A stretch of DNA of 64,000 nucleotides from the human T2T-CHM13v2.0 reference genome, Homo sapiens, in assembly GCF_009914755.1 (NCBI RefSeq), contig NC_060925.1, one strand, 5' to 3'. Shown here in pieces: positions 1-64,000 of the stretch; the first letter of the stretch is position 1, and the number at the start of each line of letters is the position of its first letter. A program made the translations under genes and the position numbers. The notes under the pieces are model-generated. The model saw only the letters and a program-made list of their open reading frames with translations. It was not told the DNA's origin and searched no databases.

Positions 1-55
1 TGTTTAAGTAAACTACTTTTATAACAGTGCTTGGTACATAGTAAGCAATATGTAA

Positions 56-395
<340 letters not shown>

Positions 396-479
396 ACAAA
401 TCAGATTTTCTACAGTACCTACTCAAGTGTACTTTAGGATACCTATCCTCTGTTCTCTTTCTCTCTTTATGTGACTTAG

Positions 480-2100
<1,621 letters not shown>

Positions 2101-5100
2101 TCAAATTCTACTTGTTTTTTTGTTTTGTTTTGTTTTTTAGCATGGGTGGCTTGTGTGTCATTTAGAAACAAGGCCAGGGACTTATCCCCCAAGATCAGGG
2201 CTGTTTGGCAACTATAGATGGAAAGGTAGACCTATTTACCTTAGGTCTCCATGATGACAAGAGCACAGTGTCTAGAGGGCCACTCAACCTGGATGAGTGA
2301 TTCATATGATGCTCTAAAGAAGGTCAAAAAGTTGCCAGGGTGAATAATGACTAGATGCTGAGAATTCATCTGCAACAGAAATCAGCGTAAAGTAACAATA
2401 ACAGTATGTGGATTGTTAAAAAGTTTATACACACACCTACACACAATACTTACTATCGCTAATGCTGTGATTTAACCATTTAAAATAACATAAAAGGCAT
2501 AGAAGAGTATTTAGGACTTCATGTCCAATAGATGGTATTGTATTATGTAAAATGATAGCAGTAGAATACCTGAGCTGTATCTTATTCCAGCTTTGTCCCT
2601 TCTTTCCAGAACTCCCTGACACATCATGTCTTCTTTCTGAGCCTCATTTTTCTCACTCAGGGTTAGCCACACAGCTCAAGAGGAAGCTCTACCCCAAAAT
2701 ATAGCTCTCCCTACCTCTTCTCCTCTGCACCCTTAGCCTTTGCCACAAGCCACCCCCATGGAAATTTTATTACCAACAACTTGACTCCTTTGGGGGAATA
2801 AATATATACTCTGATTATACAATGCCTGTATTTTTCAGTTGATAACTGAGCTTTTCAAAGAGTTCAGTTTTACTTTAATAAGAACTTTTAAACTTTGCCA
2901 ACTGAATGCCATCTAAATATTCCAGATGTCAACTATATGGAGCAATAGGACCAGAAATGGAAAAGGAAAAAAATTAAGATAAAATACAAAGGGAAAAGAG
3001 AGAAAGCACGGAGGGAATTGTGAAAATTAGAACTTAAGCCATGTGTTAAGTTAATATTTTGGAGAAAAAGACTATAAATTGATGTTACTTTTGTATTGGT
3101 CTCCAGTGCACAGCCCAGCTAGGCCCTTCTTTCTGCACTACTTATGCTCAGATATTGTAAGGCAACAAAACATGTTCTTTTAAGTAGAGAATGGATATTT
3201 AAAGTCTCTTTGCTATAGGTCAATTTTATCTCTTTCAAAATACCAAATTACATCTAGTCGTTAGAACCATAAACCCTTGGGTTAAATTGCTTCTTATAAA
3301 TGGTTCATGATATAAGAATGTGACTTACACTAAAGCAAGAAAAGAAGAGGCAGAAATGCAGGGATAATTTGAAAATCCCAAAGCTGACTTCAGGTGTGAC
3401 CGTGGAAAAGTCATGAAGCCTCTGGGCTCAAGTTTTTACACCATGGAATGATAATTTGGATTGTTATGAAAACACTTTGAGCTGCTCTCACAGCCAGCAT
3501 CTGACAAGATATTTTCCCAGCAGCCAAAACATTCTCTATAACTAATGATGGCTTGTTTTTTTTCATGCACAGAAAGATAGACACAAATATTAGAGATCAG
3601 TCAATGATTAAATAAAGTGTTCTCCTGCACAAAATAATGATTTAAGTCTTCAGGACACACAGAAACTAAGTGTAATAATTCTACTAAGGTTTAAATACTC
3701 AGAGACTACCAAGGCAAAGCAATTTGAGCAGCATCAGAAACACATACACACCATGGGCAGCAAACAGCCATTTTACATTTAATTAGGCAAAGAAACTCCA
3801 GCTGAATGGGTTAAAAATTGCCACTATTTCACAGTAAGTGATTTTCTTAACCCCCAAGGGTTCAAATTACTTTGGCAGGAAAAGCAATTATGCAATTAAT
3901 AGGGGAAAAATCTCAAGAGCTCTGTAATTTTCGAAGAGGTAAAGGTTCTGCGCTGGCCTGCAGGGGACAGCTGAGCTCTGAAGCTTTTTTCTTTTTCTTT
4001 CTTTCTTCCTTCTTTTTTTTTTTCATTTTGACCACACCCGAAATAAAAACCAAGGATATTTTGAGGAGTAGGAAAGCACAACAGCTCAGATAATGTCCCC
4101 GCCAGTATATTCATGACAGGCTCATCAGAGTGGATGCCTGCAATCTGAAGATTAAATACCCATTCAGCAGCATCAGAGGAGAGTTTGGTTTTATAATGTA
4201 TTGTCCTCTATTCCCCAGGAGGCTTCTTTGTTTGATAAAATGCTGAGTGTGGTGTAAAAATATCCCTCTCTCTGTAATTTGCACTCCTCTCCATTTAAAG
4301 CTATTCTTGCTGCAAACGAGAATTGAAAGCTGCTAAAATTAAGTGGTGTCAGTTCTCAATGACACTTTAATGATAGAGCGCTCAGCAAATGAGATGAGAA
4401 TGAATTCCAGCATCTCTGCTGAAGATAGTAACCAGCCCCAAACACTATAACGTTCCAACTGGGCCACACTTCACCTGCTTCATTCATATTTAGTAGAACT
4501 GAAATAGAGAAACTATAATTTAAGTGGTCAGAAAAAGAAAGGTGAAAATACCTGATGGCCATTGGTTCAAAGTAATTGAAGTTTGGGGTTGTAAGTCTAA
4601 GATATTCTCTCTGGCTTCTTTACCAAAATATTCTCACAGATAAAGGACATTGCATTTCAAGAGAGTAAATATCCTGTTGACCAAGAAAGTCTTCTCTGAT
4701 TATGTGACTAAGAGGACATGAGGCACTGATTTATTTTATTGAATGAGTAAATACTCATTCGGATTGCTGGCTTGACATTGTATTGGTGTGCTCTGACGGA
4801 CTCAAGCGTCTGAATCACTTTTGTACTCTCGTGGTATCAATGAGGGAGAAAGATGATTCTCTTTTTACTATGATGGAGAAAAGAAGTTCTGGGGCAATAG
4901 CAGCAGGTTTCTGAGTCTCCTCCTGCATTAGCCAACACCACACAAGAAGGGTCCTGAATAAAATTAGAGTCTAATTGAATCACACTCCTATTCAGGGGCA
5001 AATCCACTAAAATTTTCGCTCACAGGCATACAACTCAATTCAATAATCAATTTCAGTATCTAAGGCTACAAAGGCCACCCTAGGAAATTAAACATATGTA

Positions 5101-5219
5101 TTAATTAATTAAAAAACTAGACAACTGTTTATTTCAAATCAATACATAAACATGTCTATACCAAAAAGGCACAGACTAGATGGATAAACATGGGAAGGAA
5201 AGACCACTTTGTAACTGGT

Positions 5220-5500
5220 GAGGCCTTTGGTTAAGCATGGCTTCCTGGAGGAGGTGAACTAGGGGTGGTCCTGGAGGAAGTTAAAAACCTGAGTAGATAA
5301 AGAAGAATAAGAAAGGTGTCTGGCAAGGAAAGAAAGGTGGAGCACAGGAATGGGAGGACTGCCCTAACAAACACAGCATGAGCAGGAATAATGAAGGACA
5401 GGTTGACTGTCTAAGGTGCATATTGCCTGAATCCCTTAATTTTCATCTAAGGAATTTGAATGTGATCTGATTAGCAACAAGAAGTCACCATAGATCCCTG
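5220..5500 (-). mobile_element. L2 fragment
   Basis: ggcttcctggaggaggtga and ggaatttgaatgtgatctg resemble antisense L2. Confidence 0.55.
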
Positions 5501-5514
5501 AGCACCTCATGAGT

Positions 5515-5600
5515 GCATTGTAAAAACTGAATGAGATAACATATGCGAAAGCGACCAGCGCTGTGGTGCCCAGTAGGTAATGCACAATAAATGTTAGTCT
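5515..5600 (+). mobile_element. MIR 3' fragment
   Basis: aatgagataacatatgcgaaagcg...caataaatgttag. Confidence 0.65.
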
Positions 5601-6447
5601 GTTACAGAGTTATTTCTGAATAGGGCTGAGATATAATGAACACGATGTTTCAGGAACAGTGATCTGTGCAAGTGAACCAGAGGCGGGGAGAATGGTGGCT
5701 GTTGCAGCAAGCTGGCCACAGGGTGACAAGCATGCCTCACCACTGTGCATGCAGACCATATGTCACTAGGTTTCCGAAAAGCTGCCATCTGCCAAGGTAG
5801 CAGTCTGATGGACCTCTGCCGCCTAGATGATGCTAGCCAGGGACCTTTTGGACAATGTATCCTACTGTAAAACGTAGTTCACACATGTTTCTTGAAATTA
5901 CAGCATAGTTATAGAAACAGGCAGATGTGGCAGACAGGAAACTGAAGAAAATAGGCCCATTGATTGCTCTTCTATGCTAGGGCTTCATTAACAATCTAGA
6001 GAACCCTGGAATTCCTTATGGCAAGTGTTTGTAAGTGTTTGTAAAAAAATGCTTTAATGTTTTAAAATGAATGCCCACTTTGTAACTGTATTATAATGGA
6101 AAATATCAAAATAATTTTGTTTCTACAGCTCTTGAGAGCTTTAGTGGTCTGGCAACACAGCAAGGTGAACTGAAATCATGCTAGCCTCCTCTGAGCTTTC
6201 ATCATCTTGGACATCCATCTATATGAGCTTGGCAACACTCAAAGAAGGATTACAATGCATTATGATTTTATGGTTGCTAAAGGTACTAGCAATATGCTTG
6301 ACACCTGTCTCTGTGTCTATAATGTTTTACTTTAAACAATATAGGTAAACAAAGTGGTTACAAGTTCTTTCCTTAACTTCAGGAAGTGAAGGACATCCAA
6401 GTGAATTGCTTCATTCTGTTGAATTGTCTGTAGTTTGGGTTTATTTT

Positions 6448-6744
<297 letters not shown>

Positions 6745-6773
6745 TGTTTGGGTTTATTTTGAACTCATGGTAA

Positions 6774-7067
<294 letters not shown>

Positions 7068-7493
7068 ACTCATGGCAATTTTTTAGCAGCTTCATGAAGG
7101 TATAATGTATGTGCTATAAACTGTATTTTTAATTTACATTAAGTGTGCAATTAAATGAGCTTTGACATTTGTATTTACCCCTGAAACCAACACCACAATC
7201 AAGAAAATGAATATTTCCTTCACCCCCAAAAGATTCCCTGTGCTCTCTCAAAGTCCATCCTTTCTTCCACAGCCTCGGGCAATCACGAGTCAATTTTCTG
7301 TCACTATATATTAGTTTGCAATTTTCAGGAATGTTATATACATGGAGTCATACAGCATATACACATTTGTGTCTTGCGCCTTTCATTCAGCATAGTGACT
7401 TTGAAATTCATCCGTGGTGCTTCATGGGTCTGTGGATCATTCGTCTCTATTGTTCATTATATAGATCTACCACGTTTTGTGTTTTATTCACCT

Positions 7494-8556
<1,063 letters not shown>

Positions 8557-8570
8557 CACCTGTTGGCAGG

Positions 8571-9018
8571 TGTGTCAGTTTCCTAGAGCTGCCTTAATAA
8601 ATTGCCATTTAGCCTGAGTGACTTTTTAAAACAAAACAGAAATTTATTTTCTCATAGTTCTAGAACTTGGAAATGGCCACACTCCCTCTGAAAGCTCTGG
8701 GTAGAATCATTCCACGGCTCTCTCCTGGTTGCTGGTGGTTGCCGGCAGTCCTCTGCATTACAGACTCATAACTCCAGTTTCTGCCTCCATCTTCACATGA
8801 TGTCTTCTTCCCTGTGTATGATTATGTCTCTGTGTCTGAAATTCCCTCTTTTTATAAGGAGACTAGTTTTACTGGATTTAGGTCCCACTCTAATCCAGTA
8901 TGACCTCATGTTAACTTGATTTCATCTGAAAAACCATATTTCCAAAAGGGGTCACATTCACAGGCACGGGGTGGACATAAATTTGGTGGGAGTGGGGGAC
9001 ATTATTTAACTTAGTACA
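8571..9018 (-). mobile_element. MaLR solo LTR (MLT1C-like)
   Basis: tgtgtcagtttcctagagctgcc ... tagtaca with TG..CA ends; typical ctaatccagtatgacctc. Confidence 0.85.
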
Positions 9019-9567
9019 GTGGGCATTTGATGTTTGTAATTTGTGCTATTATGAATAAAGCTGATATATGCATTGGTGTATAAGTCTTTGCGTGAATGTA
9101 TGCTTTCTTTTGTCTTTGGTAAATATTAGTCGTGGAATGTGGTTTGAGTGGTAGAAGTGTATTTAATTCATTAAGGAACTGCTAACAGTTTTCTAAAGTA
9201 GTTGTGCCATTTTACTTTTCCAGGAGTAATAGTTGTTCCTCGCCTTTGTCAACACTTCATATGATCAGGTTTATTTTTTATAGAGTTCTTTTCTAGGTTG
9301 ATATAAATCCTTCATCAGAAACTCGTATTGTGGATATTTTCTTCTAGTCTGTGGCTTCTCTTTTGTTGTTTAGATGGTATTTTCCTACGAGCAAAAGTTT
9401 ATAATATTGGTAAAGCCAAATTTATCTATTTTTTATGGTTTGGCTTTTTACAGCCTAAAAAATGTGCCTATTATAAAGTTGCAAAGATTGTCTCCTTTGC
9501 CTTCTTCCAGAAGTTTTATAGATTTAACTTTGATATTTAGGCTGACATAACTTTTGAATTCCTGACA

Positions 9568-9748
9568 TTTTATTTTTGTTTTACTTGTTTATTTACAGAC
9601 AGAGTCTTATTATGTTGTCCAGGCTGGACTGGCTATTCACAGGTGCAATCACAGTGCTCTACAGCCTCCAACTCCTGAGCTCAAGCAATCCTCCTGCCAC
9701 AGCCTCCCAAGTTGCTGGGACTACAGGCATGCACCACCATGCCTAGTG
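9568..9748 (-). mobile_element. FAM (free Alu monomer)
   Basis: Keeps the 7SL-type ggctattcacagg segment that dimeric Alus lack. Confidence 0.85.
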
Positions 9749-9779
9749 CATTTTATTTTTTAATAAAAGTTTCATAGGT

Positions 9780-10163
9780 TATATTAGTCTGTTTTGTGCT
9801 GCTACAACAAAATACCTGAGACTGGGTAATTTATAACGAACAGAAATGTATTGGCTCATAATTCTGGAAGTTGGGAAGCCCAATATAAGATGCTGGTGTC
9901 TGATAAGAGCCTTCTTGCTGCATCATAACATGGTAGAGGGCATCACATGGTAGAAAGGCAAACAGAGGGCAACAGAGAAAGCCAGAGAGGGCAAACCCAC
10001 TCCCTTGATAGCACACCTTCTCTTGCAACAATGCATTTTGTCCATTCATGGAGGTGGAGCCCTCATGACTTAAACACCTCTTAAAGGTCCCACCTCTTAA
10101 TACTGGTACAATGCCAGTTGAGTTTCAGCATGAGTTTTGGAGGGGACAATCATTCAAACCACA
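9780..10163 (-). mobile_element. MaLR solo LTR (MST family)
   Basis: tattagtctgttttgtgctgcta...gagactgggtaatttata...aggtcccacctc...cattcaaacca. Confidence 0.85.
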
Positions 10164-10309
10164 TTTAAAAACCTTCAATAATTTATTTTTATGTTATTGC
10201 CTTTTGGATGATAGAAACAACACATGGTCACTGTAAACAATTTTGAAACTACTACAATAGTATAAGGGAAAAGAACATTAAAATACCTATAATTTCACTG
10301 CATTTCAGA

Positions 10310-10581
10310 TGACAGTTTCAACTGAGTCTAGGCTTTCCAGCTACCCTCACCAAGCGGTCAGATATGTGAGCACATCATTTTGGACCTTAAAAAGCAGTCC
10401 AGCTACCCAATGAATACTATTAAATGGCATCAGTCAATGACACTTGGAGTCAAAGAATTGCCCAGCTGAGCTCTGTTTAAATTTCTGACCCACAAAATAA
10501 TGAGAGATAGTACAATAGGTAAGTTAAGCCACAAAGTTTTGGGAGCAATGTGTTAATTATTAGCAATAGGTAACTAGGACA
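10310..10581 (+). mobile_element. Old MLT1 (I/J-like) LTR 3' part
   Basis: gcccagctgagc...tttctgacccaca...taagccacaaagttttgg...gcaataggtaactaggaca. Confidence 0.7.
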
Positions 10582-10710
10582 ATATCTTTAATTAAGCCAC
10601 TGAGTTTAGCAAGTACATTTAATGTTACCTGTAAACCTGAGTTCTGGTGATTAAAACCCATTTTATAAAATTTTAAAATATATTTTAAAATAAATAGCAG
10701 TTTTCTAGTC

Positions 10711-10789
10711 CAGCAAACCTAATGTAAGGGAATCTATCAGGCTGGTCCAAACTTTTGCACCAGCCTGATAGATTCCCTTAAGTTTGCTG
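10711..10789. repeat. Near-perfect inverted repeat with a MADE1-like core
   Basis: Perfect 22-bp arms at 10725-10746 and 10759-10780, plus outer cagcaaac/gtttgctg. Confidence 0.9.
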
Positions 10790-11069
10790 AATGAAAATAA
10801 CTTCTAGACTGAAAGAAAATATTTCTTGAACTAAGTGAAGCTTGTTAAGGAATTGAGTCTAGATGAGCACCAGACTTGGAATCAGGTTTCCATATCCAGC
10901 CTTCCCACTTGCAACCTGTATAGCCTGAGAAATGCATTTAACCTTCTGCTGATTCTTGCAATGTGTATGAAAACTATTAGGTTTAGTTTTTTGATCTATT
11001 GACATTTCTAATTAGTTCTAATAGTTTTGCAGTTTATTCTCTTGAATTTTTTTAGTGCTTACATTTACT

Positions 11070-11620
11070 GTAGTCATCTCCAATTAATTTGTCTCTGCAG
11101 TCAGTGATCTCTTTAAAAAGCAAATCTGATCATACCAATCCCCTTCTTGAACCTTTTGAATAGCTTCTTATTGCCCTGGGATAATATCTCACCCATGGCC
11201 TCAAAGGTTTTGTGTGGTCTGACCCGTGGTCTTTCTACCTGTACTACAGTCAGACTAGGCTTTTTTTTTTTCCAGATGTGCTGTATCCCACCTTGCTTTA
11301 GCCCACCTGGGAGCCTTTTGCATACACTCTTTCCTCTATCTGGAATTCTGCTTCCTCCACTCTTGACTCAGTTAATTGATACTCATCCTGAAGTTCTCAA
11401 ACTTCACTTTATTTCCCTGTGGGGCGCCTTTCCCAATGCTCCAACCCAAGGGTTCAGGTAACCTGAAATTTTCCTTTCAGGAACCCGTCTAACATCCTTC
11501 CCCACAGTCCACCACCAGCCCAAGGTTAGCTGCAGAGAGTAGGTACTGTGTCCAGCCTAAGAGAGGGCCTAGGGTGCTGCAGCACTCATTTAATACTCAA
11601 GGACAGAATTAGATGAATGG
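11070..11620 (+). mobile_element. L2 3' fragment
   Basis: gtgatctctttaaaaagcaaatctgatcat and downstream L2-like text. Confidence 0.7.
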
Positions 11621-12311
11621 AAGGAAGACAGCACAGCATTTTGTGGACTATAAAATGCTAAATGTATTTCAAAAACCATAGTGCCAGAAATAATAGTGTC
11701 CTGCTCTATGCAACAGTTTATTCCTTAAAGAAAGACCTTATATAACATAACTGTCTAATCTATTTTCTCCAGCACCAATAAAATATGAAAGCTGGTAATT
11801 AATTTTTCTAATATCCCAACTAAAAGAGAAATCTGATATTATTAATTCTGCACTATTGATTTGACCCTTAATCAAATATTGTCTTTACACAGCTTCAATG
11901 TTACTACCCTATTGCATTATTAAAATTTTGTTACATAAGTTTCATACATGCCTCCTAAATGTGAGCATGTAAATGGAATTTACATTCTCCAGGTGAGGAG
12001 AGACTTGCTTTTTATTCCCTGTAACACTGGCCCCAACACTCCAGCAGAGCAATGGCATCTGTTGTCAAGTGTTTCATTACTCAACAATTAAATAAGAAAA
12101 AGATAAATTTATTCAATTTTTCTGAGATTGTGCTCTCTTAAATTAATTCAGTTAAACTCTCCTTTCTTTTTGAAATTAAGCTTACGTAGATGGGAAGGGA
12201 AAGTTATGCCCTTAACCAGAAAAAACAAAAGTAGACAAATCTATGTCAGTCCCATTTTAAATTTTATTTTATACATTTTCGTGAAATAACAAAACCTAGG
12301 AACTGCTGCCT

Positions 12312-12315
<4 letters not shown>

Positions 12316-12344
<29 letters not shown>
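12316..12344. repeat. (CA)14 microsatellite
   Basis: Read directly. Confidence 0.97.
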
Positions 12345-12745
12345 GCCTTCAAAAATATTTCTTAATTGATGAATAAGTGAGGGAATTATGCCTGTCAATT
12401 TTTTAATTCACAAATTACTTCCTGTGGGAACTGAAGCAGTTACATTCTTCCAACAGGCATCAGGTGGCTGCTGTGTGCATTTGATGGTCCTGTATGGGCA
12501 TATGTGGGTCAGTTACTACAAGGCAAGTTTGGGATTGCCTGTGAATTACTAAATTGTGACTTTTTGAGATCAAAAGTACAGTAGAGATTATCTGTATCAA
12601 CCACCCTTCCACTCGCCAGTTTTGAAGAAGAGGAGGCTGGAACTTGGAGACATCATAGGGGCTACAGAAAGCAGAGACAGGTTAGAAACAAGGACTCCTC
12701 CTGTCCCTGGTAAGTTCTAACTTGTTTAATCAAAAGAACAGCTGG

Positions 12746-12980
12746 GGCCTGTCATGGTGGCTCATGCCTGTAATCTCGACACTTACAGAGGCCAAGGCAG
12801 AAGGATCGCTTCAACCCAGGAGTTTGAGACCAGCCTGGGTAGCATAGCAAGGCCTCGTCTCCACGCACAAAAAAAACAATTAGCCTGGGAGGTCAAGGCT
12901 ACAGTGAGCTGTGTGGGCTGTGATCATGCCACTGCATTCCAGCCTAGGTGACAAAGTGAGATACAATCTCCAAAAAAAAA
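12746..12980 (+). mobile_element. AluJ with internal right-arm deletion
   Basis: Linker ttagc joins ctgggaggtcaagg directly; TSD aaaaga(a/t)ca(g/t)ctgg. Confidence 0.9.
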
Positions 12981-13484
12981 AAAAGATCATCTGGACTCAT
13001 GCGTGCCTGTGCAGGTGTGTTGTATGAATTTCACAGGACAGACAGAGAATAGACCTGCTAAGAGAGACTGCAAGAAAATGACCCCTGATATTTTTTAAAG
13101 CTGAGAAGTAAGTGCTGAAGGCAAGCCCCAACACCCGCTACAGCATAATCAGTATTGATGACAATAGAGTCCTGGGAAAAACATTAAACCAGGGGAATTT
13201 GGCTTTGTCACCTCCAATCTCTATTAATTTTTTTTTCCTTTCTTCTATATCATGACTCCTGACATTTCCTCCTAGCTGGATGATGCCCCTTTCTCCAGAA
13301 TGTTCATCAGGCAGCCATTGGAGAGTACACCATTCTCCAATACTTCCTCCCTAAATCTGAACCAGAAATGGGCTATTTTAGCATGGATTAAGAAAAAATA
13401 AACACGGTTAAAGAAACTCATATATAATGGGAATGAAGTGAAAAACTCACCCTAAGGATATCTGATTTTTAAAAAAAGAAACTT

Positions 13485-13803
<319 letters not shown>

Positions 13804-13804
13804 C

Positions 13805-14455
13805 CCATTGGGGACAAAAGGTAATGCCTTATACATTGTCGGTGGGATTGTAAATTAGTTCAGCCCCTGTGAAAAGCAGCTTGGAGATTTCTCAAAGAAC
13901 TAAATGTAGAATTACCCTTTGACTCAGCAATCCCATTACTGAGTATATAGCCAAAGGAAAATACATTGTTCTACCAAAGACACCTGCACTCCTATGTTTG
14001 TCACAGCACTATTCACAATTGCAAAGACATGGAATCAGCCTAGGTGCCCTTCAACTGAGGATTGGATGAAGGAAATGCGAAAGAAAACTTACACACCATG
14101 GAATACTACACGGCCATAAAAAACAATGAAATCATGTCGTTTGCAGCAACATGGATGCAGCTGGAGGTCATTATCCTAACTGAATTAATGCAGAAACACA
14201 AAAGCAAATAATACATGTTCTCACTTATAAGAGAGCTAAACATTGAGCATACATGGACATAAAACAAGGGAACAATAGATAATGAGGAATACTAGAGAGG
14301 GGAGGGAGCAGGCAAGGGTTGAAAACCTACTTATTGTGTTCTATGCTTAGTATTTTGGTGATGGATTCAGTTGAAGCCCAAACCTCAGCATTATGCAATA
14401 TACCTATGTAACAAAACTGCACATGTACCCCTGACTCTAAAATTGAAAAATGTTT
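13805..14455 (+). mobile_element. L1 3' end (old L1PA/L1PB type)
   Basis: ORF2 C-terminal region and 3' UTR ending cccaaacctcagcattatgcaatatacctatgtaacaaaactgcacatgtacccc. Confidence 0.9.
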
Positions 14456-14949
14456 AAAGAAACTTATTAACTTATGTTACTCTTTAAATAGGTTTTAGGA
14501 GAAAGAAATTGTCCTCCTTATTCCCTCCTCTCTCCACTCCACCATGTCTACAAGTCAGATGCAGACCAGAAACACGGAAGTAAGCCAACATACAATTTCT
14601 GAACACTTGTTTTTGTTTTTATTTAGTTTTGTTTGTGTTTGTTTGTGCCAAATGGAAAGAGAACATACAATCACTGGAGCCAACATAAAAGTTGTGATGT
14701 ACTGACACACAATGATTTTTTTGATAATAAAACTTGGCAATTCATAAATAAGCAGAATTGGAATTGTTTACACCAGTTTATGTGCAGTTTAATAGATAAG
14801 GAACAAATTATTTAATGCACTTTTCCTCCTAGGAATTGCATAAATTACATCAAGCATGATGCTAACCAAACATAGATGGGATCCCAACTTTTCAATTTAC
14901 TATCTGTTGGACTAAGGGAATGTTACTTGAATTCATGATGCACCAGGCT

Positions 14950-16660
14950 ATTCCTCATACATTCAACAATAAATGTATTGATTTCCACCAATTTTCTGGG
15001 CACTGTTTTAGGCCCTTGGATATATCAGTAAATGAAGCCAAGGTCCCTGTCCTTGTGGAGCTTACATTCTCATGGGGGGAGACAATAAGCAATAAATGTA
15101 ATGGATTTGCAACTTTATAGGATGTCAGATAGTGGAAAGAAACAGAGTCTCATTGAGAATAGGGAATTTGAGAAAATAAGTGAAGGACATGAGGGATTTG
15201 GCCATGCAGATATCTGGGAGATGGGTAGATCAGGAAGAGGAAGCAGTCAGCACAAATGTCCTGAGGTGAGATAGTACTGGAGTGGAGTAGGAGATGTAGT
15301 CAGAGGAGAGAAAGGGCTGGATCAGGCAGGACCTTGTAAACCATTCTATAGACTGTAGTTTTTACTCTGAGTTGAAATAGGGAAGTGTAGAAGGGTTTTG
15401 AGCACAAGTGTCACATCATCTGATGTACATTTTTAGCAGAACCATTCTAGTTTCTTTTTTGAGAATCCACTGAAGGAGGTCAAAGGTAAAGGAGGCAGGG
15501 AGACCAGCTATGAAACACTGCAGGCATCCTGGCAGGAAACAATGGTGGTTCAGACAATGGTGGTACGATGCAAGTGGCAAGAAGGGGTGAGATTCTCTAC
15601 ATATTTACAAGCCAAGCCAAGGAATTTCATAGTGAAAAAAACACATTTATATATGTGTGAGAAATAGTGAAGCCAAGGATGACTACAGGATATTTGACCC
15701 GAGAAACTAGAAAGATGGAATTGTTATCAACAGAGATGGCATAATTACAAAACGCAGGATACACCAGATGGCCAATTTTGGATATGTTGAGCTGAGGCTA
15801 TCAGTTAGATATCCACTTGGAAATATCAAGTAATTAGTTAAGTTTAGAGGTTGGGAGAAAGGTGTGGCTGGAGACATAAATTTGGGAGTTGTTGGTATAA
15901 AAATGTATTTAAAGTCATGAGACTAGATGAGATCAATGAGGAAATTACTATAGATTAAGAAGAAAATAGGCCGGGCTCGGTGGCTCAGGCCTGTAATCCC
16001 AGAACTTTGGGAGGCTGAGGAGGGCAGATCATGAGGTCAGGAGATCGAGACCACCCTGGCTAACACAGTGAAACCCCATCTCTACTAAAAATACAAAAAA
16101 TTAGCTGAGCATGTTGGCACACGCCTGTAGTCCCAGCTACTCAGGAGGCCGAGGCAGGAGAATCGTTTGAACTCAGGAGGTGGAGCTTGCAGAGAGCCGA
16201 GATTGCTCCACTGTACTCCTCCAGCCTGGGCAACAGAGCGAGACTCCGTCTCAAAAAAAAAGAGGAAGAAGAAAATAAGCCCAGGGACTGAGCTGGGACC
16301 ACTTTAACAATAATGGAACTGGGAGAAGAGAAGAAACTAGCAAAGAAGAATGAGAAGGAGTGACCAATGAGGTGGGAGAAAAGCTAGAAGAGTGTGGTGT
16401 CCTGAAAGCTAAGTCAAGAAAATTTGTCAAAGAGGAAATGATCAATTGTCAAATGCCGATAGGCCAAGTAAAATGAAGACAAAACATCAACCACAAGCTT
16501 TCTAATGGTGTTTATTAGTGACCAAGACGTAAGCACTTTAGACACAGGGAATAGAAGTGGATTAAAGTAGGTATAACAGAGAATGGAGGACGTTAATTGG
16601 AGACAGTGAATATATACAATTCATTCCAAGAGTTTTGCTGCAAAGTAATAGTTCAGTAGC
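14950..16660 (-). mobile_element. L2a LINE, split by the Alu at 15969
   Basis: cattcaacaataaatgtattga...gtccctgtccttgtggagcttacattct; long colinear antisense L2. Confidence 0.85.
15969..16265 (+). mobile_element. AluSc/AluY-type SINE
   Basis: Dimer; TSD AAGAAGAAAATA at 15957-15968 and 16266-16277. Confidence 0.95.
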
Positions 16661-16847
16661 TGGTGGAGAAAATGGAATGGAGAGATTTATAAATCCAAGT
16701 TCCCTTGAAAGACTCTTTTAGTAGCTGTACACATTGATTAGAATGAATGTACATTAGATCTAAGTTGTGCAGATTACAGTACTTACTACAGAGACAGAGA
16801 ATTAAACACATTTGATTGGTTGGAAGTAAATATGGCTGGCTGGAGGT

Positions 16848-17340
16848 CACATTGGTTAGGACTGCTTTGATTGCAAATAACAGAACCTTTCTGAAACCAA
16901 CTTAAGCAAAAATGGAATTGATTACAAGAATGAGTGTTTTGCAGAACCTGAGGGCACAGATGTAGCTGGCTTTTGGAACAGGTGGGACCTAGGTACTGGA
17001 TACCTTTAGTAATCATTCTTCATCTGTATCACTTCTCCTCTCTGCAAATCTGCTTTATCCCTTTTCTTTTGTTACGCAGGCCAGTTTCCTCTACATCTCC
17101 TGGTGAAGTCCTGAAGCACATCTCCCTCAGAAACCTCCCCAGTTTACCTATCCTTTGCCCACTCCGAAAACCAATTTTCCTCATTGACCAAACCTATGTC
17201 AAGTGCCCATCTCTGACCCAAGCAATTGAAGTAATGGGGGTTGTCTTATATTGTAAAACCATGGCTGAAAGAAATAACTTCTATGGGTAGAATGAGCAAC
17301 TTCCAGACTATGTGGGAGCTGAGCCAAGGGTAGAAAACAT
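16848..17340 (-). mobile_element. Old MLT1-type LTR remnant
   Basis: gttaggactgctttgattgcaaataacagaa...aacttaagcaaaaa; heavily diverged. Confidence 0.5.
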
Positions 17341-17712
17341 AAACTGTAAACACTACACAGGTGAGAAATCTTCTGAATACAATAAAAGTGGGGATAATGA
17401 TTATGAATATCGGCCAAAACAACAAATAATTTATACATGTATACATAATTGACAAAATATGCATGTATATATGTGCATATATATATACATGTACATAAAC
17501 ATGCACATATATTTGGCTTGAGATTGTATTATATAACTTTACTGGAATATTTACCTTCTTAATTGTGATTTACTAGGATTATAATAAAATGTATTTATAT
17601 TCAATTAACAGTGAATTTAGACAGGATAGAAATGGATGGATAAAGGAAGTCCCAGTAGTTACCTACACATGCATCCAATTGCATTTTTCTCACGAAGGTA
17701 TTGAGCTACCAA

Positions 17713-18273
17713 TGATAGTGACAGGAGACAGACAAGTTCCTAGGCAGACAAGGATGAGTCCCCAGTGAAACTCGACCCTCAAGTCAAGGACAGTCTGAAG
17801 CCTGAAAACTGAGCTGCCAGTTCTGGATAGAGTCCAAGACGGGAGTGAGAAGTTCCATCCCTGTCTTACCCACTCTCTCTCAATTGGTTCCTTCTGAATG
17901 ATCCCTTTTAACAAATTGAATGGTGCCTTTTCCAAGTGCATCCATGGACCAATCAGCACACATTCCCCCACTCTAAGCTCATCAAAACCCTGGATTCAGC
18001 CTCACAGATGGAAACCCGTTTTCGGGTCCCCTCTCGCTGATGAAAGCTTTCCTTCTGTCGCTCAATAAAATTCTACTCTGCCTTACTCACTCTGCGGTTT
18101 CCACGTATCTTATTCCTCTTGATTGTAGGACAAGAACAAGGAACTTGTCAAACTGCAGGAGTGAAAGAGCTGTAATGCTCCCATTCACCAAGCTGTGGGA
18201 GGTGGAAGCAAAAAAACTGCTGGGCACCACTTCCTTCCACTCACTGAACTATGGGAGAGAAAAAGCTGTAACA
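17713..18273 (+). mobile_element. ERV1 solo LTR (LTR27/28-like)
   Basis: TG..CA ends, CCAAT box, AATAAA at about 18064, repeated gctgtaa near the 3' end. Confidence 0.8.
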
Positions 18274-19319
18274 CTGAGAACTAAAGTGACATGCTTAAGA
18301 CATTTCAGCTGGCTCACAGAAAACCAGAACTTTTTTCACCTACTTTAATCCTACCAGTTGGGTAAATACTGCCTAATTCTAAACTTCGAGAGAAAACACA
18401 TAAGATTACACAGGTAACTAAGATATGTTTATAAGAAGCTATCTTCATCTTTCAAGATGAACTGATAAAGGTCATAATGTTGTAAAGATTGAAGTTAAAA
18501 TTATATATGTATAAATTATATGTATATATATGCACCTTATATATATGCAGAGACCCATATGTATATATGCACCTTACAGTTTACTATGCTTAGAAAACAA
18601 CTGTCTGCCTAATTTGTAGCTGTAGCAGCATTTTATAAATGTGAGAAAACCAACCTTGAATTAAATGCGCATTATAAGAGGGGACAGCTGGGACTGCCCC
18701 TGTGGCAGCCTGGAGCCCTCTGGGAGCTGGGAGATGGCAAGCCCACAAGAGAAGAAGAGGCAGCACATCACTTGCACCAAGTTCCCTTCAGCTCCAGCAT
18801 GTCCTCCAAGTGGCAGCTGACCCCCTTCAGACACTGTTAAGAGAAAGAGCAAGAATGTCCTCTTGTTGAGCCAGTCACAGAAAACATCTTAACAGCCTAG
18901 TTAGCAGAGAGTCATCTTTTCCTAGATCTTGTGTCACATCTTATTAGATTTAGGATACTATTATCCTACTTAGGAAATTTGAAGTGTCCTTTTGATGGCT
19001 AATGCCACAAGTAAAATGTTAAACTATAGACATTTTAGAATAAAGAATCAGACTTCTCTCCCTAAAATTATACTGGAAAGCTCTCAGGATTTCTTTCAAG
19101 TTTGTCCTGGGTTCCAAGTTGGCCTTATCAGCTCTTCATAATTAACAACAGTACTTACTCTTTCCGAACCTCTCTTCAAAACAAAGAAGGTAACAATAGC
19201 TACTTGATTGAGTTGACTTCAAAATTAAGTTAGGTAATTTATCTAATGTGCCTAGCTTCTAACTTCTGCTAAAACAGAACACAACAACAACAAAAATACT
19301 TTTTCCCTTGTTTCCAAGC

Positions 19320-19663
19320 TGCTATGGTCTGAAAGTTTGTTTTCCTCCAAAATTCATATGTAGAAACCTAATCACCAATGTGATGGTATTAGATGGAGCA
19401 GCCTTTGGGAAGTGATTTGGTCGTGAGGGTTGAGCCTTCATGAATGGGTCAGTGGCCTTATAAAAGAGACCCTAGAGAACTGCCTTGCCCCTTCTACCAT
19501 GTGAGGACACAACAAGAAGGTGGCATCAATGAACAAGAAAACTGCTCCTCACCAGATACGGAATCTGCTGGCACCTTGATCTTGGACTTCCCAAGCTTCA
19601 GAATTGTTTATAAGCCACTCAGTCTATGGTATTTTGTTATAGCAGCAATAATGGACAAAGATA
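19320..19663 (+). mobile_element. MaLR solo LTR (MLT1A0-like)
   Basis: tgctatggtctgaa...aaaattcatatg...aatctgctggcaccttgatcttggacttccc...gtattttgttatagcagc. Confidence 0.9.
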
Positions 19664-19987
19664 GCACCCTTCATCCTTACCGTATCCTTTCCCTCCTCTA
19701 CTCCTGCCCCAACCTCTTCTAGTTTATGGTAGAAAGAGTGAGCATTACAGAAGTTGCTCAGAATCTCACTTACACCTAAATATGTTATTTAGTGCACAAA
19801 TCCTGTCGCATTTTACTTCCTATTTAACAGAGAACTTTCATTATAAATGTATGATTCTAAAAAAAAGGTAAAGAATCCATATTAAATTAAGCCCAGTGAT
19901 GCCCAATTTAGTCATTGCTTTTTTGACTATCAAAAACCAATCATTTGTATTTTAAGTCGTTCAGCTAAGAAGAAATTTGAATGGGAC

Positions 19988-20841
19988 CGTAATATTGTGA
20001 AATATATACTTGGTCTTTGTCCCTGTTTCCCTGATAAATAACTCCTACAATCCTTGAAATCTCCAGAGTGATAAATGTCTTCTGTATGTTGATGAGATAA
20101 TTAGTGGCTGGGGACCCCTAAATAGCTTCAGGATGGGGGCTGGTTGCCAAGGGAACCAACCAAGTGATTTAGTCCCACCCACCAACCTCTGTGGAAGGAA
20201 GAGGGACTGAAGGTTGGGTTGACAAACCAATGGCCAGTGACTTAATCAATCATGCCCAGGTGATGAAGCTTCCCTAAAAACCCGAAAGGATTGAGTTCTG
20301 GTGTCTTCCAGATAGCTGAGCACAGGGAAGTTCCTGGAGGGTGGAGTACCTGGGACAGGACATGGAAGCTCCATGCCTCTTCCCATACCTGGCTCTCTGC
20401 ATCTCTTTCATCTAGCTGTTCATCTGTATCCTTTGTCATATCCTTTCTAATAAATGAGTAAATGTAAGTAAGTGTCACCCTGAGTTCTGTAAGCCGCTTT
20501 AGCAAATTAATCAAAACCAAAGAGGGGGTTGTGGGAACGATTTACAGGCAGCGAGTCAGAAGCAGGGACCACAATCTGAAACTTACAACTGGTATCTGAA
20601 GTGGAGAACAGTTTTGTGGGTTTGAGCCTTCTACCTGTGAGGTCTGGTGCTATCTCCGGGTAGACAGCATCAGCACTGAATTAAGTTAGAGGACACTTAG
20701 CAGGTGTCTACTGAAAAATCAGCTGCAGAATTGCTTGGTGTGTGGAGGGAAAAAAACTCCACTCATCTGAGTCAAAGAAGCATTCTGTGTTGTGAGAGCA
20801 CAATAGGAAAAACTGACTTTGTTTATTCTTATATCCTTACA
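19988..20841 (+). mobile_element. Solo LTR (MER21 family)
   Basis: aatattgtgaaatatatacttggtc...tagcttcaggatgggggctgg...AATAAA...ccttaca. Confidence 0.85.
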
Positions 20842-21974
20842 GAGGCAATCATATCAGAAACCACAGCAGAGGTCCTCACATAGCTGCCAATCTTATTTTA
20901 GTTATAAGAGAGTCTTGGATGCTTTATGGGCAGTTCACACTTAAAATATTGAGTCTGTGTTTTCCTCAACATTCAATCAGCAAATTTTACTTGATACTCT
21001 GTTACATGCTCCTGCTAGTTAATAAGGGATACATCACACATACACACATGCATGTAAGTATATACATATGCATATACTTATGTATGTGACTATATGCCTA
21101 TTTTTTTTTAATTCAAGTGACTTATAATCTAGCTGGGATATTCTTTATTTTTTAATCTAAAAACCTAAGATTCTCCATAGCTGGGATATTCCAACAGTAA
21201 AGACTGACAAGCAAGTCTTGTGATATAAAGTGTATTACAATTAAAATATCAGTAACAAATTTTTATGCTATGGTTGACTGCATTTTTAGCAATATTTTAA
21301 GGAAAATAAAGGTAAGAATTAGAAGAAGATGATCTGCATGGTCTCATGAAGTGTATACTTTCTTGTAATGCAATATAATATAATTTGTAATACAACATCA
21401 ATGTGGTAAATATGGCATTTTAGTCAGTTTCATATATCTATCTATATATACATATATAGATAGATAGATATGAAGAGAGTGAGAGGCAGAGTCTCACTCT
21501 GTAACCAAGCAAATAAACTATATGTGTTGTAACTAGGCCAGATGTATTCTTCAGGAGTTGGAGCCTTTGAAAATGGGCCATTCCCATTTTTTTAGGAAAG
21601 CATAAAAATATTTCATCAAATAAAATTATTCCAATGAGCTTTGGCTGTTTTGATTTCTGGATTCAGAAATTATATTGCATATTTTCTGACTTAAATCCAT
21701 AGATACCGAGGGAATGAAAAACAAAACAGGATATTATATGGCTGTTTCCAATACATAAACAGTTAATTGATGTTTTGTATTTTCATTGTATAGTGTAACT
21801 TTGCATAGACATAGCCAAGGAGCTTTATCATCACACATAAGCTGTTTATGTAGTGTTTACTAAATTTTCTCAATTGAATCCAATTTTTGTTTGTTTTATC
21901 CTTATAGTGCAGAAATTATATTAATTACCTGTAAATATATTTCCAAAGAGTCCAGGGATCCACTGTAGGAATTC

Positions 21975-23378
21975 TTTCATTTAGCAAGTATTTATTCTAT
22001 GCTTGCATTCACCAAGCACTGGGATATAATAGTGAGCAATAACAAGTAAGATCTCTTCCCTAATAGAGCTCATATCCTAGTGGGTAAGAGAGCCATCAGT
22101 CAAATAATTATAGAAATCCATGTAAAATTGCAGCAATGATAAGTACTATTCAAGTTTGTGGTGCTAGAGAAGCTTATCTTAGTAGAATCCGACTTTGTCA
22201 AGGACGTCGGAAGAGTTTTCTAGAAAGTGATCCTTGAATTAAGCTCTGAAGGAATCCATTAAGATACCATCTCACACCAGTTAGAATGACAATCATTAAA
22301 AAGTCAGGAAACAACAGGTGCTGGAGAGGATGTGGAGAAATAGGAACACTTTTACACTGTTGATGGGACTGTAAACTAGTTCAACCATTGTGGAAGTCAG
22401 TGTGGTGATTCCTCAGGGATCTAGAACTAGAAATACCCTTTGACCCAGCCATCCCATTACTGGGTATATACCCAAAGGACTATAAATCATGCTGCTATAA
22501 AGACACATGCACACATGTGTTTATTGCGGCACTATTCACAATAGCAAAGACTTGGAACCAACCCAAATGTCCAACAATGATAGACTGGATTAAGAAAATG
22601 TGGCACATACACACCATGGAATACTATGCAGCCATAAAAAATGATGAGTTCATGTCCTTTGTAGGGACATGGATGAAATTGGAAATCATGATTCTCAGTA
22701 AACTATCGCAAGAACAAAAAACCAAACACCGCATATTCTCACTCATAGGTGGGAGTTGAACAATGAGAACACATGGACACAGGAAGGGGAACATCACACT
22801 CTGGGGACTGTTGTGGGGTGGGGGGAGGGGGGAGGGATAGCTTTAGGAGATATACCTAATGCTAAATGACGAGTTAATGGGTGCAGCACACCAGCATGGC
22901 ACATGAATACATATGTAACTAACCTGCACATTGTGCACATGTACCCTAAAACTTAAAGTATAATAATAGTAAAATAAAATAAAATAAAAAAGAAAATAGA
23001 GTTCCAGGGAGAAGGACTAGAATGTGCAAAAGCCCTGGATATGCAAATCTGATAAGGCTAAGGCAGAGAGAGATCAACGGTGGTCTTTGTTTAAGAGCAT
23101 GCAGAAGAGGTGCATTCAAACACGACCATGCAGATCATTTGATAAATTTTACTTTTAGCCTAAAAGAACTGTGACACATCTAAGAATTTTAAGCAATGAG
23201 GTGGCATAATCAGACTCATATATGATAAATAACCCTCCGACTTCTGCTTACCGTGAGACATATAGTGTATAGGAAACAGGGTAAACACTGGTAGACCAAT
23301 TACTAGGATATACAATCAAAATGAAAAATAATGGCAGCTTGGAGATACAGAAAAGTGGTTATATTTTAAAAAATAGTT
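21975..23378 (-). mobile_element. L2 split by the L1PA insertion
   Basis: ttcatttagcaagtatttatt start; resumes at 22995 (gttccaggg...gtgcaaaagccctgga). Confidence 0.75.
22262..22992 (+). mobile_element. 5'-truncated L1PA3-like LINE-1 (ORF2 C-terminus plus 3' UTR)
   Basis: ORF 22517-22759 MFIAALFTIAKTWNQPKCP... is the L1 ORF2p C-terminus; gctaaatgacgag diagnostic; G-rich tract; A tail. Confidence 0.95.
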
Positions 23379-23380
23379 AA

Positions 23381-25782
23381 GAGGTTCCGTTTTTGGCCAT
23401 GGTAGTATAACTGTTCTCAGACTTGTCTTTCTGCAGTAGGCAAGTATAAAACTGGGCAAAATATACAATGCATTGTTTGCATGTATTAAATAACAGAGAG
23501 ACTTGACAGAAGAAAAACTCATGAAGTGAGCTTCATAAATGACACAGTCCTCTGAATGGGGGCACTTTCCCTACTGCTAGCACAGGAGGAAGAGCTCAAA
23601 CTGCAGCAGGCACAGTGAGCTGAAGGAGAGAGTTGCGTATTAAGGCAGCTGAAGTGGCTGGGATTTGCAGGACAAGGTACCTGAGAAAAGGGAGTTGTGC
23701 AAGGGTTGGGGGAAGGTCACCATGAGTCTGTATTAGTAGTTCACCATGAGCCCTTACTTCAAGGTTAAGCTGTACATGAACAGGGAAAACTATGCAAGAC
23801 CTAGCAGAGAGTGATAGCTATGGGATGGAATGTCAAATGATGGTATCGAGTCATACAGTATTGGGAGACATTTGAGGCCCAGCTCAGCCAGAGAAGAAAG
23901 AATTCAAAAGCCCTTCGTGCATTTAGCTGAAACTCCCCAAAAGACACAATTTTTGAGTAAGGATAATGCCACACTCAATGGCTAAAGTCAAAATCCAAAG
24001 AGATTCGCCCTAATAAAAAATACAACCATGCTTGACATGTTCAAAAGGAGCTGCCAGTAATGTATTGTCTTCCAGAACAAAACTAATTAACCAATTAACA
24101 GATGCTAACATAACCCAGAATCTCTACAACATACCACCCCAAGTGTTTAACATAGAATTTTGGAAAATCCAGACTTGTAGGTAAATATGACCCACAATCA
24201 AGAATAAAAGCAATGAACAGAAACAGAATATGAAATGTTTCGGGTCCTGGAATTGGCAGACAAAGACTTTAAAAGAGTTATTGTAAATATATTTCAAGGC
24301 TTAAAAGAAAAAATGGTTGAAGTGAGTGAAGAGATAGAGTTTCTCAATACAAACATGAAAATGATAAGAGAATCACATGAAAAATCTTGATCTGAGAGTA
24401 TAATACCTGAAATTTAAAATCAAAACAAAACATCAAAAGGTCCCAATGGCAATATGAAGACAACAAAAGATCCAGTGTATATGAGGAGAGATCAGTAGAT
24501 AGTATTAGATCTAAAGGGAAGAAAGGAGACTAAAACAATCCTCAACAAAACAAAGCACAGAAGAACAAAGCCTCAGTTACATGTGGGATAATATGTTGAA
24601 GTCTAATGTTCATGCATTTAAATGTTCCAGAGGGAGAAGAGAGATGGAACCAAAAAAAAGCCTAAATAAAAATAGCTAAAAATTTTCAAATTTTGTAGAA
24701 TTATAGTACAAAAAGAATCACTTAGGTATGTCATACTCCAACTGCTGAAAACCACAGATATAAAGAAAATTGTATACGCTTACACCTCAAGAAGCTAAAA
24801 AAAGAAGAGTAGTGAACTCAAAATATATAGGCACAAAAAATAAAGATAATAGCAGATGTCAATGAAATAAGAAAAAAGAGAAAGTTAACCAAGAAGTTGA
24901 TTGTTTATAAAGTGTAATAAATTGGCAAGTATTAACATTACCAATATCAGGAATGAAGAATATATACACTGAAGACATTTGAAAAGTAACAAAAAAAAAC
25001 TGTGAATAACCAATAATTAACAAAAGTAGATAAAGTGGACAAATTGTCTAAAAAACACAACTAACCAAAATTGACACATGAAGAAATAGAAAACTTAAAT
25101 TACCCTATATCTGTTAAAACTATTGAATTCATCCTCAAAAGCCTTCCCACCAAAACACCCTCAAAATCCAGATGGCTTTGTTAGTAATTTCCATTCAATA
25201 TTTTAGAAGAAATTAATGCCAATTCTACAAAAATTATTTTTTAAGAGAAAAAAAGAGTGAACACTTCCCAATTCATTGTATGAGGGCAGCATAACCCTAA
25301 TACCAAAAACTTGACAAAGACGTTACAATAAGGTAAAATTACAGACCAATATCCCTCATGAACATATATGTAAAAAAGAATAAAAAAAGAATAAACTGCT
25401 GACATAAAAAACCATGAGGCTCAAAAACATCATGTAGAATGAAAGAGGCCAGATCAAAAAATATATATTTTATAATTCCTTTTGATAAAAGTTTAAGAAA
25501 AGGAAAAAAAAAGCTGAAGTCAGAAAAATGAGATGTGTAATTTCTTGAGGTGTGGGAAGGAGGTGGAAATTGGCCAGCAGGGAACATGAAAGAACAATCT
25601 GGGATGCTGGGTATGTTCTATATCTTGATTGAGGTGATGATTAAATAGCTATATAGGTATAGATATAGATGGACAGAAGATAGCTAGCTAGATGTTAATA
25701 AATAGAATAAAAACTAATCAAATAATACACTTAAGATCTGTGCATGCCCCTTTACATGTATTTGACCTCAATTTTTAAAAAA
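23381..25782 (+). mobile_element. Old L1M, internally deleted (5' UTR, ORF1, ORF2 pieces, 3' UTR)
   Basis: ORF1-like tggaattggcagacaaagactttaaa; ORF2-like cacttcccaattcattgtatgagggcagcataaccctaataccaaaa; 3' end atacacttaagatctgtgca. Confidence 0.8.
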
Positions 25783-27317
25783 GATGACTAGAAGGAAAAT
25801 CATTGTAATCTGGTGGCCAATTACAAATAGTGTGTGTAGAGAGAAATGCAGTTATTGAGTAGAGATACTCAGGAAGCAAAGTGAAGTTTGATAAAACATT
25901 TTTCCTGCCTTAAAACTGCTTAAATTTCTCTACCTGGTGTATGCAGGTGATGGAAGGGATAGAGAACCAAATAAGAAATACCTTAAAGGAATTCAAAACC
26001 AGCAAAGGAGTGAGAAACATATGTAGTTCTGACGTAGTCAACTGTAACTCATTCATTCCATAATTGAAATAACAACATCCAACAGGAAATGAAATAGGTT
26101 GTTGATAGCCTGCGCAGCCAAGTTTATTATTCAAGAAGTTTGCTGAAGTTTATCCACAAAAGATTATCCTGGCTTTTAAACTGCAAATCCTAGAAGTTTT
26201 TTTTTGGCAAATAGAATGTGTACACAGAAAAATGATTACTGCCAAAGAAGGGGACAGTAAAAGAACAAAGGGAAGAAAATAGCATGGGAAAGCATTGCTT
26301 TGTAATTCTACTACACGTTGATTGATAGAACTGGCATCTTTCAAGCTCTGTCACAGCTGCATTATAAAGCCGTCACTGCACAGGATATTGATGGATACTT
26401 AAAACATGCAAATAGCAGGAGAGATCATTTTTCACAAAGTTTTGGTTAATCAGGATGGCTTGAGTCCCCAGGGGAAGGAAAAGGAGAAAGGTCAACCTTG
26501 GCATTCATTCAGAGCAAAGCCATGCCACCCCACTGTGCTTTGGAAGTTATGATGAGTTACAGGAGCTCTCTGCCAGCATCCCCCTTAGAGTGGGTTGGGA
26601 ATCTGCAGATCTCACCTCCTGCTAACTGGAGAACACAGACTCTAGTCTAAAGAAAATTAAATTTTTATTTCATAAACATATATTGGTGAATTCACTTACA
26701 CACATTTGCAGGCATGATAGCTTGTAGTTTTTTTCTAAGAAAAAAGCACAAAGCACATAGTTCAGAGATATCATATCTAGTATCCCATCAAAAATCAGCA
26801 GAGGTATGAAAGGATAGTATCAATGATTAGCCATTGTTGTGTATTTAAAAGTAAGGTCAAATCTAATATTAATTTTTAAGAATGTAAATTAAGTCAAAAG
26901 ACTTATCTTGATGTTTCACCCCCCTAATCTTTCTTGTAAGTTGAAATTGTTTTAGAATAATAAGCCCATAGATAGGAATTAAGATAAATATATGTGTATA
27001 TATTTGTATACATGGATATATGTACATATAGAAATACATATATGTAATTCTCTATTATTATAAATAATGCTCTTTAAACATGCCTCTCTATCTCTTCAAA
27101 TTTTCATTGAGTTCATTTAGAATTTTGGATGTGATTTTAAATAATTAATTTTATAAGCTATGTATCTTTCAGAAATTATTTTAACATTTGCATTGTTTCA
27201 TAACTGTGCTGAAACTAATGTGAATGGAACCCCATGGAGATACACACTGGGTTGATTAAGCATTTTATGGCCCTATTGCTCAGCACTTTTTTTTAAAACT
27301 AAGTCTCTCTCTTTCTT

Positions 27318-27529
27318 TCCTTTTTTTTTTTTCAAGATGGGGTCTCACTCTATCACCTAGGCTGGAGTCAGTGGCATAATCATGGCTTACTGCAGCCTTG
27401 ACCTCCCAGGCTCAAGCAATCCTCCCACTTCAGCCTCCAGATAACTGGGACTGCAGGCACATGCCACCATGCCTGGCTAATTGTTTTTATTTTTTGTAGG
27501 AAGAGGGTCTCTCACTATGTTGCCCAGGC
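27318..27529 (-). mobile_element. 5'-truncated AluJ
   Basis: Right arm plus part of left arm; TSD tctctc(t/c)ctttct. Confidence 0.9.
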
Positions 27530-27619
27530 TTCTCTCCCTTTCTTAAGTTCCTTATTGTGACTCATTTCTCAGTCTTCTGCAGATTTCTTTTCAAAGATCA
27601 TCTTTTCCAAAAACGTTAG

Positions 27620-27988
<369 letters not shown>

Positions 27989-28286
27989 TTATGTGCTTTT
28001 ACATATACATAAAAAATGGGCAATAGAATTTCTGGGTGATGGGTCTTCCCATCAAAATTTTGGGAAATGTATTTCAAAGGTTTCTGTTAATTTAGTCCAA
28101 GGAGAAATCTGATACTAAAAGGAAATATTTTTGTTTTACGGATACTATGTTTTAATTATTTTTCTTTTCTGAATATGTATAAATACGTTTTTCTTATATT
28201 TTCAATTCAAACATCTCACCAGCAAACGTAAATGTAGATCTGTAATCTACAATTACAGATTGTAATGTAGATTACTGTAAATGTAG

Positions 28287-28550
28287 TGCCTGTAATCCCA
28301 GCACTTTGGGAGGCCGAGGCGGGCGGATCACGAGGTCAGAAGATAGAGACCATCCCGGCTAACACGGTGAAACCCCCGTCTCTACTAAAAATACAAAAAA
28401 TTAGCCGGGCTTGGTGGCGGGCGCCTGTAGTCCCAGCTACTCAGGAGGCGGAGGCAGGATAATGGCGTGAACCTGGGAGGCAGAGCTTGCAGTGAGCCAA
28501 GATCGCACCACTGCACTCCAGCCTGGGTGACAGAGGGAGACTCCGTCTCA

Positions 28551-28582
<32 letters not shown>

Positions 28583-28585
28583 AAA
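28287..28585 (+). mobile_element. AluY lacking its first ~18 nt
   Basis: ggatcacgaggtca, ggctaacacggtg, aatggcgtgaacc; long A tail followed by (TA)n(GATA)n. Confidence 0.95.
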
Positions 28586-28664
28586 TATATATATATATCG
28601 ATAGATAGATAGATAGATCTTATTCATTGATTTTTCTCTAATCCTCAGTGAGCCCTTTCTATAG

Positions 28665-28990
28665 AATTTATTTAACAAATATTTATTAACTACCTTTTTT
28701 GTGCTAGTCACTGTTCTAAACTCTAAGAACACAAATATGAACAGAAAAGACAAACATCTTTGCCTTCATGAAACTTACACTCTAGTTGGAAAGAAATAAA
28801 ACTAAATAAGCAATAGATTATGCTAAATGAAACTGCTGTTTTTGTAGGTCAAAATGGTTTACTTTCAGCTATTTCATATGGCTCAACATATTAAATTTAT
28901 AGTGGGTTAGATGGTGGTAAGTGCTAGGGAGAAAAACTACAGCCCGATTAGGGGAAAAGAGAGTACCTGGGAGAAAAGGTGGTTGTAGTC
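28665..28990 (-). mobile_element. L2 3' end
   Basis: atttaacaaatatttatt...tttgccttcatgaaacttacactctagttgg. Confidence 0.75.
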
Positions 28991-29429
28991 TTCCATGTTC
29001 AAAATTGTTAGTGGTTGTCTGTACTCTTATGATGCATATCAGACCCATAACAGGCCCTGTAAGGCTTTACCTGCCCTAACCCTACATACCTTTTCAGCCT
29101 CGTCTCAAATCATTCTCCACTTCTGCTCCTATCGCACCATCTGTCAATCTGTCATACCCTCTATTGAACATACCCATTCTTCCTCTTCTAGTCAGATGTC
29201 TCTTTTACTAAGTTCAGTCTTTCACTTGAGTTTCAAACCCTGCTCTGATCATGTGACCCAGTTCTACCTGCTCAGTCTCATACCCTTCCCTTCAGCCTGA
29301 GCTGGACTCAAAATCAGTTGGGAACCTCAGCTCCTCCAGTTCAGGGAACTGTTATTGCTGGTTTTTGCCCCTCTAGTAGTTAACATTACACCCTAATTGT
29401 TTTCAGTCTTGATGGCAGATTTTATTCAT

Positions 29430-30058
29430 TTGGAAGCTTTTTAAAAATATTAATTTCAGGTCCATCCTAGATTTGTTAAATCAGAAAATCTAGAAGTAAA
29501 TCCCAGTATAGATGTATTAGTTTGTTCTCATGCTGCTAATAAAGACATACGCAAGACTGGGTGATTTATAAAGGAAAGAGATTTAATTGACTCACAGTTC
29601 CACATGGCTGAGTGGAAGGCAAATGAGGAGCAAAGTCACATTTTACACGGTGGCAGGTAAGAGAGCTTGTGCAGGGGGGCTCCCCTTTATAACCATCGAT
29701 CTTGCGAGAGTTATTCACTAGTATGAGAAGAGCATGGGAAAGACCTACCCCCATGATTTAAGTACCCCCCACTGGGTCCGTCCTAAGACATGTGGGAATT
29801 ATGGGAGCTACAATTCAAGATGAGATTTGGGTGGGGACACAGAAAAACCATATCAATAGATATTGCTTAAAAATTGCCCCAGGTGATGCTAGTTTGCATA
29901 TAATTTTGAGGAACTTTATAAAATCCTGACACCTGAATTCTACACCCCCCCCACCTTGAGACTCTGATTTTATTGGTTTAGGGGTGCAGACTGGGCATTG
30001 AGATGCTTTAAAGTTCCTTAAGTGATTCTACCGTGTAGCTCGGTTAAGAACAACTGGT
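29430..30058. mobile_element. MER5A/B hAT MITE remnants, one split by THE1
   Basis: aaatcagaa...ccccaggtgat; tctgattttattggtttaggggtg...aagtgattct...ttaagaacaactg. Confidence 0.65.
29513..29855 (-). mobile_element. THE1 solo LTR
   Basis: tgtattag...gctgctaataaagacata...gagatttgggtggggacacag...ccatatca; perfect TSD ATAGA. Confidence 0.95.
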
Positions 30059-30147
30059 TTGGGTGCTGGATCGTTGTGACCTATAACGGGACCAGGAAGA
30101 ACCTACAGAGAAAGAAGTTACTGATTTTGCAGGGGATGGGTGGGGAG

Positions 30148-30441
30148 TGTAGGAGAGAAAACAAACATTTTCCTCTACCTTCTTAGATCTGCAGCTAGCC
30201 TATAAATTAAACTGACAAAAGGCAGATTAATAGGAGAAAAGGCATAAAATTTTTATATGATGTTAACATTTTAATTTCTATGTTCATCGAGGCCTATGTA
30301 GGAAAGAAGTGAAGACTCAAAGAAATGGTTAAAAGGCAGATAGCTTTTTCTGTGTTTGTTTTTACTCGGTTGCCTTCAGCTCAAAATAATTTTTATGCCA
30401 AAATCAGGTATTCTGGGGATTGCATATTCTAATTCCTTTCA
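30148..30441 (-). mobile_element. ERV1 solo LTR (MER34-like, internally deleted)
   Basis: Reverse complement starts tgaaaggaattagaatatgc...tttggcataaaaattattttgagctgaaggcaa. Confidence 0.75.
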
Positions 30442-30499
30442 GGGGAAGAATGTTAAATATAGATGCAGAAAGTAATTATAATGTCAATAACTAAGTATG

Positions 30500-30720
30500 T
30501 GGCACATAGTAGGTATCAGACAATTTTCTAAGTACTTTGTATATATTTACTCATTTATTCCCCACAAAAATGTGATTCTATTCCTCAATTTACAGACAAG
30601 GAGACTAAGAAAAAATACATGTAGTTTCTTGTCCAAGATCTACATCTAGTAAGGAGTCAGGATTCAAACCAACTGGTGCCAGAATCTACTTTCTCAATCA
30701 CTGGCTAGACTACCTTGCCT
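30500..30720 (-). mobile_element. MIR
   Basis: actcattta...atttacagacaaggagactaag...caggattcaaacc. Confidence 0.75.
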
Positions 30721-30747
30721 CTAAGTGGTCTAGAATAGCTCCAGGAC

Positions 30748-31057
30748 TTATTTATTTATTTATTTATTTACTTTTGAGACAGGATCTCACTCTATCACCT
30801 AGGTTGGGAAACAGTGGAGCGATCTCAGCTTACTGCAGCCTCAGCTGCCTAGGCTAAAGCAATCCTCCAACCTCAGCCTCCCAAGTAGCTGAGACTTCCA
30901 GGCCCCTGCCACCAGGCCTGGCTAATTTTTATATTTTTTGTAGAGACAGGGTCTCACTATATTACCCAGGCTGGTCTCAAGCTCCTGGGCCCAAGTGATG
31001 CTCATGCCTTGGCCTCCCAAAGTGTTGAGATTACAGGCCTGAGCCACTGCCCCTGGC
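30748..31057 (-). mobile_element. AluJ SINE
   Basis: (TTTA)n tail, actgcagcctc, aactcctggg-type J features. Confidence 0.92.
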
Positions 31058-34000
31058 TTCAGAGACTATTTTTATATAATACTAAAACCAGTTTTTATTG
31101 AAATTAACCCATGTTACATTAAAATGGGAACAAAAATGCATTTATAATTACCTTTCTGCATATGGTTTGTACCCAAGTTAATCCCAAAACACATCTGAAC
31201 TCCATATTCTAACTTGAAGAGGGTTCCAAGCATGTAATAAAATCCATAAGTGACCTTTATGACAATCCAAGGCTATATTTTCCAGTTTCCTTTCAAGATA
31301 GTAAGAAGAGTCGTCCATGAGATATTTTCAGTATTTTGAAAGCACCAGTGGAAATTTTATATGTACCTAGCCCAATTTGGGCCAGCACAGGCCAACTAAG
31401 ACATCAAAGTTGTTTCTGGCTGAAATTATATCAAATCAGAAGAGAAAAACTGGTATCCCAGCTAATCCAAAATTCTGGTGGTAGCAAAAAGCTCCAAGAC
31501 TGCATTCAGTTTGTGTTTAGTACATACATACTGCTAGCGAAGAAAAGAGTACCTTTTTCTTGCATACGCTAGCAAATGATTTAGGAGAGCTTGCACAGGA
31601 CAGGCCTGGGTCATAAACTCCCTCTGAGAGCCTAGGATCAGAGTCAGCCCCACCTGATTCCAGGAGAGGCTTTTTCCCAAGAAGGCGCTGCGCTGACCAA
31701 AAGGGATACATCTACTAGAGAAAGAAACTGTAGCTTAACCAGATGATCTTAAACAGATGTAAATATCAAAGTTATTCTAACTCTATTTGACATTACATTC
31801 TGTGAAAGTTTTTCTGTTGACCAAAATCATGTGGAAACTCAAGTAGAAGGAAATTACATAGTTAAACCATAAAGTTTTATATTTCTTAAGACATACTAAC
31901 TCAGTTAATTCCAATAATATTTTTTCAGGCCTTTAATTATATGAGATATATTACATTAAAAAAATTTTAAAGTTTAACATACTGCTTTCACATTTCATAT
32001 GATGATCTTGGCCTTTATTCTTCTTTGCAAAATAAAGAATAAACTTTGAGATTCAAATTGGACCTGGACTGAATTGCTCTAAACGCATTATCATAGGGAG
32101 ATCCAAACTTTCCTGCTTAGAGCCCAGGATATTCAGACACCATTTTTATCCCTTTCAGACATTCAAAATGAGTTGAATCTCACTTAATGTCAGAGTAAGC
32201 TTTTAAAAGCAAAGAGCAGGAACTGTGCCATATTTTGCATTTCGGTAAGCCAAATGGAAAAATAGAGACTAAAACCCAAAAATGAGAATTTGTCATGCTT
32301 CTGCTTTTCTTGAAAATGAGCCTCCCCTGTTTGCTGGATGCCTTTAACCTTCAAACTGTCCTTTCCCCAACAGCCCCACTCCTTTAGAAGATACATGTTT
32401 ACTTAGAGAAATCTAATTTGTGTTTTGTTAATGTGTGCTGTCTTTACTTGCTATATTACATTAAACAAGAAATAGAGTTACCAAAAAATCATCTTACTTG
32501 AAATCATTCATAAGCTATCAACAAGGGAATCCATATACCAATTTCCTCTTTGCTTTATAACTATCCACAGCACTAACTTGACCTTTACCTAAACAGGACT
32601 ATAATTGCAGTTAAGATTATATAATTTACAATAACAACAAAAAAATTACTTTGGAGGAACTGCTACTGGGCACAAATGTCTCACAACCGTTAAGTGTATC
32701 ATTCATCTTGAGAAGAAAATTATTCTTATCCACATCGACATTTTTAACATAAACTGTAGTACTCTCTGTTGGCACCATTTTACGTACCCATTAATCTCAA
32801 TAGTAAAGTCTCAGTCTCACCTACCTACTCTCCGAAGTTTGGATGTCACTACTGTGTACAATAAAAATTGTATATTCATGAACTCCATTTGTTTTATGTC
32901 CTTCTCTCTGTCAAAGCCTCCCAAGCAGCATATGCTTTGCTCTGTGGAGAATAAAATCAAATTTGTCTGTCTTGTCATATTGTCATCAAAGTGATAGTAT
33001 CACAATTAGATTAACATTTTGTGAAGGAGCTGAAGGGAGGGAAATGAAATAGGAGCACATTATAATAAAATCCACTTAACCCTTTCAGTCACAAATCCCT
33101 TTTTCTCTTGCACCCGGAGGCAAAGAAGGCAATCAGAGTCTAAAATAAGTGACACTGTCAAATTATTATGATCTATGTTGGAATCAAATAGGTCAGTTAC
33201 TAGGCCTGCGAGGTACATTTTCATTTGAAGGGACCATTAAGATTTTGTGACAACAACAATCTTAAGAAGTAGGACGCTTTCTGGGCTTCTTTAAACTAAT
33301 CAGTTTGGTATTAAGTTAGCAAGAATTGGTCAGAGTGGTTGGTGGCACTATTTGACCCTTAATATATTACTACTTATTGAAGTCTTAGGCTCCAAACTCA
33401 AGGAAAATTTCATGTTCTAAAATGGCTAGGTTGTTGGAAATTTCTTACATTAAACTTTCTGTGTACAGCATAGAAATGTTATTTTCATTTTTAAAAAGTA
33501 CTATGAGGCTCAAACAGAAAATTTTGTGAGACAGAAGTGAGGCCTGAACTAAGAATGGACTACAATTGAATAGCAATTCTAGCATCAGTTATTCTGACAA
33601 GTTTTTCCTTTTTCCCATTGTGTGGAGAACAAAAGAACTCACACATGCAAAGAAAGGCACCAGTTAAAATGGAACTTATATCCACTGTCTGCTCTTGCAT
33701 AGAAAGGAGAGAACTATCTTCCTCCAGCCTGCCTCCACTAAGGAACCTCAGGAAGGACAGTAGGAGTCACTGCCCCACTCACTGCCCACGAGGGTGTTGG
33801 ATGAGAGGCACCCCAGTCCCTGAGGCTGCCATGGGACTGATGTTGGGAGCAAGGTGATCTCCTCATTACCCTTTTCCCAGAAAGGATGCAACATTTAGAG
33901 GATTAAGACTCACAAGACTTGGAGTATGTCATATCTCAGTCAGCCTCTGTTGTCCGTAGAATTACACAACCTTTCCCCATCCCAGAGCCATCCCCTGCCT

Positions 34001-34139
34001 TCAACTCTTTTAACATCACAGTACTGAACAAGCAATTTAGCACTAAGTCATGTACCACACAGTGCTGTTCTCTAATTAATTTATACTAATCAGTCTTACC
34101 TACATCTCCAGCATCATTGCCTATCAATTCCCTACAACT

Positions 34140-34470
34140 CTATAGGTCACATTATTTTCCTTGTCTCAACAGTTGCCTCTCACACACATGTCCACCCCTT
34201 CACACATGCTCTTACTTCTTAGAATGCTCTACCTGTTCCCTTCACCAGGGTTCACTTGTCTTCAGACTTGGCTCAAGAGTCACGTCTTTAAAGAAACCCC
34301 TCCTTTGGGCCTTCATGGCACCCTGCCATAATTTCCCCATAAAATTGTAATGACTTCCTGTGTTTCCTTAGACTATCAGACATCCAGGCAGTAGCTATTC
34401 TTTATCTCTAATGTAGAGACTATTACCTAGAACATGGAAAGTACTCATCAACTCAAAATAAGGAATAAAT
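34140..34470 (+). mobile_element. L2 3' fragment
   Basis: tcacacatgctcttacttcttagaatgctct...acctagaacatggaaagtactca. Confidence 0.6.
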
Positions 34471-34899
34471 GTGAGAAGAATCTCTAAACATTTACGAAAG
34501 ACAATGATGATCTCTAGAATGCCAGAGATTTACAGAGGAAATATCTGTAAATATAATACAGATAATTGGTATTGTCTGTACATAACAAAAATTTGTTTCA
34601 TATTTGGATTGGGTTATTTACCTATATCAGAAAAATACATGGTACTTCTTGATTGGAGCAACCCATGTGACAAAAATTCTCATTTTATTTTTGTGAGAAG
34701 GAGAAGCATGAACTGAGTGCTGGTCCAACTAATAGGATATATCACTCGATAAACAAACAAACAAACAAAAACCCTCAAATCATTTTGGTTATTTGACCAC
34801 CATTTTTTGGAAGAGATTTGTAGTAGTATGAGTAGTGACATATGGGATTTGGTCTTGCCTTTGAATTCTTTATTATTTTAAATCAGTTTTTTAAATAGT

Positions 34900-35035
34900 A
34901 ATAACAGTAATAATATTTAAAATACTAAAGTTACTACAAACTTTGTATACATTAACTCATTTAATACTTGCTAGAACCCTTTGGGTTAGGCATTACTATT
35001 ACTCTCACTTTATAGATGAGGAAACTAGGGCACAG
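34900..35035 (-). mobile_element. MIR fragment
   Basis: attaactcatttaat...ctttatagatgaggaaactagggcacag. Confidence 0.8.
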
Positions 35036-35059
35036 TGTATCTGATAATATGTTGATCAT

Positions 35060-35165
35060 ATCTTGAGATGACATAAAGCTGAAATAAGGAGTTATCTATT
35101 GGATCATAAAAGCAGGTTTCAACAGAGCTCAGTAGACTGGAATAATGGATGAAAAATTTAATTAC
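35060..35165 (+). mobile_element. L3/CR1 RT fragment
   Basis: gagatgacataaagctg...caggtttcaa...agactggaataatgg resembles the CR1 FADDTKL...IQ.DL.RLE.W region. Confidence 0.5.
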
Positions 35166-36519
35166 TATAGTATGGAGTCTGGCAGAAGTTTGTAAAAAAA
35201 TGAAATTTTATTAAAGGCTTGCAAAAGATCTGAAATAATAACGCTTTTCAACTATTGAAAAATTTCGTTAATTTATTTACTGACTCTTATTAAATCCCCA
35301 CTACTGCCAATACAAGCCAAGGAGATTTTTAATAGCACGACTTCTTGGAGATGAAACTCAATAATTTGACACCAGATGCATCAGAAATTTCTGGACATGG
35401 AATTACTGAAGCCGATCCAAGTGCTATTACAACATTCCATTACCATACTCCAGGATAACCTGCCAAATTCACCTCTTGTCCTTCAACTTTGTCATTCATC
35501 ATCCTTAATGATGCAGTTTCCTAGCCTCAGAACGAGCAGCTGTTAGGTGCCTACAGGATACCCTCCTCGGTTATTTCCTCTCAGGTGATGTCTTCTCACT
35601 CAAAGCATAGGAGGGAACTGAGGCAATTTACCTACATTCAATACTACTTTAACTATCAACATTTAGATCATTTAGACAGGAGTATTTTGAACTTTTAGGG
35701 CACACTTTACATGGAAATTTGTAGCAACTCTCTACTTGATTTTTTATGAATGATCTACAAAACAAGCAATTTAGAATAAACTGTGTATGTGTTATCAGAC
35801 TTGTTTAGAATATGATCCTTTTCACATTATACTCTTCACTCCATCATTTCTAGTGAGGCTTCCAGAAACTTTGTAACAACAAAGAAGAAAACTTATATCC
35901 CACAACTAATTGTATAGATTAGACAGGTCAGAAAGTGGTGGTTACAAGGAACTCTCAAGAGTAGCAGTGAAACCACAACAATATGAAGCAGCTTTTTTAG
36001 AACTACTCTTCAAACTCATTTGAAGAAATAGATAAAATGACAAATTGTTTCTTTGATTTTCAAATGATTTCATATTTATGTCTATGGTTTCCTTTTAATG
36101 CAATTTGTTGTTATATTTCTAAGCCAAAAGTGTAGCCAAGTCTTTAAATAATTTTAGAAATTATACTCTTTATTTTTCAAATATTTCCAACTGGGTAGTG
36201 TATAGCAAAATTATTCCACTAAGAACTAAATGAGCCATTAAACTAAATTAATGCTACCATTTCTTTCCACCCATCCTCCCCAATAGGAATTCTAATATCT
36301 ATTGTAGGGTGTAGCATCTTATATCAATTACAATATCAAAAGAAAATAGATACAGCCTTGTAAAAACCATTTCTTGTCATTGGTAAGTTGTAGTTTTCAA
36401 GGAATTTATTCATTTAATTCAAGTTGATTAATATATTGGCATTTAGTTATTTTTATTACTCCAATACTGAATTTTCACATCTGTAGAGGCAGCACTTCTG
36501 TAATGATTTTTTAAGGAGC

Positions 36520-39180
36520 TTGGCCAACCCTTTTCCCACTTTAGCAACCATTTAACTGATAAAAATTATAAAAAGAAAAAAAATTAAAGTGTCTAGAAAT
36601 CGACCATGAAAATATAGCAAATAGAGAAACATTAATTGAAGAAAATCTGTTATCTCAGTAGGAATAACAAGACTCTAGTCCCCATCATCCTCCCTTCAGC
36701 CAGCAACATTTTATGAAAGCTTATCTCAGCTCTAAGGGGCTATGGTTTTACCCTGAAAGGGGCAGGCCATCATTATTTTTCACCCCAGCTCAGTGTTGTA
36801 GAAGTTCTGTTTTAAGTGGTCATGACCCAAAACATTGGACTCCCTTTCCCCATTCAGCTCTTAGTTTCAAATTTTTATGTTAATTTCAACAGGCAATCAG
36901 TTACTGGGGCTTAATGTCAACACTTCCCCCTCTGCCATATTCCATACCCCTGTCCCAGCTAACTTGTAGAGCAGAGGTTCAATGTTGGGAAGGGCAAATC
37001 TAGAAGACCAGGAGTTACCATTTCCTCTGTGTCTGCAGAGGTGTCATTCTGGAAAAGTGGGCCACTGTCCACACCCCAACTAAAGTGCAATAACTCTCAG
37101 GTTATGCATAGGGGAGGAAAGGCAGACTGTGAAGAGCTCCAGAACTCGGCCTAAGGGGACTGATTTTATTTGGAACAGAATGTAGAGAACTCCTTGCCTA
37201 ACATCCTTGTCAAAAACAGTGAAAATCTTGGTGGGCAGAAAGTAAGAGGAGGCTGTTAGCTGCATGAAATAAGCAATATCTCAGTGTAGTTAGACATTTA
37301 GAAGATAAATCCAGGGAAAGGAATAGCCAAGAAGAGCTTTGCTGGGATCACAGTCAACTCTGCAATCTACAAGGCTGAATGCATGCACTAGGATGCACCC
37401 ACACCATTGGCCAATCAGAGAAGGACATGGGGCAGATTTGAAAGTATTCCCCAAACCACCCACAGATCTATTAGCAAATGACAGCAGACTTACTGGTTCA
37501 AGGAGCTTCAGCAAAACCTTTGACCAACCACTGACTAAACAATAAGCTACTCTGGCCCAGAGGTGGCTCCAGGAAATTTAGAATTAAAAATAACCCACAC
37601 TAATTCCTGACAGTCTAGAAGACTATTGCATACCCAAGATTGCATTCTCTCAAGAGTAGCCAGTGAGAGCACTTTTGAGCTACTAGTTCCTGGCTAAATG
37701 CAAGGCCAGAAATGTAAAGCAGTCTCCAAGATACACCCACATCTAATATCAAAGGGTGAAAATTGAACTGGCTAAGGGGGTTTACACACGAACCTTGACC
37801 AATAAGTGACTTATAATCACCAAAGGTGACTCATAGGAAGCTAAGAGATAAAACAAGGAGAAAAACCTGAGCAGGGATATCACAGACTGAAAAATGCAGG
37901 AAAAAAAAAAAACAAAAAAACTTCACTGAGTAGTTCAAACAAGGCAGCAAAAAAATAAATGAACAGTTGAGCAAACAACAACCAGCCCCACAGGTATGGA
38001 ATCAGTATCCAGAGTTGCTTCAATAAATTATATATAATGTTCAGGTTTTAACAAAAAGACATGCAAAGAAACAGGAAAGTGTGACCCATATCGACATTAG
38101 TTTCTTAATTGTAACAAATGTACCTTACTAATGTTAGATGTTAATAATAGAGGAAACAGCTTGGGAACTCACTGTGATATCTTTGCAATGTTTCTATACA
38201 TTTTAAACTGTTCTACAATACAAAGTTTCCTAAGAAAAAAGAAAACCAAATGGAATTACAGAGTTGAAAATTACAATAACCTAAATGAGAAATTTACTAG
38301 TAGAAAGATGAAAAGAAACATAAAATTATTTGAAAAAATAATGGTTAAAAACTTCCCAAACTTCAGGAAAAACACTAATCTACACATTTAAGAGGGTCGA
38401 CAAGCACATCCTCCAAGTAGAATAAACTCAAGGAAATTCATACCTAGACACTTTATGGTCAAATTGTCTAAAGACAGAGACAAATAAAAATCTTAAAAAC
38501 AGCCAGAGAAAAATGATTCATAATGTGCAAGGAAATTGCTGACTTCTCATGAGAAATAATGGCAGCCAGAAGTCAGTGAGACAACATATTTAAAGGACTA
38601 AATGAAAACTCTGTCAACCAACTATTCAGCAAAACTATCTTCCTAAAGGTGAAATAAAGACATTCCCAGATAAGCAAAATCTGTGATAATTTATTTCTAG
38701 CAGAACTGCCTTAACAGGAACATTAAAGGAGTTCTTAAGGCTAAAAGTAGCACCAGAGAGTAATTTGAATTCACACACACACAAGCCCCATGTCCACCCC
38801 AACACACAAGCACTCTGATAAAGGTAATTATGTAGGTAATAAGGAAAGACAGCATAATTGCATATTTATTTCTCTTTCTTCACTTATGACACATGTATTT
38901 GTGATCTTCTGTCTTTTCCTAGCATATTTAGAAGATAGAAAATTATATAATGCAATAATTACAACAATGTATTATTGGGTTTATAATATATATGCATACA
39001 ATATGTGTAACAATAATATATCAAAAAAGGAGAAAAAATAGGGAGACATATGAGGTAATTTTTCTATATCTTACTGAAATTAAGTTGGTATAAATCTGAA
39101 GTAGATTTTGATGCAATAAGATATGTACTGTAAGCCCTAGAGAAACCACTAAGAAAATAACAAACAAACAAACAAACAAA
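36520..39180 (+). mobile_element. Old L1M 5' UTR and ORF1 region
   Basis: ORF1-like aaaacttcccaaa...aatctacacatt, gctgacttctcatgagaaataatggcagccagaag; L1 3' UTR piece embedded at about 38095-38233. Confidence 0.75.
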
Positions 39181-39827
39181 ATGTAATGTCTGTAGGATCT
39201 GTAGTGATATCTCCTCTTTCATTCCCGATAGTGATAAAGGATGTTTTCTCTCTTTTCTTTTTCCTTGATCAGTCTGGCTAGAGGTTTGTTAATTGTATTA
39301 ATCTTTTTAAAGAACCAATTTCTACTTTGATGATTTTTTCTTTGACTTGTATTTCATTGTTTTTCATTCTTATCTTCATTATTTCCTTTACTGTAGTTAC
39401 TTTGGGCTTAATTAGCATTTTTTTCTAGCTTCTTTATGGTAGTAGCTTAGATAATTGATTTTAGAACTTTTATCTTATCCAATATAGGCATTTTAAAGCA
39501 ATGAATTTCCTCTAAGCACTTCTCAGGGTGTTCCCTCAAATTTTGATATGTTGTGTTTATATTATCATTCATACATTCATCAATATCATTCACACATTCC
39601 TGTTCCTTTTTATTTCTCTTCACTTTCTGGTCCTCTTATTATATGTATATTGGTTTACTTAACGGTGTCCCACAATTCTCTGAAGCTTCTTAATTTCTCT
39701 TTATTCTTTTTTTTTTATGTGCTCTTCAGATTACATAATCTCTATTTATCTATAAGCTCTGATTCTTCTGCAAATTCAAGTCTACTGTTGAGCTTCTCTA
39801 GTAAATTTTTCATTTAGGTTATTGTAA

Positions 39828-40153
<326 letters not shown>

Positions 40154-41350
40154 TTAGCAAACTTTTTATCGCAGAACAGTTTAAAACATACAGAAAAATT
40201 GTAAAGACAGCCCAGTGAGTTCCCATTCCCAGTTTTCCCTATTATTGTCTAGAAAGATGTTATAATCTTCAACTATGATTTGGTTTCTTCCTTTAGTTTT
40301 CTCAGTTTTGCTTGTCCGTAAGTAAAAAAAGTTATGATATTAGATTCAAACACATTTAAGAGTTATGCCTTCTTTGCGAATTGACTATTTTATCATTATA
40401 AAATGACCCTTTTTCTCTTTCAATAGTCCTCTTGAAATATACTTTTATAATAGTATGAGCTCAACATTCTTGTGTTTAGTTTTGGTTCGTGTAGCTTTTT
40501 CTGTCCTTCGGCTTTCAATTTGTTTGTGTCTTAATATTTTAAGTACATATCTTGTAGGTAGTAAAAAGTTGTCTTATTTTTATTATCTGATAATATTTGT
40601 GTTTGAACTGAAGTGCTTATTCCATTCATATTTAATGGATTATTGTTAAGATTTGGTTAAATTTGCCATCTTTCTATCTGCTTTATATTCATCCACTCTG
40701 TTCTTTCTTCTTTCATTATCCCTTTTGGAAATATTTCAGATTAAACAAATACTTTAGTATCCCATTCTATCTACTCCATTGGCTTTTACTCATATCTCTT
40801 TGTATTTTTTAGTGGTTTCTCTAGAGATTCCAATTTGTGTTTTTAACTGATCATAGTCTACCTGGAATTAGCATTACCCACTTCACACATAATGTAAGAA
40901 TCTTATAACACTATATTTTCATTCAGACTTCTTCCCATCCATTGAGCAATGTTATTATGTATTTTACCTACACAAGTCCTGGACCTTACACTACAATTTT
41001 GTTATTTTGTTTTAACAAGTCTACTCAATTTTTTAAAATTTGAGATAAGGAAGAAAATACTATTTTATAGTTACCATTTTCATTGCTCTTCTCGTCCCAG
41101 ATCCAGATTTTTCTTTCAACTTGAAGAACTACCAGCAGTACAGTTTAGCCGATGACAATCTCTTAGCTTTGATACATGGAAATATCTGTAATTTACCTTC
41201 ATGTATGAAAGATATATTTATTCAACATACAATTTTAGATTGACAATTTCTTTAATACTCTAAGAATGTACTTTATTTTCTTCTGACCTCCATTGTTTCT
41301 GATGAGAAATCATCTATCATTCTTATTGCTGTTCTCCTGTACGTAATGTG

Positions 41351-41568
41351 CAGTGGTGAGCTGGTAGATGTTTAACAATTGGCTCTCTGTGGGGGGAAAC
41401 AGCCTGATTTGCAGTGTTTGCTGATTTCCATGGTGTAAATGCCCTGACTATGGCCAATTTCAAGGTACCAACATCACATCATAGAGCACAGAGTTTAGAT
41501 TGTGAGCACAGATTGTGGCATACACAATCAGCTCTCATGAGTCAGTACAAACCAGCTGCAGCATACTA
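41351..41568. mobile_element. MER63-like hAT MITE
   Basis: Terminal inverted ends cagtggtgagctgg / cagcatacta; internal acaatcagctctcatgag. Confidence 0.75.
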
Positions 41569-42834
41569 CGGATAATGCATCTTTTTTTTTTTGACTTATT
41601 TTAGAATTTTTATTTTATCCTTGGTTTTCTGCAATTTGACTATAATGTGTTATTCTCTTAGTATTTATTCTGCTTGGGGTTTATTCAGTTTCTGGATCTG
41701 TAGATTGCTGTTTTCGAATACACTAGGAAATTTTTAGCCAATTTTTTTTATATCTTTATGTCCCATTCTCTTTCTCTTTCCTTTCTGGAATTCTTTGATA
41801 TGTTTTAGTCCACTTGATACTCTCCTACAGGTCACTGGGGGGCTCTGTTCATTTTTTAAAACTTAAAAAAATTTCCAATTTGGATAATTTCTACTGGGCC
41901 ATTTCTTCTGCTATGTCTAATCATTGGTTAGTTGCATTAAACCAGTTTTTAATATCAAATATTATAATTTTTAGTCCCAAGATTTTCAGTTTATTCTGAT
42001 TTTACAGTGTTCATATCTCATTTAGGATTTCCCACTCTTTTATCCATTAAATTCATCTTTTTTGTAGATTCTTTAAAATATTTACTATAGCTTTTTGTTG
42101 TAGTTTTGCAAAATGGGGATAATACTCATCTGACAAAAGCATAAGAATTAAAAAAAATTAATGCATGTGAATCAGCTATTACAGTATTTGGTACAAGATA
42201 AATATTAGTGTCCTTCCCAACCATAAAATAATGCAAAATGTAACAAAAGATTGTTCTTATAGGGAAAAAAAAGTGTTCAAAAGGCTTTTCATATAATTTA
42301 ATTTTTAAAGACTATAAAATGTTAAAGTCAATGTTAGAAGCCATCTATTTCAACTCCTTCATTTTACTGGTGAGAAAACAGATACACAGAATCACCACCC
42401 CCTATACTTTTAATAGATTTTAAACTTTAGGATAAAAACTGTTCCTGAGTTTCCAAGGCCAAGTACAGTGGATCATAGTAGGTGCTGGATAAACATTTAT
42501 TAAATACCAGAATGAATAAATGTGATTATGAATTGCCAAACATAATATTTACTATGTTTTAATGAATAAAATGCCATGCATTGTGCCATTATTTTATGCA
42601 CCATTAATAAAGAAAAAACACTGTCAGTTAAATTATGGTATGTCATTGATCATAACCGTTCTGATTTCAGGGATATTAAAAAATAACCAAATATCTTATT
42701 CAGCCCAGATTGCTATAGCAAAGTACCATAGACTGAGTGGCTTACAAACAATAGAAATTTATGTTTTACAGTTCTAGAGGCTGGAAGTTAGAGATCAGGG
42801 TGCCAGCGTGGTTGAGTTCTACTGAGGACCCTGC

Positions 42835-43225
<391 letters not shown>

Positions 43226-43305
43226 CGGGGCCATTTTCTAAGTAGACGATGGCCAACTTCTCACTATGTCCTCATATGGCAGGAAATGAACTAGATAGCT
43301 CTTAG

Positions 43306-43627
<322 letters not shown>

Positions 43628-45857
43628 TGTGGCCTTTTCTTATAAGGGCACCAATTCCATTTATGAGGACTCCACCCTTGTGATCTAATTACCTCCCAAA
43701 GACCTCAACTCCATACACCATCACTTTTGGATTAGGGTTTCAACATATTAATTTGGGAGGGGTGAGGGCACAAACTTTCAGTTCATTTGCATCAAACATA
43801 TGTCTTAGAATCTATGATATAAAGGCTAAATTAGTGATGGATAGAGCTCTATCTCTTCATTCCTAGTTCTAAGCTCTCTTTATAATATCACATCTTAACC
43901 ATTCAATACACTTTTTATTCTCAAAGATAACTTCATATTAAAAAATTGTTCTTTTAAGATTTTTCTATTGAAATGAAAATGCTCATTAACTTCAAATCCT
44001 GATGAGTTTATATCTAAAGATTTGTTTTTTCTTCAAATGATTTCTGGACAAAAAACGATTTTGAATATGAAACACGATAGGCACTTAGTTACAAAAATGC
44101 CATGAAAGGTGTATTGAATCTGCAGGGCAGGTGGTAAGAAACAGGGAAATGGTAATTGGGAAACTGCAAGGAAAATAGTCTGCCAACTTAATTTTTGACC
44201 CAGTTGCTCTTGGTTACTCTAACTTGTTTACTGTAGGTCCTGGAGGTGGGGAGAAAATTTTCTTACTAAAAATTATTCGATCGCCTAGAGAAAGTAAGTG
44301 GTCCTGACATCAGACTCCGTTCTTTTCTAGTCATTATTATGTGCCAGCTATTTTCTTAACTACAGTCCAAAAAATGTATCTACAACTTTATGGATGCACA
44401 AAGAAGCATGTACAGCTGCAATAATTATAGTAGATCACAGACGACACAAAAATGTTGTTGAAAATATAACTAGAAAAACCAAAGGAATGTAACAATTATT
44501 TGAGAGGAAAGAATTCTGTGTATATACCAAAATCAAATTGTAATTATTGACTCTAAAATCTACTTTTATGAAAAATCTAAAAGTGTCAGGCATAGCACTA
44601 GACACTAGAAAATATAATCAAATGTGAGTAAGGCACAGTCATTGCCTGAGAAGCTCACTTTATTTAGTAGGAAGGCAGACATGTGGACAAAGCCAGAAGG
44701 TAACACGCAATTGCAAGAATAGACATTGCTTAAAAGTGCCTTTAGGACGGGAGAGGGAGCAAATAATTCTACATGCCTAGGGACTGGGGCGGAAATTCAT
44801 AAATTTGAGGAAGACTACAGTCAGGAGGCTACAATCCAGATGAATCTTGGGTGTCTAAGCATTGGTCAAATGGGCAAGATAGAACGTGCCAGTCTGATTT
44901 TGAGTTTAAGGCTTGCAAATGAAAATGTGGAAAAGGCACAGCATCTGTCTTGTGATGCATACTGGACAATGTTTCTGCAGTTTATACTCTCACTATTTGT
45001 GGTACACCTTCCTCCTCCCAGAAAATATTAACATGCTTTGGAAAAACTCTCTGCAATATATTTACTAAGTGTCCATAGGATAAATATTTTTCTGTATTTC
45101 ATCTGGAGTCATTGGACATCTTGTAACACAAGACTACGAGGACTTTCAAATATCTACTGCTATCACATGGCTCCACTTGCTTGGCGTCTTAGTTTCTTAG
45201 TTTCTGATATAAACCACTAACTCTATCTGCACCTGAAATGGTCAAGGACACACTGTTGACACAATGGTGTCTAGAAGCCAAATAGACAGCTTCAGGCCAG
45301 AGAGCTGCTGTGGAAAACTGTCTACATTCACCTAAATTAGAACTGACAACTCAGCCCCAGATTTATAAGGCAAAATTCTTCAGCATGGAACACTGGAACC
45401 TAGCTAGAGAAGGAAACAGAGCAAACTGAGTTTTTCTGTTTGTTTTGCTTTGGGGCACCTCCTTTGTTGTCCTTTGTATAAATGTCTCTTTATTTTAAAG
45501 GAAAATATTTCTGATGTTAAATGATTAATCAAAAGTAGTTACTCCATTTTAATGTCCAAAGGGACTTGACTGTAGCACATGGTTAGTGTATGTGCCACAG
45601 AAATAGGACGGCACAAAGACTTCTGAAGTATGTTACCCTCTCACTGACTTGGTGTACAGCTTTTACTACATAGAATTTGTGTTGTGGAAAAAGTTGAGTA
45701 TTATCAATATGTAGGATGCATTAATAAATTCTTATCTCTTAGTTTATGCTAATATTTGGCTATTTTACCAATGGTACTATGACTTTTGACAGATCTGGAA
45801 CCAGTTCCCCCAAAGCAGGGTGCCTGCATCCACAGGATTTGTGGGAATCCTTTAACT

Positions 45858-46083
45858 CAAGCTTGTCGAACCCATGGCCTGCAGGCTGCGTGCAGCCCAG
45901 GACGGCTTTGAATGCAACCCAACACAAATTCGCAAACTTCCTTAAAACATTATGAGATATTTTTACCATTTTTATTTTTTTAGCTCATCAGCTATCGTTA
46001 GTGTTAGTGTAGTTGATGTGTGGCCCAAGACAATTCTCCTTCTTCCAATGTGGCCCAGAGAAACCAAAAATTGGACACCCCTG
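45858..46083. mobile_element. MER30 hAT MITE
   Basis: caagcttgtc...cagcccaggacggctttgaatgc...tggcccaagacaattct...ttggacacccctg; imperfect 8-bp TSD. Confidence 0.92.
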
Positions 46084-46164
46084 CCTTAGCTACAGATAAT
46101 AAAATAATCATAACAATACAACTTTTATTTTTATTCATTTTATGTATAAATTGTGAGGGGAAAA

Positions 46165-46303
46165 AGCCAGGTGTGGTAGCCTGCCTGTAGTCCCAGTTAT
46201 TTGTGATGCTGAAGTGGGAGGATCACTACTTGAGCCTAGGATTTCAAGAACTGCCTGGACAACATAGAGAGACCCTATCTCCAAAAAAAAAAAAAAAAAA
46301 AAA
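46165..46303 (+). mobile_element. FLAM_A-like Alu monomer
   Basis: Single arm plus long A tail. Confidence 0.85.
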
Positions 46304-46749
46304 TTAAGCTTTGTTGACCTTTAATATAGGGATGGATACCACTTGCCCTTTTGGTTCCTACGTGACATGTAGAATCTGCCACATCCTGAGGGAAGAGGTG
46401 AAGAGTTCTACGATGCGACTGTAGACAGCACATTTCTCAGGCCTTCATTTGTCAGCTGCAATATATTTCAGTTTACATGCTACGGGATGTTATCAATGTG
46501 ATTAATTTTATAAAAACAAATATTTTTAGTAACCTAACATTTTTTTTTAAAGATGATACCTTCATAGTGTATAAAATCCAAACCACTTCAGAGCATAAAG
46601 TATGAAGTCATCCTCCCATTCTGGTTGCCCATCTCAATCCACCTCCTGGAGATGATCAGCAGTACTAGTTTCTTATGGTTCTTCTAGAGATACACTATGC
46701 GTACACTACAAGCTGGCATTTCTCCATATTTGCCTTCCAACCCACTCTC

Positions 46750-47070
46750 TTTTTATTTTATTTTATTTTATTTTATTTGGAGGCGGGGTCTCACTCTGTC
46801 ATCCAGGCTGGAGTGCAGTGCGCAATTATAACTCACTGCCACCTTAAACTCCTGGGCTTAAGCAATCCTCCTACTTCAGCCTCCCAAGTAGCTGGGACTA
46901 AAAGCATGCACAACCACACCTGGCTAATTTCTTTCTTTTTTTTTTTTTTTTTGTAAGATGGGGTCTCACTGTGTTGCCCAGGCTGGTCTTGAACTCCTGG
47001 GCTCTAGTAATCTGCCTACCTTGGCCTCCCAAAATGCTAAGATTACAGGTATAAGCCACCTTGCCCGGCC
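46750..47070 (-). mobile_element. AluJ SINE
   Basis: Dimer; TSD accc(a/t)..ctctttta. Confidence 0.92.
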
Positions 47071-47206
47071 TACCCTTCTCTTTTATAATAAAAATAGTTG
47101 CATCCCAAAACATTTTACATCTTAATTTTTTTATTTGCTATGTTATGGAGATAGTTCCATATCAATTTGTAAAGACTTTTTGTGCTCTTCTTAATGGCTG
47201 TATAAT

Positions 47207-47605
47207 ATTTTTATTGTAAACTAACAACTTATAATTATGTAAATTTATGGTAGTACAAAGTAATGTTATGACTTATGAACATTATATGAAATAATTAAAT
47301 CAAGCTAGTTAAAATATCCATCACCTCAAATACTTAACAATGTTTTTGGCTAGAATATTTGAAATTTACTCTTAGTAATTTTGACATGTACAATACTCTA
47401 TTATTAACTATATTCACCATGCTGTGTAATAACAAGTGACGATGAGCATTTGGAGAAAAGGGAATGTTTGTGCACTGTTGGCAGAAATGTAAATTTGTAC
47501 AGCCATTACGGAAAACTGTATGGAGGTTCCTTAGAAAACTAAAAATAGAATTACCATATGATCCAGCAATCCCACTTCTGGGTATTTACCCAAAAGATTT
47601 GAAAT
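47207..47605 (-). mobile_element. L1MA-type 3' end with 5' inversion
   Basis: 3' UTR is antisense at 47207-47430; ORF2 C-terminal piece is sense at 47431-47605. Confidence 0.8.
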
Positions 47606-48261
47606 ATTCCTTTTTATAGATATGCCATGATTGATTTAGCAGTCCCCAAGTAATACATATTTATGTTGTTTCCAGTCTTTTGCTAGTGCACATAGCATTG
47701 CATTGGATAGCCATGTTTTATGTGCCGTTTACACACATGCTTGTATGGCTGTTGGATACATTCTTAAGAGGTCGAATATCTGGATCAAAAAGTGTGTGCA
47801 TTTATAATTTTGAAAGATACTGCCAAATTATCTTCATAAATGTTGTACCAATTTACACTCCCACCAGCAATGTATGAGAGTGTCTGTTTCCCCACAGCCT
47901 TGCCAACAATAAATACCTTTGCATAATTGGAGCTTGGGATTGAAAAATGAGCATCATAATTTAGTAAGATGAGCCAAGAATGAACTTCTTCCATTTGGAT
48001 CTATGTTTCTTTGTGAGGTGCCTCTTTCCCAGCAGTGACATCCCCTTAAAACTCTGCTAAAATAAAGGCTTAAAAACCAGATCTTCAAATCATTATGTTA
48101 CAGAGAATTAACAAAATTTCTTTCAAAACTAATGAAGCATATTTAACCACAGTTCCTATTATATTTTTATAGCATCAGTAAATAAAATAAAACTTTTAAT
48201 ATTGTTGATCTTATCTCTTATCCCTTTTAAATTTCTATTTTATGTAGGTTTTATATGTCCA

Positions 48262-48265
<4 letters not shown>

Positions 48266-48306
<41 letters not shown>

Positions 48307-48310
48307 TACA
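48266..48310. repeat. (TA)n(CA)n microsatellite
   Basis: Read directly. Confidence 0.95.
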
Positions 48311-48316
48311 TATGTG

Positions 48317-48475
48317 TATGTTTTATAGTAAACATACTCTTAGTATATTAGAGTATTATACAAATTTCAGGTAAAAACTTTTATGTAACTTTTATGTAGT
48401 TTATATGTTTTATAGTAAACATACTCTTAGTATATTAGAGTATTATATAAATTTCAGGCAAAAACTTTTATGTAA
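48317..48475. repeat. 72-bp direct duplication, period 87
   Basis: 48317-48388 vs 48404-48475, two mismatches. Confidence 0.92.
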
Positions 48476-49149
48476 GGGGGTTGTCCAATACTTTTTTGCT
48501 GATGAGGTCTGGGACAAAAACTTTTTTGGTATGTATATATAATTCATATAATCTAAATGACTTATAAAATAAAGAATGTTTAAAATTAACAAGTATTTAA
48601 AACGTGTAACTCTTTCCTCCAACTCTCTTTTCCGGGCGATATGATTCTGGCTGGAAACTGAGAAAAAAGCTCAGTTATTATTACTCATGATCAGTAAGGA
48701 CCAACCCAGATTGGGCATCACATATCAACAGAGTTCCAAAAGAAAAATATTTTTTTCCTCTCCTCAGGGAGGATTATAATGAAAAGTCTACAGTCTTTAC
48801 TTTTCCCTAAGCGGGCAAGTTGAGCAAGAGAATGACTGGCCCTTTACATTTGAATGATGCCACTGGCGGAGGCAGATGGGGCGGTTGGTGGCCTTCCTGC
48901 ATAAAGACCACGCATTGCTCCCAAGGCATTTCTCTGTGAAGTCTCCTGACAGCTGCTCCTGGAAGCTGCTACTCTGGCCAGGGCATCCTTCCCCAGCAGC
49001 CATGAATGCTTCCCCTCTTGGCAGCAGCTCCTGACCACACCTCCTAAGGCAACCAGTCTTTCTTCTAGTTTATGGATTCCTCAGTCCCTGGACCATTCAG
49101 TGCAACCTCTGAGGAGCATCTTAGCTGCACACTAAACACAGCTCTTTAA

Positions 49150-50700
49150 GATCAAAGTAATTTAAAAACATTTTTCCTGATTTTTAAACTTGGAAAACAT
49201 AGAAAATGATAAAGAAAAAATTAAAATTAGCCATAAGAAAAAAATAATCATGTTATAATTCAGAGATAATTGCTATTAATATTTTATCATGATTCCTTTC
49301 AGTCTTTTCTCAGTATACAATATAATATTCTGCATAATGGGATTACATAGTATATACAGTTTTGTATTTTAATTTTTGCTTTCAGTGGAATGCCACGAAT
49401 ATCCCCCATGTCATTGAAAGCACTCCCCAAATACCTTTTTGATGACTATTTAATAGATCACTGTATGGCTGAATCTCGTTTAACTAAATCACCACTGTTG
49501 AATGCTTGGCTTATTTCTAATGTTCTATTCTAATTTTAATTAACACCTTGATATAATGAATTTTTGCCCAAATTTCAGGTTAATCCCTTAATTCCTGAAT
49601 GTCGCGGTACTGTATTGACAGTTCTTAATCCCTGGTCATGCAACATTGCAGCCAGGGGCTCTGTCTTAGCAACTCATGCTTAGTTGCTCTTTTTCACTGC
49701 TGATCTAAGAGAAAAAATGGTAACTTGATACTGATATAATTTGTATTCATTAATCACTATATTGAATAATTTTTCTATATTTTTCTTCAATAATTTTTGT
49801 ATGATAAAAGTAGTTTAAGGTCATCAGGAAAATGTCAAAATAGAAGTGTATAAATAAAAATCATTTGTAATTGCATAACTGAGAGATGTCTTACTCATTA
49901 ATAATATTTTACTTTTTATGGTTTAAATCTTATTCCAATGAGAATTTATATGTATTTTACATAAGTGGATCATACAGTATATATAATTTAGAAGTCTGCT
50001 TTTTATTTAAAGCATTATTCTTATTCTTAAAAAATTGAAAATATAACTTTCCAATACAACTATTTGAAAATAGTTACATTATTTCCTATGCATTGAATGT
50101 ACAATAATTTATTTATATCTCACCATCTTATTAAACATCTAGTTATAATTTTTGTTATCATAAATATCATATTGTATTGTTTTTTAATTAGCAGTTATTT
50201 TATTACAAATAAACTTGAATTTCAAAATGCTTCCACTGTACTTTTGCACTATAGATTACCAGTTTATATCCTATCTCTCATTTTCTAACTGAAATTAATG
50301 TTTCTTATTTATAACAGCTTTTTTAGATTTTAAAGATATTAATCCCTTATCAGTCATATTTATTACATATACTTTTCACATTTGAGTTGTTTGACTTTAA
50401 TTTTCATTTATTCTACATCCAAAACTTTTAAAGTTTTATTTGGTCACATTTATCCATGCTATCCTTTGAAACTCTGTTTATTGTCTGTATGCATTTTTAA
50501 AAAGTGTTTTGTTTTCTAATCCAGTTAAATATTCAACTATGTGTTCTTCTATTTTTTGTTTCATTTTGTTTTTTAGTGCTTTTATGTCTATATTGAACTA
50601 TTTAATTTAGGCAGAAATTGTTTTAGCGCACGGTGTAGGAAGATGGGCTAACTTTTTTCCAAATAACCTACTTCCTAGGTTTCCCTTTTAAATTTGAGAC
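49150..50700 (-). mobile_element. Very old L1ME-like fragments
   Basis: AT-rich, with gatattaatcccttatcagtcata and similar antisense L1 motifs. Confidence 0.5.
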
Positions 50701-50950
50701 TGTTTCTTTCATACAGAGAAGTCATTATATGTGATGAAACTAATACGTGGTGAAAATCCCATATATACGGGATTTTCCAGGGTAATTTTAACTATACACG
50801 GCTTTCACCATATATAGTGAAAAAAAACTCTTATATAGCACCCTGAATATGCAATATATAGTCTCTCTATAAATTCAACACAGCCATCATCTTCTCCAGT
50901 GTTGGAACAATGGATATTTTTTAATGTACAGCACGATGTGAACAAGTTAG

Positions 50951-51310
<360 letters not shown>

Positions 51311-51802
51311 GGGTTAGTGTTTTTTGAGCTCTAGAATAATACCTAACATAAAAGAGTTCCACACTATGGGAAGCTCAAGGGAGCTGATATTGAAGAAACA
51401 TGAGGTTTCTATGTCTCTTTCACAGTTGTTCACTCTGGGGCATGTGGTCAAAGAATGCAATGGAGGACACTGCAGATTCACCAGTTCTGCTTAGGTCCTA
51501 TGTGCTCTCCAGCTCAGTCTAAGTGTTTCTCTGTTTCTCTTGTTCCTTTAACATAAGTTGAAGATGTGTATGATGTGACACTACTGTATCTTCTCAGAAA
51601 CCTGTTGAGACCCTCTAGCTGTGAGGCGAGCTGACACTTCACAGTATCACACTTCCCTGCGTTCTTGTGCTGTTCCTGAGCTGGATCGCAGGCTCTCAGG
51701 CCTCAAAAGTAAGTCCTGGTGGTCTCTAAAAGTATTCTCCAAGCCATGGAGTTCCATCCTAAAATGCATCACTTCCCTGAGTGTCATATTAAATATCTAC
51801 AG

Positions 51803-52115
51803 AAGCACTGTTCAACGGAAATAGGATTCAAGCCACATATTAATTTTGAATTTTCTAGTACCTGCATTTAAAAAAGTACAAAGAAACTGGTAAAATTAAT
51901 TTTAATAATAGATCTTATTCAATCCAATAGCTCAATCATTTCAAAATGTAATCAATGTAAACATTATTAATGAGATATTTTACATCCTTTTAAAAATACT
52001 AAGCCTTAAATCTGGTGTTTATTTGACTCTTGCAGCACATCTCAATTTGAACTAGGGATATTGTAAGTGCTCAGTAGCTACACGCAGTTAGTGGCTACTA
52101 TATTGAACAGTGCAG
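51803..52115. mobile_element. MER33 hAT-Charlie MITE
   Basis: TIRs gcactgttcaa / ttgaacagtgc; 8-bp TSD ATCTA(C/G)AG. Confidence 0.9.
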
Positions 52116-54185
52116 ATCTAGAGGACTTACTAGCAATCATAAATTCATCATTAAATTCAAAAGTGTCTGTGTGTTTTATGTAAGTGTTCTGGATTTCCTA
52201 TATTTTCCAACTCAGGTTAGAGAACTGACTCCTCAATGATCCCATGCTACACCATTTAAAAAGTAAGTCATAGTTAAGAATGGGCTGCTTCTTATTTCTT
52301 TTACTTCTCTCCTGTGTCATTTCTTTTCTCTACAACCATATCCTTCAAATTCTGTTTTGCAGAGAGCCTATCACTCTGTGTTGGGCACAGGCAACCCTAG
52401 ATCAGGGAAAATGGATGAGATGCTGAGATCCCAGGTAGAAAGCTCTCAATAAAAAACAAGAGTCAGAAACATTAAAACATTTTTCCTTTCCTTGATGGCT
52501 TCAAATCTATTCCCACCCCACCCCAGTATGTCTCCCTTTCCCCAGTTCCAATAGGATAAAAGATTTAATTTTATTTTTAACCAATATATATGTGAAAAAA
52601 AATCTCCATTTTCTGATTGCTACTTATTTTAGGGTTGTAAGCATTAGTAAACAATATATAATTGTTTAAATATTGTAAACAATTGTTTAAATATTAGTAA
52701 ATAATACATAATTATTTAAATAAAACAATATATAAGTTTTTTAAATATATGGCCTGGTTTTTTAAAAGAAGCAAGCAAATATGGCTTTTGCTGGCATTGT
52801 TTAAAAATGAATAGAATGTTCTCAGTAAACTTTTACATTACTCCGCAACATGTTTTGTTAGAAAAGCCTGTCGTAGTATCTAAAATTGTGTAAATCATCA
52901 GTTTTTAATCTGGCAGGAAGTAGATAGTGGCCCATTAAACTTTCGTAATTAAATTTTCCCTGTACTCCCCCATAGAACCATTATCTGAGTTTTCTAATTA
53001 ACACAAGAGGAGGGAGTCAATTCAGGTTGATGGGATCTAGAGCCATCCCCTTTCATTTTAATGACCTTTAATAAACTTTTATTACTATTGATATTGATAA
53101 TTATAATACACCCTTTAATTCTGCAATGTGATTCTAAGGACCTTTTCAAAAATTGCAAAATTCACCTTTAAAGCTAGAGTAGGCAGAATTATTATATTCC
53201 TAGAGGCTGTGCATTTAACAGAGTGACTTTAAGTTAGCCGAAGGGTGGATAGGCATTGAGTCAATGGCCTTTCCTTTCCTTGAGCCTAGTGCTCAAGTGC
53301 TGGACCTCTGTCTTTACACAGCCTCCATATTTCACAGCACAGTTCTCGCGAGCATGGCAGTTGGGCTGAATTGGGAGTGGTTTTTGAGAAATAATAGGTG
53401 GAGCTTACTAAATTTGTTTTGTTTACAATTGGAAAGGCATTGAGACCAGGAGGCCAGATGCCCAAGAGGATAAGTCATTAGGCAAGCAGGCTGGTTTCCC
53501 AGACTGTTTTCAGGAGATCTTGCCAGAGTTTTACATAATTCTACATCCTCTCAGAGCTTCCGTTCCTATCACTGGAATTGATCTTTCCAGGTGAGAAAAT
53601 AAATTTCCCAACCTGAGCACATAAGCACTGGGAAGAACATTTCTATTTTTACTTTTAATTTACTTCAGAAATTGGGGTACTAAGAGGATAAGTTACCAAG
53701 GTCATGTATATAGTAAACGATGGAGCTAGAATTTAGCTTATGCTATTACTCATCAAGTTATGCTGTCTGCAAAATGACAATGGGTAGGCTATGTTGGATT
53801 TCTTGTGCCTTGGTTAATGAAATAATAAGTTGGAAAACTATGAGCTCTACCAAACTCAGAGTGTTTAGGAGAGAATTAATGGAATGGTTTCATAATCCCT
53901 TTATCAATATAGTGGGAAATAAAATACTTTATTTCATAGAAATGTTGTGAGGATTAAATGAGATAAGATATAAAACATGTTTAGCGTACTGTCTAGTTCC
54001 ATAAGTGTTACATTTCATTTTATTATAAATATTGTTTCCATAGTATCTCACCTATTCTTTTCAAAGTTCAGATGTTTGGTTCTTTGACATCTCAACATAT
54101 GAACAAAAAAGTACATATTAAAAATAAAAGTCTATATGCTCTTAATTATAGAGCTGCTTAAAGAAGACAAAAATAAAAGTCTAGG

Positions 54186-54523
54186 GGCTGGGCACAGGGG
54201 CTCACACCTGTAATCCCAGCACTTTAGGAGGCTGAGGCGGGAGGATCTCTAGAGCCCAGGAGTTCAAGACCAGCCTGGGCCACACATACTGAGACCTCAT
54301 CTCTACTAAAAAAGTTTAAAAATTAGCCAGATATGGTAGCACACACCTGTAGTCCCAGCTAATCGGGCGGCTGAGTTGGGAAGATCGCTTGAGCACAGGA
54401 TGTCAAGGCTGCAGTGAGCTATGATCATGCCACTACACTCCAGTCTGGGTGACAGAGCAAGACCCTTTCTCTAAAAAATAAAAATAAATAAATAACATAA
54501 ATAAATAAATAAATAACAAAAAT
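54186..54523 (+). mobile_element. AluJ SINE
   Basis: Dimer with (TAAA)n tail; TSD aaataaaa(g/a)tcta. Confidence 0.93.
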
Positions 54524-54536
54524 AAATAAAAATCTA

Positions 54537-54699
54537 ATACTTACCTGTCAGGGAACAAACCACGATTCCAAAGGTGGTTTTTCCAAGGCTAAGCTCATCC
54601 ACTGCACTCCAGGTATGCTGACCCTTGCAATTTCCCCAAATGCTGGAAACTTGACTGCATGATTTGTAGTAGTACAGCCCGTGTTCATGTTGTCCCCTG
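54537..54699 (+). pseudogene. RNU1: U1 snRNA retropseudogene, full length and diverged
   Basis: Colinear with U1 from ATACTTACCTG through aaggtggtttt, tgcactcc, atttccccaaatg, gactgcat.atttgt.gtagt to tcccctg; A-rich tail; Alu rather than PSE upstream; Sm site and stem-loop 4 mutated. Confidence 0.95.
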
Positions 54700-54930
54700 A
54701 AAAAAAATTAATTTAAAGTTTAAAAATATTTTAATAAAATAAAATAAGTCCAGACTTACCTGAGAAGACATAGCAAGGACCTGTTCAAGATAACAAATAT
54801 AGTATATGATCACTGAATTCAAATATGTGTATAATCTAGCTGTTACAGTAATCTAAGGATGAGGCTTGTACAACTTGCTTTTATATAATAGCAGGAAAAA
54901 CACAGAAGAAAGGAAAAATCAGACAGACTT

Positions 54931-55226
<296 letters not shown>

Positions 55227-55831
55227 TGGACAGGCTTTTAAACAACAATAATCACCATTTATAGTTCTTTCTGAATTTAATTTTCCAAAAAGAAGAGAAA
55301 TGTTTTAAAGCACTTGTTGGGGAGAAGTTCCATTTCATGACATTGGAGTACCTAAAATCAAACATACCCTCCTAATGAAATAACTAAGAAATGGGGAGGC
55401 AGAATATATGAGGCAGTGGTTTTTGGATAGCACAGAACTAGGATCCATTATAGAAGGGAAGTAAATGAAGTGAGCCATGTAACTGCCATATCTTTCTGTC
55501 TGGGAGCGCTTTCCAGATTGCAGTGCAGTGAGGAGAACCCCCAAAATGCATGGCACTCTCACTGAGTTGAGTAGACACAGATCAGAGTTTGGGAAGATTG
55601 AGGTGGCTAGAGAGAAGACAGTTGTGTAGGGAAAGGGTTCCAAAAATATTGACGCAGATCCCGTGACTCTATTGTTGAGTATTAAACTATATATGAATAA
55701 GGTAAAAGTCCATGGGGTCAGGAAAACAACTCAAGACTTGAGGGTCTGAAAGATACCTTCACTGAAGGCCCCAAGTAGTTACACTTTCATAGTGATGCTA
55801 AGCTGGCCTTAGAATAAAGGAAGCTCTGGAT

Positions 55832-56051
55832 CAGTGATCAGCAAAGCATGGTGCGTGGGCCAAATCCGGTTGATGACCTGTTTTTGTTTGACCCACCAGA
55901 TAAGAACGGTCTTCACACTTTTACAAGGTTGTATTAAAAAAAAAAAAAAAAAGGAGGAGGAGGAAGTTACACAATAAAGATTGGGTGTTATCTAGAAAGC
56001 TTAACTTAACATTTACTACCTGGCTCTTTATAGAAAAAGTTTACTGACATG
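55832..56051. mobile_element. MER58A hAT MITE
   Basis: cagcaaa...gtgggccaaatccgg...tttactacctggctctttatagaaaaagtttactgac. Confidence 0.85.
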
Positions 56052-56445
56052 CCTTAAAAAGTCTAAAAATAATTCTTGAAATAATCAAACTGATTCTCAG
56101 TTCATTTGACTTCCTGCCCAAAGTCTAATACTTTAAATAAATAAAAAAAAATCTGGCACTTAACAGTGTACAATTCAAAATCCCTAGCACCCAATAAAAA
56201 TTATTAGACATACAAATAAGCAGGAAAATGTTATTCATAATCAGAAAAAAATAACTCAATAGAAAACTCAGAAATGACAGGTGATGGAACGTACAGACAA
56301 GGACTTTAAACAGAGATTGTAAATATGCTCAAGGATTTAAAAGAGAACATAAAAATAATAAAGAGAGAAATAAAGGATATATAAATGAAACAAACTGAGC
56401 TTTTAGAGATTAAAAAACACAATCTCCCAAATGAGAAATTTACTA

Positions 56446-56802
<357 letters not shown>

Positions 56803-57119
56803 TCAATAGACATATTTATTGAAACTAAAGCAAAGAAGAAGAGAAAAGTTATGAAAAAATGAACAGAGTTTCAGTGACTATAGGATAAGATGAATTAACA
56901 TCTGAGTAATTAGACTACCAAAAAAGAAAGATGGAGAGGAAAAAAATTGGAAAAGAAATAATGGTCAAAACATTCCAAGTTTGATGAAAACTACAAAGCC
57001 CTAATCCAGAAAGCTCAATAAGCCCCAAGCAGGATAAACACAAAGAAACCACACCAAGATAAATCATAAGCAAAAATCTGCGGTAAAGAAAAAATATTGA
57101 CATAGAAAAGTAGCCCATT

Positions 57120-57475
<356 letters not shown>

Positions 57476-57994
57476 TCAAACTATGCTGCCATATTTTGAA
57501 AGAAAAAATGTCAACCTAGAATTTTATATATATATATATAAAACATCTATCAAAAATGAAGATCTATGCCAGTAATTAACATTTGGAATTTGAAATCTGT
57601 TAACAATATCACTTATAATAGTACCAAAAATTAAATATCTAGATATATATATCTAACAAAATATGTACAAAATATGTACAAAATCTATAAGCTGAAAACA
57701 ACAAACTTTGATTAAAGAGCTCAAAGAAGATCCAAATAAGTAAGGAGACAATTCTGTGATTCATAGATTGGTAGACTCAATATTTTTAAGATATCAACCC
57801 TGCCCAAATTGACCTGTAGGTCCAATGCAATACCAATCAAAATCCCAGTGAGATATTTTTTAGATATCAATAAAATTATTGTAACATCTATAAGAAAAGG
57901 CACAAGATGTAAAATAGCCCGAGAAAAAAGAATAAAGTTGAAGGACTTACACTACCTGATTTCAAAACTTACTATAAAGCTATGAAGTTATAAA

Positions 57995-59290
<1,296 letters not shown>

Positions 59291-59413
59291 AAAAATAAAA
59301 AGAGACTCCTTCTAAATTATTTTGTAAGATAGTTTTAGTCTAATACCGAAACCAAACCACAAAAAAAGAGCTACAGGTCAAATCCCTCATAAATACAGAT
59401 GCAAAAATTCTTA

Positions 59414-59782
<369 letters not shown>

Positions 59783-59790
59783 TTAGCTAA

Positions 59791-60014
<224 letters not shown>

Positions 60015-60124
60015 TCCATCCATAATTTTAAGTTAGCATGGGCATGAAGACACATTTTGCTTAAGATATGAAAGGTGGAAGTGAAGCTACCACCATATTA
60101 CTTTCATGCATGGAAGGTTGATGT

Positions 60125-60445
60125 GAGCAGCTGGTGCCGTTACAGTGCACACACATTGTTGCTGATCTGCTGGTTTACGTTGTTGGCACTGCACAGTAGC
60201 TGGGCTTTCAGTTGCTTTACTCCCACTGGATCACCTCCTTCAGCTTTTCTGAATCCAGTGCCAGAGTGTACAGCTCCGGAAGCAGCAGCTGAGCTTGCAG
60301 CTTCTCCAGCTCCCGCCAGATCTCTTCCTTCAGGTTCTTTGAATCGTTGGCCAGCATGTGCAACTCCTGGGGCAGCGGCCAAGCCCACAACTCTTCCAGC
60401 TCCTGGAGGAATCTCTTCTGCCAGGTTCTCTAACACTTGGGCCAG
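60125..60445 (-). pseudogene. APOA4: APOA4-like coding fragment inside the LTR, 90-bp unit triplicated, disrupted
   Basis: Manual translation LALDSEKLKEVIQWE/KQLKAQLLCSANNVNQQISNNVCAL* vs remembered human APOA4 [42 protein letters not shown], 22/41 identical; two frameshifts and a stop. Confidence 0.78.
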
Positions 60446-61901
60446 TCCCAGCACCAAAGATAGAAGTGATAGTAGTACATAAAATGTTTTGCTAGCTCCC
60501 ACAATTACATAAAGTCAAATCCTTGTAATATACAAACTCTGTAGTCTATATTGAGTATAGTGGTTCTTTTCTTCTAATCAAAACCTATTTGATACAATAA
60601 TACATCATGACTATGTGAAATTTATTCTAGGAATGTAAGATTTGTTTAACATTTAAAAATATATCAATGTAATTCACTATATTAATAGACGAATGTGCAA
60701 ACTCTGTGATTATCTCAACAGGTACAGAAAAGATGTGTGAAAAAATTTAAACTGCAACAGCCGTGTGTGACATAAATCATCAGCACACTAGTTATAAAAA
60801 GAAACTTCTTCAACCTGATAAAAGGTTGTCTATAAAACCCATAGCTAATAACATAATGGTGAAAGATTCAATACTTTCCTCCTATCAGGAAGGAATAAAG
60901 GATGTCCAGTTCCATGACTTTTATTTACCATTATACTGGAGGTCCTGGCCAGTGTAATAAAGCAAGAGAAAGATTTTTAAAATCATGTAAATTGGAAAGG
61001 GAAGAAGTAAAAGAGTTTTGATTCATAGATGACATGATCATGTGAATCAATATCATATGAAATCTGCAAAACAGATCCTAGAACTAATAAGTAGATGTGG
61101 CAAGTTTGCAGAATGTAAGATCACTAAGCAAAAATCAATTGCAGAGTAGCTTCAAAACATAAAATATATAGGGATAAATTTAATAAGTTGTGTGTAAGAT
61201 TTATATACTGAAAATTCTCTCAAACTTTGTGGAGATAAGCCAAAGATAATCTAAGAAAGTGGAAAGACTTCCTAGGTTCAAGAATTAGAAGACTCAATAA
61301 TGTGAAGCCATTAATTCTCCCTCAATTGATCTATAGAGATCTCAATCATTCAAAATCTAAGTTGGATGTAGTAAAAATCAACAAGCTGGTTCAAAAATTT
61401 ATGATGAAAATGCACAGGACCTAAAATAGTCATGGTAATTTTGAAACAAAATAGTTGGAGGACTTATATACTACTCTGATTTCAAAACAAAATATAAAGC
61501 TGCAGTAATCAAGGCAGTGGGTATTCATGTAAGAATCAATGGGATAGAAAAAGATCCACACATATATGGGTGATTGGTATATGACAGGAGTACCAAGGTA
61601 CTTCAATGAGAAAGGGATAGTCTTTTCAACAAATGGCGCTGTCTATCGATATGAAAAAAATTGACATCCATCTTTACTTCACACCATAGACTGAGGTCAC
61701 ATACCTAAACATAGAAGTCAAAATGATAAAACATCCAGAAGAAAACATAAGAGAAAACACTTTTTAGCCTTGTAGTAGTCGTCCAGATTTTTAGGATACA
61801 AAAAAGCAAAAGCCATAAAAGAAAAAGATAATATATGTACTTCATCAAAATGTAAAACTTATGCTTTTCAAATACACCATTAAAAAAAAACAACAAAAAA
61901 T

Positions 61902-62203
61902 GGCAAGGCATGGTGATTCATATTTACAATCCCAGCACTTTAGCAGGCTGAGGCAGGAGGGTTGCTTGTGCATAATAGTTTGAGACCAATTTGGGTGATA
62001 TCTCATCTCTACCAAAAATTAAAATGTTTTAAAAATTGGCCGGGCGTGGTGGTGCATGCCTGTAGTCCCAACTACTTTTAGAAGCTAAGGTGGGAGGATT
62101 GCTTGAGCCCAGGAGGTCAAGGTCGATCATGTCACTGCACTTCAGCCTGAGCAGCGGAGGGAGACCCTGTCTCAAACAAACAAAGAAAAGAAAAAAAGAA
62201 AAA
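61902..62203 (+). mobile_element. Degraded AluJ
   Basis: Dimer with small deletions; A-rich tail. Confidence 0.88.
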
Positions 62204-62533
62204 CCTCTAACTGGAAGAAAACATTCTGACAGAAGATTTGAATCCATATTTTATATTGAACCTACAGCTGAGAAATTACTAATATCCAGAATTTGTAAAG
62301 AACTCTTACAACCAATAACAAGAGGATAAAATCTAGTTTTTAAAAATGAACACAAAGCTTCAACAGATTCTTCACAAAAGATTATATGCGAGTTGCCAAC
62401 TATCAAATAAAAAGATTCTCAATATTATTAGTCTTCATTAGTCATTAAAAATGTTCAAGCAGTTTAATTTATACTAGCTAAAAACTGAAAATAACCCAAA
62501 TACCTACCAACACATAAATGTAGAAACAGATTA

Positions 62534-63434
62534 CAGATGCTCCTTAACTTACGATGGGATTATGTACCAATAAACCCATTGTAAATGGAAAATATTGTAA
62601 GTCTAAAATTCATTTAATACACCTAATCTACTGAACATCACACCTTACCTTAAATGTGCTCAGAACACTTTCATTATACTTTAATTGGGCAAAATCATCC
62701 GGCAACACGGTACGCTGTAGAGTATTGGTTGTTTACCTTCATGGTCACATGGCTAACTGGGAGCTGTGGCTCACAGCATCATGAGACAGTATCATACTTC
62801 ATATCACCAGCCCAGGAAAAGATTAAAATTAAAAACTCGAAGTACAGTTTTTACTGAATGCATATCACTTTCACACCATCGTAAAGATGAAAACTCATAA
62901 GTCAAACTGATGCAAGGCAGGTGACCCCCAAAGTGGGGCTTAGCCCACAAGGGTTCTTTTGCTTCATCCAGGAAAGAATTCAAGGGCTGGATGGTGGAGG
63001 GTGGCAGACAACAGCTTTATTGAAGAGGCAGCGTTACAGCTCCTGCAGTGTTACAGCTCCGTGACTGCTCCTGCAGAGCAGGACTACCCTATAGGCAGAG
63101 AGTAGCAGCTTAGGGTGGTTTTGCAGTCATATTTCTACCTACTTTAATTACATGTAGATCAAGGGGTGGTTTATTGCTAGGGAAATTGCTGGGGAAAGGG
63201 GGGGTAACTTTTGGGTCATCGGGTTATTGCCGTGGAAAGGAACAGTAAGTCCTGGGTGCTGCCATGGCAATGGTAAACTGACATGGCACACTGGTGGGCG
63301 TGTCCTATGGAAAAAGCTGCTTCTGCCCCATCCCTGTTTTAGCTAGCCGTGAATTTGGTCCAGTGTCCAAGCCCCATCTCTGGAGTCAAGTCCCACCTCC
63401 TACCTCAAAATGATCGTAAGTCAGGGACAGTCTG
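62534..63434. mobile_element. MER47/Tigger5-type TcMar element, split by an LTR
   Basis: TIRs cagatgctccttaacttacgat / atcgtaagtcagggacagtctg; TA TSD on both sides. Confidence 0.9.
62908..63407 (-). mobile_element. ERV1 solo LTR (MER66-like)
   Basis: Reverse complement starts tgaggtaggaggtgggacttgactcc...ctagctaaaacaggg; TG..CA ends; 4-bp TSD aaa(c/t). Confidence 0.85.
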
Positions 63435-64000
63435 TACAGAATATCCATGCAATAAAATATTACTCAGTAATAACATATATGAATTATTGACACACAAAAG
63501 AGTACAAATAAAGAGTATATACATGAAGAGTATCTAGCTTGAACACAAGAGTATATACTGTGTAATTTTATTTATGTAAAGTTGTAGAAAAGGAAAATTA
63601 CTGTGTAATGGCAGAAAGCAGATTAGTGGTTGCCTGGGATCAGGGCTGGATGGGAGACTAACTGCACACAGATGCAAGCCTGATCCGGGGGCAGTGATTA
63701 CACGATGTCTACTTTTGTCAAAACTAGTCAAACGACTCACTTAAAACTAGTACACTTTACTAAATGAAAATTATTCCTTAATAAAGTTAATTTTTTAAAA
63801 TTATTATTTTGTACCTTAGAAATAAGGAATTGAGTGCTTGCTTGACTGCTATTCCTTTTGCCACCACACTACTACAGACCTCCATCACTTCAAAAATATC
63901 ACAATTTCTCATGGTTTAACACTTCTCATAAGGAATGATGCATTCTCCAATCTTTATACGACTATAAGCACATCTTAAAATCTAAACCAATAAAATGTTA

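What the first reader, a model, noticed from the sequence alone, without database searches (positions are those of the whole stretch)
60125..60445. Host-gene capture: APOA4-like coding sequence carried antisense inside an ERVL (MLT2-type) LTR
Seen: inside an LTR bounded by ATAAT TSDs, the minus strand from 60264 down translates (one frameshift) as LALDSEKLKEVIQWE/KQLKAQLLCSANNVNQQISNNVCAL*. Known (from memory): apolipoprotein A-IV has [47 protein letters not shown] in its last exon; 22 of 41 positions match with no gap other than the frameshift. The piece has no poly-A tail or TSD of its own. Inference: an ERVL lineage transduced part of the APOA4 mRNA into its LTR. If so, other copies of this LTR family should carry it, and LTR-sense transcripts would be antisense to APOA4. 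It may already be part of the family consensus; I cannot check that.
Basis: partly seen in the sequence, partly recalled or inferred. Interest (0 to 1): 0.8.

Follow-up and report, generated by a model that had tools for sequence, protein, structure and literature searches.

The report
APOA4 exon fragment inside old LTR
A decayed solo retroviral LTR in this window carries about 200 bases copied long ago from the apolipoprotein A-IV gene, and well over a hundred sister LTRs across the human genome carry the same piece, so it is an ancient host-gene capture by the whole repeat family and not a local event.

Summary
The minus strand of 60133-60445 is homologous to APOA4 exon 3.

The stretch lies in an 839-bp solo LTR (59758-60596). 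A half-Alu splits the LTR. It sits in an L1 ORF2 remnant and has a perfect 5-bp duplication, ATAAT, at 59753-59757 and 60597-60601.

The piece belongs to the family, not to this copy:
- A six-frame genome search with APOA4 residues 60-150 gave 128 dispersed matches at E<=1. Twelve scored better than any paralogous apolipoprotein gene.
- Sister copies hit ApoA-IV at E about 1e-14.
- The piece has the same LTR flanks in 36-37 of 41 copies.

The captured part is exon-3 nt about 41-245. It probably lies antisense in U3.

This window copy holds three tandem units of about 90 bp. Two other copies share the same breakpoints.

Capture ran from gene to LTR, roughly 100 Myr ago. No present function is indicated.

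Not tested here: the family name (MLT2-type ERVL), whether the source was RNA or DNA, and whether Dfam or Repbase already record the piece. Six literature searches found no description.

The parts
59753..59757 (.). Left copy of the 5-bp target-site duplication ATAAT
   Evidence: sequence; the left flank reads ..KRII and the right flank reads IIHHD.., so the L1 ORF2 frame closes when the LTR and one ATAAT are removed.
59758..59828 (+). First 71 bp of the solo LTR (probable sense strand +). It starts TATGGTTG, where sister copies have TGTGGTGG.
   Evidence: 59757/59761-59832 aligns to the matching end of many sister copies (for example L003, L050, L035, L036; E down to 2e-7). One search shows the termini.
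59829..60014 (-). Half-Alu (right-arm-like, with A-rich tail) inserted into the LTR. Its 10-bp target duplication TCCATCCATA lies at 59819-59828 and 60015-60024.
   Evidence: sequence; 59829-60015 matches Alus in other loci at 74-85%. The call that it is right-arm-like is my own reading.
60015..60596 (+). Rest of the solo LTR, ending ..TTTGATACA
   Evidence: the number of sister copies aligned falls to 0 at about 60025 and about 60600; on the minus strand, TGTATCAAATAGG.. begins at 60596.
60368..60445 (-). APOA4-derived unit 1 (exon-3 nt 94-170)
   Evidence: blastn 71.8% to APOA4 exon 3.
60282..60354 (-). APOA4-derived unit 2 (exon-3 nt 94-166). It reads ..LANDSKNLKEEIWRELEKLQAQLLLPE.
   Evidence: 78.1% over 73 nt; phmmer alignment to ApoA-IV residues 82-116.
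60133..60264 (-). APOA4-derived unit 3 (exon-3 nt 94-226). It has a frameshift near 60218-60219 and a stop at 60140-60142.
   Evidence: 22 of 41 identical to APOA4.
60520..60539 (+). Decayed counterpart of the family's AATAAA block. It reads TCCTTGTAATATACAAACTC here, with no intact signal.
   Evidence: for the sister copies. The placement in the window is by eye; the window was left out of that alignment.
60597..60601 (.). Right copy of the target-site duplication ATAAT
60597..61400 (+). Host sequence: an old L1 ORF2 (reverse-transcriptase region) remnant. Its left part continues at 59717-59757 and, beyond a full Alu, before about 59427.
   Evidence: translation (IIHHDYVKFILGM.., LLFTIILEVLASVIKQEKDF); 5 of 5 PDB hits are LINE-1 ORF2p, but E is only 0.19-0.51 because the query has 20 aa.

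Best explanation
Window 59758-60596 is a dead solo LTR of an ancient class-III (ERVL/MLT2-like) endogenous retrovirus family. It inserted into an L1 ORF2 with a 5-bp duplication and was later hit by a half-Alu.

The founder of this family acquired about 205 nt from inside APOA4 exon 3 (nt about 41-245, residues about 73-141). The piece went into the middle of the LTR (U3), probably antisense to LTR transcription. Because U3 is copied into both LTRs at every replication cycle, every descendant inherited the piece. That is why well over 100 human copies carry it in the same context.

In one sub-lineage the segment nt 94-~170 was duplicated in tandem. This copy has three units. That resembles the U3 repeat amplification seen in other retroviruses.

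Shown here: homology to APOA4, presence across the family, the element's boundaries and duplication, the old age, and the ancient duplication.

Inferred, not shown:
- The capture mechanism. I favour a template switch of reverse transcriptase onto a co-packaged APOA4 transcript during plus-strand synthesis, which would give an antisense insert. Filler-DNA capture in the 3' LTR of a master provirus is the alternative.
- That the piece is now a neutral passenger.
For: Homology to APOA4:
- 22 of 41 identical.
- ApoA-IV is the top PDB hit.
- 78% over 73 nt.
- sister copies give E 1.1e-14 and 2.1e-14, aligned to residues 73-141. ApoA-I and ApoE give E 0.02 or worse.

Family-wide presence:
- 137 matches at E<=1, with 150 of 248 candidates scored. 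Nine are the APOA4, APOE, APOA5 and APOA1 genes, leaving 128 dispersed matches. Of these, 34 have E<1e-3 and 12 score better than the best paralogue (APOE, 5.1e-6).
- 41 of 41 examined copies match exon-3 nt about 38-249.
- of 39 non-self hits found with LTR-only sequence, 9 coincide with places. Of 6 others fetched, 4 carry the piece.
- the LTR flanks are shared with at least 3 other copies in 36 of 41 (one side) and 37 of 41 (other side).

LTR nature:
- sharp common ends, with elements of about 500-665 bp.
- TGT..ACA termini. The 5-bp duplication matches 5/5 in the window, 4/5 in L022 and L053, 3/5 in L013 and 1/5 in L063.

Orientation: the aligned AATAAA block lies on the strand opposite to APOA4 sense.

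Old duplication:
- the units are 70-72% alike, as diverged as separate copies.
- L012 and L015 have the same breakpoints.

Direction gene to LTR: the same APOA4 stretch aligns to APOE, APOA5 and APOA1, so it is an integral part of an old gene family.

Age: the median identity between copies in the LTR flanks is 64-66%.
Against: - No copy was found next to ERVL internal sequence. Between the one same-strand pair (C23, 8.5 kb apart), 0 of 86 open-frame pieces hit a retroviral Pfam domain. No shared internal flanks appeared among 41 loci. So 'ERVL' rests on the 5-bp duplication, the termini and recalled resemblance to MLT2 consensus ends.
- Orientation is only probable. A raw count of AATAAA/ATTAAA did not separate the strands (13 against 13 of 41). 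The aligned block is exact in only 6 of 36 copies.
- Pfam Apolipoprotein does not hit the window pieces.
- Two LTR-only hits that were fetched (L072, L073) showed no piece. Twenty-four further hits were not examined.
- The source (RNA or DNA) and the capture mechanism are untested.
Confidence: 0.85

Rival explanations
1. Chance resemblance: an amphipathic, coiled-coil-like codon pattern (CTGGAG.., GAGAAG..) that merely looks like an apolipoprotein.
For: The window pieces get no Pfam hit. For the window itself the PDB E-value is only 0.0054. APOA4 is internally repetitive.
Against: Sister copies hit ApoA-IV at E about 1e-14 and always at residues 73-141, not at the other repeats, whose stretches score i-E 10 or worse. 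DNA identity runs colinearly over about 200 nt in 41 of 41 copies. Dispersed copies beat APOA4's own internal repeats and the paralogues. No unrelated coiled-coil protein appears among the PDB hits with E<1.
Confidence: 0.01
2. A local event: an APOA4 pseudogene fragment that landed in this one LTR copy.
For: The three tandem units are unusual for the family: only 3 of 41 copies have more than one unit.
Against: The piece lies in the same position with the same LTR flanks in 36-37 of 41 copies on many chromosomes. It has no poly-A and no duplication of its own. The units are 70-72% alike, so the repeat is as old as the insertion.
Confidence: 0.02
3. The carrier is not an ERVL LTR. It could be another kind of old repeat, such as a MaLR-type LTR or a composite non-autonomous element, that holds the APOA4 piece.
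For: No internal retroviral sequence was found next to any copy. The family name was not testable because no Dfam or RepeatMasker was available. MaLRs also make 5-bp duplications (recalled).
Against: The ends are discrete, with TGT..ACA termini and a 5-bp duplication. A polyadenylation-signal block lies about 65 nt from one end. The terminal motifs resemble MLT2 consensus ends as I recall them; this was not tested.
Confidence: 0.1
4. The piece has a function today: LTR transcripts act as antisense RNA against APOA4, or the piece acts as a regulatory module at this locus.
For: The probable antisense orientation. Tandem amplification of one segment in U3 in three copies.
Against: Copies are 58-83% identical to APOA4 over at most about 200 nt, with indels, too diverged for specific antisense pairing. 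The units and copies diverge about as much as the LTR flanks do, which gives no sign of constraint. The window copy is split by an Alu and lacks an intact AATAAA. Per the hub note, the nearest annotated genes are lncRNAs more than 16 kb away.
Confidence: 0.04

Closest known systems
MLT2-type solo LTRs of ERVL (class III endogenous retroviruses; Repbase lists MLT2A1-MLT2F with HERVL, ERVL-B4 and ERVL-E internals, PMC5753468 table passage seen)
   Same: Size of about 500-665 bp, TGT..ACA termini, a 5-bp target duplication, mostly solo copies, old age, and terminal motifs that I recall from MLT2 consensus sequences.
   Different: The centre of the LTR is an APOA4 exon fragment. The subfamily name could not be checked. 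No ERVL internal sequence was found beside any copy.
Transduction of host sequences by retroviruses and gene capture by endogenous retroviruses (for example Chong et al. 2014, crocodilian ERVs; only the title was seen, in the reference list of PMC5753468)
   Same: A host exon sequence became part of a retroviral genome and was then copied with it.
   Different: The piece lies in the non-coding U3 of the LTR, probably antisense. It is only about 205 nt from inside one exon, with no sign that it was ever expressed as protein.
Tandem enhancer repeats in retroviral U3 regions (such as the 72-75-bp repeats of murine leukaemia viruses; recalled)
   Same: Two or three head-to-tail units of about 90 bp in the U3 part of the LTR, with shared breakpoints in 3 copies.
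   Different: No enhancer activity was shown. The repeated unit is host coding sequence.
APOA4 gene (chr11, exon 3) and a processed pseudogene of it
   Same: 58-83% nucleotide identity and up to 62% amino-acid identity with residues 73-141. Closer to APOA4 than to APOA1, APOE or APOA5.
   Different: Only about 205 nt. No poly-A, no duplication of its own, no exon junction. Frameshifts and stops are present. More than 100 copies always sit inside the same LTR.

Membership tests
Solo LTR of a class-III (ERVL/MaLR-like) endogenous retrovirus | Discrete element with 5'-TG..CA-3' termini | tested here: met
   homology depth falls to 0 at common ends. TGTATCAG..CCACCACA in L013, L022, L053 and L063. 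The window has TGTATCAA..CAACCATA (one mismatch).
Solo LTR of a class-III (ERVL/MaLR-like) endogenous retrovirus | 5-bp target-site duplication | tested here: met
   Window ATAAT/ATAAT, 5 of 5. L022 and L053 4 of 5, L013 3 of 5, L063 1 of 5. Only these five copies had both ends placed with confidence.
Solo LTR of a class-III (ERVL/MaLR-like) endogenous retrovirus | Polyadenylation signal in the 3' part of the LTR | tested here: inconclusive
   an aligned AATAAA block about 65 nt from one end is exact in 6 of 36 copies and within one mismatch in 17 of 36. The raw motif count does not separate the strands.
ERVL (MLT2 family) specifically | LTR pairs flanking ERVL gag-pol-dUTPase with a tRNA-Leu primer site | tested here: inconclusive
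   The one same-strand pair (C23) has 0 of 86 open-frame pieces with a retroviral domain between its copies. No shared internal flanks among 41 loci. The attempt to reach an ERVL provirus through dUTPase hits found only betaretrovirus-like elements.
ERVL (MLT2 family) specifically | Match to the Dfam/Repbase MLT2 models | not testable with these tools
The resemblance of the termini to MLT2 consensus ends is recalled only.
APOA4-derived sequence | Significant similarity that is specific to APOA4 rather than to its paralogues | tested here: met
   (E 0.0054 for the window, about 1e-14 for sister copies, ApoA-I and ApoE E 0.02 or worse); 12 dispersed copies beat APOE, APOA5 and APOA1.
APOA4-derived sequence | Colinear DNA homology with a defined part of the gene | tested here: met
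   spans within exon-3 nt 35-249 in 41 of 41 copies; identity 0.54-0.78 for nt 46-240 against 0.32-0.46 outside, except 0.53 for nt 1-15.
Pfam Apolipoprotein A1/A4/E domain (PF01442) | Score over the family's cut-off | tested here: not met
   0 of 3 window pieces hit any Pfam family. The pieces are short and decayed.
Processed pseudogene of APOA4 | Spliced cDNA copy with a poly-A tail and its own target duplication | tested here: not met
   colinear upstream blastn hits are few and weak for both queries (exon 2: 3, best E 13; intron 2: 1, E 36), so homology extends into neither; no A-tract at the end of the piece. The piece is always embedded in the LTR.

The most novel reading that the evidence does not exclude
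A host coding exon was turned into retroviral regulatory DNA. After an early eutherian ERVL captured about 205 nt of APOA4 exon 3 in antisense into U3, the piece became part of the LTR's enhancer region. It helped that lineage spread to more than 100 fixed copies and was then amplified in tandem (two or three units with identical breakpoints in this window, L012 and L015), as retroviral enhancers are. The capture is not recorded in repeat libraries or in print.
Probability: 0.15. Interest if true: 0.6.

Novelty: new member of a known kind. Interest (0 to 1): 0.45.

Why it matters
It is a clean, datable example of a mammalian endogenous retrovirus carrying off part of a cellular gene in its LTR and spreading it genome-wide. 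Such cases are well known for oncogenes and for plant elements, but few are documented for old mammalian LTR families.

It has a practical use. The more than 100 APOA4-like fragments are repeat-borne, so they should not be taken for APOA4 pseudogenes or exons in translated searches. The piece also gives a fixed outside reference, the APOA4 gene, for dating that LTR lineage.

It does not point to any present function at this locus.

Tried and rejected
- Pfam on the three window translations: no family.
- Tandem Repeats Finder on 59900-60700: nothing. The units are only 70-72% alike.
- Provirus search. The only same-strand pair within 10 kb (C23:20524346 and 20532828, 67.5% alike) has no retroviral domain between its copies (0 of 86 pieces). 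I read them as two solo LTRs.
- Shared flanks among 41 loci are Alu or other common repeats, not internal retroviral sequence.
- Reaching an ERVL provirus through Pfam dUTPase hits failed. The two places fetched (L067, L074) have gag zinc knuckle, then dUTPase, then protease, then RT. That makes them betaretrovirus-like, and they show no homology to the family.
- Raw AATAAA/ATTAAA counts do not tell the strands apart. Only the aligned block does.
- Extension of homology into exon 2 or intron 2: few, weak colinear upstream hits for both (exon 2: 3, best E 13; intron 2: 1, E 36). The slight rise at exon-3 nt 1-15 (0.53) is not enough to claim that the piece starts at the exon border.
- Phylogeny against APOA4 orthologues. 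The protein search returned only three eutherian ApoA-IV sequences. With no marsupial, monotreme or sauropsid sequence, no tree was built.
The 20-aa stop-free part gave only L1 ORF2p hits, at weak E.
- The ATAAT at 60022-60026 as the left duplication: rejected.

Full report
OBSERVATION

Frame 60264..60220 gives LALDSEKLKEVIQWE. One base further on, 60217..60143 gives KQLKAQLLCSANNVNQQISNNVCAL and then a stop.

I took the APOA4 sequence from the genome itself, not from memory. The Pfam Apolipoprotein model located APOA4 exon 3 at C11:116836101-116836988, minus strand, and translated it.

The frame upstream (60429..60220, 70 aa) contains a second copy of the same motif (..LANDSKNLKEEIWRELEKLQAQLLLPE..). 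In a phmmer search of 177,635 PDB sequences its two best hits are ApoA-IV (E 0.0054 and 0.019, residues 82-116). The only other hit has E 1.5.

At the DNA level the window matches APOA4 exon 3 three times, each time starting at exon-3 nt 94:
- 60445-60368 matches nt 94-170 (71.8%).
- 60354-60282 matches nt 94-166 (78.1%).
- 60264-60133 matches nt 94-226 (65.4%).

Pfam did not hit any of the three window pieces. Tandem Repeats Finder saw no array.

THE ELEMENT IN THE WINDOW

I aligned the region to 40 related loci and counted how many cover each position. The count is 0 left of about 60025 and right of about 60600.

The left edge is only apparent. Bases 59829-60014 are a half-Alu with its own 10-bp target duplication (TCCATCCATA at 59819-59828 and 60015-60024). 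The 71 bases to its left (59758-59828) align to the matching end of many sister copies.

The flanks are an old L1 ORF2:
- The left flank reads ..IKQYVKRII and the right flank reads IIHHDYVKFILGM...
- A 20-aa stretch further on finds only LINE-1 ORF2p in the PDB (5 of 5 hits). E is only 0.19-0.51 because the query is so short.
- The L1 frame closes exactly if 59758-60596 and one ATAAT are removed.

So the element is 59758-60596 (839 bp with the Alu, about 643 bp without it and without the extra copy of the Alu's duplication). It is flanked by a perfect 5-bp duplication, ATAAT, at 59753-59757 and 60597-60601. The other ATAAT, at 60022-60026, is a coincidence beside the Alu duplication.

THE FAMILY

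The window's assembly can be searched. A DNA search with 60100-60460 found 9 other places at 71-89% identity, all within the APOA4-like part.

A six-frame search with APOA4 residues 60-150 gave 137 matches at E<=1, with 150 of 248 candidates scored:
- Nine are APOA4 itself (4), APOE (2), APOA5 (1) and APOA1 (2).
- The other 128 are dispersed over the chromosomes and cover query positions of about 13-85.
- 34 dispersed matches have E<1e-3.
- 12 score better than the best paralogous gene (APOE, 5.1e-6).

Reciprocally, two sister copies translated as they stand hit ApoA-IV at E 1.1e-14 (residues 76-141) and 2.1e-14 (residues 73-115). ApoA-I and ApoE reach only E 0.02-0.6. This excludes chance and a generic coiled-coil resemblance.

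All 41 copies examined (40 loci plus the window) have a blastn match to exon-3 nt about 38-249. These loci had been chosen by that very similarity, so I made an independent check. A search with LTR sequence only (327 nt beside the piece in L056) gave 39 non-self hits:
- 9 coincide with places.
- Of 6 others that I fetched (those with long alignments), 4 carry the piece and 2 (L072, L073) do not show it.
- 24 hits, mostly short matches to one conserved LTR block, were not examined.

Outside the piece, the two LTR flanks are shared with at least three other copies in 36 of 41 and 37 of 41 copies.

Structure of the copies:
- They have sharp common ends and are about 500-665 bp long.
- Where both ends could be placed, they show TGT..ACA termini. 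The 5-bp duplication matches 5/5 in the window, 4/5 in L022 and L053, 3/5 in L013 and 1/5 in L063.

This is the anatomy of a solo LTR of a class-III retrovirus. The terminal motifs agree with what I recall of MLT2 (ERVL) consensus ends. That is recall, not a test, because no repeat library was available.

I found no copy next to ERVL internal sequence:
- The one same-strand pair within 10 kb (chromosome X, 67.5% alike) has no retroviral domain between its copies (0 of 86 pieces).
- No internal flanks are shared among the 41 loci.
- The attempt to reach an ERVL provirus through dUTPase hits found only betaretrovirus-like elements.

EXTENT AND ORIENTATION OF THE PIECE

In an alignment of 39 copies with the gene, identity to APOA4 is 0.54-0.78 for exon-3 nt 46-240. 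Outside that range it is 0.32-0.46, apart from 0.53 for nt 1-15.

Colinear blastn hits upstream of the piece are few and weak for both queries: 3 for exon 2 (best E 13) and 1 for the end of intron 2 (E 36), so homology extends into neither. The piece is therefore internal to exon 3, and the source (mRNA or DNA) stays open.

In a typical copy the piece lies about 170 bp from one end and about 320 bp from the other (L022).

On the strand opposite to APOA4 sense, about 65 nt before the ..GATACA end, the copies share a block of the form ..TATAATAAATCCCTTATTC.. Its AATAAA is exact in 6 of 36 copies and within one mismatch in 17 of 36 (the rows are shown). A polyadenylation signal at that distance from the 3' end fits the usual LTR layout. 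It also fits the orientation in which I recall MLT2 and MaLR consensus sequences being written.

This is not proven: raw motif counts do not separate the strands, and no provirus was available.

THE TANDEM UNITS

The three units in the window are 70% (62 of 89) and 72% (62 of 86) alike. That is as diverged as separate copies of the family, so the repeat dates from about the time of insertion or before.

L012 and L015 carry the same segment (nt 94/96 to 166/170) twice, with the same breakpoints. A sub-lineage of the family therefore had a tandemly amplified U3 segment. That is 3 of 41 copies examined.

DIRECTION, MECHANISM AND AGE

The APOA4 stretch concerned also aligns to APOE, APOA5 and APOA1. 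It is therefore an integral part of an old gene family, and the transfer ran from gene to LTR.

The piece sits in U3 and is present in nearly all copies, so it must have been in the 3' LTR of the founder's genome before the family spread.

How it got there is inference. I favour a template switch of reverse transcriptase onto a co-packaged APOA4 transcript during plus-strand synthesis, which would give an antisense insert. Capture of filler DNA at a break in a master provirus is the alternative.

Median identity between copies in the LTR flanks is 64-66%. With a Jukes-Cantor correction and the usual human neutral rate of about 2.2e-9 per site per year (recalled), this gives about 0.2 substitutions per site per lineage, or roughly 100 Myr. 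That is near the eutherian radiation and is a rough figure only.

Copies are 58-83% identical to APOA4 and show frameshifts and stops. The window copy is split by an Alu and has lost its AATAAA. I see no sign of a present function, and specific antisense pairing with APOA4 mRNA is unlikely at this divergence.

WHAT IS KNOWN

Six full-text searches combined APOA4 or apolipoprotein with LTR, ERVL, MLT2, MLT2E/F, RepeatMasker, pseudogene or endogenous retrovirus. I saw only listings and abstracts, and none links APOA4 with an LTR family.

In the Repbase overview (PMC5753468) I read only the passages found by term search. It lists the MLT2 subfamilies and has no occurrence of 'apolipoprotein'.

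I could not see Dfam or Repbase records. Their consensus almost certainly contains the piece, and a curator's note may exist.

Host-sequence capture by retroviruses is a known kind of event. This would be a further, rather neat, member of it: a piece from inside one exon, in U3, probably antisense, spread to more than 100 copies and then amplified in tandem.

LIMITS

- The family name, ERVL membership, the sense strand, the RNA or DNA source, the capture mechanism and the date are not settled.
- Copy numbers are lower bounds, because the search scores only the best candidates.
- No consensus of the family was built. That would have sharpened the boundaries and the date.

Noticed in passing
window 59829-60014 (duplications 59819-59828 and 60015-60024): A 186-bp right-arm-like half-Alu with an A-rich tail lies inside the LTR, flanked by a 10-bp target duplication TCCATCCATA. 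Its right duplication ends in ..ATAAT, which mimics the LTR's own duplication.
   Followed up: partly
window about 59427-59716: A full-length Alu splits the same L1 ORF2 remnant that hosts the LTR. L1-like reading (..[14 protein letters not shown]) resumes to its left.
   Followed up: no
table, contig C23 (X chromosome): 16 of the 128 dispersed APOA4-like matches lie on C23. That contig is about 5% of the genome, so this is about a 2.5-fold excess. I have no explanation and did not test it.
   Followed up: no
L041/L042 = C17:5530547-5530768 (-) and C17:5532680-5532904 (+): Two copies about 2 kb apart in inverted orientation share non-family flanking sequence at 91-93%, and their rows in the alignment are nearly the same. 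This looks like an inverted segmental duplication of one truncated copy.
   Followed up: partly
C12:50926862-50927029 (+) and C12:50931496-50931625 (+): Two family LTR fragments lie 4.6 kb apart on the same strand. The second (L073) shows LTR sequence but no clear APOA4 piece. It could be the remnant of a provirus. The interval was not fetched.
   Followed up: partly
L067 (C20:1447001-1451000) and L074 (C3:128824601-128828600): The best Pfam dUTPase matches in the genome are betaretrovirus-like proviruses with the order gag zinc knuckle, dUTPase, protease, RT. A 142-aa stop-to-stop dUTPase frame recurs in many of the rows.
   Followed up: partly
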